Source: Nanobdellota archaeon (lineage in GTDB: Archaea > Nanobdellota > Nanobdellia > Pacearchaeales > GW2011-AR1). From it: a stretch of DNA of 32,316 bases. Under the pieces are notes generated by a model that was not told where the DNA came from, searched no databases, and was given only the letters and a program-made list of their open reading frames with translations. Made by a program: the position numbers and the translations under genes. Positions 1 through 32,316 of this stretch are shown piece by piece (within the stretch, counting starts at the first letter, position 1; each line of letters begins with the position of its first letter). Location of the stretch: positions 1 through 32,316 of the forward strand of contig JAHIEM010000051.1 in assembly GCA_018901625.1 (NCBI GenBank). Reading direction: 5' to 3'.

Positions 1-114
1 ATAAATATATTGGCGAGAGGTAAGGAACTTGCCTCGCTGGAGAAAGCTTCCAATACTGAACAATTAGTTCAGCAAGAAGTATCTATGAAGGCAGAAGCCA
101 TAACCTTAAAATGA
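1..114 (+). CDS. 3' end of a CDS truncated by the window edge, product unknown
   Basis: Frame 1 is open from base 1 to TGA at 112-114 (...LEKASNTEQLVQQEVSMKAEAITLK*). No recognisable motif. Confidence 0.25.
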   Translation: MNILARGKELASLEKASNTEQLVQQEVSMKAEAITLK

Positions 115-130
115 AAATTTTAGGTTATGG
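98..130 (+). terminator. Strong hairpin overlapping the stop codon of the truncated upstream CDS
   Basis: ccataacct(t)aaaat-gaaa-attttaggttatgg: 14 bp stem with one bulged T (107) and a GAAA loop (113-116). The function as terminator or RNA stabiliser is inferred only. Confidence 0.3.
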
Positions 131-290
131 TAGTTCACCAAGGTTCACTTTGCTTATTAATCATGTGTAATCTATAATGAAAATTATCTGTCATAGGGAT
201 AATTATGAAATTATTTGAAGATTAAACTAGGGTTAAATTGGGGGTTATTAGACTGGACTGCTGTGTGGAGGTTCACTAGAGCAGGTATTT

Positions 291-635
291 TCAATCATCA
301 AACCCCTCAAGCCCAAGACTAAGGAGTATTTTTCTAATCTCATTAATAGTTTGTTGTTGATATTTTTTGTCAGACATTCTCACAAATCTTATTAATAAAT
401 CAACTAATTTGGATTTATCCATTATTTTTAGCTTGTATCCATCTGTAATGAAATAAAATCTAAACCTTTTGTACTTTAATTCTTTTATAACAATTCCTCC
501 AACATTCCCAAGGGGTTTGCCCTTTTGAGGATTTTCTGCTAAAGAATACATCTGTTTAAAGATAATCTTAGACTCTTCTTTAAACTTTTTTAGAATTTCG
601 TCTTTTAAGATTTCTAAAATGATTACTTGGGCCAT
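291..635 (-). CDS. RelE/ParE-family type II toxin
   Basis: 114 aa. It has the ...NPQKGKPLGNVGGIVIKELKYKRFRFYFI... pattern typical of RelE/ParE toxins (NPxxGxPL ... basic-aromatic R-F-Y strand). It overlaps the upstream small ORF by 13 nt, the classic TA arrangement. Confidence 0.6.
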   Translation of the reverse strand: MAQVIILEILKDEILKKFKEESKIIFKQMYSLAENPQKGKPLGNVGGIVIKELKYKRFRFYFITDGYKLKIMDKSKLVDLLIRFVRMSDKKYQQQTINEIRKILLSLGLEGFDD

Positions 636-829
636 TTTTTTTCTGCTTCTGTTATGGCGTCTTCAATTGGGATAAATCCCTCCCCAGACATTAAGAAATT
701 TCTTAATTGCTCTTTAACAGCAAAAGAATAAATCCTCCTGAGGATATCATCGTAGCTTTCTCCCTTCATTCCAAACGAGGATATTTTATCCCTCATCTCC
801 TTGCTTAGCTGAATTGTTGTTATATCCAT
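623..829 (-). CDS. Putative antitoxin (ribbon-helix-helix/CopG-like) of the RelE-like toxin
   Basis: MDITTIQLSKEMRDKISSFGMKGESYDDILRRIYSF resembles archaeal RHH-type antitoxin N-termini. I chose the internal ATG at 829 (M32 of the 99-aa track ORF 623..922) because the first 31 aa look non-coding. The start is uncertain. Confidence 0.5.
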   Translation of the reverse strand: MDITTIQLSKEMRDKISSFGMKGESYDDILRRIYSFAVKEQLRNFLMSGEGFIPIEDAITEAEKKWPK

Positions 830-1048
830 AAATTTTTTATCCCTCATCCACTTTAGTCTATAGGTTCTATAGTGGCTATGGCTTATAAACTTTTCGGTCA
901 GACAGGTTGGCAGAATTAACAAACTAATCCAAATCAGTCATAATTGGTTTTCTTCCAACTCCCCTTCCAACCACATTCAGTGCAATTATACATATATTTT
1001 GTCATTATAGAACTAAAAGCCTGAAGTTTATATGGCTTTCCAGAAAGT

Positions 1049-1489
1049 TCAATCAGGATCAGAAATCATCTGAGCAGCTTGCAAGCTTGATGAAATCTCT
1101 TCAGACATAGCATGGAAAACTATTTGAGCTTGTTGAAGTTCCTGAGGAGACAAAGCTAGTTCTCTGCCAGCAGATTTTAGTGTTTTATAAATCTTCTCAG
1201 AATAATCTCTATCAAATGGAACTGTAGACTTAACACATGCTCTGTAAAATACAGGTCTTAATCTAGTTGCAATCACGCATAGTTCTGGATGTTCTTTTCT
1301 TCTATAATGCCCAGACATCCAGTCAACCTGCCCGAATAAATTCCCAAATCTATTAAGCTCTTCTCTTTCTCTATCTTCTAAATCTTTTCCATCAATTAGT
1401 TTCTGCAAGCCTGTTGCAACAGTTTGTAATTGTGAGCTGGCAGAAGATAGCTCAGCTTCTCGCTCCATATCAAGTATTGTTTCAGCCAT
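1049..1489 (-). CDS. Hypothetical helical protein
   Basis: 146-aa ORF with no competing ORF and no recognisable motif. Confidence 0.45.
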   Translation of the reverse strand: MAETILDMEREAELSSASSQLQTVATGLQKLIDGKDLEDREREELNRFGNLFGQVDWMSGHYRRKEHPELCVIATRLRPVFYRACVKSTVPFDRDYSEKIYKTLKSAGRELALSPQELQQAQIVFHAMSEEISSSLQAAQMISDPD

Positions 1490-1666
1490 ATTCTAAATAA
1501 TACTCTTGGGGTTTTAAATATAATTATGCTGAACAATACAAATCAAAGAATAATAACTCATCTCCCAAACCTAAAAATATAACAAATCACCCATCCAATT
1601 AATTTGCCTACACCTCAGCATTATCTCTCATCAATCAAGAACTAATTACCTACACTCTTTCCCAGC

Positions 1667-2488
1667 TCACTTAACTTTTATCTTTGACATTGGCTTAAAC
1701 TGCTGCCAAGCAAGTTCAAACATCTGTTCTAAAGCTTTTGCAAAAAATTCAGTATTAAGCCACACCCCAACATCATAGTTTGGATGAACTTTCTCATCAT
1801 CAATAAGCATGAACATCAGCTGTTCAGAATCAATTATTGCAAATCTAGCCTTGAACTCCTCAACCGCCCTCACCTCAGCAACCCTGCTTATCTCCTTAGC
1901 AATCTTCACATTAGCAGGAGTAATTGGAGCAGCAATTCTTATCTTCACACCTCGTTTTTTTGCTTTTTCAAAACTAGGCAATAATGCCTCAAGCTTTCTA
2001 TTCAAACCCTCAGCAGTTGTAACAAGGGTTATTGTCTTCTCAGCCTCTCTCACCATCATATCTAAATGATTATACATATTCTGTCTTCCCCTTAACGAGC
2101 CAGATAAATCAGAAGGTTCAACATATTTTATCCCCTGGGTAAACAAACTGCTTAACTCTCCTAAAACTTCATCGCCCTTCAGAGTCTCAAGCCTCTTTGA
2201 TTTATGCTGAGCCTCAACTACAAGATTTCGTTTAACTCTCTCAATAACTTCTTCGGGTTTCAAAGCCACGAATTTGATTGGCTTGCCTAACTTCAGAATA
2301 ATAAATCCTTTTTTCTCCAAACTCTCAAGAATATCATATGTTCTGGATCGGGGTACATCAGAAATATTGCTCAATTCGCCAGCAGTAGAAACCCCTCTTG
2401 AAAGCAGAGCAGTCCATACGCGAACCTCATATAAATTAAGGTCAAAGATTTTTCTCAACCTGCTTAAAAACTCTTCTCTCACTATCAT
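1667..2488 (-). CDS. TrmB-family transcriptional regulator
   Basis: N-terminal winged-helix signature LNLYEVRVWTALLSRGVSTAGELSNISDVPRSRTYDILESLEKKGFI plus a C-terminal TrmB-type effector domain of typical length (273 aa). Confidence 0.8.
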   Translation of the reverse strand: MIVREEFLSRLRKIFDLNLYEVRVWTALLSRGVSTAGELSNISDVPRSRTYDILESLEKKGFIILKLGKPIKFVALKPEEVIERVKRNLVVEAQHKSKRLETLKGDEVLGELSSLFTQGIKYVEPSDLSGSLRGRQNMYNHLDMMVREAEKTITLVTTAEGLNRKLEALLPSFEKAKKRGVKIRIAAPITPANVKIAKEISRVAEVRAVEEFKARFAIIDSEQLMFMLIDDEKVHPNYDVGVWLNTEFFAKALEQMFELAWQQFKPMSKIKVK

Positions 2489-2678
2489 TTTTTGTTTTTT
2501 ACAGGAAACCTCATTTCGCCTCTTTTTAATGACGCGAAGATTATTAGGACTCTATAGTCACTAATTTCCTGTTATTAGGATTAAATCACAAGTGCTATTT
2601 AAACCTTTTCTTTCTCCAATTTTTTAATTCACCCCCCACCAACAGCAAAATAATTAATGTCCCGCAACATATACTTTT

Positions 2679-5480
2679 TTATTTAGTCTTTTCAAAATAT
2701 ATTTCAAAATCAATATCTTTAACTTTGACACTTAAAATATTTTTCAGTTTGCCCTTTTTCTCGTCGGAGATTTCAGAAATATCTATTTTCTTGCTCCCTG
2801 TCCTGTCAGCTATAAACTTTTTCTGCAAAGAAATTTTGCTGACAAATTCTGGTTTTGTAAGAACTAAAAGAGTTATACTGTCAGTTTTCACTAGCCCTTG
2901 CTTTTTTCTCTCAGCCTGAACAGCTCTAGAAACCTCTCTAGCATAACCCTCAATTTCCAGTTCATCAGTCATCTTTGTATCAAGCCTGACTTCTATTTCC
3001 TTCTTTTCTTTGCTGTTTCTTATGCAAACTTTTTTCACATTCAATTGTCTTGCAATTATCTCCTTCAGCTCATCTTCAAGATTAAAATTTGCAGTTATTT
3101 CTGCGCTTGCAAGAGGCCATTTCAATCCAATATGCGCAATATCTCTCTCGCGCAACCCAATCTCAATAACTTTCATCACCTTCTTGAAACCCTCCTCGAG
3201 TTTTTTGTTAATTTTCTTCCCATCTGCTTTTGGCCACGAAGACAAGTGAACTGAATTCTTGCCAAAGTCATGATGAATCACCTCAGTTATATTAGGGGCA
3301 TACGGGGCAAGCATCCTGGAAACATTATCAAGTATCTCTCCAATAACCTTCTTTACATTCTTGTCATCTCTTTCCCGTATAATCTTTATATACTTCTTTG
3401 AAAAATCATTAACAACAAAATCCATCAGAGGATAAATTGCTTTTTCAATCTGATAAGAATTAAGATTCTCTGTAGCTTCTTTTAACACAGAATTCATTCT
3501 GGAAATAATCCACCTGTCCTCTATTCTTTCTTTACCTGCCCCAGAATTCTCAATCTGCTGATAAAATTGATATGTATTCCACAAAACATTCAAGAATGGC
3601 AGAACCTCTTCCCTAACTAAGTTGATTCCAAATCTCTTGCTAGCCCCAATATCAACAGTGCAGAACTGTAGTCTATTAGCATCAACCCCGATCTCATCTA
3701 AAACCTTGTCAGGGGCAAGCATATTCCCCTTTGATTTGGACATCTTCTCCCCGTTCTCATCTACAATATGCCCTGCGCAGATGACATTCTTGTAAGCAAC
3801 ATCATTAAACAGCAAAGCACCTAGGACATGAAGAGTGTAAAACCATCCTCGAGTTTGGTCTATAGCCTCAGAAATAAAATCATAAGGAAACCTCTTCTCA
3901 AATTCTTTCTTGTTCTCAAAAGGATAATGGAACTGTGCAAATGAAGCAGACCCAGAATCATACCAGCAGTCAATAACCTCAGAAACTCTTGACATATCTT
4001 TTCCGCATTTACACTTCAACTTAATACTGTCAATCCAAGGCTTATGCAAATCAATCTCCTTGTCAGAGATTTTTTTAACAGCCTGCTTCTTCATCTCTTC
4101 AATGCTTCCAATAACTTCTTCATTTCCGCAATCACACCTCCAGATGGGGAGAGGAGTTCCCCAGAACTTATTTCTTGATAATGCCCAGTCTTTTGCATTA
4201 GCAAGCCACTCGCCAAATCTTCCTTCTTTAATATGCTTGGGAGTCCAGTTTATTTTTTCATTAAGTTTAATCAGCTTTTCTCTATAATCTGAGACTCTAA
4301 TAAACCAGGACTTTATAGCATAATACATTAATGGAGATTTGCAGCGCCAGCAGAAAGGATAATCATGCTCATACATAATTCTCTTAAATAATTTGCCCTC
4401 ATCTTCAAGCCTTGCAATAATCTCTTTGTCAGTATCTTTAATAAATTTGCCTTCATAATCTGGAACTTCATCAGTAAATCTCCCAGTCCCATCAACAGGC
4501 TGGATAAAATCAAGCTTATTCATCTTGCACGCATCATAATCAACTTCTCCAAATGCAGGCGCCATGTGAACTAGCCCAGTTCCCTCTTCAGTTGTCACAA
4601 AATCTCCAGATATAACTCTGAACCCTTTCTTGTCTTTGAAATACTGGAAAAGAGGCTCGTACTCTAATCCAACAAGCTGTTTTCCTTTTACAGTCTTTAT
4701 TATCTCTGGCTCCTTGAAGAATTTTTCAGCAAGCTCTTTTGCAACTATATAAGTGAATCCATCCTTCTTGACATAAGCATAATCAATCTTCTCATTGACA
4801 GCAATTCCAATATTCGCTGGCAAAGTCCATGGAGTCGTAGTCCACACGAGAAGGAATTCATTCTTACTCTTGAATTTAACAACAACTGTCTCTTCTTTTA
4901 TTTTTTCATACCCCTGCGCTACTTCATGGCTTGACAATGGCGTCTCGCATCTAGGGCAGAAAGGAACAACCTTATGCGCCTCATACAACAGTTTCTTTTC
5001 GTAAAGCTGTTTCAAGCTCCACCAAACACTTTCTATATAGCTGTTGTCTAAAGTTGCGTATCTATTCTCTAAATCTATCCAGTATCCAATCCTCTCAGTT
5101 GACTTTTCCCAGTCTTTAATGTAAGAAAAAACAGACTCTTTTGCGAGCTTTATGAACTTGCCTGCCCCGAATTTTTCAATTTCCTTTTTCGAGTTCAGGC
5201 CAAGTTTCTTTTCAATCTGAACCTCAACAGGCAGCCCGTGGCAGTCCCACCCCGCCTTTCTTGGCACATTAAATCCTTTCATATATCTAAACTTATTTAT
5301 AATGTCCTTGAAAGTTCTAACCTCTAAATGATGAAGTCCGGGAGGCGCATTCGCAGTTGGAGGCCCTTCAAGAAAACTGAATAATTTTTTCCTCTTCTTA
5401 TCATTAGAAACTGCCTTTTCTATATCTTTCTTGCTTACAAGTTTTCTTGCCTCTTCCTCAATCTTCTTAAAATCATACAT
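2679..5480 (-). CDS. ileS: Isoleucyl-tRNA synthetase
   Basis: 933 aa class Ia aaRS. It has the GPPTANAPPGLHH HIGH-region variant, GWDCHGLPVE, the YIESVWWSLKQL...VVPFCPRCETPLSSHEV editing-domain entry typical of IleRS, and KMSKSKGN. Confidence 0.9.
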   Translation of the reverse strand: MYDFKKIEEEARKLVSKKDIEKAVSNDKKRKKLFSFLEGPPTANAPPGLHHLEVRTFKDIINKFRYMKGFNVPRKAGWDCHGLPVEVQIEKKLGLNSKKEIEKFGAGKFIKLAKESVFSYIKDWEKSTERIGYWIDLENRYATLDNSYIESVWWSLKQLYEKKLLYEAHKVVPFCPRCETPLSSHEVAQGYEKIKEETVVVKFKSKNEFLLVWTTTPWTLPANIGIAVNEKIDYAYVKKDGFTYIVAKELAEKFFKEPEIIKTVKGKQLVGLEYEPLFQYFKDKKGFRVISGDFVTTEEGTGLVHMAPAFGEVDYDACKMNKLDFIQPVDGTGRFTDEVPDYEGKFIKDTDKEIIARLEDEGKLFKRIMYEHDYPFCWRCKSPLMYYAIKSWFIRVSDYREKLIKLNEKINWTPKHIKEGRFGEWLANAKDWALSRNKFWGTPLPIWRCDCGNEEVIGSIEEMKKQAVKKISDKEIDLHKPWIDSIKLKCKCGKDMSRVSEVIDCWYDSGSASFAQFHYPFENKKEFEKRFPYDFISEAIDQTRGWFYTLHVLGALLFNDVAYKNVICAGHIVDENGEKMSKSKGNMLAPDKVLDEIGVDANRLQFCTVDIGASKRFGINLVREEVLPFLNVLWNTYQFYQQIENSGAGKERIEDRWIISRMNSVLKEATENLNSYQIEKAIYPLMDFVVNDFSKKYIKIIRERDDKNVKKVIGEILDNVSRMLAPYAPNITEVIHHDFGKNSVHLSSWPKADGKKINKKLEEGFKKVMKVIEIGLRERDIAHIGLKWPLASAEITANFNLEDELKEIIARQLNVKKVCIRNSKEKKEIEVRLDTKMTDELEIEGYAREVSRAVQAERKKQGLVKTDSITLLVLTKPEFVSKISLQKKFIADRTGSKKIDISEISDEKKGKLKNILSVKVKDIDFEIYFEKTK

Positions 5481-5503
5481 CTTATATAAACTTGAATCCT
5501 GAT

Positions 5504-7075
5504 TTAAATACCTTTTCTTGCCCTATTTAGGTAATATCTAAACCCCTTTGTCAGAGCTTCAATAGCAGACTGGATTATATTGCTGTCAACTCCAACTGTC
5601 TGGAACTTTTCCCCGTCACAAAAGCTTATCACTGTCCTTACTGTGCTCTCTTCCCTATGGCTCCTGGCTATTCCAACATGAAAGTCAAGTAAATTCAGTT
5701 TTTTAATCTGGGGATATCTCTTCTCGAGCAGAGCAGAAATTGTCTTATATGCTGCATCAACAGGCCCTCCCTCAAGCTCAATGCTTCCCTCAAATGAATT
5801 CCCATTAATTCTGCACATGGCATAAAACTTGCTCCTTTCAGAATTTCCCTCTTTTTCTGTCTCAACTTTCCACCTCTCTATCTCAAAACAATTGTCTAGT
5901 TCTCCAAAATATTTCTCAATCAGTAAAAATTGCTCTGCTTTGACTGTTCCTGCTCTATAACCTCTTCTCTCCATCATCTCAAGCTCCTCAAATAATCTTT
6001 CAATCTTCTCTTTAATTCCAAAATCATTCTTATCTAGCAAATATCCAAACTCTCTGGCAGTACTAATTACTCCGCTTCTTCCCCCCAGAGTATTAAGAAA
6101 TGCAAGCCTCCTGTTCCCAACATCCTCAGGAACAATGTGCTCATAGCTTGCGCCTTTATTTGTGGCGTCTATATGAACTCCCCCCTTATGCGCAAATGCG
6201 CTATCTCCAACAAATGCCCTGCTGTCAGGAATATCCATTCCACTCAGCCTATATGCTTCTTCATTAAGCTCTTTCAACATCTTCAGATTAATCCTAGTTT
6301 TCTCGCCTAATTTTTTCATATAAACCGGAATAAACTCAGAAAGATTCAAGTTTCCCACTCTCTCACCAGTTCCGTTAATTGTTCCCTGCACCTGGCAGAT
6401 ATAATTCAAGCTCGCAAGTGTATTTGCAAGAGCCAGCCCGCAGTCATTGTGAAAATGAACTCCCATGTTTGGTTCTAATTTCATTTCAACCAGCTTTTTT
6501 TTAGTTTCTTCAACAATCTCTCTTGCTTCTTCAGGAAGAATTCCCCCATTTGTATCACAGAGTATTATTCTCTCAGCGCCCGCGTTTATTGCAGCTTCCA
6601 AAGTTTTTATTGCATAATCTTTATGTTTCTTGAATGCATCAAAAAAGTGCTCTGCATCATAGAAAACACGAATCCCTCTTGCTCTCAAAAACTCTATGCT
6701 CCTGGCAATCCTCACTAGATTCTCTTCTGCACTAAGCCTTAATTGCCTCTCAACATGCTCTAAATCAGTTTTTCCGAATATGCAAGCATAACCTGCCCCT
6801 GATTTAATAATTGAATCAAGATTCTTGTCCTGCTCAGGATTTTCAACTAAAGAAGTTGAGCCAAATGCAACAATCTTTGATTTCTGAACTATCTTCCTGC
6901 TCTGTTTTATTGCCTCAACAACCTCTTCTGAGACAATAGGCCAGCCAATCTCAATATAATCAACTCCAAACTCATCAAGTTTTTTAACAAGTTCCAGCCT
7001 GCTTTCAAGGCTAAAACTAGCTCCAGCTGCCTGTTCCCCTTCCCTTAATGTGCAGTCATAAATCTCTAAGCTCAT
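5504..7075 (-). CDS. Citramalate synthase / 2-isopropylmalate synthase family (HMGL-like plus LeuA-type C-terminal domain)
   Basis: LEIYDCTLREGEQ active-site motif, HFHNDCGLALANT metal site, and a C-terminal regulatory-type domain. The start is set at ATG 7075 (MSLEIYD...); the track ORF extends to 7108. Confidence 0.8.
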   Translation of the reverse strand: MSLEIYDCTLREGEQAAGASFSLESRLELVKKLDEFGVDYIEIGWPIVSEEVVEAIKQSRKIVQKSKIVAFGSTSLVENPEQDKNLDSIIKSGAGYACIFGKTDLEHVERQLRLSAEENLVRIARSIEFLRARGIRVFYDAEHFFDAFKKHKDYAIKTLEAAINAGAERIILCDTNGGILPEEAREIVEETKKKLVEMKLEPNMGVHFHNDCGLALANTLASLNYICQVQGTINGTGERVGNLNLSEFIPVYMKKLGEKTRINLKMLKELNEEAYRLSGMDIPDSRAFVGDSAFAHKGGVHIDATNKGASYEHIVPEDVGNRRLAFLNTLGGRSGVISTAREFGYLLDKNDFGIKEKIERLFEELEMMERRGYRAGTVKAEQFLLIEKYFGELDNCFEIERWKVETEKEGNSERSKFYAMCRINGNSFEGSIELEGGPVDAAYKTISALLEKRYPQIKKLNLLDFHVGIARSHREESTVRTVISFCDGEKFQTVGVDSNIIQSAIEALTKGFRYYLNRARKGI

Positions 7076-7260
7076 AAGAAGTTGCAGCAACCAGTTTAGT
7101 GGTTGCAATCAAATAATAACTATCATGCAAGCTATGTTCAACATTCTAGAACCAAAACTCTTGTTCATAGCCATGATTATGCAATGAGGATTGCGTATTT
7201 AAATTTATCGCAAAAAAGTTAAATTTAGAGAGGATTATTAATAATCATATAACATAATTC

Positions 7261-7929
7261 TCACTCATATACGATTATCCCCTTATCAGTTACCTCAAAG
7301 AGATTATGCCCCCTTGAATGAGATGTCTGCCTCATCTTTACTATCTTAAACATGCGATCAGTCTCTTCATCCTCTCCAGAAGAGTAAAACTGAATAATTC
7401 CGTCTGCAAGTGATTTAAGAAGCATCAAACCATTATTTTTCTCACTCTCGCCATGCGACATCAGCACACTCACTCCAGATTTTTTAATGCAGGAAACTAG
7501 GTCTATTACAAACTCACGCACCTCAATCTCTTTTTCAGAATTAACTAATTCTAGACAGTCAATACAGGCTCTTTTCACACCAGGTTTGGAAATCAGCTCG
7601 TGAATCTCCTCTCTTATACTCTTCAAGCTCTTCTTAGGAGAAATTGCAACTAATCTAACTTTATCACTTGATTCTAATTTAGCAATATCCCACCCAAAAG
7701 AACCAGCATCTTCCCGAATTTCTCTAGTCTCCTGTCCGAGGCTAATAAATACTCCTTTCTCGCCATGAACACCTGCCCCAGTATAAATAAACTGAAGCAT
7801 GAATGTAGTCTTGCCAGTTCCAGCTTCCCCACTAATTAGATTAACACTCCCCTGCTTAAATCCTCCCTCGCATAATTCATCAAAACCAGAGATTCCACTA
7901 GCTATTCTCTCTCCATCACCCTTTTTCAT
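7261..7929 (-). CDS. KaiC/RadA-like RecA-superfamily ATPase (single domain)
   Basis: SGISGFDELCEGGFKQGSVNLISGEAGTGKTTFMLQF: Walker A in the typical KaiC-domain context; 222 aa. Confidence 0.7.
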   Translation of the reverse strand: MKKGDGERIASGISGFDELCEGGFKQGSVNLISGEAGTGKTTFMLQFIYTGAGVHGEKGVFISLGQETREIREDAGSFGWDIAKLESSDKVRLVAISPKKSLKSIREEIHELISKPGVKRACIDCLELVNSEKEIEVREFVIDLVSCIKKSGVSVLMSHGESEKNNGLMLLKSLADGIIQFYSSGEDEETDRMFKIVKMRQTSHSRGHNLFEVTDKGIIVYE

Positions 7930-7969
7930 GTACTCCTAAGTTATTTCTGGTTTTTAAAACTTGCCACTT

Positions 7970-8683
7970 CTACAAATTAGCAAGTTCAGCCAGAGCGGTT
8001 TTTTCCATCTCGTGCAAATTAGAGGGAATGATTAAGCAAAATGGTCTCTCTATGTCTTCAGGCAAGTTGTCTAATCTCTCATAATAAATCTTCTTCTTAT
8101 CAGTCCCCATACTAGAGCACACAAGTATCTTGTCAAGAAAAACTTTTTTATTCCCGCACGCTGTTCTTAACTCCTCTCTGGCTTTCTTAAAATCAAGCCC
8201 AATATCCACAAGCAACAAAGTGTGCGCCTTAATCTTCAAATTATCCCTAATTATCTCTGCAAAACTATCCGGAGTAAAATTCTCCTGCCATTTAGGAAGC
8301 GAGGCAGTCTTGCCAAACTTGTACATCTGCAGTCCTGTCTCAGAAATTGCATTAAAAATACCAGCATTATGAATTATCTTATATTTTATCTCTTCCTTCT
8401 CGCATCTCAGAACAAGCGAGATATGAGTAGTTGCCGCGAGTACGTCGCCATAAACAAGAAGAGCAATATCTTTCTTTCTAGCTTCAAGAACAAATTCTTC
8501 TTTTTCCACAAATTCTCTTCCAACCTCTTCAAACTCCCCAGTCTCCTCTCTTAATTCTTCAAGAGTATAAGGAAAATCAACTGTGTAGTTTTCTAAGTAA
8601 ATCTTCTTGCACTTTTTCAAAGCAGAGAGAGCTTCCCGAGTAAGTGAGTTCAAATTCAAACCTAATCCAATCAGATAAAACAT
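7970..8683 (-). CDS. dphB: Diphthine synthase (tetrapyrrole-methylase fold)
   Basis: MFYLIGLGLNL...IYLENYT N-terminus and overall length (237 aa) match archaeal/eukaryotic Dph5. Confidence 0.85.
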   Translation of the reverse strand: MFYLIGLGLNLNSLTREALSALKKCKKIYLENYTVDFPYTLEELREETGEFEEVGREFVEKEEFVLEARKKDIALLVYGDVLAATTHISLVLRCEKEEIKYKIIHNAGIFNAISETGLQMYKFGKTASLPKWQENFTPDSFAEIIRDNLKIKAHTLLLVDIGLDFKKAREELRTACGNKKVFLDKILVCSSMGTDKKKIYYERLDNLPEDIERPFCLIIPSNLHEMEKTALAELANL

Positions 8684-8713
8684 AAAATCACAAGAAGAAT
8701 ATGATTAATAAAA

Positions 8714-8926
8714 CTAACTATCCTTAATCTTGGAGATTAAGCTTTTCTTTTTTCCTCTCCGGATATCCAGCTTAATCTCCTCTTTCCACATATTTCTCAG
8801 GTCTGCAGATAAGCTGCAGCACACCCATGCTCCAAAAATATAAGAAATTGCTGCAGCACCAATAGCATAATATTTATCAAACTCAATAAAATGCTGTCTT
8901 GCCTGCTCAAAAAATTCATACACCAT
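8714..8926 (-). CDS. Small membrane protein (hypothetical)
   Basis: 70 aa with one hydrophobic segment (YYAIGAAAISYIFGAWVCC) and a basic tail. Confidence 0.4.
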   Translation of the reverse strand: MVYEFFEQARQHFIEFDKYYAIGAAAISYIFGAWVCCSLSADLRNMWKEEIKLDIRRGKKKSLISKIKDS

Positions 8927-8928
8927 TT

Positions 8929-9180
8929 TTATTTTACAAACTTCTTATCAAAGCTTTTATGCACAGAAATTAGAGAAACAATGCAGATATATGCCAGAGT
9001 TAAGATTACTGAAAAATCCCTATAAAACACAAGCAATCCCAAAATTAAGCCTGCACTCAACCAAGAAATTAATTTAAACCACCTTCTCCCATTAACAAGC
9101 TCCTCCTTGCATAGATAGGCTAGCAAGTATCCAACTGGGAATGATGTTGCAAGCATTAATGCTATTATTAATACAATCAT
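8929..9180 (-). CDS. Small multi-pass membrane protein (hypothetical)
   Basis: 83 aa with three hydrophobic segments, 2 nt upstream of the next ORF. Confidence 0.45.
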   Translation of the reverse strand: MIVLIIALMLATSFPVGYLLAYLCKEELVNGRRWFKLISWLSAGLILGLLVFYRDFSVILTLAYICIVSLISVHKSFDKKFVK

Positions 9181-9244
9181 TATTTATCAAACAGGATTGA
9201 GTTTAAAAGATTTTGCAATTGAAAAGAGAGCTGACAAAAGCATA

Positions 9245-9670
9245 TTATCTTCTTCTGCCTAATTCATAAACTTCTTTTGGATGGGGGTCATCTGGATGTT
9301 CAACTCTCTTCCTGCTTCCAATTTTAATTTTCTTTGGCTTTGTATCTCTAACCCTCTTTAAGGACATTTCTGGCGGTCCTAACAAGTAATCAGTAAGAAA
9401 GCATAATCCTCCAAATGCAAAAATTCCCCCGCTAATCATTGTTGATGTAAGATAAAAACCAGCTTCTCTTCCTCTTTTAAGAGATTCTTCTGATATTTGA
9501 ACAGCTTGTGGTTTTTTTAACTGCTCAGCTATTTCTACAGGATTATATTCAGATAATTTTAAGAAATTTGAAAGAGCATTATAACCAGAATAAAGGGCAG
9601 CTGCCCCTGAAATAAGCCATCCTGCAAAACCAAGTTTTTTAATCAAGCCCATGGTTATATTTTTAAACAC
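9245..9670 (-). CDS. Membrane protein (hypothetical)
   Basis: 141 aa with two hydrophobic segments and a basic C-terminal tail. Confidence 0.5.
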   Translation of the reverse strand: MFKNITMGLIKKLGFAGWLISGAAALYSGYNALSNFLKLSEYNPVEIAEQLKKPQAVQISEESLKRGREAGFYLTSTMISGGIFAFGGLCFLTDYLLGPPEMSLKRVRDTKPKKIKIGSRKRVEHPDDPHPKEVYELGRRR

Positions 9671-9688
9671 TTGAAGTATTTAATTTTT

Positions 9689-10207
9689 ATGGAAAATAAA
9701 AATATGGTTGAATCAATAAAATCAGGGAAAATATTTATTTATCCAACAGACACAATTTATGGAATTGGCTGTGATGCAACAAATAAGCAGGCAGTTGAAA
9801 AAATAAGGCAGATTAAAAATAGAGACAGCAAGCCATTTTCAGTTATTGCTCCAAGTTTTGACTGGATTTATGAAAATTGTATTGTTGATTGTGATTTAGA
9901 AAAATATCTTCCAGGACATTACACAATAATTTTAAAAAAGAAAAATCCAGATTTTTTAAAATGGATTTCTGATAATGATACAATTGGAGTGAGAATTCCT
10001 GCTCACGAGTTTGTTGAGAATATCAAAGAAGCTGATGTGCCGTTTATAACAACTTCTGTTAATTTATCAGGAGAGAAGTTTGCAACTTGCATAGAAGAAG
10101 TTAATAAAGAGATTTTAAATAAAGTTGATGTTATCGTTGATTCTGGGAAGTTAGACGGACAGCCATCTACTTTGATTTTAGATGGAAAAGAGGTAGAAAG
10201 AAAGTGA
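9689..10207 (+). CDS. YrdC/Sua5-family L-threonylcarbamoyladenylate synthase (YrdC domain only)
   Basis: IYPTDTIYGIGCDA, GVRIP and ITTSVNLSGE motifs. The track starts at TTG 9671; I prefer ATG 9689. Confidence 0.8.
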   Translation: MENKNMVESIKSGKIFIYPTDTIYGIGCDATNKQAVEKIRQIKNRDSKPFSVIAPSFDWIYENCIVDCDLEKYLPGHYTIILKKKNPDFLKWISDNDTIGVRIPAHEFVENIKEADVPFITTSVNLSGEKFATCIEEVNKEILNKVDVIVDSGKLDGQPSTLILDGKEVERK

Positions 10208-11016
10208 GACTAATAGACATACACGCACATTTAGATAATACGAAATACGAAGACGACCTAGACGAAGTTATAGAAAGATGCAGGGAGTATAATGTTACAG
10301 CAGTAATCTCTGGAGTAAATAAAAAAACAAATCGAAAGGTTTTAGAACTGCAAGAAAAATATCCTGATGTAATAAAAGTCACATTCGGCATCTATCCTCT
10401 TGATGCCCTTGCAAAAGAGCTCGAATCAGGCGAAGCAACAGGATTTTCTCGAGACACAGAGCCAGTAGACATTGACAAAGAACTTGCTTGGATAGAAAAC
10501 AACAAAAATAGATGCGTAGCAATTGGAGAAATTGGATTAGATTATAATTGGCCTGAATTTCAAAGCGATGAGATAAAACAAGAGCAGAAAGATAATTTTA
10601 AAAAAATTTTAAAGGTTGCTCGCGAGTTGGATTTGCCAGTTATTATTCATACAAGAAAAGCTGAATTAGATTGTGTTGAAATCCTTGAAAAATTAAATAT
10701 GAAAAAGGTTATTTTGCACTGCTTCATGGGTAGAAAGCATCTCATTAAAAGAGCAGCAAGCAATAAATGGTATTTTTCTATTCCCCCAATAATAACAAGA
10801 TTGCAGCATTTTCAGACTTTAGTTGAATTAGTTCCATTAGAACAGCTGTTAACAGAAACAGATTCTCCCTATCTTTCTCCTGTTGCTGGAGAGAGAAACG
10901 AGCCAGCAAATATCAGAGTAACTATTAAAGAGATAGCAAAAATAAAAAATCTCACTGAAGAAGAAGTAGCAGAGCAAATCTGGAAAAATGCCGCGAGTTT
11001 ATTCAATCTTTCTTAA
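10204..11016 (+). CDS. tatD: TatD-family metal-dependent hydrolase
   Basis: IDIHAHLD N-terminal motif, GEIGLDY, IIHTR, LLTETDSPYL. The GTG start overlaps the upstream stop (GTGA). Confidence 0.85.
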   Translation: MRLIDIHAHLDNTKYEDDLDEVIERCREYNVTAVISGVNKKTNRKVLELQEKYPDVIKVTFGIYPLDALAKELESGEATGFSRDTEPVDIDKELAWIENNKNRCVAIGEIGLDYNWPEFQSDEIKQEQKDNFKKILKVARELDLPVIIHTRKAELDCVEILEKLNMKKVILHCFMGRKHLIKRAASNKWYFSIPPIITRLQHFQTLVELVPLEQLLTETDSPYLSPVAGERNEPANIRVTIKEIAKIKNLTEEEVAEQIWKNAASLFNLS

Positions 11017-11617
11017 ACTCAACCAGCTTCCCAGCTTCAATCTCAATTTTATCAGCCCTTCTAAGGTTTTTTATCTGCTTCTTATTCAGAACTTTATAAT
11101 GCCTGCACGAAGCTAGATATTCTGGAATCTCCCACAAATTCTCTTCCTTAGTTATCCACTCAACTCCAAATTTCTCAATTAAATCAATAGGCATAGAGTA
11201 CGAGCGCAGTGTTTTTTTCCCGCTGTCAGTAAAATACTCGTGAAAAAAACTCATCACAAGCTCGCGGATATCCCTGTAAACAGGCTCTCTATATCTTAAA
11301 ACAGCATGATTTGTCTTGGAAACAGCTCCCCATTTGCCATTCTCGCGAAATACCGCAACCACATGGTCAAAATCAGACTGAGTTGCTGTGAGATCAACAA
11401 CCAGTGCCTTTTTACCCTGTAATTTAAAAGCAAGAGCAGCCAGCATAGCCCCTTCAATGCAGTGGCATTTTCCAGTTTTCAGTACAGCTCTCGGAGAGAT
11501 GCACGTGTCTCCGTCAGGCTCAAAATTAATTTCAAGTTTATTTAAAAAATCCTGGATTTTCTTTGGCGTGTTAAGTTTTCTCAGGATTTTTAGTTCTTTT
11601 CTTGTGAGATTATACAT
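11003..11617 (-). CDS. Transglutaminase-like (Cys-His-Asp) fold protein, function unknown
   Basis: GKCHCIEGAMLAALAF (nucleophile Cys in the expected context) followed by FDHVVAVF and GKWGAVSK. The assignment is motif-level only. Confidence 0.45.
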   Translation of the reverse strand: MYNLTRKELKILRKLNTPKKIQDFLNKLEINFEPDGDTCISPRAVLKTGKCHCIEGAMLAALAFKLQGKKALVVDLTATQSDFDHVVAVFRENGKWGAVSKTNHAVLRYREPVYRDIRELVMSFFHEYFTDSGKKTLRSYSMPIDLIEKFGVEWITKEENLWEIPEYLASCRHYKVLNKKQIKNLRRADKIEIEAGKLVEFKKD

Positions 11618-11782
11618 AAACTGAATAAAAGAGATTAGTTATTAAATATATCCAAAATATGCCCTTCATTGCAAAAGTCCATTAAATAATTAAAACAGAT
11701 ATGCCCAATATCTTCAGATAAGGAATAATTACTCTGCAATCACACCAGGATAATAATTGTTCAAACTTAATGTTCAACTCAA

Positions 11783-12009
11783 TAAGTGCAGATTTGTAAA
11801 TCCCCCGACTACCCCCCAGATAGAGGGGGGTTTGCCTCAGTGCTTCGCACAATTAGTCGCTTTCAGCGAGATAAAAACAGAAAAATACTTCTTTTATCGG
11901 ACCGAGAAAGACACCAACAAAATTTTAACAAATTTCGTCTAACAAACGATAAGAGGTTTCACTTCGTTACACCCAAATATTTTTCAGTTTTTGATTTTTG
12001 AGATGGGGC
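11783..12009 (+). repeat. Left arm of a long imperfect inverted repeat flanking the 12052-12944 cassette
   Basis: Blocks taagtgcagatttgt (11783-97), aaatccc (11798-804), gggtttgcc (11828-36) and ttgagatggggc (11998-12009) recur in the same order as reverse complements at 13047-61, 13022-28, 13001-09 and 12958-69. Confidence 0.8.
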
Positions 12010-12022
12010 TAAAAAAAGAAGT

Positions 12023-12030
12023 TTTATAAA
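12023..12030 (+). promoter_or_regulatory. Candidate archaeal TATA box for a near-leaderless transcript of the 12052 ORF
   Basis: tttataaa is centred about 26 nt upstream of ATG 12052. The AT-rich background lowers specificity. Confidence 0.3.
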
Positions 12031-12051
12031 GTCTATTAATATTGTTTACTT

Positions 12052-12438
12052 ATGAAGAAGAGTTTAATCATAGGAATTATTGCAATTATTTTTCTCTTAA
12101 TCATTGGAGTATATTATTTTTCATTTGTCTATATGTCTGAATCTCAAGCCAGAAAGATTATAGTTGAAAGCTATAATCAAAATCCAACTTCCATATGTAA
12201 TAGATTTTATGTTGATGATTCTAGATGTCTTGCTTTTACAGAATGTTATATTGAGAAAGCAGTACCTGCTATGCCAAAGAATCTTTTAATTCAATTTGCA
12301 AAAGATATCAAAGTAGGAAAGTCCTCAGCAATGGATTCATATTCCTTAGTTAATGGAAAACAAATTGGTCAAGATTGTCTTGCTAAGATATTAAATGTTC
12401 CAGACAATGTGAATATAAATTTAATAAATGTGGAGTAG
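12052..12438 (+). CDS. N-terminally anchored, Cys-containing secreted/membrane protein (hypothetical)
   Basis: 128 aa with a signal-anchor (LIIGIIAIIFLLIIGVYYFSF) and 4 Cys in the ectodomain. Confidence 0.55.
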   Translation: MKKSLIIGIIAIIFLLIIGVYYFSFVYMSESQARKIIVESYNQNPTSICNRFYVDDSRCLAFTECYIEKAVPAMPKNLLIQFAKDIKVGKSSAMDSYSLVNGKQIGQDCLAKILNVPDNVNINLINVE

Positions 12439-12443
12439 GGATT

Positions 12444-12944
12444 ATGGAAACTTTTATCATAATAGGAATTCTTGGATTCATTATTGTATTTATTTTATTT
12501 ATCTTCGTAGCTATATGGGCTCTTCGTAAATATTATGGGGTTAATGATAACTCTTTAAAAAATGTTCAAACAGCTATTAAAAGTAAAACTAATTTATTGC
12601 CTCTAACTTTTTATCTTAAAAGCAGAGGGTGGGGATTATCTTGTTTAAGGATTCCTTTCGGACTTAGAACTGGCGGACCCCAACTTACTGCCAAAGTAGA
12701 ATTAACAGATGATAAAATTATTTTGACTTGGATTAAAAGAGAAGAATTGTCTTATTCTCAATTGAAACTAGTAGATGTTTACAATTTTGGCATAGCTCGG
12801 AATATAATTTTCCATGTTAAAGGAAGAATTTCAACAAGATACGGAAATATTGTTAAAAAAGAATTGCTCGCAGAAGTTCTTAAAATTCTTCAGTCTAAAG
12901 GTGTGAAACTTTCTAGAAGAGCTGAAAAGATATTAAACAGTTAA
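12444..12944 (+). CDS. N-terminally anchored membrane protein (hypothetical)
   Basis: 166 aa with one TM segment (FIIIGILGFIIVFILFIFVAIWAL), 5 nt after the preceding ORF. Confidence 0.55.
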   Translation: METFIIIGILGFIIVFILFIFVAIWALRKYYGVNDNSLKNVQTAIKSKTNLLPLTFYLKSRGWGLSCLRIPFGLRTGGPQLTAKVELTDDKIILTWIKREELSYSQLKLVDVYNFGIARNIIFHVKGRISTRYGNIVKKELLAEVLKILQSKGVKLSRRAEKILNS

Positions 12945-12957
12945 AATAAAAATCTAC

Positions 12958-13061
12958 GCCCCATCTCAACCTTCTTTTTAGAAAAAAGAAGCAAAAAATC
13001 GGCAAACCCTCTTTATTTATTGGGATTTACTGGCGTCCCGCCATCCACAAATCTGCACTTA
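12958..13061 (-). repeat. Right arm of the inverted repeat flanking the 12052-12944 cassette
   Basis: The reverse complement contains taagtgcagatttgt, aaatccc, gggtttgcc and ttgagatggggc in the same order as the left arm, with different spacer lengths. Confidence 0.8.
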
Positions 13062-13273
13062 CTCTTCGGAATTTTTTGCTTCGCAAAAACCGCTTGCAGC
13101 TATTCCTCGTCCCTAACGGGAGTATTTAACAGCACTTAAAAGACTCCACTCCGTTGCACTCGTTCCGTCCAAATTCAAAATTTGTGGGATGCCTCAAATT
13201 TTGAACTTCTTTTAATCGCGATGTTATATGAAACTGCAAGTTCGCGCCTGATTTCATTTGCTTTGAAGATTTT

Positions 13274-13651
13274 TCAGTCAAAGAAAAAATCATCATTTAT
13301 AGCTTCAGAATGCGCAAGAATGTCAGTAGCAGTAACTATTCCGACTAACTCTCCCTTGCTGAAAACAGGCAGCCTCTTTATCTTGTTCTGAGCCATAATC
13401 TCTGCAGCATCTTCAACACTATCACTCTTGTCTATGCTTATAACTTTCTTGTTCATAACCTCAGAAACCTTTTTCCCAAGATTAGAAACACTCTTCAAGA
13501 TATCAGACTCAGAAACAATTCCAGAAACTTTATCTCCCTTCATAACAATCAATCCCCCAACATTCTTGTCAGACATAATCTTGGCAGCCTCTTTCAGGCT
13601 AGTCTTCTCCTCAATTGCAAGGGCTTTATTCATAATCTCGCTTATCTTCAT
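13274..13651 (-). CDS. CBS-domain pair protein
   Basis: 125 aa with two CBS repeats (VGGLIVMKGDKVSGIVSESDIL and IKRLPVFSKGELVGIVTATDIL). Confidence 0.8.
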   Translation of the reverse strand: MKISEIMNKALAIEEKTSLKEAAKIMSDKNVGGLIVMKGDKVSGIVSESDILKSVSNLGKKVSEVMNKKVISIDKSDSVEDAAEIMAQNKIKRLPVFSKGELVGIVTATDILAHSEAINDDFFFD

Positions 13652-13652
13652 C

Positions 13653-14129
13653 TTACAAATCAGAAATCTGTTTAATCATGTGTTTAATTCCAGTGCTCCC
13701 AAAACCCCGGTCATACCTGCTAGAAACAGGCAAACTCTTAACCTCAGTTATCTTTACCTTTTTAACAGGAATAACTATCATCTGCGCAACCCTCATCCCC
13801 TTTTCAATTTGCACGCTTTCTTCCCCAAAGTTTATCAGAACAATAGAAATCTCTCCCCTATACGCAGGGTCAAATGTCCCAGCAGCAGTGTGAACATTCA
13901 TCTTAGTTGTGATTCCTGCTCTGTCCCGAATCAACCCAACACAACCTTCAGGTATCTCAATCGCCAGCCCTGTCCTGACTGTCTTCTGTTCAAATGGCGC
14001 AAGATTAACAGTCTCATTAGCTCTTATATCAAACCCAACATCACTCTCAAGCGCATATTCAGGCAGAGAAACATCGTGAAAAAATCTCTTAACCTTCAAG
14101 ACACTTTCAATCTTAGCCTCTTTTTTCAT
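13653..14129 (-). CDS. dut: dUTP diphosphatase (trimeric dUTPase/dCTP deaminase fold)
   Basis: GFDIRA, RTGLAIEIPEGCVGLIRDRAG, GTFDPAYRGEISIVLINFG and the C-terminal RGFGSTG motif. Confidence 0.8.
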   Translation of the reverse strand: MKKEAKIESVLKVKRFFHDVSLPEYALESDVGFDIRANETVNLAPFEQKTVRTGLAIEIPEGCVGLIRDRAGITTKMNVHTAAGTFDPAYRGEISIVLINFGEESVQIEKGMRVAQMIVIPVKKVKITEVKSLPVSSRYDRGFGSTGIKHMIKQISDL

Positions 14130-14159
14130 AATCCTACCAAGAAAGATATGTTTAAAAAG

Positions 14160-14942
14160 TTAATCCTCAAGCCACTTGAATCTTTTTCTTGCCCAAGAAT
14201 CATATAATGCAATACCCGCATGCTCTGCAACCGAAAACAAAGAATTTCTCTTTCTCATTGCAGCAATAAACCTCCCTGAGTTAATTTTTTCTTTTAAAGA
14301 ATCTCTTAAACTATCCTCACTTGAAAAATCTAGTTCAGTCTCAACATGCCCGTTTCCTAAATCTCTTTTATTATGAGAATCTGAAACAGAAATTCCATTT
14401 AATCCGTGTCTAAAAAGCTCTGTAAAATCTTCTCTAGGCACAATTTCAAAATTAGCATTGAACTGTTCATAACCCTGAAAACTTGCAGAATTCTCAACAA
14501 GGTTTTTTATTCCCACCCCCTGAAGATTTTTGTAGTGGTCAGCAATTGCAACTGCCCCGAGATTAGCTATCTGTTTTAGTGTCTCTTTCAAGCCCAATCC
14601 ACTTGGAATTCTTCTGAAGCTGTCTCCTGCCAGAGCTAAAACATGCCCCTGCAAAGTAGGAATCTCCTGTCCGCGTATTACTCTAAACACGCTCTCTTCA
14701 TCTGTAAACGAAAGCGCATTTCCAATCTCTCTCATGAGCCTGTATCTCCCCAAATGCCCTCTTGCAGAAGCTGCAAACTCCTCAAATCTTATATCCTCAA
14801 AATTAACAAGAGCTATCCCATCAAGTTTGGCGCTCTTAACAGCCCCGATAATGTAATCTGCATCTCTCCCAGCTCTCTCTAAGCTATATCTTCCCTGTTC
14901 CCATGTTGTGAACAAGTGCGTATGCAAATCATATCTTGCCAT
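14160..14942 (-). CDS. PHP-domain metal-dependent phosphoesterase
   Basis: YDLHTHL N-terminal His motif, ...IADHY..., and SDSHN near the C-terminus; 260 aa. Confidence 0.65.
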   Translation of the reverse strand: MARYDLHTHLFTTWEQGRYSLERAGRDADYIIGAVKSAKLDGIALVNFEDIRFEEFAASARGHLGRYRLMREIGNALSFTDEESVFRVIRGQEIPTLQGHVLALAGDSFRRIPSGLGLKETLKQIANLGAVAIADHYKNLQGVGIKNLVENSASFQGYEQFNANFEIVPREDFTELFRHGLNGISVSDSHNKRDLGNGHVETELDFSSEDSLRDSLKEKINSGRFIAAMRKRNSLFSVAEHAGIALYDSWARKRFKWLED

Positions 14943-15023
14943 GTTAATATATCAGAACTTACTGAGGTTCTTCACCCCAATAATCTAAACTCCCCCAGAT
15001 TTATAAATTTTTTTATAAGAAAT

Positions 15024-15296
15024 CTAAAGCAGCCCTTCTTCACTGTCTTCTGCAGATTCTTTCTTTTCATCTCCAGATTCCTGCTTCATATCATCCAAGC
15101 TAATGGAATTTATCATCTCTCTGAACTCAAGAAACTTCTCTGCAGGTATTCTAGTCCCGCTCTTAGTAAAACCAGTATATTTTTCACTTGAAACAAACTC
15201 GCGTATAGTAAGCCCCTTCTTTCCTCCATAATCATCAATTCTCACAACAATGTCTATCTCAGAATTCTTTGCTATCTTGCCAACATCTTTTTCCAT
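15024..15296 (-). CDS. PC4/p15-like ssDNA-binding protein with acidic tail
   Basis: IVVRIDDYGGKKGLTIREFVSSEKYTGFTKSGTRIPAEKFLEFREMI resembles the PC4 core (xDIREyy...G...PTkKGIsL). The tail is acidic. Confidence 0.5.
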   Translation of the reverse strand: MEKDVGKIAKNSEIDIVVRIDDYGGKKGLTIREFVSSEKYTGFTKSGTRIPAEKFLEFREMINSISLDDMKQESGDEKKESAEDSEEGLL

Positions 15297-15329
15297 TCTT
15301 ATATTTTTTTTATTAGTTTATATACTTTG

Positions 15330-16097
15330 CTATACTCTCATCAGCCTGCTTGTCTCACCCCGCCCCATAGCAAACACGCGTGGAGAGAAATTAGACCTCT
15401 CTCTGATAAGCCTGGATACTGTGCTAAAAGCAATTTCTGGAGTATTATTTGTCTGGCTTAGATGCGAAAGAAGTATGTTCTTAAGCCTGTGATTCCCATG
15501 TTCAAGCAGCAATAAACCTGCCTGAGTATTAGACAAGTGCCCGGAATCACTGGAAATCCACTTCTTCAGGTGCCAGGGATAGGGTCCGTTTTCAAGCATT
15601 GCAATGTCATGATTAGCTTCTAAACACAAGAGATTAGAATCAGAAACACTATCAACCACATTATTGCAGCACCTGCCCAAATCAGTTATTATAGAAACCT
15701 TTCTCCCATTAAAAACATTATATGACACAGGATCACTCGCCCTATGAGACTTAGAAAATGCTTCAACACTAATCTCTCCAAGCTTAACAGTCTCATCATT
15801 CTTAATAGTGTTTATCAAACTCTCATCAGAACATAAAAAACCGCTCTTAGCTGTCTTTTTAGTTGCAAAGATAGGAATATTGAAATTGCGGGAAAATACA
15901 TCTGCCCCCCGTAAGTGGTCTGTATGCTCATGAGTTATAAAAACACCCCTAATCTTTCCAGGACTCCTCCCAATCTTTCCAAGTCTCTGGACAATCTGCT
16001 TGCACGAGATTCCAGCATCAACTAGTATCGCACGATCTCTGTTTTCAATATAAAAACAATTCCCGCTGCTCCCCGAAGATAAAACTGATAATTTCAT
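15330..16097 (-). CDS. Metallo-beta-lactamase fold hydrolase
   Basis: ILVDAG..., THEHTDHLRG (HxHxDH), later H and D ligands; 255 aa. Confidence 0.8.
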   Translation of the reverse strand: MKLSVLSSGSSGNCFYIENRDRAILVDAGISCKQIVQRLGKIGRSPGKIRGVFITHEHTDHLRGADVFSRNFNIPIFATKKTAKSGFLCSDESLINTIKNDETVKLGEISVEAFSKSHRASDPVSYNVFNGRKVSIITDLGRCCNNVVDSVSDSNLLCLEANHDIAMLENGPYPWHLKKWISSDSGHLSNTQAGLLLLEHGNHRLKNILLSHLSQTNNTPEIAFSTVSRLIRERSNFSPRVFAMGRGETSRLMRV

Positions 16098-16119
16098 TTG
16101 TATATTCCATCAAAAAATC

Positions 16120-16932
16120 TTATTGTTTGCTCAACTTCTCAATCTCTCTTTTCTCTTCTTCTATTCTCTTCTCAATCTCTTGAATCCTGCTTGCATTCTT
16201 CATTCTAGACAACTCTGTTTTAGCCTGTGCCAGTTCATTCTGCATCTCGAGCAATCTAATCTGAAGCGCAGAACTCTCTCCAGGAGTTGATGGTGGACTA
16301 GATATTCTCTGAAATCCCTTGCTGTTTCCCTCATAAGAATCAAACGAAGATCTCCTGAAAATCTTAATTAGCACAAAACCAACTAGAGAGACAAGAACAA
16401 TTACCCCGACAATATAATACATTAGATTAGACCTAGGATTTCCCTTAGCTGTAACTGCAAAACCAGTCAGAGACTCATTGTTAGTCTTAGCACTCTCTTC
16501 CACAACCGTGCTCTCTTGGATTAATTCCTCACTCGCCTCTTCTGTAGAATTCTCTATAGCTACTTCCTCTGCTTCTAGATAGTTCTTTGACACCATTCCT
16601 GGAATAACCTGCAAGTAGAGTGGAGAGCCTGTTTCAAAAGGTTCTTCATCAAACTTTTCTAATAACAAGATATTATTTCCCTCTTGCAGCTGGACTCTTA
16701 ACTTGATTTGGTTGTAGTCTCCTGTAAAACTCACAGAGACAAATGCCTCTTCTCCAGAGTTAATGTGATAACTATCATACAATCCATAAACTTCTGCAGG
16801 ATTTAAGATAAAGATACTCACCCTTACATTCTTTAATGTTTTAACATTAATTTCAGTAGTTGCAGCACTCACAAAAGAGCATGCTAGCATGACAAAAACC
16901 AAGCCAAGCATGACTCCACACCTCATTTTCAT
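16120..16932 (-). CDS. Type I membrane protein: signal peptide, extracellular domain, TM, cytoplasmic coiled coil
   Basis: Signal-like N-terminus (VMLGLVFVMLACSFVSA), a TM segment (MYYIVGVIVLVSLVGFVLI), and a heptad-rich tail (LEMQNELAQAKTELSRMK...EKRIEEEKREIEKL). Confidence 0.6.
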   Translation of the reverse strand: MKMRCGVMLGLVFVMLACSFVSAATTEINVKTLKNVRVSIFILNPAEVYGLYDSYHINSGEEAFVSVSFTGDYNQIKLRVQLQEGNNILLLEKFDEEPFETGSPLYLQVIPGMVSKNYLEAEEVAIENSTEEASEELIQESTVVEESAKTNNESLTGFAVTAKGNPRSNLMYYIVGVIVLVSLVGFVLIKIFRRSSFDSYEGNSKGFQRISSPPSTPGESSALQIRLLEMQNELAQAKTELSRMKNASRIQEIEKRIEEEKREIEKLSKQ

Positions 16933-17033
16933 AGGTTTACTTCGAATTCAGTATTTATAAATATTTCTCAAAACTAAAATTAATGCCAGTAAATTGAAAA
17001 CACCCGCACCACACCCTATTCAAAGGTGATACA

Positions 17034-17258
17034 TTATTTACCAATAATTGTTTGTTTGACTATTTGACATTGTTTATAGCAAATACAACCGGAATTAGAT
17101 TCGTTATAAAACGAATTATCAGCATTTACTTCTCTGCAAATATCAGCACAGATTCCAGAGTTACTTGAAGGAGTGAAAGAGTTAGACCAGCGATTAACAA
17201 TAAAGTGGAATAACAAGTTAATTAGAAATAGCGATACAAGAATACCCAAAACAATCAA
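17034..17258 (-). CDS. Small anchored Cys-rich protein (hypothetical)
   Basis: 74 aa with an N-terminal TM and 5 Cys in the C-terminal 45 aa. Confidence 0.4.
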   Translation of the reverse strand: MIVLGILVSLFLINLLFHFIVNRWSNSFTPSSNSGICADICREVNADNSFYNESNSGCICYKQCQIVKQTIIGK

Positions 17259-17334
17259 AATTATTTTTAATGTCTTATTTAGACAATAAAGCTATAAAAA
17301 CATTATTGTAATAAATGCTCAAACCGAGAGTAGG

Positions 17335-17346
17335 ACGCCCACACCC
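17335..17346 (-). repeat. Distal partial copy of the tRNA-Ser 3' acceptor end
   Basis: acgcccacacc here equals 17606-17616 of the tRNA gene, and the adjacent caac/caag is also similar. Confidence 0.6.
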
Positions 17347-17472
17347 AACTCACAAACCCGCTCGTAAATAAAAAAAGAAATAAACTCTCGCGGCTTTGTT
17401 CGGAGTCGAACAATCGTGGTAACTCGACTCCAGCATATTTGTGGTATGCTATCTCGCTTCTCTCAATAGCAT

Positions 17473-17556
17473 TTACGCCCACACAAAAAATTTCCAGTTC
17501 TCAATCTGTATTATTTTACCATGAACTGGAAATTTTTTCCCAAGAGTTCGAACTTG
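17473..17556 (-). repeat. Decayed copy of the tRNA-Ser 3' part (acceptor 3' strand plus T-arm), split by a palindromic insert
   Basis: ttacgcccacac (17473-84) equals 17604-15. ccaagagttcgaacttg (17540-56) equals the T-arm ccaagagtcgaacttgg (17615-31) with one extra T. The two pieces are contiguous in the real gene but 55 nt apart here. Confidence 0.7.
17485..17538. repeat. Perfect 16-bp-arm palindrome (hairpin element) inserted in the tRNA pseudo-copy
   Basis: aaaaaatttccagttc (17485-500) and gaactggaaatttttt (17523-38) are exact reverse complements with a 22-nt spacer. Confidence 0.8.
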
Positions 17557-17606
17557 TTTAACAAGTTCGACTGTGATTATAATTGGGGATTTTTCAATCC
17601 CCATTA

Positions 17607-17688
17607 CGCCCACACCAAGAGTCGAACTTGGAAATCCTTGCGGAAAACAGATTAGCAATCTGTCGCCGTACCGTTGGGCCATGTGGGC
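17607..17688 (-). tRNA. tRNA-Ser (anticodon GCU), class II with long variable arm
   Basis: 82 nt. Acceptor GCCCACA/UGUGGGC, discriminator G, 3-bp D stem, anticodon stem ACAGA/UCUGU with loop UUGCUAA. Variable arm UCC-GCAA-GGA, T arm CCAAG-UUCGACU-CUUGG. No encoded CCA. Confidence 0.9.
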
Positions 17689-17804
17689 TGAGCAAAAAAG
17701 CCACGAATAAACAACTTATAAACCTTACGAGTAAAGCGAGTAAGTGTTTGCCTTTGGAAACCTTTCTTAAAGGTTTATTATAAATCTTACTAGAGTTCTA
17801 GTCT

Positions 17805-18368
17805 CTACAAACCCCTCTTTCTATAAACCTCTTTCAAATCCCTGATATAGTTCAGAGCAGAAAATGCCCCGATTATACCCGTAGTTATCGCAAAAGGCCA
17901 CGCAATGCTCATCTTAAAAACTATTGCTGGCAGTGCAATTGCCTGCAGAACAGTAGTTGCCTTTGCAATATGAGTGGCATGCGGAGTCCAATGCTTGCTT
18001 AAGATAAAATAGGCAACAGCAAAAGGAAATCCAATAATCTCCCGCGCAAGCATAATAAACATCTGGTATATCTGCTCTCTGCCAAAATACCCAGTCATCG
18101 GGTAGTGTACCATAAAAGAAATAACAGTTGCAACAAGCAGGAATCTGTCTGCAAACTGGTCATATCTTCTTCCAAACTCTGTCTTCATATTCCAAATTCT
18201 AGCTATATTCCCATCAATAGCATCAGTTATCATCCCGATAACAAAAAGAACAGCAATAGAGAATATGCTTACATCAGTGAATACAGCATAAACTATCACA
18301 AAAGTGATTATCACTCTGAGTGTAGTGAAGAAATTCGGCCAGTTTACTATTCTCTCTTTTTGCTTCAT
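17805..18368 (-). CDS. CDP-alcohol phosphatidyltransferase family (archaeal lipid head-group synthase type)
   Basis: DAIDGNIARIWNMKTEFGRRYDQFADRF matches D(x)2DG(x)2AR(x)8G(x)3D(x)3D. Multi-pass membrane protein, 187 aa. Confidence 0.85.
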   Translation of the reverse strand: MKQKERIVNWPNFFTTLRVIITFVIVYAVFTDVSIFSIAVLFVIGMITDAIDGNIARIWNMKTEFGRRYDQFADRFLLVATVISFMVHYPMTGYFGREQIYQMFIMLAREIIGFPFAVAYFILSKHWTPHATHIAKATTVLQAIALPAIVFKMSIAWPFAITTGIIGAFSALNYIRDLKEVYRKRGL

Positions 18369-18461
18369 TGTAACTTAGGCAAGATACCCCTGCCTTCAGG
18401 TTTAATTTTTGAATTTGTTTTATTATTTTGTTTTCTCATGGCATCCTTGCGTAATGATACA

Positions 18462-18477
18462 TCGGGCTTTAGCCCGA
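18462..18477 (-). terminator. GC hairpin just downstream of the 18484 ORF
   Basis: tcgggct-tt-agcccga: 7-bp stem with a 2-nt spacer, 7 nt after the stop. The role is inferred. Confidence 0.25.
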
Positions 18478-18483
18478 AGAGGT

Positions 18484-18771
18484 TCATTTTTCTAAAATTT
18501 TCCCAGCTCGTTTAATCACAAACTTCTTCTTTGCTTCGTGAAGTTTGGGAGACAGAGAATTCTCAATTCTCTGTATCATTTCTTTTTTCAAGCCAATGAA
18601 AACTCCCCCCTCTTTTCCCCGAACATAAGTTGCCTCTCCTGGCTTTACAATCTTGTTTAAAGCATCAAGTTCAATATCAACATGAGTTATTCTTGCATTG
18701 CTCTTGCCTTTCTCGTGAATATAAACATCAGCCTTCCCAATCAATTTCTTCCCATAACCTTTTCCACTCAT
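18484..18771 (-). CDS. Hypothetical basic protein
   Basis: 95 aa. Its start abuts the stop of the upstream ORF (18772). No motif recognised. Confidence 0.45.
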   Translation of the reverse strand: MSGKGYGKKLIGKADVYIHEKGKSNARITHVDIELDALNKIVKPGEATYVRGKEGGVFIGLKKEMIQRIENSLSPKLHEAKKKFVIKRAGKILEK

Positions 18772-19164
18772 CTAAACCTCTTTTGTAAACTTATTTAGAA
18801 TTTTACTTCTTCTAGTTAGAATTCCATCTTCAGGACAGAAGTCCTTATTCTTGTAAATAAGATGAAACTCACTCTCTCCAACTAAAATATTCAGAACTAT
18901 AAAATGATGAACTAAATCTGATAGAACTATTCCCAAGCCAAGATTAAACAAAAATCTCTCAAACATCCCGCTGAATGCAAGAGAGACTGGCACAATCAAC
19001 AATCCGAGGAATAAGTGATGCCAGTGAAATTTGTATCTCCCCCACTTCTTATTAAGGCTGTTAGAATAATAATCCCTGCTCTGTCTATGAAACCCAAATC
19101 TCATAATCAGGGTAGTAATCTCTACAATCATCAGGCTTATCAAGATTATCTTTATGCTTATCAT
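18772..19164 (-). CDS. Multi-pass membrane protein (hypothetical)
   Basis: 130 aa, 3-4 hydrophobic segments, His-rich loops (FHWHHLF, LVHHF). It starts 23 nt downstream of the tRNA 3' end. Confidence 0.5.
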   Translation of the reverse strand: MISIKIILISLMIVEITTLIMRFGFHRQSRDYYSNSLNKKWGRYKFHWHHLFLGLLIVPVSLAFSGMFERFLFNLGLGIVLSDLVHHFIVLNILVGESEFHLIYKNKDFCPEDGILTRRSKILNKFTKEV

Positions 19165-19186
19165 CTTCCCTCTTTTTCATTAAAAA

Positions 19187-19283
19187 TAGCGGGGGCGGGA
19201 TTTGAACCGCGCGACCTCAGGGTTATGGGCCATTCGCTTTGTTTTCACAAATCTGCGAGCTAACCAGGCTGCTCCACCCCGCT
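19187..19283 (-). tRNA. Initiator-type tRNA-Met (CAU) with a 21-nt non-canonical intron (between positions 29/30)
   Basis: Acceptor AGCGGGG/CCCCGCU (A1:U72), discriminator A, D stem GAGC/GCUC (A11:U24). After removing 19232-19252 the anticodon stem is CAGGG/CCCUG (three G:C pairs) with loop CCCAUAA. T loop UUCAAAU, followed by an oligo-T tract. Caveats: C at position 33 and one extra C in the 5' strand of the T stem. Confidence 0.8.
19232..19252 (-). other. tRNA-iMet intron with bulge-helix-bulge motif
   Basis: Positions are counted from the tRNA 5' end. Central 4-bp helix UCGC (nt 26-29) / GCGA (nt 47-50). The 3-nt bulges are AGA (30-32) and AUG (51-53), and the inner helix is UUUG/CAAA (33-36/43-46). 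Cutting after the 2nd bulge nucleotide on each side yields the mature anticodon stem. Confidence 0.7.
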
Positions 19284-19307
19284 ATATACTATCTCCCCGA
19301 TTTTCAC

Positions 19308-19988
19308 TTATAAACCTTTCTCTTGCAAAAAAGGCATTGCTCTCTCAATGTAAAGCTTATTAGAACTCCCAACAAGACTAAACCATTTTTTAAGCTCATA
19401 TTTTCCGCTTATCCTTATCTTAATCTTGCCCTTCTCTAATTCTTGAATTTTGTAATTAAAACCTGCTTCATTTAGGATGCTAATAAATTGATTTTTTGCA
19501 GGGCAAGGGCAGACTCTAATCTCAATTCTGGGATAACTTATTCCGTTGTTGTTAAAGACAGTCACAGAACCATCAGTGTCAAATAATCCTCTTAGAACAA
19601 GCAAGCCGAGTTTTCCCTTAGTGTAATCTCCTGGGATTTCCATATTTTCCCACTTAGGAGAGATTTTAAGCCCAAGAGAGTCTAATGCGTAAAGAACCTT
19701 TTCTTTCTTAAAAACTCTTATGTCCACCGCATTTTCTTTTTTCTTAAAGAAAATCTTAGGTTCTTCATCAAGAACGTTCTCAATGAGTTTTGCAACATAT
19801 TTAGCGTATTCTTTATTTCTTGAGTCGAGAGTAACTTTTAACTGGTGCATTCGCTTTTTCTTACCCTCCTGTTCAAAGTCGTAAATCCCAATACTGCCAT
19901 CTCCCAGCATGATTCCTATAAACTCAGCTATTTTATCCTCTTTTTCCATCCCTAAATTAAGCATTTCTAGATATTTAATTTTTTCCAA
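19308..19988 (-). CDS. Free-standing double-motif LAGLIDADG homing-endonuclease-like protein
   Basis: Two LAGLIDADG motifs (FIGIMLGDGSI and LRGLFDTDGSV) about 100 aa apart; 226 aa. Confidence 0.8.
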   Translation of the reverse strand: MEKIKYLEMLNLGMEKEDKIAEFIGIMLGDGSIGIYDFEQEGKKKRMHQLKVTLDSRNKEYAKYVAKLIENVLDEEPKIFFKKKENAVDIRVFKKEKVLYALDSLGLKISPKWENMEIPGDYTKGKLGLLVLRGLFDTDGSVTVFNNNGISYPRIEIRVCPCPAKNQFISILNEAGFNYKIQELEKGKIKIRISGKYELKKWFSLVGSSNKLYIERAMPFLQEKGL

Positions 19989-20025
19989 TGCGTATATTTA
20001 AAAAGAAAATTAATCTAACCTGAAA

Positions 20026-20741
20026 ATGGAAAGATTAGAGAAAGTACATCTAAAGTTGGGAATTGACGACGCAGGCAGAGAATAACTTTTAGTTGTTCGC
20101 CTATAGGCCCAGTCATAGGCCCAATGGTCCTAGCTGGATGCTTAGTTGATGAAGAAATTGAAGAAGAATTCAAAAAATTAGGGATAAAAGATTCTAAACA
20201 GATTTCACCTAAAAAGAGGCAAGAACTAGCCCGGATAATAAAAGAAAAAGCCCTCGCATTTGAAATAACTTTAACATTTCCTAATGAAATTACAGAAAAA
20301 AACAAGAACGGGGTTAATTTGAATACAATCGAAGCTCAAAAAGCAGCAGAGATTATTAATAAAGTAAATAAGGCACAAGGAAAAATTCTAGTCTATATTG
20401 ACACTCCAAGCCCAAATCTTAAGGCATGGCAGAATGTTCTTGAAGGCTATATAGAAAATAAAGATAACTTAGAAATTCACTGCGAACACAAGGCAGATCA
20501 GAATCATGTCTCCTGTTCAGCAGCAAGCATTTTAGCAAAAACAACACGAGATGCAGAAGTAGAAAAAATAAAAAAGCTAGTTGGAGTTGATTTCGGAAGC
20601 GGATATCCAAGTGACCCTCTAACCTGCAAATTCCTAAAAGAGTATGCAGAAAAACACAAGCATGACGGAATTTTCAGAGAAACCTGGAGCACTTGGAAAC
20701 AAGTTTGCGCTAAAAAAGAGCAGAAAACACTGGATTTCTAA
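20026..20741 (+). CDS. rnhB: Ribonuclease HII, coding sequence interrupted by a 26-nt insert (exons 20026-20078 and 20105-20741)
   Basis: Exon 1 reads MERLEKVHLKLGIDDAGR, then hits a stop at 20083-85. Exon 2 in another frame reads GPVIGPMVLAGC...KDSKQISPKKRQ...HKADQNHVSCSAASILAKTTRD...GSGYPSD. Removing 20079-20104 gives a continuous 690-nt ORF with the consensus GIDxAGRGPVIGP N-terminus. Confidence 0.7.
20079..20104 (+). other. Candidate BHB mini-intron within the rnhB mRNA
   Basis: Helix AGGC (20073-76) / GCCU (20099-102), bulges AGA (20077-79) and AUA (20103-05), inner hairpin GAAUAACU-UUU-AGUUGUUC (20080-98). The outer helix is only 1-2 bp. Confidence 0.5.
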
Positions 20742-21148
20742 GGTTGAGCAACTGCTGTCTCAGCAGCATATTTTGTATTATCCCTTATCTCAAACTGATG
20801 CCCTTGCCTTTGAAAGCCCTCGAGCTCTTCTCTTGCTCTATCATAAACTCTCCTGTCAACTCTAGCTAAATCAGAAATTGCCTCTGATCCAAACTGCGCC
20901 GTCTCTAATTTGGGTCCGTACTGTCTCCCGCCAGACCATGAATCTATGCCAACTTCTTCTCTTGAACTAGCCAAAATAGCCCACCCATCTAACACCTTAT
21001 CTACATAAGTAGTTACCCTAATATGCCTTACTACCTGGGGATGTGGGGAAAATGGAGGATTCAGGATTATATTAAAGTAATATTCACTTACATTGCCCAA
21101 TAATTCTCTATTTCTTGAGGGTCTCTCGCTTAGATGCATCTCCTTCAT
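20738..21148 (-). CDS. Hypothetical protein
   Basis: 136-aa ORF, convergent with rnhB and overlapping its stop by 4 nt. It looks more GC-rich than its neighbours. No motif recognised. Confidence 0.45.
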   Translation of the reverse strand: MKEMHLSERPSRNRELLGNVSEYYFNIILNPPFSPHPQVVRHIRVTTYVDKVLDGWAILASSREEVGIDSWSGGRQYGPKLETAQFGSEAISDLARVDRRVYDRAREELEGFQRQGHQFEIRDNTKYAAETAVAQP

Positions 21149-21218
21149 TCAAAAAACATCAGAATTGGTTATTTAAGCATTATCGTATTTGTGTACATAC
21201 CTGGATTTCTAAACCAGT

Positions 21219-21899
21219 TTATAAAATTTCAACAATTTCTCCAATATCTTTTTTTAGGGAATAGAGCATTGGAGGCCTGTGAGAAACATTTTTTTTCATC
21301 TCCTCTTTCTTCAAAATATCTAAAGATAGAATCTTTTTTGCAAAATTTCTTTTATCAAACTTCTTGTCAAAAATAATCTCATAAATCTTCTGAATTTGGC
21401 CTATAGTAAACTTTTCTGGCAATAGTGAGAAAGCAACTGTTGTGTATTCAAATTTCCATTTTAATCTTTTTAATGAATAATCAAGTATCTTCTTATGGTC
21501 AAATGCAAGCTGGGGAATCTTTTTTACAGAGAACCACCGAACTTCTGAAACATCTGTTGCAGCATTAAGTTTTATTTTTTCAGAATTTATTAAAGTCATG
21601 TAAGCAACTGTAATAACTCTTCCTCTTGGATCTCTCTTAGGATCTCCAAAACTATACAATTGTTCAAGATAAACATCTTTAACTCCAGTTTCTTCTTCTA
21701 ACTCTCTTTTTGCAGCATCTTCCAGAGATTCATGAATTCTAACAAATCCTCCTGGAATTGCCCATTTATCTTTAAAAGGCGTAATACCTCTTTTAACTAA
21801 CAAAATTTTCAAATCATTATTTTGTATTGTATAAATAACTATATCTGCCGTAACAGAAGGTTTCTCATATTTATGGATGTTATCTTCCATAGTGTTCAT
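21219..21899 (-). CDS. nrtR: NrtR-like protein: Nudix hydrolase domain fused to a C-terminal winged-helix domain
   Basis: Nudix box GGFVRIHESLEDAAKRELEEETGV. The C-terminal FTIGQIQKIYEIIFDKKFDKRNFAKKILSLDIL matches the NrtR wHTH signature (FTLxQLQxxYExI...DKRNFRKK). Confidence 0.7.
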   Translation of the reverse strand: MNTMEDNIHKYEKPSVTADIVIYTIQNNDLKILLVKRGITPFKDKWAIPGGFVRIHESLEDAAKRELEEETGVKDVYLEQLYSFGDPKRDPRGRVITVAYMTLINSEKIKLNAATDVSEVRWFSVKKIPQLAFDHKKILDYSLKRLKWKFEYTTVAFSLLPEKFTIGQIQKIYEIIFDKKFDKRNFAKKILSLDILKKEEMKKNVSHRPPMLYSLKKDIGEIVEIL

Positions 21900-21913
21900 A
21901 AAACAATAAGGTA

Positions 21914-21934
21914 TTTAAAGTTTTATTCTTTAAA
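21914..21934. promoter_or_regulatory. Palindrome in the divergent nrtR / 21941 promoter region (back-to-back TATA boxes and/or operator)
   Basis: tttaaag-ttttatt-ctttaaa. Each arm lies about 25-30 nt from the start codon it faces (21941 on + and 21899 on -). Confidence 0.3.
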
Positions 21935-21940
21935 CTAGAT

Positions 21941-23443
21941 ATGATAACAATGCTTTTTCCTGGAAGACATCACATGCTAACTAAGTTTCAATATAGTTAC
22001 CTAAGAAGCATTATTGATAGAGGAATTAATAGAGAGAAAGTTGATAGGATAATTTTTGCAATAACTTCTTCAGACCATGCTAATACTAGAAGGAATCCTA
22101 TTCCACTTTATCTGCGAGTTTTAGCTATAGAGAAATTTTCAAGAGACTTGCCTTGCGAAGTTAAAATTTATCCCATTCCAGATGTTAATCAAACTAAAAA
22201 GTTTGCAGAATATCTACTTCATCAAATAGAATACCAGGGAGGAGAAAAACTAACATCTAAAAATACAATCTTAGCATGTTCAACTCCTCCAGTTATTAAT
22301 TTATTTAAAAAATTAAAATTTGATAACCTGCCTGTAGAATTATTAGATGCAAAAAAAGACAAGTATTCAAATTTAAGGCCATATGAAGTTGTAGATTTGT
22401 TAGTTAAGGCTGGAAAAAACTGGAGAACAGATTTAAAATGGAAAGAATTTGCTTCTCAGGCAACTCAAGACGTATATTTAGAATACAATTTAGGAGACAG
22501 TATTCTTGAATTATTCAAGGACTCTTTGATTAATGAAGATGCAGATTTAACAGATACAAGAGATTATAATAGTTATGCAAGAGGGATGGACCAAAATATT
22601 GAGTTTAAATTTAATGATATAAACCCCTTTGTTATTCAAGGAAAAATAATTGATGCTGGTTGCGGAACAGGAGCTTTAATTTGGCACCTATCAAAATATT
22701 TTGAGGAATCAGATGTTATAGGCATAGAAGCCACAAGGAAGTTTTATGAATATTGTAAATTGCAACAATACCCAAACCCCTTTGTTTATTTTTATAGAAG
22801 AAATATATTAGACCAGAACTTTAAAAAAAATACTATAAACACTTTTATTTATTCATCTGTTCTGCACGAAATTTATTCTTATATAAACAAAGAAGCTTTA
22901 AGAAAAGTTTTGAGGAATACTTACAATCAACTTGCTCCGGGGGGGAGAATAGTTATCAGAGATGTTGTTGGTCCAGAAAAAGGAAAAGAAAAAGTTTTAT
23001 TAGAATTAAATGAAAAGGATGGAAAAAACTTAGGAGATATTAAGTCTCTTTCAACTTATGCAAAATTTCATAGATTTGTTAAAGATTTTATCCCAAGAAA
23101 AATAAAATTCAGAGAAAAGAAAATTAACAGAAAAAAGCTTATAGAAACCACATTAAGTGATGCGTATGAGTTTATGAGCAAAATGAGTTATACTGACAAT
23201 TGGCAAAGTGAAATGCATGAAGAATTTGGATTTTGGAATTTTAGTGATTGGAAAAAAGAATTAAAGAAAATTGGTTTTGAGATTGTTGCAGGATCACATC
23301 CATTCAAAAGCAATTATATTATAGAGAAAATGTATAATGGAAAAATTACAATCTTCAAGCAAAAAGGCAAAGACTTAACAATTGTGAATTATCCTCCAAC
23401 AAATATTATCCTGGCAGGCGAGAAACCTAAAGTAGATAATTAG
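21941..23443 (+). CDS. Fusion protein: NadM/NMNAT-like nucleotidyltransferase-fold N-domain with an altered HxGH motif, plus a class I SAM-dependent methyltransferase domain
   Basis: The N-terminus FPGRHHMLTKFQ...IIFAITSSDHANTRRNPIPLYLRVLAI aligns by eye with archaeal NMNAT GRFQPFHKGH...[21 protein letters not shown]. The MTase motif I is IIDAGCGTGALIWHL, followed by DVIGIEA and later SSVLHEI and GGRIVIRD. Confidence 0.55.
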   Translation: MITMLFPGRHHMLTKFQYSYLRSIIDRGINREKVDRIIFAITSSDHANTRRNPIPLYLRVLAIEKFSRDLPCEVKIYPIPDVNQTKKFAEYLLHQIEYQGGEKLTSKNTILACSTPPVINLFKKLKFDNLPVELLDAKKDKYSNLRPYEVVDLLVKAGKNWRTDLKWKEFASQATQDVYLEYNLGDSILELFKDSLINEDADLTDTRDYNSYARGMDQNIEFKFNDINPFVIQGKIIDAGCGTGALIWHLSKYFEESDVIGIEATRKFYEYCKLQQYPNPFVYFYRRNILDQNFKKNTINTFIYSSVLHEIYSYINKEALRKVLRNTYNQLAPGGRIVIRDVVGPEKGKEKVLLELNEKDGKNLGDIKSLSTYAKFHRFVKDFIPRKIKFREKKINRKKLIETTLSDAYEFMSKMSYTDNWQSEMHEEFGFWNFSDWKKELKKIGFEIVAGSHPFKSNYIIEKMYNGKITIFKQKGKDLTIVNYPPTNIILAGEKPKVDN

Positions 23444-23885
23444 TTCTTGCCCAATCCTTTATTTGTTCTGCTAAACTTTCTAAAGAATAAACAATTTTAA
23501 TCTCAGGTCTTTCAAGTCTTGTTTGAATTTCCACATCTCTTCTTCTTACATACCCTGCATGAACTCCTATGAATAGAGGCTTTTTACCTGTGCTTTGTTT
23601 TCCCAATTCATACAGCGTTATAGGGCAAAGTGTCTCTTTTGGAAACCAGAAAGAAACTGCACTTGCTTTTGCTAGATGATTGTATTCCCAATTTATTTGT
23701 TCTTCTTCAATATTTAGATTGTCTGTTGAAAAATGTTTTCTTTTCGGATTTAAAATAACTAAATTAGTCTCTTTAAGGAGCCTAGCCAAATCAGGTTGCC
23801 AGATTGGACAGTTACTAATGCCACCAGCTAAAAACAAAGACATTTCTTGACCTTCATAAACTTCTGGACATTCTATATATTTCAT
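23427..23885 (-). CDS. Nucleoside 2-deoxyribosyltransferase-like (Rossmann-like N-glycosidase superfamily) protein
   Basis: 152 aa. SLFLAGGISNCPIWQ (nucleotide-binding start), ...EQINWEYNHL...VSFWFPKETLCPITLYELG is typical of the Nuc_deoxyribosyltransferase-like families. Motif-level call. Confidence 0.5.
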   Translation of the reverse strand: MKYIECPEVYEGQEMSLFLAGGISNCPIWQPDLARLLKETNLVILNPKRKHFSTDNLNIEEEQINWEYNHLAKASAVSFWFPKETLCPITLYELGKQSTGKKPLFIGVHAGYVRRRDVEIQTRLERPEIKIVYSLESLAEQIKDWARTNYLL

Positions 23886-23892
23886 ATTAGTT

Positions 23893-25557
23893 TTATCTTT
23901 TGTATTTTTGGGTTACAATCTTTTTTATTAGAGTTAATCCATAAAATTTCTTGTTTTCTTTTGGAAAATCTTCTCTATAATGACAAGCTCTTGTTTCTTT
24001 TCTTGCAAGAGCACTTTCTACAATTGCTAATGCAACCTCTGCAATGTTTCTTACTTCCAAAAAGTCTTTTTCTATTTTATAATTCCAATAATATTCATTT
24101 ATGTCTTTTTTTAATGCAAGAAGTACTTCTCTTGCAGCAGTTAGTCTTTCTTTGTTTCTGGCAATTCCACATAAAGAAGTCATTGTCTTTCTTATTGTTT
24201 CCCAATAATATTCAATTGTTGCTTTGTCTTTTATATGCTGATTAGTTGTTGATTTCCATATGGGAATCTTTATTTCTTCTTTGGAATTTTTATTGTCTTT
24301 GTTAAGGAAATGTTTTGCAGCTAACCTGCCGAATAAAATACATTCTGGAGCAGAATTACTTGCAAGTCTTGTTGCACCATGCAATCCTGTATATGAGACT
24401 TCTCCGATAAAATAACAGTCTTCAATACTTGTTTCACTATTTTCTCCAACCAAAACTCCTCCATTAGAATAGTGTTCTGCATAAACAACTGGGACTGATT
24501 CTTTAATTAAATCTATGCCTTTAGATAAACAAAATTCATAGGAATTTTTAAAATCCTGCTTTAATCTTTCAGACTCAATTTTTGTACAGTCAAGCCAGAT
24601 ATTTTTTAATTTGTTTTTTTTCATTTCCATATCTTCAGCTCTTGATACAACATCTCTTGTTGCTTTTGAACCAAGAGGGTCATATTTTAAAACGAAATCT
24701 TCTTTTGAATCTTTATCAAGTTTGAGAAAAGCTCCTGCTCCCCTTAGTGCTTCTGTTAATAAAAATCTTCTTTCACTTTCATTAGTAAGGCATGGGTCAT
24801 AAAATACAGTTGGGTGAAATTGTATAAATTCCATATTTGCAAGAGGCAAACCAATTCTATATGCCATCGCAAATCCATCTCCAGATGCAATATCTTGATT
24901 AGAAGTATACAAGAAAACTTTTCCCAAACCTCCTGTTGCAATGAATGTACTATCACAGCTTATTGTTTTAATATCATCTTCATTTATATCATAAATATAA
25001 AAACCTAGACATCTATCTTTTCCTTTAGTTTTAAAAAATTTATTTTTTGTTATCAAATCTATTGCTACATGGTTTTCATATAATTTAATATTTGGATGAT
25101 TTTTTACTAATTTTGTTAAAATATCCATTATTGCTTTTCCAGTTGTATCTTTAACATGAAATATTCTGTTGGTAGAATGTCCTCCTTCCCTATGCAAGTC
25201 ATATTCATTATTTATTTTATCAAATTCAACTCCCTTTTTTTCAAGCCATTGGATTACTTCTGGATAGAATTTTTCTGCGCAAAATTTAACTATTTTTTTA
25301 TTATTCAAAAACTTTCCTGCTTTTAATGTATCATCAATATGTTTTTCAAAAGAGTCTCCAGCAATTGGTTTTCCATTTTTTAATGGAATTGCAGTTAATC
25401 CGCCTGCTGCAAGATAACTATTAGAATCTTCTTGCAATTTTTTTTTAACAAATAACGCAACTTTTTTACCAGAATCAGCAATCTCTAAAGCAATAGCACA
25501 TCCAGCAAGCCCGCCTCCTATAATTCCACAATCAGTTTTTAAAAAAATATTTTTCAT
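23893..25557 (-). CDS. nadB: L-aspartate oxidase-type FAD flavoprotein
   Basis: FAD dinucleotide fold DCGIIGGGLAGCAIALEIA, FIATGGLG, FIQFHPT, EHYSNGGV, and GEVSYTGLHGATRLASNSAPECILFG (NadB/SdhA signature); 554 aa. Confidence 0.75.
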   Translation of the reverse strand: MKNIFLKTDCGIIGGGLAGCAIALEIADSGKKVALFVKKKLQEDSNSYLAAGGLTAIPLKNGKPIAGDSFEKHIDDTLKAGKFLNNKKIVKFCAEKFYPEVIQWLEKKGVEFDKINNEYDLHREGGHSTNRIFHVKDTTGKAIMDILTKLVKNHPNIKLYENHVAIDLITKNKFFKTKGKDRCLGFYIYDINEDDIKTISCDSTFIATGGLGKVFLYTSNQDIASGDGFAMAYRIGLPLANMEFIQFHPTVFYDPCLTNESERRFLLTEALRGAGAFLKLDKDSKEDFVLKYDPLGSKATRDVVSRAEDMEMKKNKLKNIWLDCTKIESERLKQDFKNSYEFCLSKGIDLIKESVPVVYAEHYSNGGVLVGENSETSIEDCYFIGEVSYTGLHGATRLASNSAPECILFGRLAAKHFLNKDNKNSKEEIKIPIWKSTTNQHIKDKATIEYYWETIRKTMTSLCGIARNKERLTAAREVLLALKKDINEYYWNYKIEKDFLEVRNIAEVALAIVESALARKETRACHYREDFPKENKKFYGLTLIKKIVTQKYKR

Positions 25558-25558
25558 A

Positions 25559-26386
25559 TTAGTTCGGGGTAATCACCCTTAATGGGTTTTTACTTAATTT
25601 TATTTCGAGCCGCGAGTCTCTAGGTAAATCAAATTCTTTTGTATCTATAGAAAATTTTCCTTCATGCCCTTTGTAATCTATTCTAACATAACCTGCTTTT
25701 CCTTGCCCAATAATTCCTGAATAGGGTAGCAATGTTCTAAACTCAAAATATGGGTTGCTTCTTGAATATGTTTTAAATGCAGCAGGCCATGCACTTGAAC
25801 CTGTTCCAGTTACAATAACAATTCCAGAACCACTTTGAGTTTCTTGTTTAGTTAATCCACTTTCTGCATCTAAAAACATTAGATTGTACTTTGCAAGTTT
25901 ATCAAATCTTAATCTTTCTCCTACACATGTTTCATTAGAAGCTCTTCCTGCGAATTTACCATCAAGATAAACATCTTGCCTTTGCCATTCTTCAATTTTA
26001 TATTTGCCTGAGAGAAAAAGTTCAAGAGCTTTTTCAACATCTTTTTGGCAAAGGGCTCCTGCGCTTCTTGAATCTGTTCTTAAGTTTAATTGGATAATAT
26101 CTAAGTTATATGCTGCCACAGCAATAACTGTTCCATCTCCTCCTGCTGAAATTACAGCATCATAACCTCTGAGAAGTTCTTCAGAAAGTTCTTTTCTTGT
26201 TACTATATCAACTTGGGTTCCAGCTTTCTTTAATATTTCCTCTATTCTTCTTAAACTTTCATTATGGCTCTTATGACTTTCATTTATAACTTCACTTTTA
26301 TGATTTCCATTATAATAATATTCAAGAGCAGACATTTTTCTTACAACAAGTATTTTTTTAAAAGCCATTTTAAATTTCCTTCTCAA
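25559..26386 (-). CDS. nadK: NAD kinase
   Basis: GGDGT motif (ISAGGDGTVIAVAAY) and the C-terminal VTGTGSSAWPAAF (equivalent to TPTGSTAY). The start could be the internal M at 26368. Confidence 0.75.
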   Translation of the reverse strand: MRRKFKMAFKKILVVRKMSALEYYYNGNHKSEVINESHKSHNESLRRIEEILKKAGTQVDIVTRKELSEELLRGYDAVISAGGDGTVIAVAAYNLDIIQLNLRTDSRSAGALCQKDVEKALELFLSGKYKIEEWQRQDVYLDGKFAGRASNETCVGERLRFDKLAKYNLMFLDAESGLTKQETQSGSGIVIVTGTGSSAWPAAFKTYSRSNPYFEFRTLLPYSGIIGQGKAGYVRIDYKGHEGKFSIDTKEFDLPRDSRLEIKLSKNPLRVITPN

Positions 26387-26460
26387 ATAAATTCCAATCT
26401 TTGAAATAGTTTCTCATATAATTCTCCCTAATTGTCTATTTTTAAAGTAATTGTTTAGTT

Positions 26461-26994
26461 TCATTTTATCTCCCCCAATCTTCGCAATTTTTCATACATT
26501 ACTAGATAAGCTGTCTTTGACCCTTCTATTCTGTTGTCAATCACCATTTTATAAACCTCATCAAAAGAGAGAGTTACTACTTGAATTTTCTCTGTATCTT
26601 CTAATCTTTGATTCACCTTTTTTCCCGGACCATGTGCTAAAAATAAATAGACTCTTTCAGTATCATGGCCGTCTGTTGAGATAAGCCTCCCAAGTGATTC
26701 AACTTGATTAGGTTTAATTCTAATTCCACATTCTTCTTCAAGACCCTCAATCATTACTTCCAAAGGACTTAATCCCTCTTTATCAAGTGTTTCAGCAGGT
26801 AATGCTAAAATCTCTTCTTCCATTGCAGGCCTGAATTGTTTAGTGAGATAAACCTGATCTTTTTCATCAATATATAACATAACTGCTGCATCTTTTGATA
26901 CAACTACATCATATTTTTTCCCTTCATGAAACCTGTGAACAAGAGTTAGGTACCCTCTGTAAACAACAATATCTCGCGGTTTAGTTTTTACCAT
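26461..26994 (-). CDS. Nudix hydrolase, ADP-ribose pyrophosphatase-like
   Basis: LPAETLDKEGLSPLEVMIEGLEEECGI is a Nudix box in the NudF-like context. The start is set at ATG 26994, 1 nt after the nadD stop; the track ORF extends to 27051 inside nadD. Confidence 0.6.
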   Translation of the reverse strand: MVKTKPRDIVVYRGYLTLVHRFHEGKKYDVVVSKDAAVMLYIDEKDQVYLTKQFRPAMEEEILALPAETLDKEGLSPLEVMIEGLEEECGIRIKPNQVESLGRLISTDGHDTERVYLFLAHGPGKKVNQRLEDTEKIQVVTLSFDEVYKMVIDNRIEGSKTAYLVMYEKLRRLGEIK

Positions 26995-26995
26995 T

Positions 26996-27559
26996 TTATT
27001 TAAGATAAAATTCTCCATTTTTAATATATTCTTCAACTTTATCTGGAACAAGCCCTTTAATTAAAATTCCTTTTTCAAGATTATCTCTAATTTGATTTGA
27101 AGATATTTTATTATTTATATTCAAAATCTCCCGAATATCAATTCCTAAATCATTAGAGAAATCAAAACCAGGTCTTTTTATTAAAATAAATTTAACACTA
27201 TTCTTTAAATATTCAAAGTCATGCCATTTTTCTAAATCCTTTATATTATCTGCTCCCATGACAAAATAAAAATCATGAGGAAATTCTCTTTTAAACCAGG
27301 ATATTGTTTTTGAAGTATAGCTTTTTTTATCTGGATCTAATTCTACCCCTATTACTTTAACTAAAGGATTATTTTCAATAGCTAAATTAATCATCTTCAT
27401 TCTAACTTCTCCACTTACTAGTTTTTTATTAAATGCATGATTCCCACAAGGAATAAGCCAAACTTGGTCCACTATTTGCTTTGATAGTAATTCATTTACT
27501 ATTTGCAAATGCCCGTTGTGAATTGGATTAAAACTTCCTCCAAATAATGCAACTTTCAT
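26996..27559 (-). CDS. nadD: Nicotinate-nucleotide adenylyltransferase, bacterial NadD type
   Basis: ALFGGSFNPIHNGHL (GxFxPxHxGH), later FVMGADN and the ISSNQIR (ISST-like) motif; 187 aa. Confidence 0.85.
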   Translation of the reverse strand: MKVALFGGSFNPIHNGHLQIVNELLSKQIVDQVWLIPCGNHAFNKKLVSGEVRMKMINLAIENNPLVKVIGVELDPDKKSYTSKTISWFKREFPHDFYFVMGADNIKDLEKWHDFEYLKNSVKFILIKRPGFDFSNDLGIDIREILNINNKISSNQIRDNLEKGILIKGLVPDKVEEYIKNGEFYLK

Positions 27560-28260
27560 TTTTCCTCCCGAACATAAAAAGTTGGGGGCATTTTTCGCTT
27601 ATGTTCTGAATATCTCACTCTATTCTGGATTGCATCATAAACTTTCCCTTTTGTTATCTCTCCATTTAATACAGCATCAATTTCTTTGTAACTCGCTCCA
27701 ATTTCTCCCTCATCCGTTTGCCCCTCAAAAAGTTCTGCAGAAGGTTTTCTGTCTATTATTTTTTTAGGTATTCCTAAAATTTTAGCTACTTCAAAGATTT
27801 TTGTTTTGTAGATATCTGCTATTGGTTCAATATCACAACCACCATCTCCATATTTTGTAAAATATCCTATTTCAATTTCAGTTTTGTTGCTTGTTCCTAC
27901 CACTATTCCGTTTAGTTGATTTGCAAAACTGTACAAAATTATCATTCTTGTTCTTGCCATTATGTTTCCTAGGCTTACTTTATCAAATTTGTAATAATTG
28001 AATTTATCAACTATCTCTTTGATATTTATTTCTTTGTTCTCTATCCCAAGATAATCTGTAACAAGTTTTCCGTCTTCTGTACTCTGTGCTCCATATGGAA
28101 TTAAAATTCCAAGAACATTTTCCTTGCCTACTGCCCTTACGCATAGGGCAGCGACTACCGCACTGTCAATTCCACCAGATACCCCGATTATTGCTTTTTT
28201 GTTTCCTAGGTATTCTCTAAGTTTCAATGTTATTTTTTCAATTACTTCTTCGTGCATCAT
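27556..28260 (-). CDS. nadE: NH3-dependent NAD+ synthetase
   Basis: PP-loop GVSGGIDSAVVAAL, GTSNKTEIEIGYFTKYGDGG, and EEKPSAEL-like PSAELFEGQTDEGE. The start at ATG 28260 forms an ATGA overlap with the upstream stop. Confidence 0.85.
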   Translation of the reverse strand: MMHEEVIEKITLKLREYLGNKKAIIGVSGGIDSAVVAALCVRAVGKENVLGILIPYGAQSTEDGKLVTDYLGIENKEINIKEIVDKFNYYKFDKVSLGNIMARTRMIILYSFANQLNGIVVGTSNKTEIEIGYFTKYGDGGCDIEPIADIYKTKIFEVAKILGIPKKIIDRKPSAELFEGQTDEGEIGASYKEIDAVLNGEITKGKVYDAIQNRVRYSEHKRKMPPTFYVREEK

Positions 28261-29195
28261 TTTCCTTCTTCCTCCAAAAAATAAGGTGTTAAGCAAAGCC
28301 TGCAAAATTTCCCCCTAATAAAAGGCTCAATTGCCTCTGTTGTATTCGCCAATAAAATAGCATCACTTGCTTTCAAGCTAAGATTATGTTTCTCATTTAG
28401 ACTATTGACTATTTTTTCCTGAATTGGCTTGTATTTTTTGTATAACTCCTGTGGCTTTATATTGTCCAAGACTTTTTCAGTTACAACTAAAGAAAAGATA
28501 TTTTTGAACCATTTATTTCCAATTAATGTTTCTAGAGGCTCTTTTGTAAAAGCAAAACCAGCCCTGTAATAATACATTCCAAAAGGTTTTGACATTGAAG
28601 CCATAACTGCAATTATATTTGGATAGCCAACATCAAAAACATGCTCTTGTGTTAATCCAACATAAGCAAGGTCATACACTACCCTATGATATTTACATAT
28701 ATTCTTTACGAACTCATTTGGAATTATATTCCCATCTCTTCCAGAAGGGTTTGAAATAAAAAATATGCCTGGCTCTAATTTTGAAAAATCCTCATTTTCA
28801 TCAACTTTCTTTATTTTTATTCCTATTCTTACTGCATACTCTTTATAGCCTTCATACTCTTCATTGAGTGTATATATCTGAATATCTGGCTCTTTGCATT
28901 TTAATTCCACAAGAAAGTGAAAAATTCCCTGCCTTGAGCCCTCTGTGAAATACTTAAATGGAAAATTCTTTAACCCAGGAACAAGTTTTTTATGATATTC
29001 TATAAATTTCTCTATTGCTGGAAGATGAAAGTTATCCAATCCTGGATTTATTGAGCTAAGAAAAACTTTATGCGGGTAATTTTTAACAACTCTGTCTATG
29101 ATTTTTCTTATTTCAGGAAAATAATAACAATAAACTGTCTTTGTTGCTTTTATTTTTTCTTCTCTTTCAATTATTTTTTGTTTTTGTTTTTTCAT
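28257..29195 (-). CDS. Short aminotransferase class I/II-like (PLP fold type I) protein, function unknown
   Basis: FISNPSGRDGNII (equivalent to NPxNPTG), YDLAYVGL (equivalent to DEAY), and ASMSKPFGMYYYRAGFAF (equivalent to SxSKxxGxxGxRxG, the PLP lysine). At 312 aa it is shorter than typical aminotransferases. Confidence 0.5.
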   Translation of the reverse strand: MKKQKQKIIEREEKIKATKTVYCYYFPEIRKIIDRVVKNYPHKVFLSSINPGLDNFHLPAIEKFIEYHKKLVPGLKNFPFKYFTEGSRQGIFHFLVELKCKEPDIQIYTLNEEYEGYKEYAVRIGIKIKKVDENEDFSKLEPGIFFISNPSGRDGNIIPNEFVKNICKYHRVVYDLAYVGLTQEHVFDVGYPNIIAVMASMSKPFGMYYYRAGFAFTKEPLETLIGNKWFKNIFSLVVTEKVLDNIKPQELYKKYKPIQEKIVNSLNEKHNLSLKASDAILLANTTEAIEPFIRGKFCRLCLTPYFLEEEGK

Positions 29196-29196
29196 C

Positions 29197-30057
29197 TTAA
29201 ATTAAAATTGCTCCTTTATATTGCCAGTCAAACCTGAGATGCCCGTCTGGAAAAAAGATTATTTGCCTTAGGCTATCTGACTTTGGTTTAATTGTTAAAG
29301 CATCTGTTAAGCACAGATTCTGCCCGTTTAAATCGTAAACTTGTGCTCCATCTTGCAAGGTCATTATTTTATTTCCATTTTTTGCAATAAATTTTTTTAT
29401 TTTTACAAGTTCAGTTTCGCTTGCAATATTCTCTTTAGTCCATGCGAATATATCTTGGTTTTCAGAGTGTTTTGGCGTTGCTAATTTTCTTATGCTCAAT
29501 TGCTCAACTTTCCATTCTTTAGCTTTTTTAATAAGTTTTTCAACTTCTTTGGGATTATCCACAAATCCCTTTAGAATAGTGCAGCTTAATCTTACTGAAA
29601 ACCCTATTTTGTGAAGTTTATCTATTAGGTTTTTAAGTTCAGGATACTTATCAGAGAAAATTTTCTTATTTCTCTTTTGTTCGTAATGAACTATAGATAA
29701 TGCAATCATTGTTAATCCAAGCTTGTACCATTCTTCCAAGTACTTATTGTAGTTTTCTTCAGCTAAAACAATTCCGTTTGTTTGCAATTCTAATAACGGA
29801 AAATTAAACTTTTTTAAATTTTCCAAAAATTTTGTTATTTGCTCTGGATAAAGGGTTGGTTCTCCTTTTCCAGTTATTAAGGTAGTTGTTACTCCATTTA
29901 TTTCTGCTAACCTACAAGCCTTCTCAAAATTTCTCCAGTTAACTCTTGGTTCTTCTATATTAATTCCTTGTTTTGGAGTCATCTTTGATATGCAGTACGG
30001 GCAGTGTGCATTACATTCTGTTGTTCCTGCAACTATGCTAAATGTTTGTATTTTCAT
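29197..30057 (-). CDS. Radical SAM enzyme, function unknown
   Basis: CNAHCPYC (CxxxCxxC) at aa 15-22, and TLITGKGEPTLYP (SAM-binding GGE-like motif); 286 aa. Confidence 0.8.
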   Translation of the reverse strand: MKIQTFSIVAGTTECNAHCPYCISKMTPKQGINIEEPRVNWRNFEKACRLAEINGVTTTLITGKGEPTLYPEQITKFLENLKKFNFPLLELQTNGIVLAEENYNKYLEEWYKLGLTMIALSIVHYEQKRNKKIFSDKYPELKNLIDKLHKIGFSVRLSCTILKGFVDNPKEVEKLIKKAKEWKVEQLSIRKLATPKHSENQDIFAWTKENIASETELVKIKKFIAKNGNKIMTLQDGAQVYDLNGQNLCLTDALTIKPKSDSLRQIIFFPDGHLRFDWQYKGAILI

Positions 30058-30890
30058 ATTCTTCCCTCCAAGACATCTTTAGTTGTGATTAGTTTAGCTC
30101 CTGCTGCAACCATTTCTTCCAAAGCTTTTTGAGTTGTGTCTGGAAAAACTCCTTTTACAGCATCTTCAATGACATAGCACTGAACTCCCCTGTTTTGAAG
30201 TTCGAGAGTACCTGCTCTTACACAAAAATCAGTTGCAACTCCATATACCACTGCTTCATCAATTCCTGCTCTTTTTATGAATTCGCCTGTATTCGGATTG
30301 TCAAAAACATTGTAGGTTTGTTTTTCAAAATAAACTCCTCTCTGCAGATACCCTGGGATTTTTACTCTTTTTACTTCTTCGACCATCATTCCAATTTCTT
30401 GATTATCGATTCCTGTTGTCTGCAAAATAAACATATCTTTAATTTCTTCTTCACTTGCTTCCCAGAACTTAGGATTTTGCGTTTTTTCAATAAACTCTCT
30501 TGTTTCTCTACGAACTTCTTCTAAAGTGACTTTGCAGGTTAGGGGATTATAAACAAAGAAGCAATCATTATAATCTCCCTCCCCTTTTCCTCCCCATGAC
30601 CCCCTTTTAAGTGTTGTTTCCCAAATCTTGTCTTGCCCGGCAGTATGATTCATGCAGTGATCTGGGAAAGGCCCGCCCCATCTTCTTAATTCTCCTTCTC
30701 TTTCTTTGTATTCCAGATTTCCGAAATGCCTATCAACACTCCCCACTATTGGAATGCCTTTTTCTCTTGCAAAATCAGTTAGAAGCTTTAGGTTTGGCCT
30801 TATCAATTCTGCATCAGGGACATATAATGCTCCTTCTTTTTTCATAAAGTCATATTGTGTGTCAACATCCCAAAAAACTCTTAGTCTCAT
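30054..30890 (-). CDS. pncA: Nicotinamidase (isochorismatase fold) with a large internal insertion
   Basis: VDTQYDF (catalytic Asp), SVDRH and FPDHCMNHTAG (metal site), FEKQTYNVF (Lys), VYGVATDFCV (nucleophile Cys); 278 aa. Confidence 0.8.
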   Translation of the reverse strand: MRLRVFWDVDTQYDFMKKEGALYVPDAELIRPNLKLLTDFAREKGIPIVGSVDRHFGNLEYKEREGELRRWGGPFPDHCMNHTAGQDKIWETTLKRGSWGGKGEGDYNDCFFVYNPLTCKVTLEEVRRETREFIEKTQNPKFWEASEEEIKDMFILQTTGIDNQEIGMMVEEVKRVKIPGYLQRGVYFEKQTYNVFDNPNTGEFIKRAGIDEAVVYGVATDFCVRAGTLELQNRGVQCYVIEDAVKGVFPDTTQKALEEMVAAGAKLITTKDVLEGRI

Positions 30891-32077
30891 CTTCCTCCTC
30901 CTAATCTTAATTTTAATCTTAGATTTGGATTATATCCTCTTCCTGTTTTTGAGATTGGAACAAAACTTTCAGGAGTTTCTCCAACAGCAACTATGTCCAT
31001 TTTTGCTGCTCTTGATTTGAATACCTGGCCAACTCCAAGTAAGTCAAATAATTTTACTCCTAAAATTTCTTCTGCATTTGCAAAAGCTTCTACTTTTCTT
31101 GGTTCTGCAAATCCACTTGATAATGCAAGTTTCATGTTAGCATATCCCTTTTCATTTAGAGCTTTTCTCATGGCATAAACTCCTGTTACATTTACTCCGT
31201 GTCCAAACCAATATTTTTCATCTTCAGTTGGAACTATTATTCTTCTTCCAACTAATTGTGCTAATTTTTCTGCATCTGGGAATTCTAGGGCTCCTTCCCC
31301 TACATTTTCTCCACAAGTATCTATTCGTGGTCCCCATAATCTGTTTCCAATTCCTTTTGCACAGGCTAAAGTATCTGTAATTTCTTTATTTCTGTAATCG
31401 CAGAGAATTATTCTTGGCACTTTAGCATCAATGTGTCTATCAAAAGCTAGAAGAGTTTCAAGAACAGCCCTTTCTCTTCCATATTTCCAAGCCATTATAT
31501 TTTCTAAAACATGCGGAGTTGTGCCCATTCCTTTTTGTCTAAATGTCCCTGCTCCTGCATCTGTTGAAGCGCTTGTTGCTCCACCCTCATAAGCAGCCCA
31601 GGTAATTGCAGCATCTTCATCAAATCTCCAGTGTCTTGCTCCAAAATATGAAACCGGCCTTCCTCTAGCTGCTTTAACAACAGCAGCCATATTTTCTCTT
31701 ACTTGATTTAAATCTACTCCCTGTCTATCATTGGCTTTAGTTGTTTCTGCACTTAAAACTCCTAAATACATTGTTTCAAGTTCTACTATATCCTGAATTG
31801 GAGCTTCAATTAACATAAGTGTTTCTCTCGGAGCATAATCTGCTCCTTCTTCTAAAGCATAAACTCTCCCACCATTTTGTTTTAAAGGAGAATATTTTTC
31901 AAGAACAGCCAGAGCTTCATCTACTCCATAAACTTGCCCTGGTCCTTTTCTTATCATTACCTGAGCTCTAACCCATGGATTGATACCTTCAGCTCTTAGT
32001 ACTTCTCCTGTCCTTAAGAAATACTTATCAGCATATGGCTGAGGTTTCTCAGGTAGACTAAAGTTTGTTGTTTTCAT
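30887..32077 (-). CDS. pncB: Nicotinate phosphoribosyltransferase, archaeal/type II PRTase (QPRT-like fold)
   Basis: At 396 aa its length matches the about 390-aa archaeal NAPRTases. ...FGARHWRFDEDAAITWAAYEGGATSAST...GMGTTPHVLENI... resembles the Thermoplasma-type enzyme (FGIRRMHP...GGADGVS...VGTMPHAL). Confidence 0.75.
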   Translation of the reverse strand: MKTTNFSLPEKPQPYADKYFLRTGEVLRAEGINPWVRAQVMIRKGPGQVYGVDEALAVLEKYSPLKQNGGRVYALEEGADYAPRETLMLIEAPIQDIVELETMYLGVLSAETTKANDRQGVDLNQVRENMAAVVKAARGRPVSYFGARHWRFDEDAAITWAAYEGGATSASTDAGAGTFRQKGMGTTPHVLENIMAWKYGRERAVLETLLAFDRHIDAKVPRIILCDYRNKEITDTLACAKGIGNRLWGPRIDTCGENVGEGALEFPDAEKLAQLVGRRIIVPTEDEKYWFGHGVNVTGVYAMRKALNEKGYANMKLALSSGFAEPRKVEAFANAEEILGVKLFDLLGVGQVFKSRAAKMDIVAVGETPESFVPISKTGRGYNPNLRLKLRLGGGR

Positions 32078-32316
32078 TTTCCCCTCCTCGCTTTAAATCT
32101 TAAGAAATCTCCATCTCTCTGGTCAGATTCATATTTTACCTGCCATCCTGCCTCAGCATACCTTCTTATTAATTCGGTATAAAATTTATCCCCGTATTCT
32201 ACTCCTTCTGGTAGATTAATGCAAGCTGTGTAACCTTCTATTCCAGGTCTGAATTGCTTTGCCAGAGCCATGTCTATTATTTGTTCTAATCTTTTTACTA
32301 CTGCTTCATCCTGCCC
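32074..32316 (-). CDS. Hypothetical protein, possibly N-terminally truncated by the window edge
   Basis: The frame is open from the window end (…GQDEAVVKRLEQIIDMALAKQFRPG...) to the stop at 32074-76, with an ATGA-type overlap with the pncB start. The first in-window ATG is at 32271. Confidence 0.45.
   Translation of the reverse strand, partial: GQDEAVVKRLEQIIDMALAKQFRPGIEGYTACINLPEGVEYGDKFYTELIRRYAEAGWQVKYESDQRDGDFLRFKARRGK

Follow-up and report, generated by a model that had tools for sequence, protein, structure and literature searches.

A candidate small BHB-type intron within the coding sequence of the RNase HII gene rnhB in DPANN archaea and Bathyarchaeia

rnhB and its neighbors in the window

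Here, we describe a computational analysis of the rnhB locus on a 32,316-nt stretch of archaeal DNA with a GC content of 35% (from here on, the window). The proteins of the window match best those of MAGs named Nanoarchaeota or Pacearchaeota, which assigns the DNA to a DPANN archaeon. In addition to rnhB, which encodes RNase HII, the window holds a gene for tRNA-iMet, a LAGLIDADG-like ORF (Pfam LAGLIDADG_3, LAGLIDADG_2) that is free-standing between tRNA-iMet and rnhB, and genes for IleRS, dUTPase, TatD, and Sua5 (Table 1). It also holds an NAD cluster with genes for a NUDIX/NrtR-like regulator, an L-aspartate-oxidase-like flavoprotein, an NMN adenylyltransferase-like protein, NadE, a nicotinamidase, and an NAPRTase-like protein; such a salvage/biosynthesis cluster is notable for a DPANN genome of presumably reduced metabolism. 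The PncA-like nicotinamidase gives a split Pfam match, and its residues 9-89 and 187-268 align to residues 9-82 and 97-178 of 1ilw; we considered this ORF as an intron-split gene and rejected it, as the two isochorismatase-fold halves are separated by an in-frame insertion of ~97 aa and not by an intron.

Table 1. Coordinates of rnhB, the candidate intron, and neighboring features in the window (L027, L030, and L031 are related loci)
Feature	Position	Strand	Remarks
tRNA-iMet(CAT)	19187..19283	-	21-nt BHB intron 19252..19232 at position 29/30; 0.8 kb from the rnhB insert
LAGLIDADG-like ORF	19308..19988	-	between tRNA-iMet and rnhB
Putative TATA-like box TTTAAA	19997..20002	+	~25 nt 5' of ATG 20026; read from the sequence
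rnhB exon 1	20026..20078	+	encodes MERLEKVHLKLGIDDAG and AG (bases 1-2 of an Arg codon); start codon kept in L027, L030, and L031
H(a), 5' strand of the central 4-bp helix, AGGC	20073..20076	+	Ala wobble base and Gly codon; covaries with H(b)
5' bulge AGA	20077..20079	+	predicted cleavage between 20078 and 20079
Putative BHB-type intron, 26 nt	20079..20104	+	in-frame TAA at 20083-20085
Inner helix h', 8-bp hairpin (one U.G)	20080..20098	+	GAAUAACU / UUU / AGUUGUUC
H(b), 3' strand of the central helix, GCCU	20099..20102	+	inside the putative intron
3' "bulge" AUA	20103..20105	+	predicted cleavage between 20104 and 20105; no real outer helix closes it
rnhB exon 2	20105..20741	+	third base of the Arg codon, then GPVIGPMVLAGC...; stop codon at 20739-20741
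NAD cluster	21219..32077		
Nicotinamidase (PncA-like)	30054..30890	-	~97-aa in-frame insertion

In the mechanical ORF list, the rnhB ORF begins at M20124 (MVLAGC...). The first-pass annotation had pointed out that this ORF is devoid of the catalytic segment, which lies upstream in another frame, and the coordinates hold: reading from the ATG at 20026 gives MERLEKVHLKLGIDDAGRE and ends at the TAA inside the insert. Also as claimed there, deletion of exactly 20079-20104 (AGAATAACTTTTAGTTGTTCGCCTAT, 26 nt) fuses the ATG at 20026 to the rnhB ORF in one 690-nt frame encoding ...GIDDAGRGPVIGPMVLAGC..., and the 229-aa product of this frame matches positions 1-198 of the 199 positions of Pfam RNase_HII (E = 1.9e-45) and aligns with no gap across the junction to the RNase HII of M. 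jannaschii (PDB 1eke) and P. horikoshii (PDB 1uax). The active-site segment of the spliced product, GIDDAGRGPVIGP, is intact; the junction 20078/20105 reads GCAGGCAG/AGGCCCAGTC, and the peptide GPVIGPMVLAGCLVDEEIEEEFK is encodable by a spliced mRNA only. Exon 1 bears the first two catalytic acidic residues (D-D in the window, D-E in most homologues), which align to the D and E of GIDEAGRG in 1eke. Because this acidic pair is encoded in exon 1, a protein starting at M20124 would be without both residues. Deletion of 20080-20105 or 20081-20106 gives a product identical to that from deletion of 20079-20104; since three deletion registers yield the same product, the cut sites are fixed by the BHB rule only.

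An A/T-rich TTTAAA element similar to that in the window is found 5' of exon 1 in L027, L309, and L031, and the position of the element in the window would imply a transcript that begins at exon 1 with little or no leader. As a separate observation, ATAGGCCCA is present twice, 12 nt apart (20103-20111 and 20115-20123), and codes both G-P dipeptides of GPVIGP; the first copy begins at the predicted 3' splice site. This repeat is probably a mere consequence of the codons used.

Structure of the insert and of the neighboring tRNA-iMet intron

The 4-bp helix AGGC/GCCU, the bulges AGA and AUA, and the 8-bp inner hairpin described in the first-pass annotation are all present in the sequence, and the MFE fold of 20050-20130 (-24.6 kcal/mol, z = -2.45; 1 of 200 shuffles did equally well) contains H together with the 5' bulge and the inner hairpin. 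On the 3' side, this fold has a bulge of 4 nt (AUAG) bounded by two G-C pairs. In both the MFE fold and RNAalifold, H and h' enclose the 5' bulge AGA; the 3' triplet is without an outer helix in RNAalifold. Extended exon-exon helices in the window MFE fold (UGAC/GUCA and GUUGGG/CCCAAU) were rejected, as they are neither conserved nor covarying in the family except at coding-constrained positions.

When the insert is compared with the strict hBHBh' form, the central 4-bp H between the cleavage sites (AGGC/GCCU) is present, and an outer helix h that joins the exons by 2 bp or more is not. In the 3-nt register, the outer pairing in the 102 junctions among the matches listed (see below) consists of a single invariant C-G pair that is coding-constrained; in the 4-nt register, it consists of C-G, then G-Y in 80 of the 102 junctions among the matches listed (81 with one U-A), and then G-C in 61, with no covariation. 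Because the outer helix is essentially absent, the motif corresponds to the relaxed HBh' form and not to strict hBHBh', and the earlier reservation that the outer helix is weak was borne out, with the invariant C-G pair being accompanied by at most one or two weak pairs. The HBh' form is recognized here by H, one closed 3-nt bulge, the intron helix h', and a predicted second cut that follows H(b) at a distance of 2 nt; removal of the insert by the cut rule would yield the full RNase HII frame and, in the neighboring gene, a valid tRNA-iMet.

Group I and group II introns are built around a catalytic RNA core that is hundreds of nucleotides long. A self-splicing intron of either group was rejected on the basis that the insert is just 26 nt and that Rfam gave no intron-family match even at E <=10. 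Over the whole window, Rfam gave nothing relevant, a weak SNORD19B-like match at 20140-20214 being due to chance.

The first-pass annotation had also described an intron of the same layout in the tRNA-iMet gene, and we confirmed this layout (UCGC-AGA-UUUGU GAAA ACAAA-GCGA-AUG). The intact gene is missed by ARAGORN and by Rfam (gathering threshold, E<=10), and ARAGORN finds tRNA-iMet only after in silico removal of the 21 nt at 19252..19232. For this tRNA, the anticodon stem forms again only if each bulge is cut 3' of its second base, and cutting rnhB by that rule brings its exons into the proper frame. With a tRNA-iMet intron of identical layout and cut rule, the organism must have an endonuclease that can process this very motif outside the canonical intron position. 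In the related locus L030 (250-405), the orthologous tRNA-iMet gene, which lies directly 5' of rnhB on the same strand, appears to bear three inserts, one at 29/30, one close to the anticodon loop, and one preceding the T arm; the insert at 29/30 shows compensatory hairpin changes.

Genes for EndA and RtcB were not found within the window using Pfam profiles. A scan of the window for BHB motifs (4-bp H, 3-nt bulge, inner stem of >=4 bp) gave 394 matches compared with roughly 200-250 in shuffles, and these matches are mostly noise. The best ORF-joining match (28291-28328, minus strand) joins an aminotransferase-like gene with NadE, a gene with a start of its own, and was rejected as a chance match; no further convincing coding-sequence intron was found in the window by this crude scan.

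Relatives of the insert, covariation, and taxonomic reach

Using the spliced protein as the query, we found many full-length homologues and, in approximately one-tenth of the cases, N-terminally truncated calls of 205-210 aa. All six truncated DPANN calls examined at the DNA level bear an insert at the same site, and a conforming insert with the bulge AGA is present in 8 of 8 lineages selected through truncated protein calls (P0002, P0023, P0037, P0040, P0044, P0051, P0130, and P0137). The public calls of intron-bearing rnhB are systematically wrong (P0001/P0002, P0121-P0158, P0241, and P0244/P0245), giving either a 204-210-aa "ribonuclease HII" that starts past the intron or a wrong-frame N-terminus derived from exon 1 and the intron (e.g., VWSGRRRERAELSTSSPTGPVIGP). 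Spliced cDNA-like contigs were not found among the protein-database matches; the longer cluster members are wrong-frame read-throughs (P0241, P0244) or intron-less (P0242, P0243).

At the DNA level, an identical 26-nt insert is present in three independent assemblies obtained through ENA, NCBI, and Logan (L024-L026, with the sources ERZ27247124, SRR6976411, and GCA_018899435.1). Because the same insert recurs in independent assemblies, it is no assembly artefact, which answers a question raised by the first-pass annotation. Four close lineages bear the insert with compensatory changes. In L027 and L031, the insert has 26 nt, and in the hairpin C-G is replaced by U-A and U.G by U-A; L030 also has compensatory hairpin changes, and its 27-nt insert leaves the exons in one frame but with an in-frame TAA between them. 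L314 and L315 have 24-nt inserts with in-frame stops. The idea that the insert is a lesion in a decaying pseudogene or a product of mis-assembly, and the gene therefore dead or mis-assembled, draws on the truncated ORFs without catalytic residues given by gene callers; however, besides the identity of the insert in L024-L026, the structure is upheld by compensatory substitutions, the exons, start codons, and active-site motif on either side of the insert are intact at more than 100 distinct loci from many samples, and a second copy of rnhB is not evident within the window based on the ORF list and Pfam profiles. We therefore give virtually no credence to this idea.

To sample the family more broadly, we used a DNA pattern that fixed AGAGA...TC and NCC and left H(a) and the outer H(b) positions free; introns in which the Arg codon or a closing pair differs are missed by this pattern. 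The pattern gave more than 119 loci in metagenomes and 40 loci in species-representative genomes, of which 33 were rnhB introns, and after de-duplication there were 102 distinct junctions among the matches listed (metagenomes and MAGs). The first genome-wide pattern (GCAGGCAGA N{15,45} GGNCCNNTNNTNGGNCC) was discarded as too loose, its 120 matches being mostly from GC-rich bacteria and including 4 rnhB inserts. In the 102 junctions among the matches listed, the inserts have 20-46 nt and all lie at the Arg codon of G-I/V-D-D/E-A-G-R followed by G-P. In all sequences retained among the matches listed, the motif is recovered when the insert is cut out as the BHB rule prescribes, and the proposal that a cut after the second bulge nucleotide restores the frame therefore applies not only to the window but also over inserts of 20-46 nt.

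The bulge AGA is present in 102 of 102 pattern-selected junctions, but this is forced by the pattern. Among the matches listed, the central helix H is fully paired in 100 of 102 junctions, and a contiguous inner stem of at least 4 bp is present in 94. In the same 102 junctions among the matches listed, the Ala wobble base and the last H(b) base occur as AU (44), CG (16), GC (12), GU (11), and UA (11), and the Gly wobble base and the first H(b) base as CG (52), UG (31), UA (8), and GC (6). In a structural alignment of the matches listed, 96.0% of the cells were paired compared with 78.6% in shuffles (0 of 500 shuffles reached 96.0%), both sides had changed in 197 cells compared with 55 in shuffles, and controls with a slid register were 33-48% paired. 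Of the ten pairs scored, four were set in advance by the Gly codon or by the AGAGA...TC and NCC of the pattern and count for nothing as independent evidence; the signal derives from four pairs of the inner helix and the two H pairs that were left free. The inner hairpin covaries across the family. For 13 unmodified 29-nt examples, RNAalifold predicted an inner helix of 7 bp in addition to H and a 3-nt bulge, and it predicted no outer helix. Thus, the check for the insert and its compensatory pairing in relatives suggested by the first-pass annotation showed both to be conserved, with covariation in the 102 junctions among the matches listed. The Gly codon 3' of the junction is pyrimidine-ended in 86 of 102 intron-bearing sequences among the matches listed compared with 6 of 17 intron-less ones; this bias could reflect selection for the weak outer pair, and phylogeny confounds the comparison.

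These data also bear on translational recoding, in which the ribosome would frameshift or, as known from the bypassing of T4 gene 60, hop across the insert, with the hairpin as the signal. The hairpin is stable and a stop codon follows right after the putative take-off codon AGA, and cbf5 introns were formerly taken for frameshifts (PMC2738675). However, the insert lengths of the 102 junctions among the matches listed fall into mod-3 classes of 43, 33, and 26, so that the offsets 0, +1, and +2 are all found instead of a constant one, a stop codon follows soon after exon 1 in 101 of them, and stops are present in 26 of 26 in-frame inserts; no single frameshift fits, and the three length classes together with the stops exclude frameshifting. 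Bypassing of the gene 60 type needs matching take-off and landing codons, but the junction triplet among the matches listed is UAA, UUA, AAA, AGA, AUA, ACA, or UGA, and equals the take-off codon AGA in 13 of 102 junctions only. Moreover, a covarying 4-bp helix between exon wobble positions and the intron end, together with a 3-nt spacing, is what EndA requires and has no role in bypassing. We therefore consider recoding very improbable.

Alternatively, the protein could be made from M20124 without exon 1, in which case the hairpin would be a 5'-UTR regulatory element accompanied by a short leader peptide. In the window's lineage, an ATG is present at 20124, and Haloferax HVO_1309 has a BHB element in the 5' UTR (PMC7714728). 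However, beyond the loss of the first two catalytic acidic residues described above, many intron-bearing homologues have no Met at this position (L052 reads GPIIGPLVMCG), the Bathyarchaeia calls use alternative start codons, and exon 1 is kept as active-site coding sequence at every locus, making a start at M20124 hardly credible.

The putative intron is widespread, reaches Bathyarchaeia, and is precisely absent in close relatives, all of which goes beyond what the first-pass annotation had proposed. Based on record titles, of which Bathyarchaeia is the one label checked, the intron-bearing loci are from Woesearchaeota (many), Pacearchaeota, Nanoarchaeia, Bathyarchaeia, Geothermarchaeales, Thermoplasmata/Thermoplasmatales, and Hadarchaeota, and some TPA bins are labeled Methanosarcinales. 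The relatives of the spliced L301 protein are named Bathyarchaeota/Bathyarchaeia, and 38 of the 38 nearest are without the N-terminal motif. Two Bathyarchaeia loci, one of which is on a 904-kb contig, have 29-nt inserts at the same codon with the helices UGGG/CCCA and CGGG/CCCG. Intron-less relatives (L001-L018) read GCN GGN MGN GGN CC uninterrupted. L309 and L027 share the upstream region and ~89% nucleotide identity through exon 2, and precisely 26 nt are absent in L309; similarly, the intron-less alleles P0242/P0243 from related strains have about 88-92% amino acid identity to the intron-bearing P0044/P0045. A rough NJ tree built from 235 proteins requires 12 or more changes of the intron state and has one fixed Bathyarchaeia clade of 36 proteins, all without the N-terminal motif, and scattered singletons in DPANN. 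The distribution is patchy, with presence/absence polymorphism among close relatives; such a spread, with an intron precisely missing from close relatives, suggests that the intron was lost (or gained) repeatedly at one site.

Homologues of the LAGLIDADG-like ORF recur 5' of rnhB, usually divergently oriented (L001, L027, L031, L163, L183, L250, L252, and L315). We considered this ORF as a homing endonuclease of the intron and rejected it, as the homologues lie beside both intron-bearing and intron-less rnhB genes (L001, L309) and the ORF is outside the intron and on the opposite strand.

Predicted splicing and comparison with known systems

Altogether, the comparative data strongly support the interpretation of the insert as a relaxed BHB mini-intron, and we consider it highly probable that the rnhB pre-mRNA bears a 26-nt intron of the relaxed HBh' type that is removed by EndA-type splicing and ligation. 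We infer the cleavage, the ligation, and the enzymes responsible from established archaeal tRNA splicing. According to this model, rnhB would be transcribed as a pre-mRNA carrying the 26-nt relaxed HBh' intron, in which the central helix would arise from base pairing between AGGC (the Ala wobble base and the Gly codon of exon 1) and GCCU, located at the 3' end of the intron; this helix would be flanked 5' by the AGA bulge and the 8-bp intron hairpin and 3' by AUA. The tRNA splicing endonuclease (EndA) would cut after the second bulge base, i.e., at 20078/20079 and 20104/20105, leaving a 2',3'-cyclic phosphate and a 5'-OH, and an RtcB-type ligase would join the exons and probably circularize the intron. 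The outcome would be an mRNA for the 229-aa RNase HII with the GIDDAGRGPVIGP segment. Because the intron bears a stop codon, the unspliced mRNA would yield just a 19-residue peptide. We also note a further proposal, which we regard as unlikely: the intron would be no passive relic but either ancient, having been fixed at this active-site codon before the DPANN/TACK split, or a mini-intron that travels among lineages and always enters this single conserved site, and in either case splicing would gate RNase HII synthesis. If this were true, RNase HII production would be coupled to EndA/RtcB activity, the unspliced mRNA giving only the 19-aa peptide, in an archaeal analogue of regulated HAC1/XBP1 splicing.

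In the metazoan HAC1/XBP1-type systems, the exons are joined by an RtcB-type ligase. As in rnhB, the HAC1/XBP1 intron is small (26 nt in XBP1), lies in the coding sequence, changes the frame, and involves no spliceosome; unlike in rnhB, IRE1 cleaves, the substrate has two stem-loops and not a BHB motif, and splicing is stress-regulated. Non-canonical archaeal tRNA introns, which are relaxed HBh' motifs away from 37/38, share with the rnhB intron the same H, 3-nt bulge, hairpin, and cut after the second bulge base, whereas the exons of rnhB are mRNA with no tRNA body to aid recognition; the tRNA-iMet intron in the window is itself an example of this type.

The BHB intron of the cbf5 pre-mRNA was reportedly described by Watanabe in 2002 and by Yoshinari in 2006. 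Like the cbf5 intron of Crenarchaeota (PMC2738675), which has about 19-31 nt, the rnhB intron is short and interrupts a protein-coding frame; both are often relaxed BHB motifs with patchy gain and loss, both have been mis-annotated or confused with frameshifting, and in both cases the splicing endonuclease of the hosts would accept relaxed motifs. However, the host gene encodes a nuclease of DNA replication and repair and not, as cbf5, an RNA pseudouridine synthase, and the lineages are Woese-, Pace-, and Nanoarchaeia of the DPANN as well as Bathyarchaeia (with labels also from Thermoplasmata and Hadarchaeota) and not Desulfurococcales and Sulfolobales. Moreover, splicing of cbf5 was shown by RT-PCR and in vitro cleavage, whereas splicing of rnhB is deduced from comparative evidence. 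The BHB intron of Haloferax volcanii HVO_1309 (PMC7714728) is, as predicted for that of rnhB, an EndA substrate in an mRNA; it is in the 5' UTR and leaves the frame uninterrupted, whereas the rnhB intron splits an active-site codon.

Yokobori et al. (2009) stated that no splicing was confirmed outside cbf5 and that cbf5 introns had been mis-annotated or taken for frameshifts (PMC2738675). Papers from 2018, 2020, and 2025 name cbf5 as the sole pre-mRNA example, the 2020 paper adding the 5'-UTR element of HVO_1309 (PMC5829648, PMC7714728), and in the full text of open-access papers and preprints we found none that links RNase HII or rnhB to a BHB intron. The first-pass annotation had considered that an example in rnhB would be notable; cbf5 is the sole coding-region case named in the open-access full-text literature, and rnhB appears to be the second archaeal protein-coding gene known to need BHB splicing. 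In mechanism and design, which are already known, the rnhB intron follows relaxed BHB introns and the cbf5 case; its novelty lies in the host gene, the lineages, and the breadth of its distribution.

Reportedly, relaxed motifs require EndAs that have additional loops, i.e., (alpha-beta)2 in TACK, epsilon2 in ARMAN, and the L3-loop alpha4 form in DPANN, the last of which accompanies more disrupted tRNA genes (PMC5829648). The lineages with the putative rnhB intron fit the EndA types linked to relaxed motifs. An intron at one codon in more than 100 sequences would span lineages with differing published EndA architectures (DPANN and Bathyarchaeia), and the helix variants produced by evolution would form a natural substrate set for EndA recognition of relaxed motifs outside a tRNA body. 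Because the central helix of rnhB is built from codon wobble positions, the RNA structure is tied to synonymous-site choice and would constrain codon usage at the junction. For annotation, the finding means that many MAGs are given a 204-210-aa "ribonuclease HII" without the catalytic D-E or a protein with a wrong-frame N-terminus, and seeking more BHB introns in coding sequences of intron-bearing lineages is now clearly worthwhile. A second host gene, rnhB, would mean that endonuclease-dependent mRNA splicing, for which cbf5 has been cited as the sole case for more than 20 years, is no crenarchaeal oddity.

Follow-up and report, generated by a model that had tools for sequence, protein, structure and literature searches.

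What keeps NAD available in an archaeon with a reduced genome, and why should a radical SAM enzyme and a PLP enzyme sit among its NAD salvage genes? The stretch of DNA analysed here, the window, spans 32,316 nucleotides. Its best homologues lie in Woese-, Pace-, and Nanoarchaeota MAGs, which bears out an earlier note, made from the sequence alone, that had placed it in a reduced-genome archaeon; the host belongs to the DPANN group.

Organization of the island

Eleven minus-strand genes run from 23427 to the window end, and all ORFs and junctions are as the earlier note described them: 4-nt ATGA overlaps at 32077/32074, 30890/30887, 30057/30054, 28260/28257, and 27559/27556; 1-nt gaps at 29195/29197, 26994/26996, and 25557/25559; a 7-nt gap at 23885/23893; and a single larger gap. 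The nadE and Nudix starts (28260 and 26994) fall at ATGs inside longer mechanical ORFs; they yield tight coupling and match the gene calls on contig L070, which comes from a sister strain, is 99.7% identical to the window, and reaches past the window end into the promoter. Shine-Dalgarno motifs resembling GGAGG lie ahead of pncB, pncA, the radical SAM gene, nadE, and nadD. Together, the ORFs, junctions, and Shine-Dalgarno motifs establish that the island genes are translationally coupled.

The one sizeable gap would widen to 92 nt with the nadK start called on L070, the ATG at 26368. A search of this gap (26387-26460) for an NrtR box found none; from its sequence, it may be an internal promoter for nadK, nadB, and the deoxyribosyltransferase-like gene (ndt). 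The unit also reaches past 23427, where the earlier note had ended the island, into a convergent 500-aa gene and then a gene for an NrtR-family regulator (Table 1).

Strain comparison places 12 of the 31 differences between the window and L070 in nadK, and none in the radical SAM gene, pncA, nadD, the Nudix gene, ndt, or NrtR. A run of nine A residues at 25446 in nadB is eight in L070, where it would mean a frameshift.

Table 1. Features of the NAD island and its flank (window coordinates)
Feature	Position	Strand	Evidence or remark
Small conserved protein, operon gene 1	32074..32316	-	Cut by window end, 65/92 aa inside
pncB-like nicotinate phosphoribosyltransferase, archaeal type II PRT, 396 aa	30887..32077	-	PF02749 QRPTase_N
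pncA-like nicotinamidase, isochorismatase fold, 278 aa, ~60-aa insertion	30054..30890	-	PF00857, 92.6 bits
Radical SAM enzyme, 286 aa, single CNAHCPYC cluster motif	29197..30057	-	PF04055
Fold-type I PLP enzyme, 312 aa, distant HisC/CobD relative	28257..29195	-	PF00155, 32 bits
nadE, NH3-dependent NAD synthetase, 234 aa, without glutaminase domain	27556..28260	-	PF02540, 236 bits
nadD, nicotinate-mononucleotide adenylyltransferase	26996..27559	-	TIGR00482, 149.6 bits, cut-off 112.45 passed
Nudix hydrolase, ADP-ribose pyrophosphatase-like (YffH/AdpP subfamily)	26461..26994	-	PF00293
Sole sizeable intergenic gap	26387..26460	-	74 nt; TATA-like TTTAAAAATA about 26437-26446
nadK, divergent NAD kinase-like	25559..26386	-	Weak PF01513/PF00781 matches
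nadB, L-aspartate oxidase	23893..25557	-	TIGR00551, 455.2 bits, cut-off 452.75 passed
Nucleoside 2-deoxyribosyltransferase-like protein, 152 aa	23427..23885	-	PF15891, 61.8 bits, cut-off 30 passed
500-aa protein	21941..23443	+	SAM-methyltransferase C-terminal half (Pfam); N-terminal domain weakly NMNAT-like
NrtR-family regulator, Nudix sensor domain and winged helix	21219..21899	-	PF00293 and PF21906 NrtR_WHD
NrtR-type operator, GTGTTCATAAAACAA	21892..21906	.	One mismatch to GTGT-N7-ACAC

The salvage line and its accessory genes

Domains were called with Pfam, and with NCBIfam at its curated equivalog cut-offs. NadE (273 bits against NF010587, cut-off 255), NadD, and NadB pass curated NCBIfam cut-offs. 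Four products are assigned at the domain level only, under equivalog cut-offs: PncB (130.6 bits against the nicotinate PRT family NF006415, cut-off 243); PncA (58 bits against the PncA equivalog, cut-off 174); the Nudix protein (50.6 bits against TIGR00052, cut-off 79.55); and NadK, whose NAD kinase scores fall far under the cut-offs. At the domain level, the gene order and identities first proposed are correct. PncA conserves its N-terminal Asp and the ATDFCV motif containing the active-site Cys; the NadK translation contains GGDG and TGTGSSAW motifs, and relatives' clusters hold equivalent divergent kinases. At the pncB position, relatives hold either a PF02749-type or a classical PF04095 NaPRT.

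In the proposed pathway, PncA would convert nicotinamide to nicotinate; PncB, nicotinate to NaMN; NadD, NaMN to NaAD; the NH3-dependent NadE, NaAD to NAD; and the divergent NAD kinase, NAD to NADP. These genes are joined by those for the Nudix ADP-ribose pyrophosphatase and an N-glycosidase-like protein. The latter, the Ndt-like protein, matches PDB 4mcj (E=3e-7), and its gene occurs in eight of 49 related clusters. It is plausibly a base-releasing N-glycosidase, which would give a place in salvage to one of the genes said to have none; for the radical SAM and PLP genes that description stands, in that neither matches a characterised pathway.

When nadA and nadC of relatives were used as tblastn queries, the window gave no match. 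Because nadB stands without nadA or nadC, the window encodes no de novo NAD route, and the NAD module proposed earlier holds for PncA, PncB, NadD, NadE, and NAD kinase, with nadB an orphan. Most likely nadB is a relic of the nadA-nadC-nadB module still carried by relatives.

The small first ORF does belong to the operon, as proposed, in a form cut short by the window end: on L070 it starts 36 nt further upstream and encodes 92 aa. Homologues with the motif GW.V.YESDQR(D/E)G occur in L005 (two copies), L035, and L037; searches of Pfam, PHROG, and PADLOC gave no match. The 500-aa gene is divergent from NrtR, and a homologue adjoins NrtR in L123 too; residues 31-90 of its product weakly match the archaeal NMNAT MJ0541 (E=0.17). 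The claim that the island is an unusually large investment in NAD was overstated: its layout is common in these lineages.

NrtR and NrtR-type operators

The window NrtR matches the Shewanella NrtR structure 3gz5 and AraR 5bs6 over its full length, and its Nudix box (GX5EX7REUXEEXGU) is intact. The operator abuts the NrtR start, within the promoter shared by the divergent NrtR and 500-aa genes; at least 15 related loci likewise have a box of this form right against the start of NrtR. It is the only operator in the window proper, and imperfect. Just beyond the window end is the main operon promoter, known from the sister strain through a 218-nt promoter region read on L070. There, three boxes (at 9630, 9672, and 9694) flank the TATA box (9664-9671), each a 21-bp palindrome of the NrtR-operator type, WTAGTGTA-N5-TACACTAW; the start codon is at 9726. 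These boxes match the NrtR motif as published (PMC2330246), which is likewise 21 bp long and palindromic around a GT-N7-AC core.

Across 1.03 Mb of related loci, the core GTGTA-N5-TACAC was observed 31 times (0.9 expected), nearly every time ahead of an NAD gene or the radical SAM gene. With at most one mismatch allowed, 80 of 238 GTGT-N7-ACAC sites fall within -30 to +250 of NAD gene starts. Flanks not used for selection are 87-90% conserved, which defines the 21-bp palindrome.

The island is thus probably this DPANN archaeon's NrtR regulon, condensed into what is essentially a single operon. Because it includes the NrtR regulator and operator, which the earlier reading as a plain gene cluster had missed, it would be a regulated regulon and not just a cluster. 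By analogy with the bacterial paradigm, NAD consumption would lead to ADP-ribose build-up and release of NrtR, and this release would induce the whole salvage line. ADP-ribose binding by the window NrtR is predicted; other effectors are possible in NrtR-family proteins (AraR).

Bacterial NrtR regulons (Rodionov et al. 2008, PMC2330246; MsNrtR, PMC6800001) have the same kind of regulator, a Nudix sensor with a winged helix. In the loci compared here, as in bacteria, the 21-bp palindrome with its GT-N7-AC core stands ahead of pncAB, nadDE, pnuC-nadR, and nadABC, and autoregulation is suggested by a box where the regulator gene itself starts. Unlike the bacterial regulons, the island has a DPANN archaeal host, and the TATA box between its operators is archaeal; the literature searched describes NrtR as a bacterial regulator. 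That literature reports none of the following in NrtR regulons: the radical SAM enzyme, the PLP enzyme, the Ndt-like protein, the 92-aa protein, or the NMNAT-like/methyltransferase fusion.

The radical SAM enzyme and its PLP partner

No NCBIfam family matches the radical SAM protein above its cut-off. Its AF2 model (pLDDT 93) has MoaA, viperin, or viperin-like proteins as best Foldseek matches (TM about 0.65-0.67), and the modelled fold is MoaA/viperin-like, without an auxiliary cluster; C15, C19, and C22 are the only invariant cysteines in 56 orthologues. The family comprises 418 clusters at 50% identity (E<=1e-30). With MoaA (GTP 3',8-cyclase) and viperin (CTP dehydratase) the enzyme shares the CX3CX2C motif, a partial TIM barrel, and a C-terminal beta extension. 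It differs from them in its 12-18% identity, in lacking the MoaA auxiliary-cluster cysteines, and in a genomic context of NAD salvage rather than of Moco synthesis or pairing with an antiviral kinase.

The PLP enzyme model (AF2, pLDDT 93) is nearest in fold to HisC and L-threonine-O-3-phosphate decarboxylase (CobD). Its invariant residues are K203 (SMSK), D175, N149, and R211. Like HisC and CobD, it is of fold type I and keeps the Lys, Asp, Asn, and Arg that class I/II aminotransferases conserve; unlike them, it is only 312 aa long with a shortened N-terminus, shares 12-17% identity, and scores 35 and 25 bits against the HisC and CobD NCBIfam families (cut-offs of about 280 bits).

In 33 of the 49 genome loci, the radical SAM gene has NAD genes within 6 kb; the other 16 have none in that range, and many of these have the operator. 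The order pncB-pncA-rSAM-PLP-nadE-nadD is kept in L001 and L002 at 58-66% identity. On CPR contig L113, a box heads the series NrtR-pnuC-nadR-rSAM-PLP-nadK-pncB-pncA; in the Uhrbacteria locus L116, the order is nadK-pncB-rSAM-nadE; and lone rSAM-PLP pairs in CPR loci carry a perfect box that overlaps the -10 region and lies 11-19 nt upstream of the start codon. Predicted viral contigs L072-76 and L094 hold pncA-rSAM-pncB-nadD-nadE, L117 has nadE, Prs, rSAM, and NaPRT in one neighborhood, and rSAM recurs beside PncB, NadD, and NadE on predicted huge-phage contigs. Reciprocally, a search from NrtR found rSAM in three of the five closest NrtR loci and none in high-GC bacterial NrtR loci. The tightest radical SAM partners are PncB, PncA, and NadE.

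The PLP partner is present in 19 of the 49 genome loci (absent from about 60%) and was detected in none of the predicted viral loci. It always adjoins the radical SAM enzyme or is fused to it, as in the single protein P0336. The strongly conserved linkage of this pair to pncA, pncB, nadE, nadD, and NrtR in DPANN archaea, CPR bacteria, and predicted phages agrees with the co-occurrence that the earlier note suggested looking for. Comparative genomics establishes the radical SAM enzyme, with an optional PLP partner, as a genuine and widely conserved member of the predicted regulon.

What might the radical SAM enzyme do?

We tentatively suggest that the radical SAM enzyme supplies or rescues PncB's pyridine-carboxylate substrate through radical chemistry on an amino-acid-derived or phosphorylated precursor, which the HisC/CobD-like enzyme would make or recycle. 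This role would fall to the PLP enzyme in hosts with a poor metabolism; host metabolites would serve phages and some CPR bacteria, which could explain why the PLP enzyme is absent there. The pointers to substrate supply are gene order and the clusters without pncA (L044, L100, L101, L103, L116, and L117). Counting against it, most clusters hold pncA too, and nicotinate supply is already covered there. A role as Prs replacement was ruled out.

Another possibility, itself rather doubtful, is a nucleotide enzyme of viperin/MoaA type: ribose hydrogen abstraction from NaMN, NaAD, NAD, or ADPR would give a modified or repaired NAD-related nucleotide, and the PLP partner would transaminate a keto intermediate. 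This is favored because the nearest folds, MoaA (GTP) and viperin or viperin-like proteins (CTP/UTP), act on nucleotide riboses. The lone cluster is a viperin-like architecture; R156 aligns with the GTP-binding K163 of MoaA; the HisC/CobD-like partner comes from a group that binds phosphorylated substrates; and the radical SAM gene usually lies between pncB and nadE. However, a TM of 0.65 is generic among partial TIM-barrel radical SAM enzymes, and family scores fall far under the cut-offs (viperin, 38 versus 180 bits; MoaA, 59 versus 284 bits). To our knowledge, no NAD derivative needs such chemistry, and an exotic derivative is unlikely in a housekeeping regulon of minimal genomes. The patchy occurrence of the PLP partner among genome and viral loci also argues against this reading.

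A different question is whether the island is ancestral housekeeping at all. It could be a mobile or virus-derived cassette, gained as protection when immune or toxin NADases deplete NAD. In phages, pathways that reconstitute NAD are well established as a counter-defense: NARP1, Adps and Namat; NARP2, Nampt and Nmnat; and NARP3, PnuC and NadR (bioRxiv 10.1101/2024.02.11.579819; PMC13464706). Like these, the island is a compact, self-contained gene set predicted to rebuild NAD from breakdown products; PnuC-NadR also occurs in its relatives, and homologous rSAM-pncB-nadD-nadE modules lie on predicted viral contigs. Most of the island has a GC content of 0.26-0.35, against 0.37-0.40 for pncB/pncA and the remaining window, and the pncB type is swapped between relatives. 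Unlike NARPs, the island encodes the deamidated Preiss-Handler line (PncA, PncB, NadD, and NadE) plus a radical SAM enzyme, without Adps, Namat, or Nampt; PncB, NadE, and radical SAM go unmentioned in the NARP papers. Moreover, the borders of the island lack an integrase, repeats, and tRNA genes (it is 3.5 kb to the nearest tRNA), and a PADLOC defense search gave no significant match, the sole relevant one being a weak pVip (39 bits). The same layout stands among housekeeping genes on 0.15-0.8 Mb contigs in many DPANN and CPR lineages, and, as chromosomal regulons do, the island comes with a repressor and an operator of its own. A mobile origin is therefore unlikely.

Replacement of quinolinate synthase NadA by the radical SAM enzyme, with or without its PLP partner, would make the orphan nadB part of a working de novo pathway. 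The window has nadB and no nadA, L002 has nadB and nadC with no nadA within 10 kb, and L016 and L017 read nadC-rSAM-nadB. This reading is nonetheless very improbable, and is contradicted by the canonical NadA that shares clusters with the radical SAM gene in L005, L012, L016, L017, L025, L037, and L038; in addition, most radical SAM clusters lack nadB and nadC, the window lacks nadC, and phage modules pair the enzyme with NaPRT, not QPRT.

That the two genes are unrelated passengers, serving molybdenum cofactor and histidine synthesis as the public annotations ('molybdenum cofactor biosynthesis enzyme MoaA' and 'histidinol-phosphate aminotransferase-like') would have it, is scarcely tenable: both score far under equivalog cut-offs, the MoaA auxiliary cluster is absent, no Moco or histidine genes lie nearby, the NAD linkage persists on DPANN, CPR, and phage contigs at identities as low as 37-40%, the radical SAM gene has its own NrtR-type operator, and the two proteins occur fused.

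That a conserved radical SAM enzyme, often with a PLP partner, keeps company with NAD salvage genes in many uncultured microbes and in predicted giant phages suggests that NAD metabolism includes a step not yet described.

Operon Layout and Gene Content

The embedded radical SAM enzyme family (hereafter rSAM) is the interesting part of this locus. As an operon it is nothing unusual in these lineages, contrary to the earlier note, which saw in it an unusually large investment in NAD. That note's eleven tightly packed minus-strand ORFs are borne out, junctions included: neighbouring genes overlap by 4 nt (ATGA) at five of them, and are separated by 1 nt at three and by 7 nt at one. The sole larger gap spans 74 nt (26387-26460). 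GGAGG-type ribosome-binding motifs lie 5' of pncB, pncA, rSAM, nadE, and nadD. The starts of nadE (28260) and the Nudix gene (26994) lie at ATGs inside longer, mechanically called ORFs, and match independent gene calls on L070, a sister-strain contig that is 99.7% identical to the window across 11.4 kb and runs on beyond the window end.

The proposed extent of the island stands for the gene packing and the operon, with two amendments: the 5' small ORF is actually cut by the window end, and the functional unit reaches below 23427, since the nrtR gene and a gene for a 500-aa protein belong to it. These last two genes have a common divergent promoter with an operator box, and also adjoin in metagenome locus L123. 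Scanned for sigma-70 promoters and terminators, the island scored no better than shuffled sequence.

Other genes in the window encode TrmB, KaiC, IleRS, Sua5, TatD, dUTPase, and RNase HII; the closest homologues are in Woese-, Pace-, and Nanoarchaeota metagenome-assembled genomes, and gene content and homologues jointly assign the window to a DPANN archaeon. The GC content steps within the operon, from 0.37-0.40 in the small ORF, pncB, and pncA (30054-32271), like the rest of the window, to 0.26-0.35 in the genes downstream (23427-30057).

Features of the NAD locus and its relatives (window coordinates unless a contig is named; cut-offs in parentheses)
Feature	Location	Strand	Remarks
LAGLIDADG endonuclease-like ORF	19308-19988	-	Free-standing; 1.2 kb from island
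NrtR-family regulator	21219-21899		PF00293 (Nudix) and PF21906 (NrtR_WHD)
Fourth NrtR-type box	21892-21906		Abuts probable NrtR start within 41-nt divergent region
500-aa protein	21941-23443	+	SAM-methyltransferase half; N-terminal domain weakly like archaeal NMNAT
Ndt-like		-	PF15891, 61.8 bits (30)
nadB		-	TIGR00551, 455.2 bits (452.75); passes
Homopolymer in nadB	25438-25446	-	111 nt into gene; A9 in window, A8 in L070
NAD kinase-like (nadK)	25559-26386	-	Right fold; PF01513, 20.6 bits (25.5)
Nudix (YffH/AdpP-like)		-	Right fold; score under equivalog cut-off
nadD		-	TIGR00482, 149.6 bits (112.45); equivalog level
nadE		-	NF010587, 273.3 bits (255); equivalog level
PLP partner	28257-29195	-	Fold-type I
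rSAM	29197-30057	-	Radical SAM
pncA-like (isochorismatase)		-	PF00857 fold; 58 bits (NCBIfam equivalog, 174)
pncB-like (archaeal type II PRT)		-	PF02749 fold; 130.6 bits (NCBIfam equivalog, 243)
Small protein	32074-32316	-	92 aa on L070 (9726-10004); cut by window end
SMC gene	L070 181-4611		Intein bearing LAGLIDADG domain
Box	L070 9630		Upstream of TATA box
TATA box	L070 9664-9671		TTTAAATA
Box	L070 9672		Abuts TATA box
Box	L070 9694		Between TATA box and start codon at 9726
nadC-nadB fusion (apparent)	L005 17283-19811; L038 6024-8567		About 845 aa; adjoins canonical nadA
~92-aa family	L005 8573-8914 and 9266-9544; L035 7607-7891; L037 357-635		C-terminal GW.V.YESDQR(D/E)G.(F/Y)
156-aa family	L002 9534-10004; L005 9534-10004		Between pncA and rSAM; no Pfam match

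In Pfam and NCBIfam scans, the NAD genes bear out their earlier identities at the level of fold or domain. The NAD kinase-like protein yields NCBIfam matches of at most 35 bits against cut-offs of about 300, and has GGDG and TGTGSSAW motifs; the PncA-like protein keeps the catalytic Cys and Asp and carries an insertion of about 60 aa. The operon would encode a translationally coupled Preiss-Handler line together with NADP formation and ADP-ribose disposal. Relatives with the other NaPRT type (PF04095) at the same position suggest that the operon head (small ORF, pncB, and pncA) is exchanged among relatives.

Neither nadA nor nadC was found anywhere in the 32-kb window, where nadB is an orphan and the full NadB-NadA-NadC de novo set is absent. 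Relatives L005 and L038 retain nadA and a nadC-nadB fusion, which suggests that the window nadB is probably a remnant. In L070, the A8 tract splits nadB into 53 and 514 aa. This difference may come from an orphan gene in decay, from phase variation, or from an assembly error; given the last, it is not counted as evidence of decay. That nadB moonlights, for example in supplying ammonia to the NH3-dependent NadE, is speculation.

Among the 31 differences between the window and L070, nadK holds 12 and the 500-aa gene eight; the rSAM, pncA, nadD, Nudix, ndt, and nrtR genes hold none. On this sequence comparison, divergence or recombination between the strains is locally concentrated in nadK.

Two companion proteins deserve mention. 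The N-terminal domain of the 500-aa protein is degenerate: GRHHMLTKFQ replaces the GRFQPFHxGH motif. The family of about 92 aa, which has no database match, lies within or heads NAD clusters in several DPANN lineages.

NrtR and Its Operator

The window NrtR matches the Shewanella NrtR structure 3gz5 over its full length (E=1.5e-35), and its Nudix box is intact. The operon promoter on L070, a 218-nt intergenic region, contains an archaeal TATA box and three GTGT-N7-ACAC-type boxes. Bacterial NrtR operators are 21-bp palindromes with a GT-N7-AC core (PMC2330246), and the boxes in the window and L070 are of this type.

The boxes recur well beyond this locus. Across related loci totalling 1.03 Mb, 31 copies of the core GTGTA-N5-TACAC were observed where 0.9 were expected; of 238 GTGT-N7-ACAC sites matched with up to one mismatch, 80 fall between -30 and +250 relative to the start of a NAD gene. 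Flank positions outside the search are 87-90% conserved, extending the motif to WTAGTGTA-N5-TACACTAW. ADP-ribose releases bacterial NrtR (PMC2330246); by analogy, ADP-ribose from NAD consumption would derepress the operon.

The two testable defining features of bacterial NrtR regulons, regulator architecture and operator, are both present in the locus. Unlike those regulons, it has an archaeal host, operators on a TATA promoter, and at least three families without a described role in NAD metabolism: the radical SAM protein, its PLP partner, and the 92-aa protein. The locus also adds an Ndt-like protein and the NMNAT-like/methyltransferase fusion. The locus is a clean case of a predicted NrtR repressor acting on an archaeal TATA promoter, with an operator defined sharply enough to search for more regulon members.

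Linkage of rSAM and PLP to NAD Genes

The pattern of linkage and operator boxes indicates that the rSAM and PLP genes are conserved members of the NrtR regulon. Neighbourhood searches, as the earlier note had proposed, revealed linkage of rSAM to NAD genes conserved in DPANN archaea, CPR bacteria, and predicted viral contigs. Homologues of rSAM with 54-94% identity are numerous in DPANN, and a profile search returned 418 clusters at 50% identity (E<=1e-30). From species-representative genomes, 66 loci were fetched; 56 have an rSAM orthologue, and 49 of these have enough flank. A NAD gene lies within 6 kb of rSAM in 33 of the 49, the neighbours being nadE (22 loci), Nudix (22), pncA (19), PLP (19), nrtR (17), nadK (17), and pncB (16).

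Individual loci give the same picture. L001 and L002, with distant family members, keep the order pncB-pncA-rSAM-PLP-nadE-nadD, with NrtR, PnuC, NadR, Nudix, and NAD kinase-like genes nearby. CPR contig L113 has NrtR-pnuC-nadR-rSAM-PLP-nadK-pncB-pncA with a box at its head, and rSAM lies likewise in NAD operons on CPR contigs L114 and L116 (nadK-pncB-rSAM-nadE on the latter). Even where the rSAM-PLP pair is on its own, in the rpoC-rpsL-fusA region of Collier- and Woesebacteria, a perfect box overlaps the -10 element, 11-19 nt 5' of the start codon. One representative protein, P0336 (666 aa), fuses full-length rSAM (36% identity) and PLP (38% identity).

In the reciprocal search from NrtR, rSAM occurs in three of the five closest loci and is absent from high-GC bacterial NrtR loci, so its recruitment is lineage-specific. 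All named rSAM homologues come from uncultured CPR or DPANN, in metagenome-assembled genomes; a search with a divergent member of the family found uncultured proteins from these two groups alone. The family has no match in GenBank phages (INPHARED), PHROGs, or plasmids (PLSDB). Sequence and profile searches of the PDB for characterised relatives gave nothing useful, and literature searches turned up no relevant link between radical SAM and NrtR, nicotinamidase, NaPRT, or quinolinate synthase.

In Collierbacteria-type loci (L021, L024, L029, L050, and L115), an MttB-family methyltransferase homologue diverges from rSAM-PLP across an intergenic region with an NrtR-type box; other CPR loci lack it. 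A functional partnership (trigonelline demethylation) was rejected: with only four or five CPR loci, the arrangement looks like local synteny.

Fold and Family of the Two Proteins

The rSAM protein belongs to the radical SAM superfamily: its CNAHCPYC (CX3CX2C) and GKGEP motifs are invariant, and it scores 56.8 bits with PF04055 (cut-off 29.5). Its predicted structure (pLDDT 93) shows a partial TIM barrel, followed by a beta extension at the C terminus. An auxiliary Fe-S cluster in the style of MoaA or BioB was rejected, because only the three CX3CX2C cysteines are conserved; C48, C159, and C249 are not conserved in 56 orthologues. The PLP protein has the class I/II aminotransferase fold (PF00155, 32.4 bits; cut-off 19.7), with K203, D175, N149, and R211 invariant in 64 sequences. 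It is modelled (pLDDT 93) as a fold-type I enzyme of reduced length, nearest HisC and the threonine-phosphate decarboxylase CobD; it falls short of the equivalog cut-offs for both. Indeed, neither protein reaches the cut-off of any curated NCBIfam family.

Several assignments of rSAM were rejected. It gives only 17-24-bit matches as a QueE-like deazapurine enzyme, and an L056 protein, 36% identical to rSAM and adjoining a QueC-like gene, probably represents a different family. As a viperin-type defence gene (pVip) it scores 38 bits with NF038283 (cut-off 180) and 39 bits in PADLOC, with no kinase partner seen. As a MoaA it lacks the auxiliary-cluster cysteines and scores 59 bits with TIGR02666 (cut-off 284).

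Predicted Phage Modules

Published phage NAD reconstitution pathways comprise NARP1, NARP2, and NARP3 (PnuC plus NadR) (bioRxiv 10.1101/2024.02.11.579819; PMC13464706). The window contains none of the corresponding pairs (Adps and Namat, Nampt and Nmnat, or PnuC and NadR); PnuC-NadR occurs only in clusters of relatives. Neither the first preprint on NARP1/2 nor the paper on NARP3 mentions PncB, NadE, or radical SAM. In a survey of viral NAD systems, viruses are described as making NAD only through NadV, NadM, and NadR, and the text contains neither NadE nor nicotinamidase.

An IMG/VR scan found the rSAM family in 42 predicted viral loci (27-61% identity; contigs up to 461 kb). Across distinct viral lineages, the only genes found repeatedly beside rSAM encode classical NaPRT (nine loci), NadE, NadD, and an isochorismatase. 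Loci L072-76 have the order pncA-like-rSAM-pncB-nadD-nadE, L094 is a further example, and phage-like contig L117 encodes NadE, Prs, rSAM, and NaPRT. These predicted large phages encode an NAD module of the deamidated Preiss-Handler kind (isochorismatase, rSAM, NaPRT, NadD, and NadE), to which Prs and an ATP-grasp protein are added in some cases. The module is unlike NARP1-3, and, if real, would constitute a fourth, Preiss-Handler-type NAD reconstitution pathway in phages.

What Might rSAM and PLP Do?

NAD biosynthesis is, to our knowledge, considered completely charted, and we know of no radical SAM step in it. Two roles can be dismissed: rSAM does not replace NadA, canonical copies of which co-occur with it in seven loci, nor PRPP synthetase, since Prs lies about 1 kb upstream of rSAM in the L117 NAD neighbourhood.

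We tentatively suggest that rSAM, either by itself or together with the PLP partner that is fused to it or lies beside it, carries out a reaction new to NAD metabolism, acting either on a pyridine carboxylate or on a nucleotide. The nucleotide version is the main rival, and we think it rather improbable: viperin- or MoaA-style chemistry on the ribose of a pyridine nucleotide or ADP-ribose. The rSAM model is closest to MoaA and to viperin and viperin-like enzymes (TM about 0.65), with R156 aligning with the GTP-binding K163 of MoaA; by family score, rSAM is neither.

The pyridine-carboxylate version, itself only a possibility, places the pair upstream of NaPRT. There, radical chemistry on an amino-acid-derived or phosphorylated precursor might make or rescue a pyridine carboxylate, with the PLP enzyme preparing or recycling the precursor where the host is metabolically poor. 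Three considerations point this way: NaPRT is the most constant partner of rSAM in phages and CPR; pncB and rSAM occur without pncA in L044, L100, L101, L103, L116, and L117; and radical SAM enzymes in cofactor clusters typically build a heterocycle.

If the pyridine-carboxylate version is correct, an oxygen-independent route of one or two enzymes would feed NaPRT, a third way to niacin. If instead the nucleotide version holds, rSAM would form or repair an NAD-derived nucleotide. Either would be a module common to DPANN archaea, CPR bacteria, and their giant phages. The rSAM family is under predicted control of an NAD-specific repressor and, whether in predicted huge phages or in the smallest cellular genomes known, it is tied to NaPRT, NadE, and PncA. 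Should rSAM make or rescue a pyridine precursor, the genome-based scoring of NAD autonomy in DPANN and CPR symbionts would change, and the family would provide both new enzyme chemistry and a new phage route against NAD-depleting immunity.

Follow-up and report, generated by a model that had tools for sequence, protein, structure and literature searches.

The window analyzed here, a stretch of 32,316 nucleotides from a Nanobdellota archaeon, carries on its reverse strand a predicted operon for NAD metabolism, in which a radical SAM gene and a gene for a PLP-dependent enzyme are lodged between pncA and nadE. The operon leader is a conserved ORF of 65 aa (32074–32271) that matched no family; it overlaps the following gene in an ATGA and has homologs at the same position in four relatives' loci (L007, L079, L083 and L216). 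It is followed by a divergent, NAPRT-like type II phosphoribosyltransferase of 396 aa (30887–32077; PF02749 QRPTase_N), which scored 130 and 115 bits with NAPRT models, under their cut-offs, and whose family also occurs in the NAD clusters of DPANN archaea, Bdellovibrionota and Methanimicrococcus, and by a PncA-like nicotinamidase of the isochorismatase family (278 aa, 30054–30890; PF00857, E=3.8e-26) that matched the nicotinamidase/pyrazinamidase model weakly. Next lie the radical SAM enzyme (286 aa, 29197–30057; PF04055) and a compact fold-type-I PLP enzyme resembling class I/II aminotransferases (312 aa, 28257–29195; PF00155). Downstream of this pair, we identified the NH3-dependent NAD synthetase NadE (27556–28260; PRK13980, 273 bits versus a cut-off of 255; PF02540, E=3.8e-70), the nicotinate-nucleotide adenylyltransferase NadD (26996–27559; TIGR00482, 149.6 bits versus 112), a Nudix hydrolase similar to ADP-ribose pyrophosphatases (26461–27051; PF00293; TIGR00052 YffH/AdpP at 50.6 bits, below cut-off), a divergent NAD-kinase-like protein (25559–26386; weak PF01513 and PF00781 matches, GGDG and GTGSSAW motifs), the L-aspartate oxidase NadB (23893–25557; TIGR00551, 455 bits versus 452.75) and, as the last operon gene, a nucleoside 2-deoxyribosyltransferase-like protein (23427–23885; PF15891, E=8.9e-17).

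Several of these proteins recur around related radical SAM genes. Indeed, the NAD-kinase-like protein clusters with the kinase-like protein of 35 of the 95 species-level loci that made up our comparative set, while the PF15891 protein was found in 17 fetched loci, nearly all of which also have the radical SAM gene; fusions of this protein to a Nudix domain are common. The original prediction had pointed out that nadB is present with no nadA or nadC in view, which is in line with the TIGR00551 score above cut-off and with a phmmer search against all stop-to-stop ORFs of the window, in which no NadA or NadC homolog was found. An NrtR-type regulator with Nudix and winged-helix domains (21219–21899, reverse strand; PF00293 and PF21906 NrtR_WHD) is encoded 2 kb downstream of the operon. 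No NrtR operator could be demonstrated before the window's operon, where only 45 nt lie upstream of the first ORF, and a palindrome scan upstream of the radical SAM genes of 15 loci returned TTGACA palindromes in three CPR loci that were indistinguishable from −35 boxes.

The gene junctions were read directly from the sequence. At ...GGAGGGAAGAATATGAAA, the pncA stop and the radical SAM start share a 4-nt ATGA overlap with a GGAGG box upstream; the radical SAM stop and the PLP gene start (TAA-G-ATG) are separated by a spacer of 1 nt; and at ...GGAGGAAGAAGGAAAATGATG the PLP gene overlaps nadE by another 4-nt ATGA if nadE begins at the ATG at 28260. We favored this start over the TTG at 28305 of the mechanical ORF list, because the alignments to the NCBIfam nadE models begin no earlier than residue 16. 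Both overlaps had been proposed before, and the first is evident from the sequence, while the second holds given this nadE start. In the window, the two genes are predicted to share a transcript, and to be translationally coupled, with the genes of a full nicotinamide-to-NADP route.

The radical SAM protein matches PF04055 well above the cut-off (E=4e-15, 56.8 bits versus 29.5), and its previously noted CNAHCPYC cluster is indeed a CX3CX2C motif (C15-N-A-H-C19-P-Y-C22). This motif was invariant across 32 relatives, and C15, C19 and C22 were kept in 97% of 146 representatives of the family, for which we collected 1460 homologs (414 clusters at 50% identity when limited to E≤1e-30). GKGEP forms the SAM-binding motif. 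In the AF2 model (pLDDT 90.9), beta and alpha elements alternate as in a partial TIM barrel, and the top 50 PDB matches identified by Foldseek were radical SAM enzymes without exception, with MoaA, viperin and NifB matching at a TM of about 0.67 and 12–18% identity. A PDB profile search returned MoaA as the only match (E=1e-5). All NCBIfam models, in turn, scored below cut-off, the best being MoaA with 59 bits versus 284, and for either protein of the pair Pfam, NCBIfam, PHROGs, PADLOC and the PDB (by sequence and fold) gave superfamily-level matches only. The original prediction had named a clear subfamily assignment, such as an activating enzyme or a maturase, as evidence against it and had suggested HMM and structure-based classification as the check; this classification yielded no such assignment. 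Scores with the models for glycyl-radical activating enzymes were low (TIGR02493, 33.6 bits versus 231; TIGR02495, 28 bits versus 131), and neither the window nor the recurrent neighbor families of the relatives' loci included a glycyl radical enzyme gene.

Among the 146 representatives, cysteines beyond the CX3CX2C motif (C48 in 49%, C159 in 52% and C249 in 86%) lacked the family-wide conservation expected of an auxiliary Fe-S cluster, and at position 253, where many members of the wider family have a cysteine, this protein has alanine. Two arginines, R156 and R264, were conserved in 99–100% of the family, and R156 aligns with K163 of MoaA in the PDB profile alignment, which together fits an anionic substrate. 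Judged from profiles and models, the protein belongs to an uncharacterized subfamily with a MoaA/viperin-like fold, in which the CX3CX2C cysteines are the only ones conserved family-wide.

The PLP protein matches PF00155 with 32.4 bits (cut-off 19.7). The plausible PLP lysine and Asp/Tyr motifs that had been recognized earlier are borne out by conservation, as the Schiff-base lysine K203 (in SMSKPFG), N149, D175, Y178, S200, S202 and R211 were invariant in 37 relatives. The protein had also been described as truncated, at only 312 aa. The length is correct, but the protein is not a truncated one: its relatives all measure about 295–340 aa and the set of PLP residues is complete. Residues 39–252 paired with residues 38–263 of E. 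coli HisC in hhalign, leaving the C-terminal domain unaligned, so that the N-terminus is not missing; what the protein lacks is about 30 residues from the small domain at the C-terminus. Its AF2 model (pLDDT 91.2) retrieved HisC, CobD and AspAT in Foldseek (TM 0.63–0.69), with an identity of 12–18% to the nearest structures, HisC and CobD. Neither of these identities was assigned, given scores of 35.6 bits versus 276.55 for HisC (TIGR01141) and 25.4 bits versus 290.55 for CobD (TIGR01140), and no his genes were found near the PLP gene.

Across its relatives, the PLP enzyme is a dedicated partner of the radical SAM enzyme, and the two form a conserved module whose genes are either adjacent, as in 38 of the 95 loci, or fused, as in at least four protein clusters (P0341, P0392, P0393 and P0394) with a mutual identity of only about 50%. 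Both proteins are small, their predicted structures are confident, and the natural fusions indicate which two enzymes form a pair.

To describe the genomic setting of the radical SAM gene, NAD genes were counted within 7 kb of it. At least one NAD family was present in 62 of the 95 loci and three or more in 43, and NrtR was a neighbor in 32. For any NAD gene within this distance, the rough chance expectation is about 10–15% of loci, compared with the 65% observed. NAD-linked loci came from DPANN archaea, CPR bacteria and some members of the Melainabacteria and Planctomycetota, and their gene partners comprised pncA, type II PRTase, nadD, nadE, NAD kinase, Nudix and NrtR genes and sometimes nadA, nadB or nadC. 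A relative with 61% identity displays the identical gene order, plus PnuC, NadR and NrtR, and elsewhere the slot of the radical SAM gene shifts, as it lies behind pncA, nadE, nadD, nadK, NAPRT or nadC. Given that the linkage occurs in at least five phylum-level groups and on phage contigs with the gene order shuffled, it points to selection for co-regulation rather than to one inherited arrangement. The idea that the pair acts together with the NAD enzymes, originally drawn from the translational coupling in the window, is thereby backed by a gene neighborhood that extends across phyla.

A complete lack of NAD linkage among relatives had been named as evidence against this idea; we found the linkage to be frequent, though not universal. 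Of the 38 loci with the pair, 18 had no NAD gene within 7 kb, including those of a Collierbacteria/Woesebacteria clade and of Anaerolineae, and among 28 otherwise similar archaeal NAD clusters 10 carried the radical SAM gene, whereas about two-thirds did not. Together with the viral loci described below, these cases argue for a link that is not obligatory. In 80 loci anchored on the operon's PRTase, no known gene filled the radical SAM slot where that gene was absent; a recurrent trio of unknown proteins (protein kinase-like, vWA-like and pyruvate-kinase-barrel-like) accompanied the PRTase both with and without the radical SAM gene. The radical SAM component is therefore a recurrent but optional member of clusters for NAD biosynthesis, salvage and recycling, and all carriers of the module are uncultured.

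Relatives of the radical SAM protein were also encoded on viral contigs. IMG/VR contained 116 of them, with at least one contig carrying a terminase gene, while no close homolog was found in GenBank phages. Some phage contigs show the arrangement pncA-rSAM-NAPRT-nadD-nadE, that is, salvage genes only and no nadB; 33 of 44 viral loci had no NAD neighbor, and the PLP partner was absent from all phage copies. In phage KVP40, radical SAM genes adjoin an NAPRTase-like gene 2 kb from nadV. With an hhalign probability of 1.3%, the KVP40 protein is not a member of the family and provides an analog of the arrangement only.

Based on these sequence comparisons, we put even odds (a probability of roughly 0.5) on the module being an accessory enzyme that serves the pyridine-nucleotide pool through radical SAM chemistry followed by, or combined with, transamination. 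As all canonical steps stand beside it, the module would replace none of them.

Four other explanations were weighed against this reading. The module could have an unrelated function and merely travel with NAD genes, for instance as an RNA or cofactor modification enzyme or as a maturase of an encoded protein. The 18 species in which the pair is away from NAD genes, among them Collierbacteria with the pair within the rpoBC-rpsL/rpsG-fusA-tuf region, and the predominance of viral copies without NAD neighbor are consistent with such a function, as are loci in which the radical SAM gene lies beside further radical SAM genes (L039 and L015) or between pyruvate:ferredoxin oxidoreductase subunits (L019). 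We nevertheless consider it unlikely in view of the linkage across phyla and phage contigs, its shuffled gene order and its excess over chance.

We give lower odds to the supply of a precursor, be it L-aspartate/iminoaspartate, NH3 for NadE or PRPP for the phosphoribosyltransferase step. Such a role would suit a radical SAM gene that often adjoins type II PRTases (NAPRT, NadC) and NadE, an aminotransferase-like PLP enzyme and the absence of a glutaminase domain from the window's NadE. However, the radical SAM gene is also found beside NadE ORFs of about 560–680 aa (L027, L044, L047 and L079), which, judged by length, are roomy enough for a glutaminase domain, and Melainabacteria clusters contain it without nearby NadE or PRT. 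Moreover, PncA itself yields one NH3 per nicotinamide, and we know of no plausible radical route to PRPP. Substitution for Prs was rejected as well, since Prs homologs, although rare in these loci, are found together with the radical SAM gene in L036 and L080.

A viperin-like nucleotide-analog synthase, acting in cell defense or phage counter-defense under the control of NAD or ADP-ribose because NAD depletion signals infection, seems similarly improbable. The fold is equally near viperin and MoaA, PADLOC reported weak pVip matches (39 bits), relatives exist on IMG/VR contigs including the one with a terminase gene, and the remaining carriers are largely episymbionts. Against this stand a score of 38.4 bits versus a cut-off of 180 with the prokaryotic viperin model NF038283, the embedding of the radical SAM gene, translationally coupled, in housekeeping biosynthetic operons, and a dedicated PLP partner, fusions included, which is foreign to viperin systems.

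Finally, the original prediction had raised, as a speculation, an Fe-S/radical route that leads from iminoaspartate or some other amine to a pyridine carboxylate. The two enzymes would then stand in for NadA and NadC, with quinolinate or nicotinate as their product; such a heterocycle is possible in principle for a radical SAM and a PLP enzyme, and the window does have nadB without nadA or nadC, yet the idea can practically be discarded, as the gene neighborhoods of relatives revealed co-occurrence instead of mutual exclusion. Indeed, the same operon combines these genes in L018, L020, L090, L089, L014 and L007: the radical SAM gene is part of complete de novo operons (nadA-nadC-rSAM-nadB in L018 and L020; nadC-nadA-nadB-PLP-rSAM in L090) and of nadA-PLP-rSAM in L089, NadA lies within 7 kb of it in 17 of the 95 loci, and the cluster of a relative with 78% identity (L007/L158) holds NadA plus an 842-aa ORF clustering with both NadC and NadB. 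Phage contigs, moreover, pair the radical SAM gene with salvage genes only, and many carriers have no PLP partner.

Returning to an accessory enzyme of the pyridine-nucleotide pool, we propose the following mechanism. A reduced [4Fe-4S] cluster would cleave SAM to generate a 5'-deoxyadenosyl radical, which would take a hydrogen from a metabolite of the NAD network. This metabolite would be anionic and probably a phosphorylated or ribosyl compound, with pyridine nucleotides, ADP-ribose and breakdown or damage products of these as candidate substrates. Hydrogen abstraction would lead to an oxidised or dehydrated carbonyl intermediate, and the PLP partner, where present, could transaminate this carbonyl or make the substrate by transamination; the product might then feed or protect the Preiss-Handler route. 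MoaA and viperin both have nucleoside triphosphates as substrates and act on their ribose, and HisC and CobD, the closest relatives of the PLP protein, handle phosphate esters. The substrate may accordingly resemble a nucleotide, as suggested by a fold resemblance at 12–18% identity in which MoaA's other triphosphate ligands are not conserved, and the predicted MoaA/viperin-like fold is compatible with modification of the nicotinamide/nicotinate ring or the ribose, the second idea of the original prediction. More specifically, and more tentatively, the radical SAM enzyme, joined by its PLP partner where there is one, could catalyze an undescribed pyridine-nucleotide reaction, for instance the radical conversion, repair or recycling, under anoxia, of a compound derived from pyridine nucleotides or ADP-ribose that is beyond the reach of hydrolases, and thereby keep the NAD pool in genome-reduced DPANN archaea, CPR bacteria and some phages.

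The pathways of NAD biosynthesis and salvage are considered completely mapped, and to our knowledge no radical SAM step is part of them; a full-text literature search likewise found no account of such an enzyme in NAD clusters. The presence of the radical SAM-PLP pair in the window's NAD operon, together with the NAD neighborhoods of the radical SAM relatives, suggests that NAD metabolism includes a step not yet described. If true, this would mean that the NAD pool is fed or protected by a hitherto unknown reaction, or that a new metabolite is made from NAD, by a family of more than 1000 members that is found in the NAD operons of the least understood prokaryotes and on phage contigs that rebuild NAD. 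DPANN and CPR organisms depend on scavenged cofactors. Such a step would also bear on how symbionts and phages respond to NAD depletion.

Compared with known systems, MoaA, the GTP 3',8-cyclase, is the best profile and structure match of the radical SAM protein, with which it shares the N-terminal CX3CX2C motif, a GGEP-type SAM motif, TNG after beta-4 and a basic residue at the K163 position (R156). In contrast to MoaA, the protein is about 40–50 residues shorter, does not conserve the C-terminal three-cysteine auxiliary cluster and has no moaC or molybdopterin genes nearby; identity is 18%, and scores were 59.4 bits versus 284 (TIGR02666) and 51.2 bits versus 325 (TIGR02668). Viperin and pVip, the ddhNTP synthases, are structurally as close as MoaA (TM 0.67–0.68), have a similar length of about 290 aa and share phage and conflict settings, but identity is only 12–14%, and the NAD operons and the PLP partner set our protein apart from them. 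HisC and CobD bind PLP through the same set of residues as the PLP protein and share its SxSKxFG...R motif; the PLP protein differs in its shorter C-terminal domain, its radical SAM partner and the lack of his or cob genes nearby. In BtrN with BtrS/BtrR and in DesII with DesI, the radical SAM enzyme acts on a sugar carbon, by oxidation or deamination, and the PLP aminotransferase interconverts ketone and amine, which is the same logic of a radical SAM enzyme and an aminotransferase working on one substrate. Those aminotransferases, however, are of the DegT/DnrJ type and not HisC-like, BtrN has an auxiliary cluster, and these pairs work on aminocyclitols or TDP-sugars in antibiotic pathways and not in NAD operons; we found no homology to such pairs above the superfamily level. 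Phage NAD modules, such as NadV/NatV of KVP40 and NAD synthesis as counter-defense, resemble the viral radical SAM genes within a pncA-NAPRT-nadD-nadE block, and we know of no radical SAM step in the phage NAD pathways described so far. Gene content is shared with the NrtR-regulated clusters, for which the full text of Rodionov et al. 2008 (PMC2330246) nowhere mentions 'radical SAM', placing the radical SAM/PLP member outside the described NrtR regulon; these clusters likewise assemble pncA, PRTase, nadD, nadE, Nudix, pnuC-nadR and nadABC genes with the NrtR gene alongside (PMC2330246).

The 11 genes of the NAD region form a single, tightly packed unit, encoded on the minus strand throughout and with GGAGG boxes ahead of starts. 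The operon opens with a conserved 65-aa ORF without a family match (32271-32074), followed by a divergent type-II phosphoribosyltransferase (PRTase; 32077-30887), which is NAPRT-like and scores below every NAPRT cut-off, an isochorismatase-family, PncA-like nicotinamidase of 278 aa (30890-30054), the radical SAM gene (rSAM; 30057-29197, PF04055) and the PLP-fold gene (29195-28257, PF00155). Next come the genes for NH3-dependent NadE (28260-27556), NadD (27559-26996), a Nudix protein resembling ADP-ribose pyrophosphatases (27051-26461), a divergent NAD-kinase-like protein (26386-25559), NadB (25557-23893) and, lastly, a nucleoside-2-deoxyribosyltransferase-like protein (PF15891; 23885-23427), whose gene starts 7 nt past nadB. 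Downstream of the operon, at a distance of 2 kb, is the gene for a regulator of the NrtR type (Nudix and NrtR winged helix; 21899-21219, minus strand), and between the two sits a convergent gene for a 500-aa protein with a methyltransferase domain (21941-23443, plus strand).

Reading the junction sequences showed that the overlaps claimed in the original prediction are exact. Indeed, pncA and the rSAM gene share an ATGA, as do the PLP gene and nadE, provided that nadE starts with the ATG at 28260; this start is favored because, in the longer ORF that begins with TTG, NadE models match nothing before residue 16. The rSAM and PLP genes themselves are separated by a one-base spacer. The 65-aa ORF likewise has an ATGA overlap with the PRTase start, and its homologs lie in or beside the same NAD clusters in four of the fetched relatives' loci (L007, L079, L083 and L216). 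The PncA-like protein is around 70–90 aa longer than typical nicotinamidases, and its match to the isochorismatase model is split over two stretches, which suggests an insertion. The NAD-kinase-like protein matches NAD-kinase models weakly (20–35 bits) and keeps the GGDG and GTGSS motifs. Members of the PRTase family, whose substrate may be nicotinate, nicotinamide or quinolinate, are also present in Bdellovibrionota, Methanimicrococcus, Methanolapillus and Desulfovibrionaceae, frequently with pncA or nadE adjoining (loci L157-L236). Elsewhere, the window encodes a class-I aminoacyl-tRNA synthetase, TrmB, Sua5, TatD, dUTPase, RNase HII, a CDP-alcohol phosphatidyltransferase and a lone tRNA, tRNA-Ser(GCT) (17607-17688, minus strand), a content that identifies it as part of a cellular genome. 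A free-standing LAGLIDADG endonuclease ORF (19308-19988, minus strand) lies close to the RNase HII gene.

The predicted tie between the pair and NAD genes is supported among relatives. At least one NAD family was found within 7 kb of the rSAM gene in 62 of 95 species-level loci, and three or more in 43, compared with chance co-location in about 10–15% of loci, which is a rough estimate from some ten NAD genes per thousand genes and not a computed null. The NAD-kinase-like family and type-II PRTases tie as the commonest neighbors (35 loci each), followed by NrtR (32), NadE (27), PncA (26), Nudix (23), NadD (20), NadA (17), NadR (14), DraG-like ADP-ribosylglycohydrolases (12), PnuC (8), and NadB and NadC (5 each). 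Carriers comprise DPANN archaea, CPR bacteria (Saccharibacteria, Parcubacteria and others), Obscuribacterales/Melainabacteria and Planctomycetota. In a relative of 61% identity the genes run NAPRT-pncA-rSAM-PLP-nadE-nadD-Nudix-PnuC-NadR-(kinase-like)-NrtR, while in Obscuribacterales/Melainabacteria NadR-like, NMNAT-like and NAD kinase genes precede the rSAM gene, the kinase-like gene being directly upstream of it in Obscuribacterales. Across operons the rSAM gene follows pncA, nadE, nadD, nadK, NAPRT or nadC, and this shifting position speaks for selection on co-regulation and against a single inherited arrangement. The PF15891 protein is a further recurrent neighbor (in the fetched sets, 17 loci, almost all of which also have rSAM); ORF lengths and phmmer matches to both query types reveal apparent PF15891-Nudix fusions in CPR bacteria and in L007, and this recurrence and fusion hint that NAD recycling includes a nucleotide N-glycosidase step. 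Separately, several DPANN NAD clusters, with or without rSAM, carry a recurrent trio after the Nudix gene (L017, L029, L056, L072, L085, L163, L214 and L231), consisting of a Ser/Thr-kinase-like protein recognized by its motifs alone, a protein of around 330 aa without a Pfam match and a pyruvate-kinase-barrel-like protein (PF00224).

The rSAM and PLP enzymes probably function together. Of the 95 species-level loci, which come from GTDB genomes, 38 have the PLP gene no more than 400 nt away from the rSAM gene, mostly downstream and at times upstream (L089, L090, L130), and all strong PLP-family matches in the fetched loci adjoin an rSAM gene of the studied family. Moreover, the representative search returned a natural rSAM-PLP fusion of 666 aa (protein P0341), present in two independent assemblies, and a follow-up search added three more (P0392, P0393 and P0394), each around 50% identical to P0341. 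Some loci hold additional redox or radical SAM genes: in an Anaerolineales MAG (L039, 8543-12551) the pair is flanked by two more radical SAM genes (485 and 262 aa), and in L015 (9944-12647) a second, more distant rSAM paralog follows the PLP gene. In a Woesearchaeota MAG (L019, 3636-7752) the rSAM gene is enclosed by subunit genes of a 2-oxoacid:ferredoxin oxidoreductase and followed by an Fe-hydrogenase-like gene, neighbors that could be its electron-donor system.

The closest relatives of both proteins come from Nanoarchaeota, Woesearchaeota and Pacearchaeota MAGs (DPANN archaea). The 286-aa rSAM protein carries CX3CX2C and GKGEP motifs and matches PF04055 (E=4e-15), and no curated subfamily model came near its cut-off, neither MoaA (59 bits vs 284) and viperin (38 vs 180) nor the activases (PFL-activase, 34 vs 232; NrdG, 28 vs 131). 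Its confident AlphaFold model (pLDDT 90.9), built from 32 relatives, has MoaA, viperin and NifB as best PDB neighbors (TM around 0.67, 12–18% identity), and a profile search of PDB sequences returned only MoaA (E=1e-5). Among 146 representatives at 50% identity the three cluster cysteines are the only universal cysteines, and there is therefore no evidence for an auxiliary cluster in the family; R156, which aligns with MoaA K163, and R264 are conserved in 99–100%. The PLP protein matches PF00155, with HisC and CobD scores far under their cut-offs, and its confident model (pLDDT 91.2) resembles HisC, CobD and AspAT (TM 0.63–0.69). All PLP-binding residues (N149, D175, Y178, S200, S202, K203 and R211) are invariant in 37 relatives. 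The protein had initially been described as truncated, a view we abandon: its relatives are all around 295–340 aa long, residues 39-252 pair with HisC 38-263 (hhalign), and the shortening relative to HisC amounts to around 30 residues of the C-terminal small domain only.

Linkage to NAD genes has its limits. The pair occurs without NAD neighbors in 18 species, including Anaerolineae and a Collierbacteria/Woesebacteria clade, in which it sits between ribosomal-protein and elongation-factor genes. Nor is rSAM obligatory, as only 10 of the 28 archaeal NAD clusters retrieved with the operon's PRTase as anchor contain it, and none of the PRTase-anchored clusters of Bdellovibrionota or Methanimicrococcus does; no known gene occupies its slot in the PRTase-anchored clusters that lack it. 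The original prediction had also proposed a radical route replacing nadA and nadC, and nadB is indeed present without either in the whole 32-kb window. This substitution is rejected, since rSAM co-occurs with both genes in L018 and L020 (nadA-nadC-rSAM-nadB) and L090 (nadC-nadA-nadB-PLP-rSAM), and with nadA in L089 (nadA-PLP-rSAM). A relative with 78% rSAM identity (L007/L158) has NadA at the cluster end together with an ORF of 842 aa that groups with NadC as well as NadB, apparently a fusion of the two. In some CPR and DPANN loci where NadB is missing (L059, L080, L121 and L214), a DAO-family FAD oxidoreductase adjoins NadA and may be a non-orthologous aspartate oxidase. A role as Prs substitute is dismissed because Prs co-occurs in L036 and L080.

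Radical SAM and fold-type-I PLP enzymes are in themselves ordinary kinds of component; the subfamily, the pairing and the membership in NAD operons appear undescribed. Our full-text literature search returned no description of a radical SAM enzyme in NAD clusters, and the term ‘radical SAM’ does not occur in the NrtR regulon paper (PMC2330246). All identified carriers are from uncultured organisms.

We infer that the module is most likely an accessory enzyme of the pyridine-nucleotide network. MoaA and viperin, the two nearest structural neighbors of the rSAM protein, each remove a hydrogen from the ribose of a nucleoside triphosphate; HisC and CobD, the nearest relatives of the PLP protein, have as substrates phosphate esters adjacent to a ketone or amine; and BtrN/BtrS and DesII/DesI combine a radical SAM enzyme with an aminotransferase, coupling oxidation or deamination to ketone-amine interconversion at one sugar carbon. 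These precedents suggest that the rSAM enzyme would abstract a hydrogen from an NAD-network metabolite of ribosyl or phosphorylated type, with transamination by the PLP partner after or before this step. A role in the recycling or repair of a pyridine-nucleotide-derived compound would fit the operons' richness in breakdown and recycling enzymes (Nudix, PF15891-family and DraG-like proteins, nucleoside hydrolases).

IMG/VR contains 116 rSAM relatives, and NAD salvage genes adjoin rSAM in 11 of 44 loci examined. L241, L242, L243 and L245, contigs of 60–234 kb from putative large phages, have the order pncA-rSAM-NAPRT-nadD-nadE beside genes of RNA-repair type (for TROVE/Ro, RNA ligase and CCA-adding enzyme) and genes encoding a sigma factor and an ATP-grasp protein. 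In L259 a terminase large subunit lies 3.4 kb from rSAM. None of the viral contigs carries the PLP partner, GenBank phages returned no close rSAM homolog, and some of the contigs in IMG/VR, with L237 and its NrtR-like gene as a candidate, may be cellular DNA that was classified wrongly. In Vibrio phage KVP40 (L318, 133498-137161), a QueC-like PP-loop gene, a NAPRTase-family gene and two radical SAM genes adjoin one another; the radical SAM proteins fall outside the studied family (hhalign probability 1.3%), and the block, 1–2 kb from nadV, parallels the order nadE-NAPRT-rSAM.
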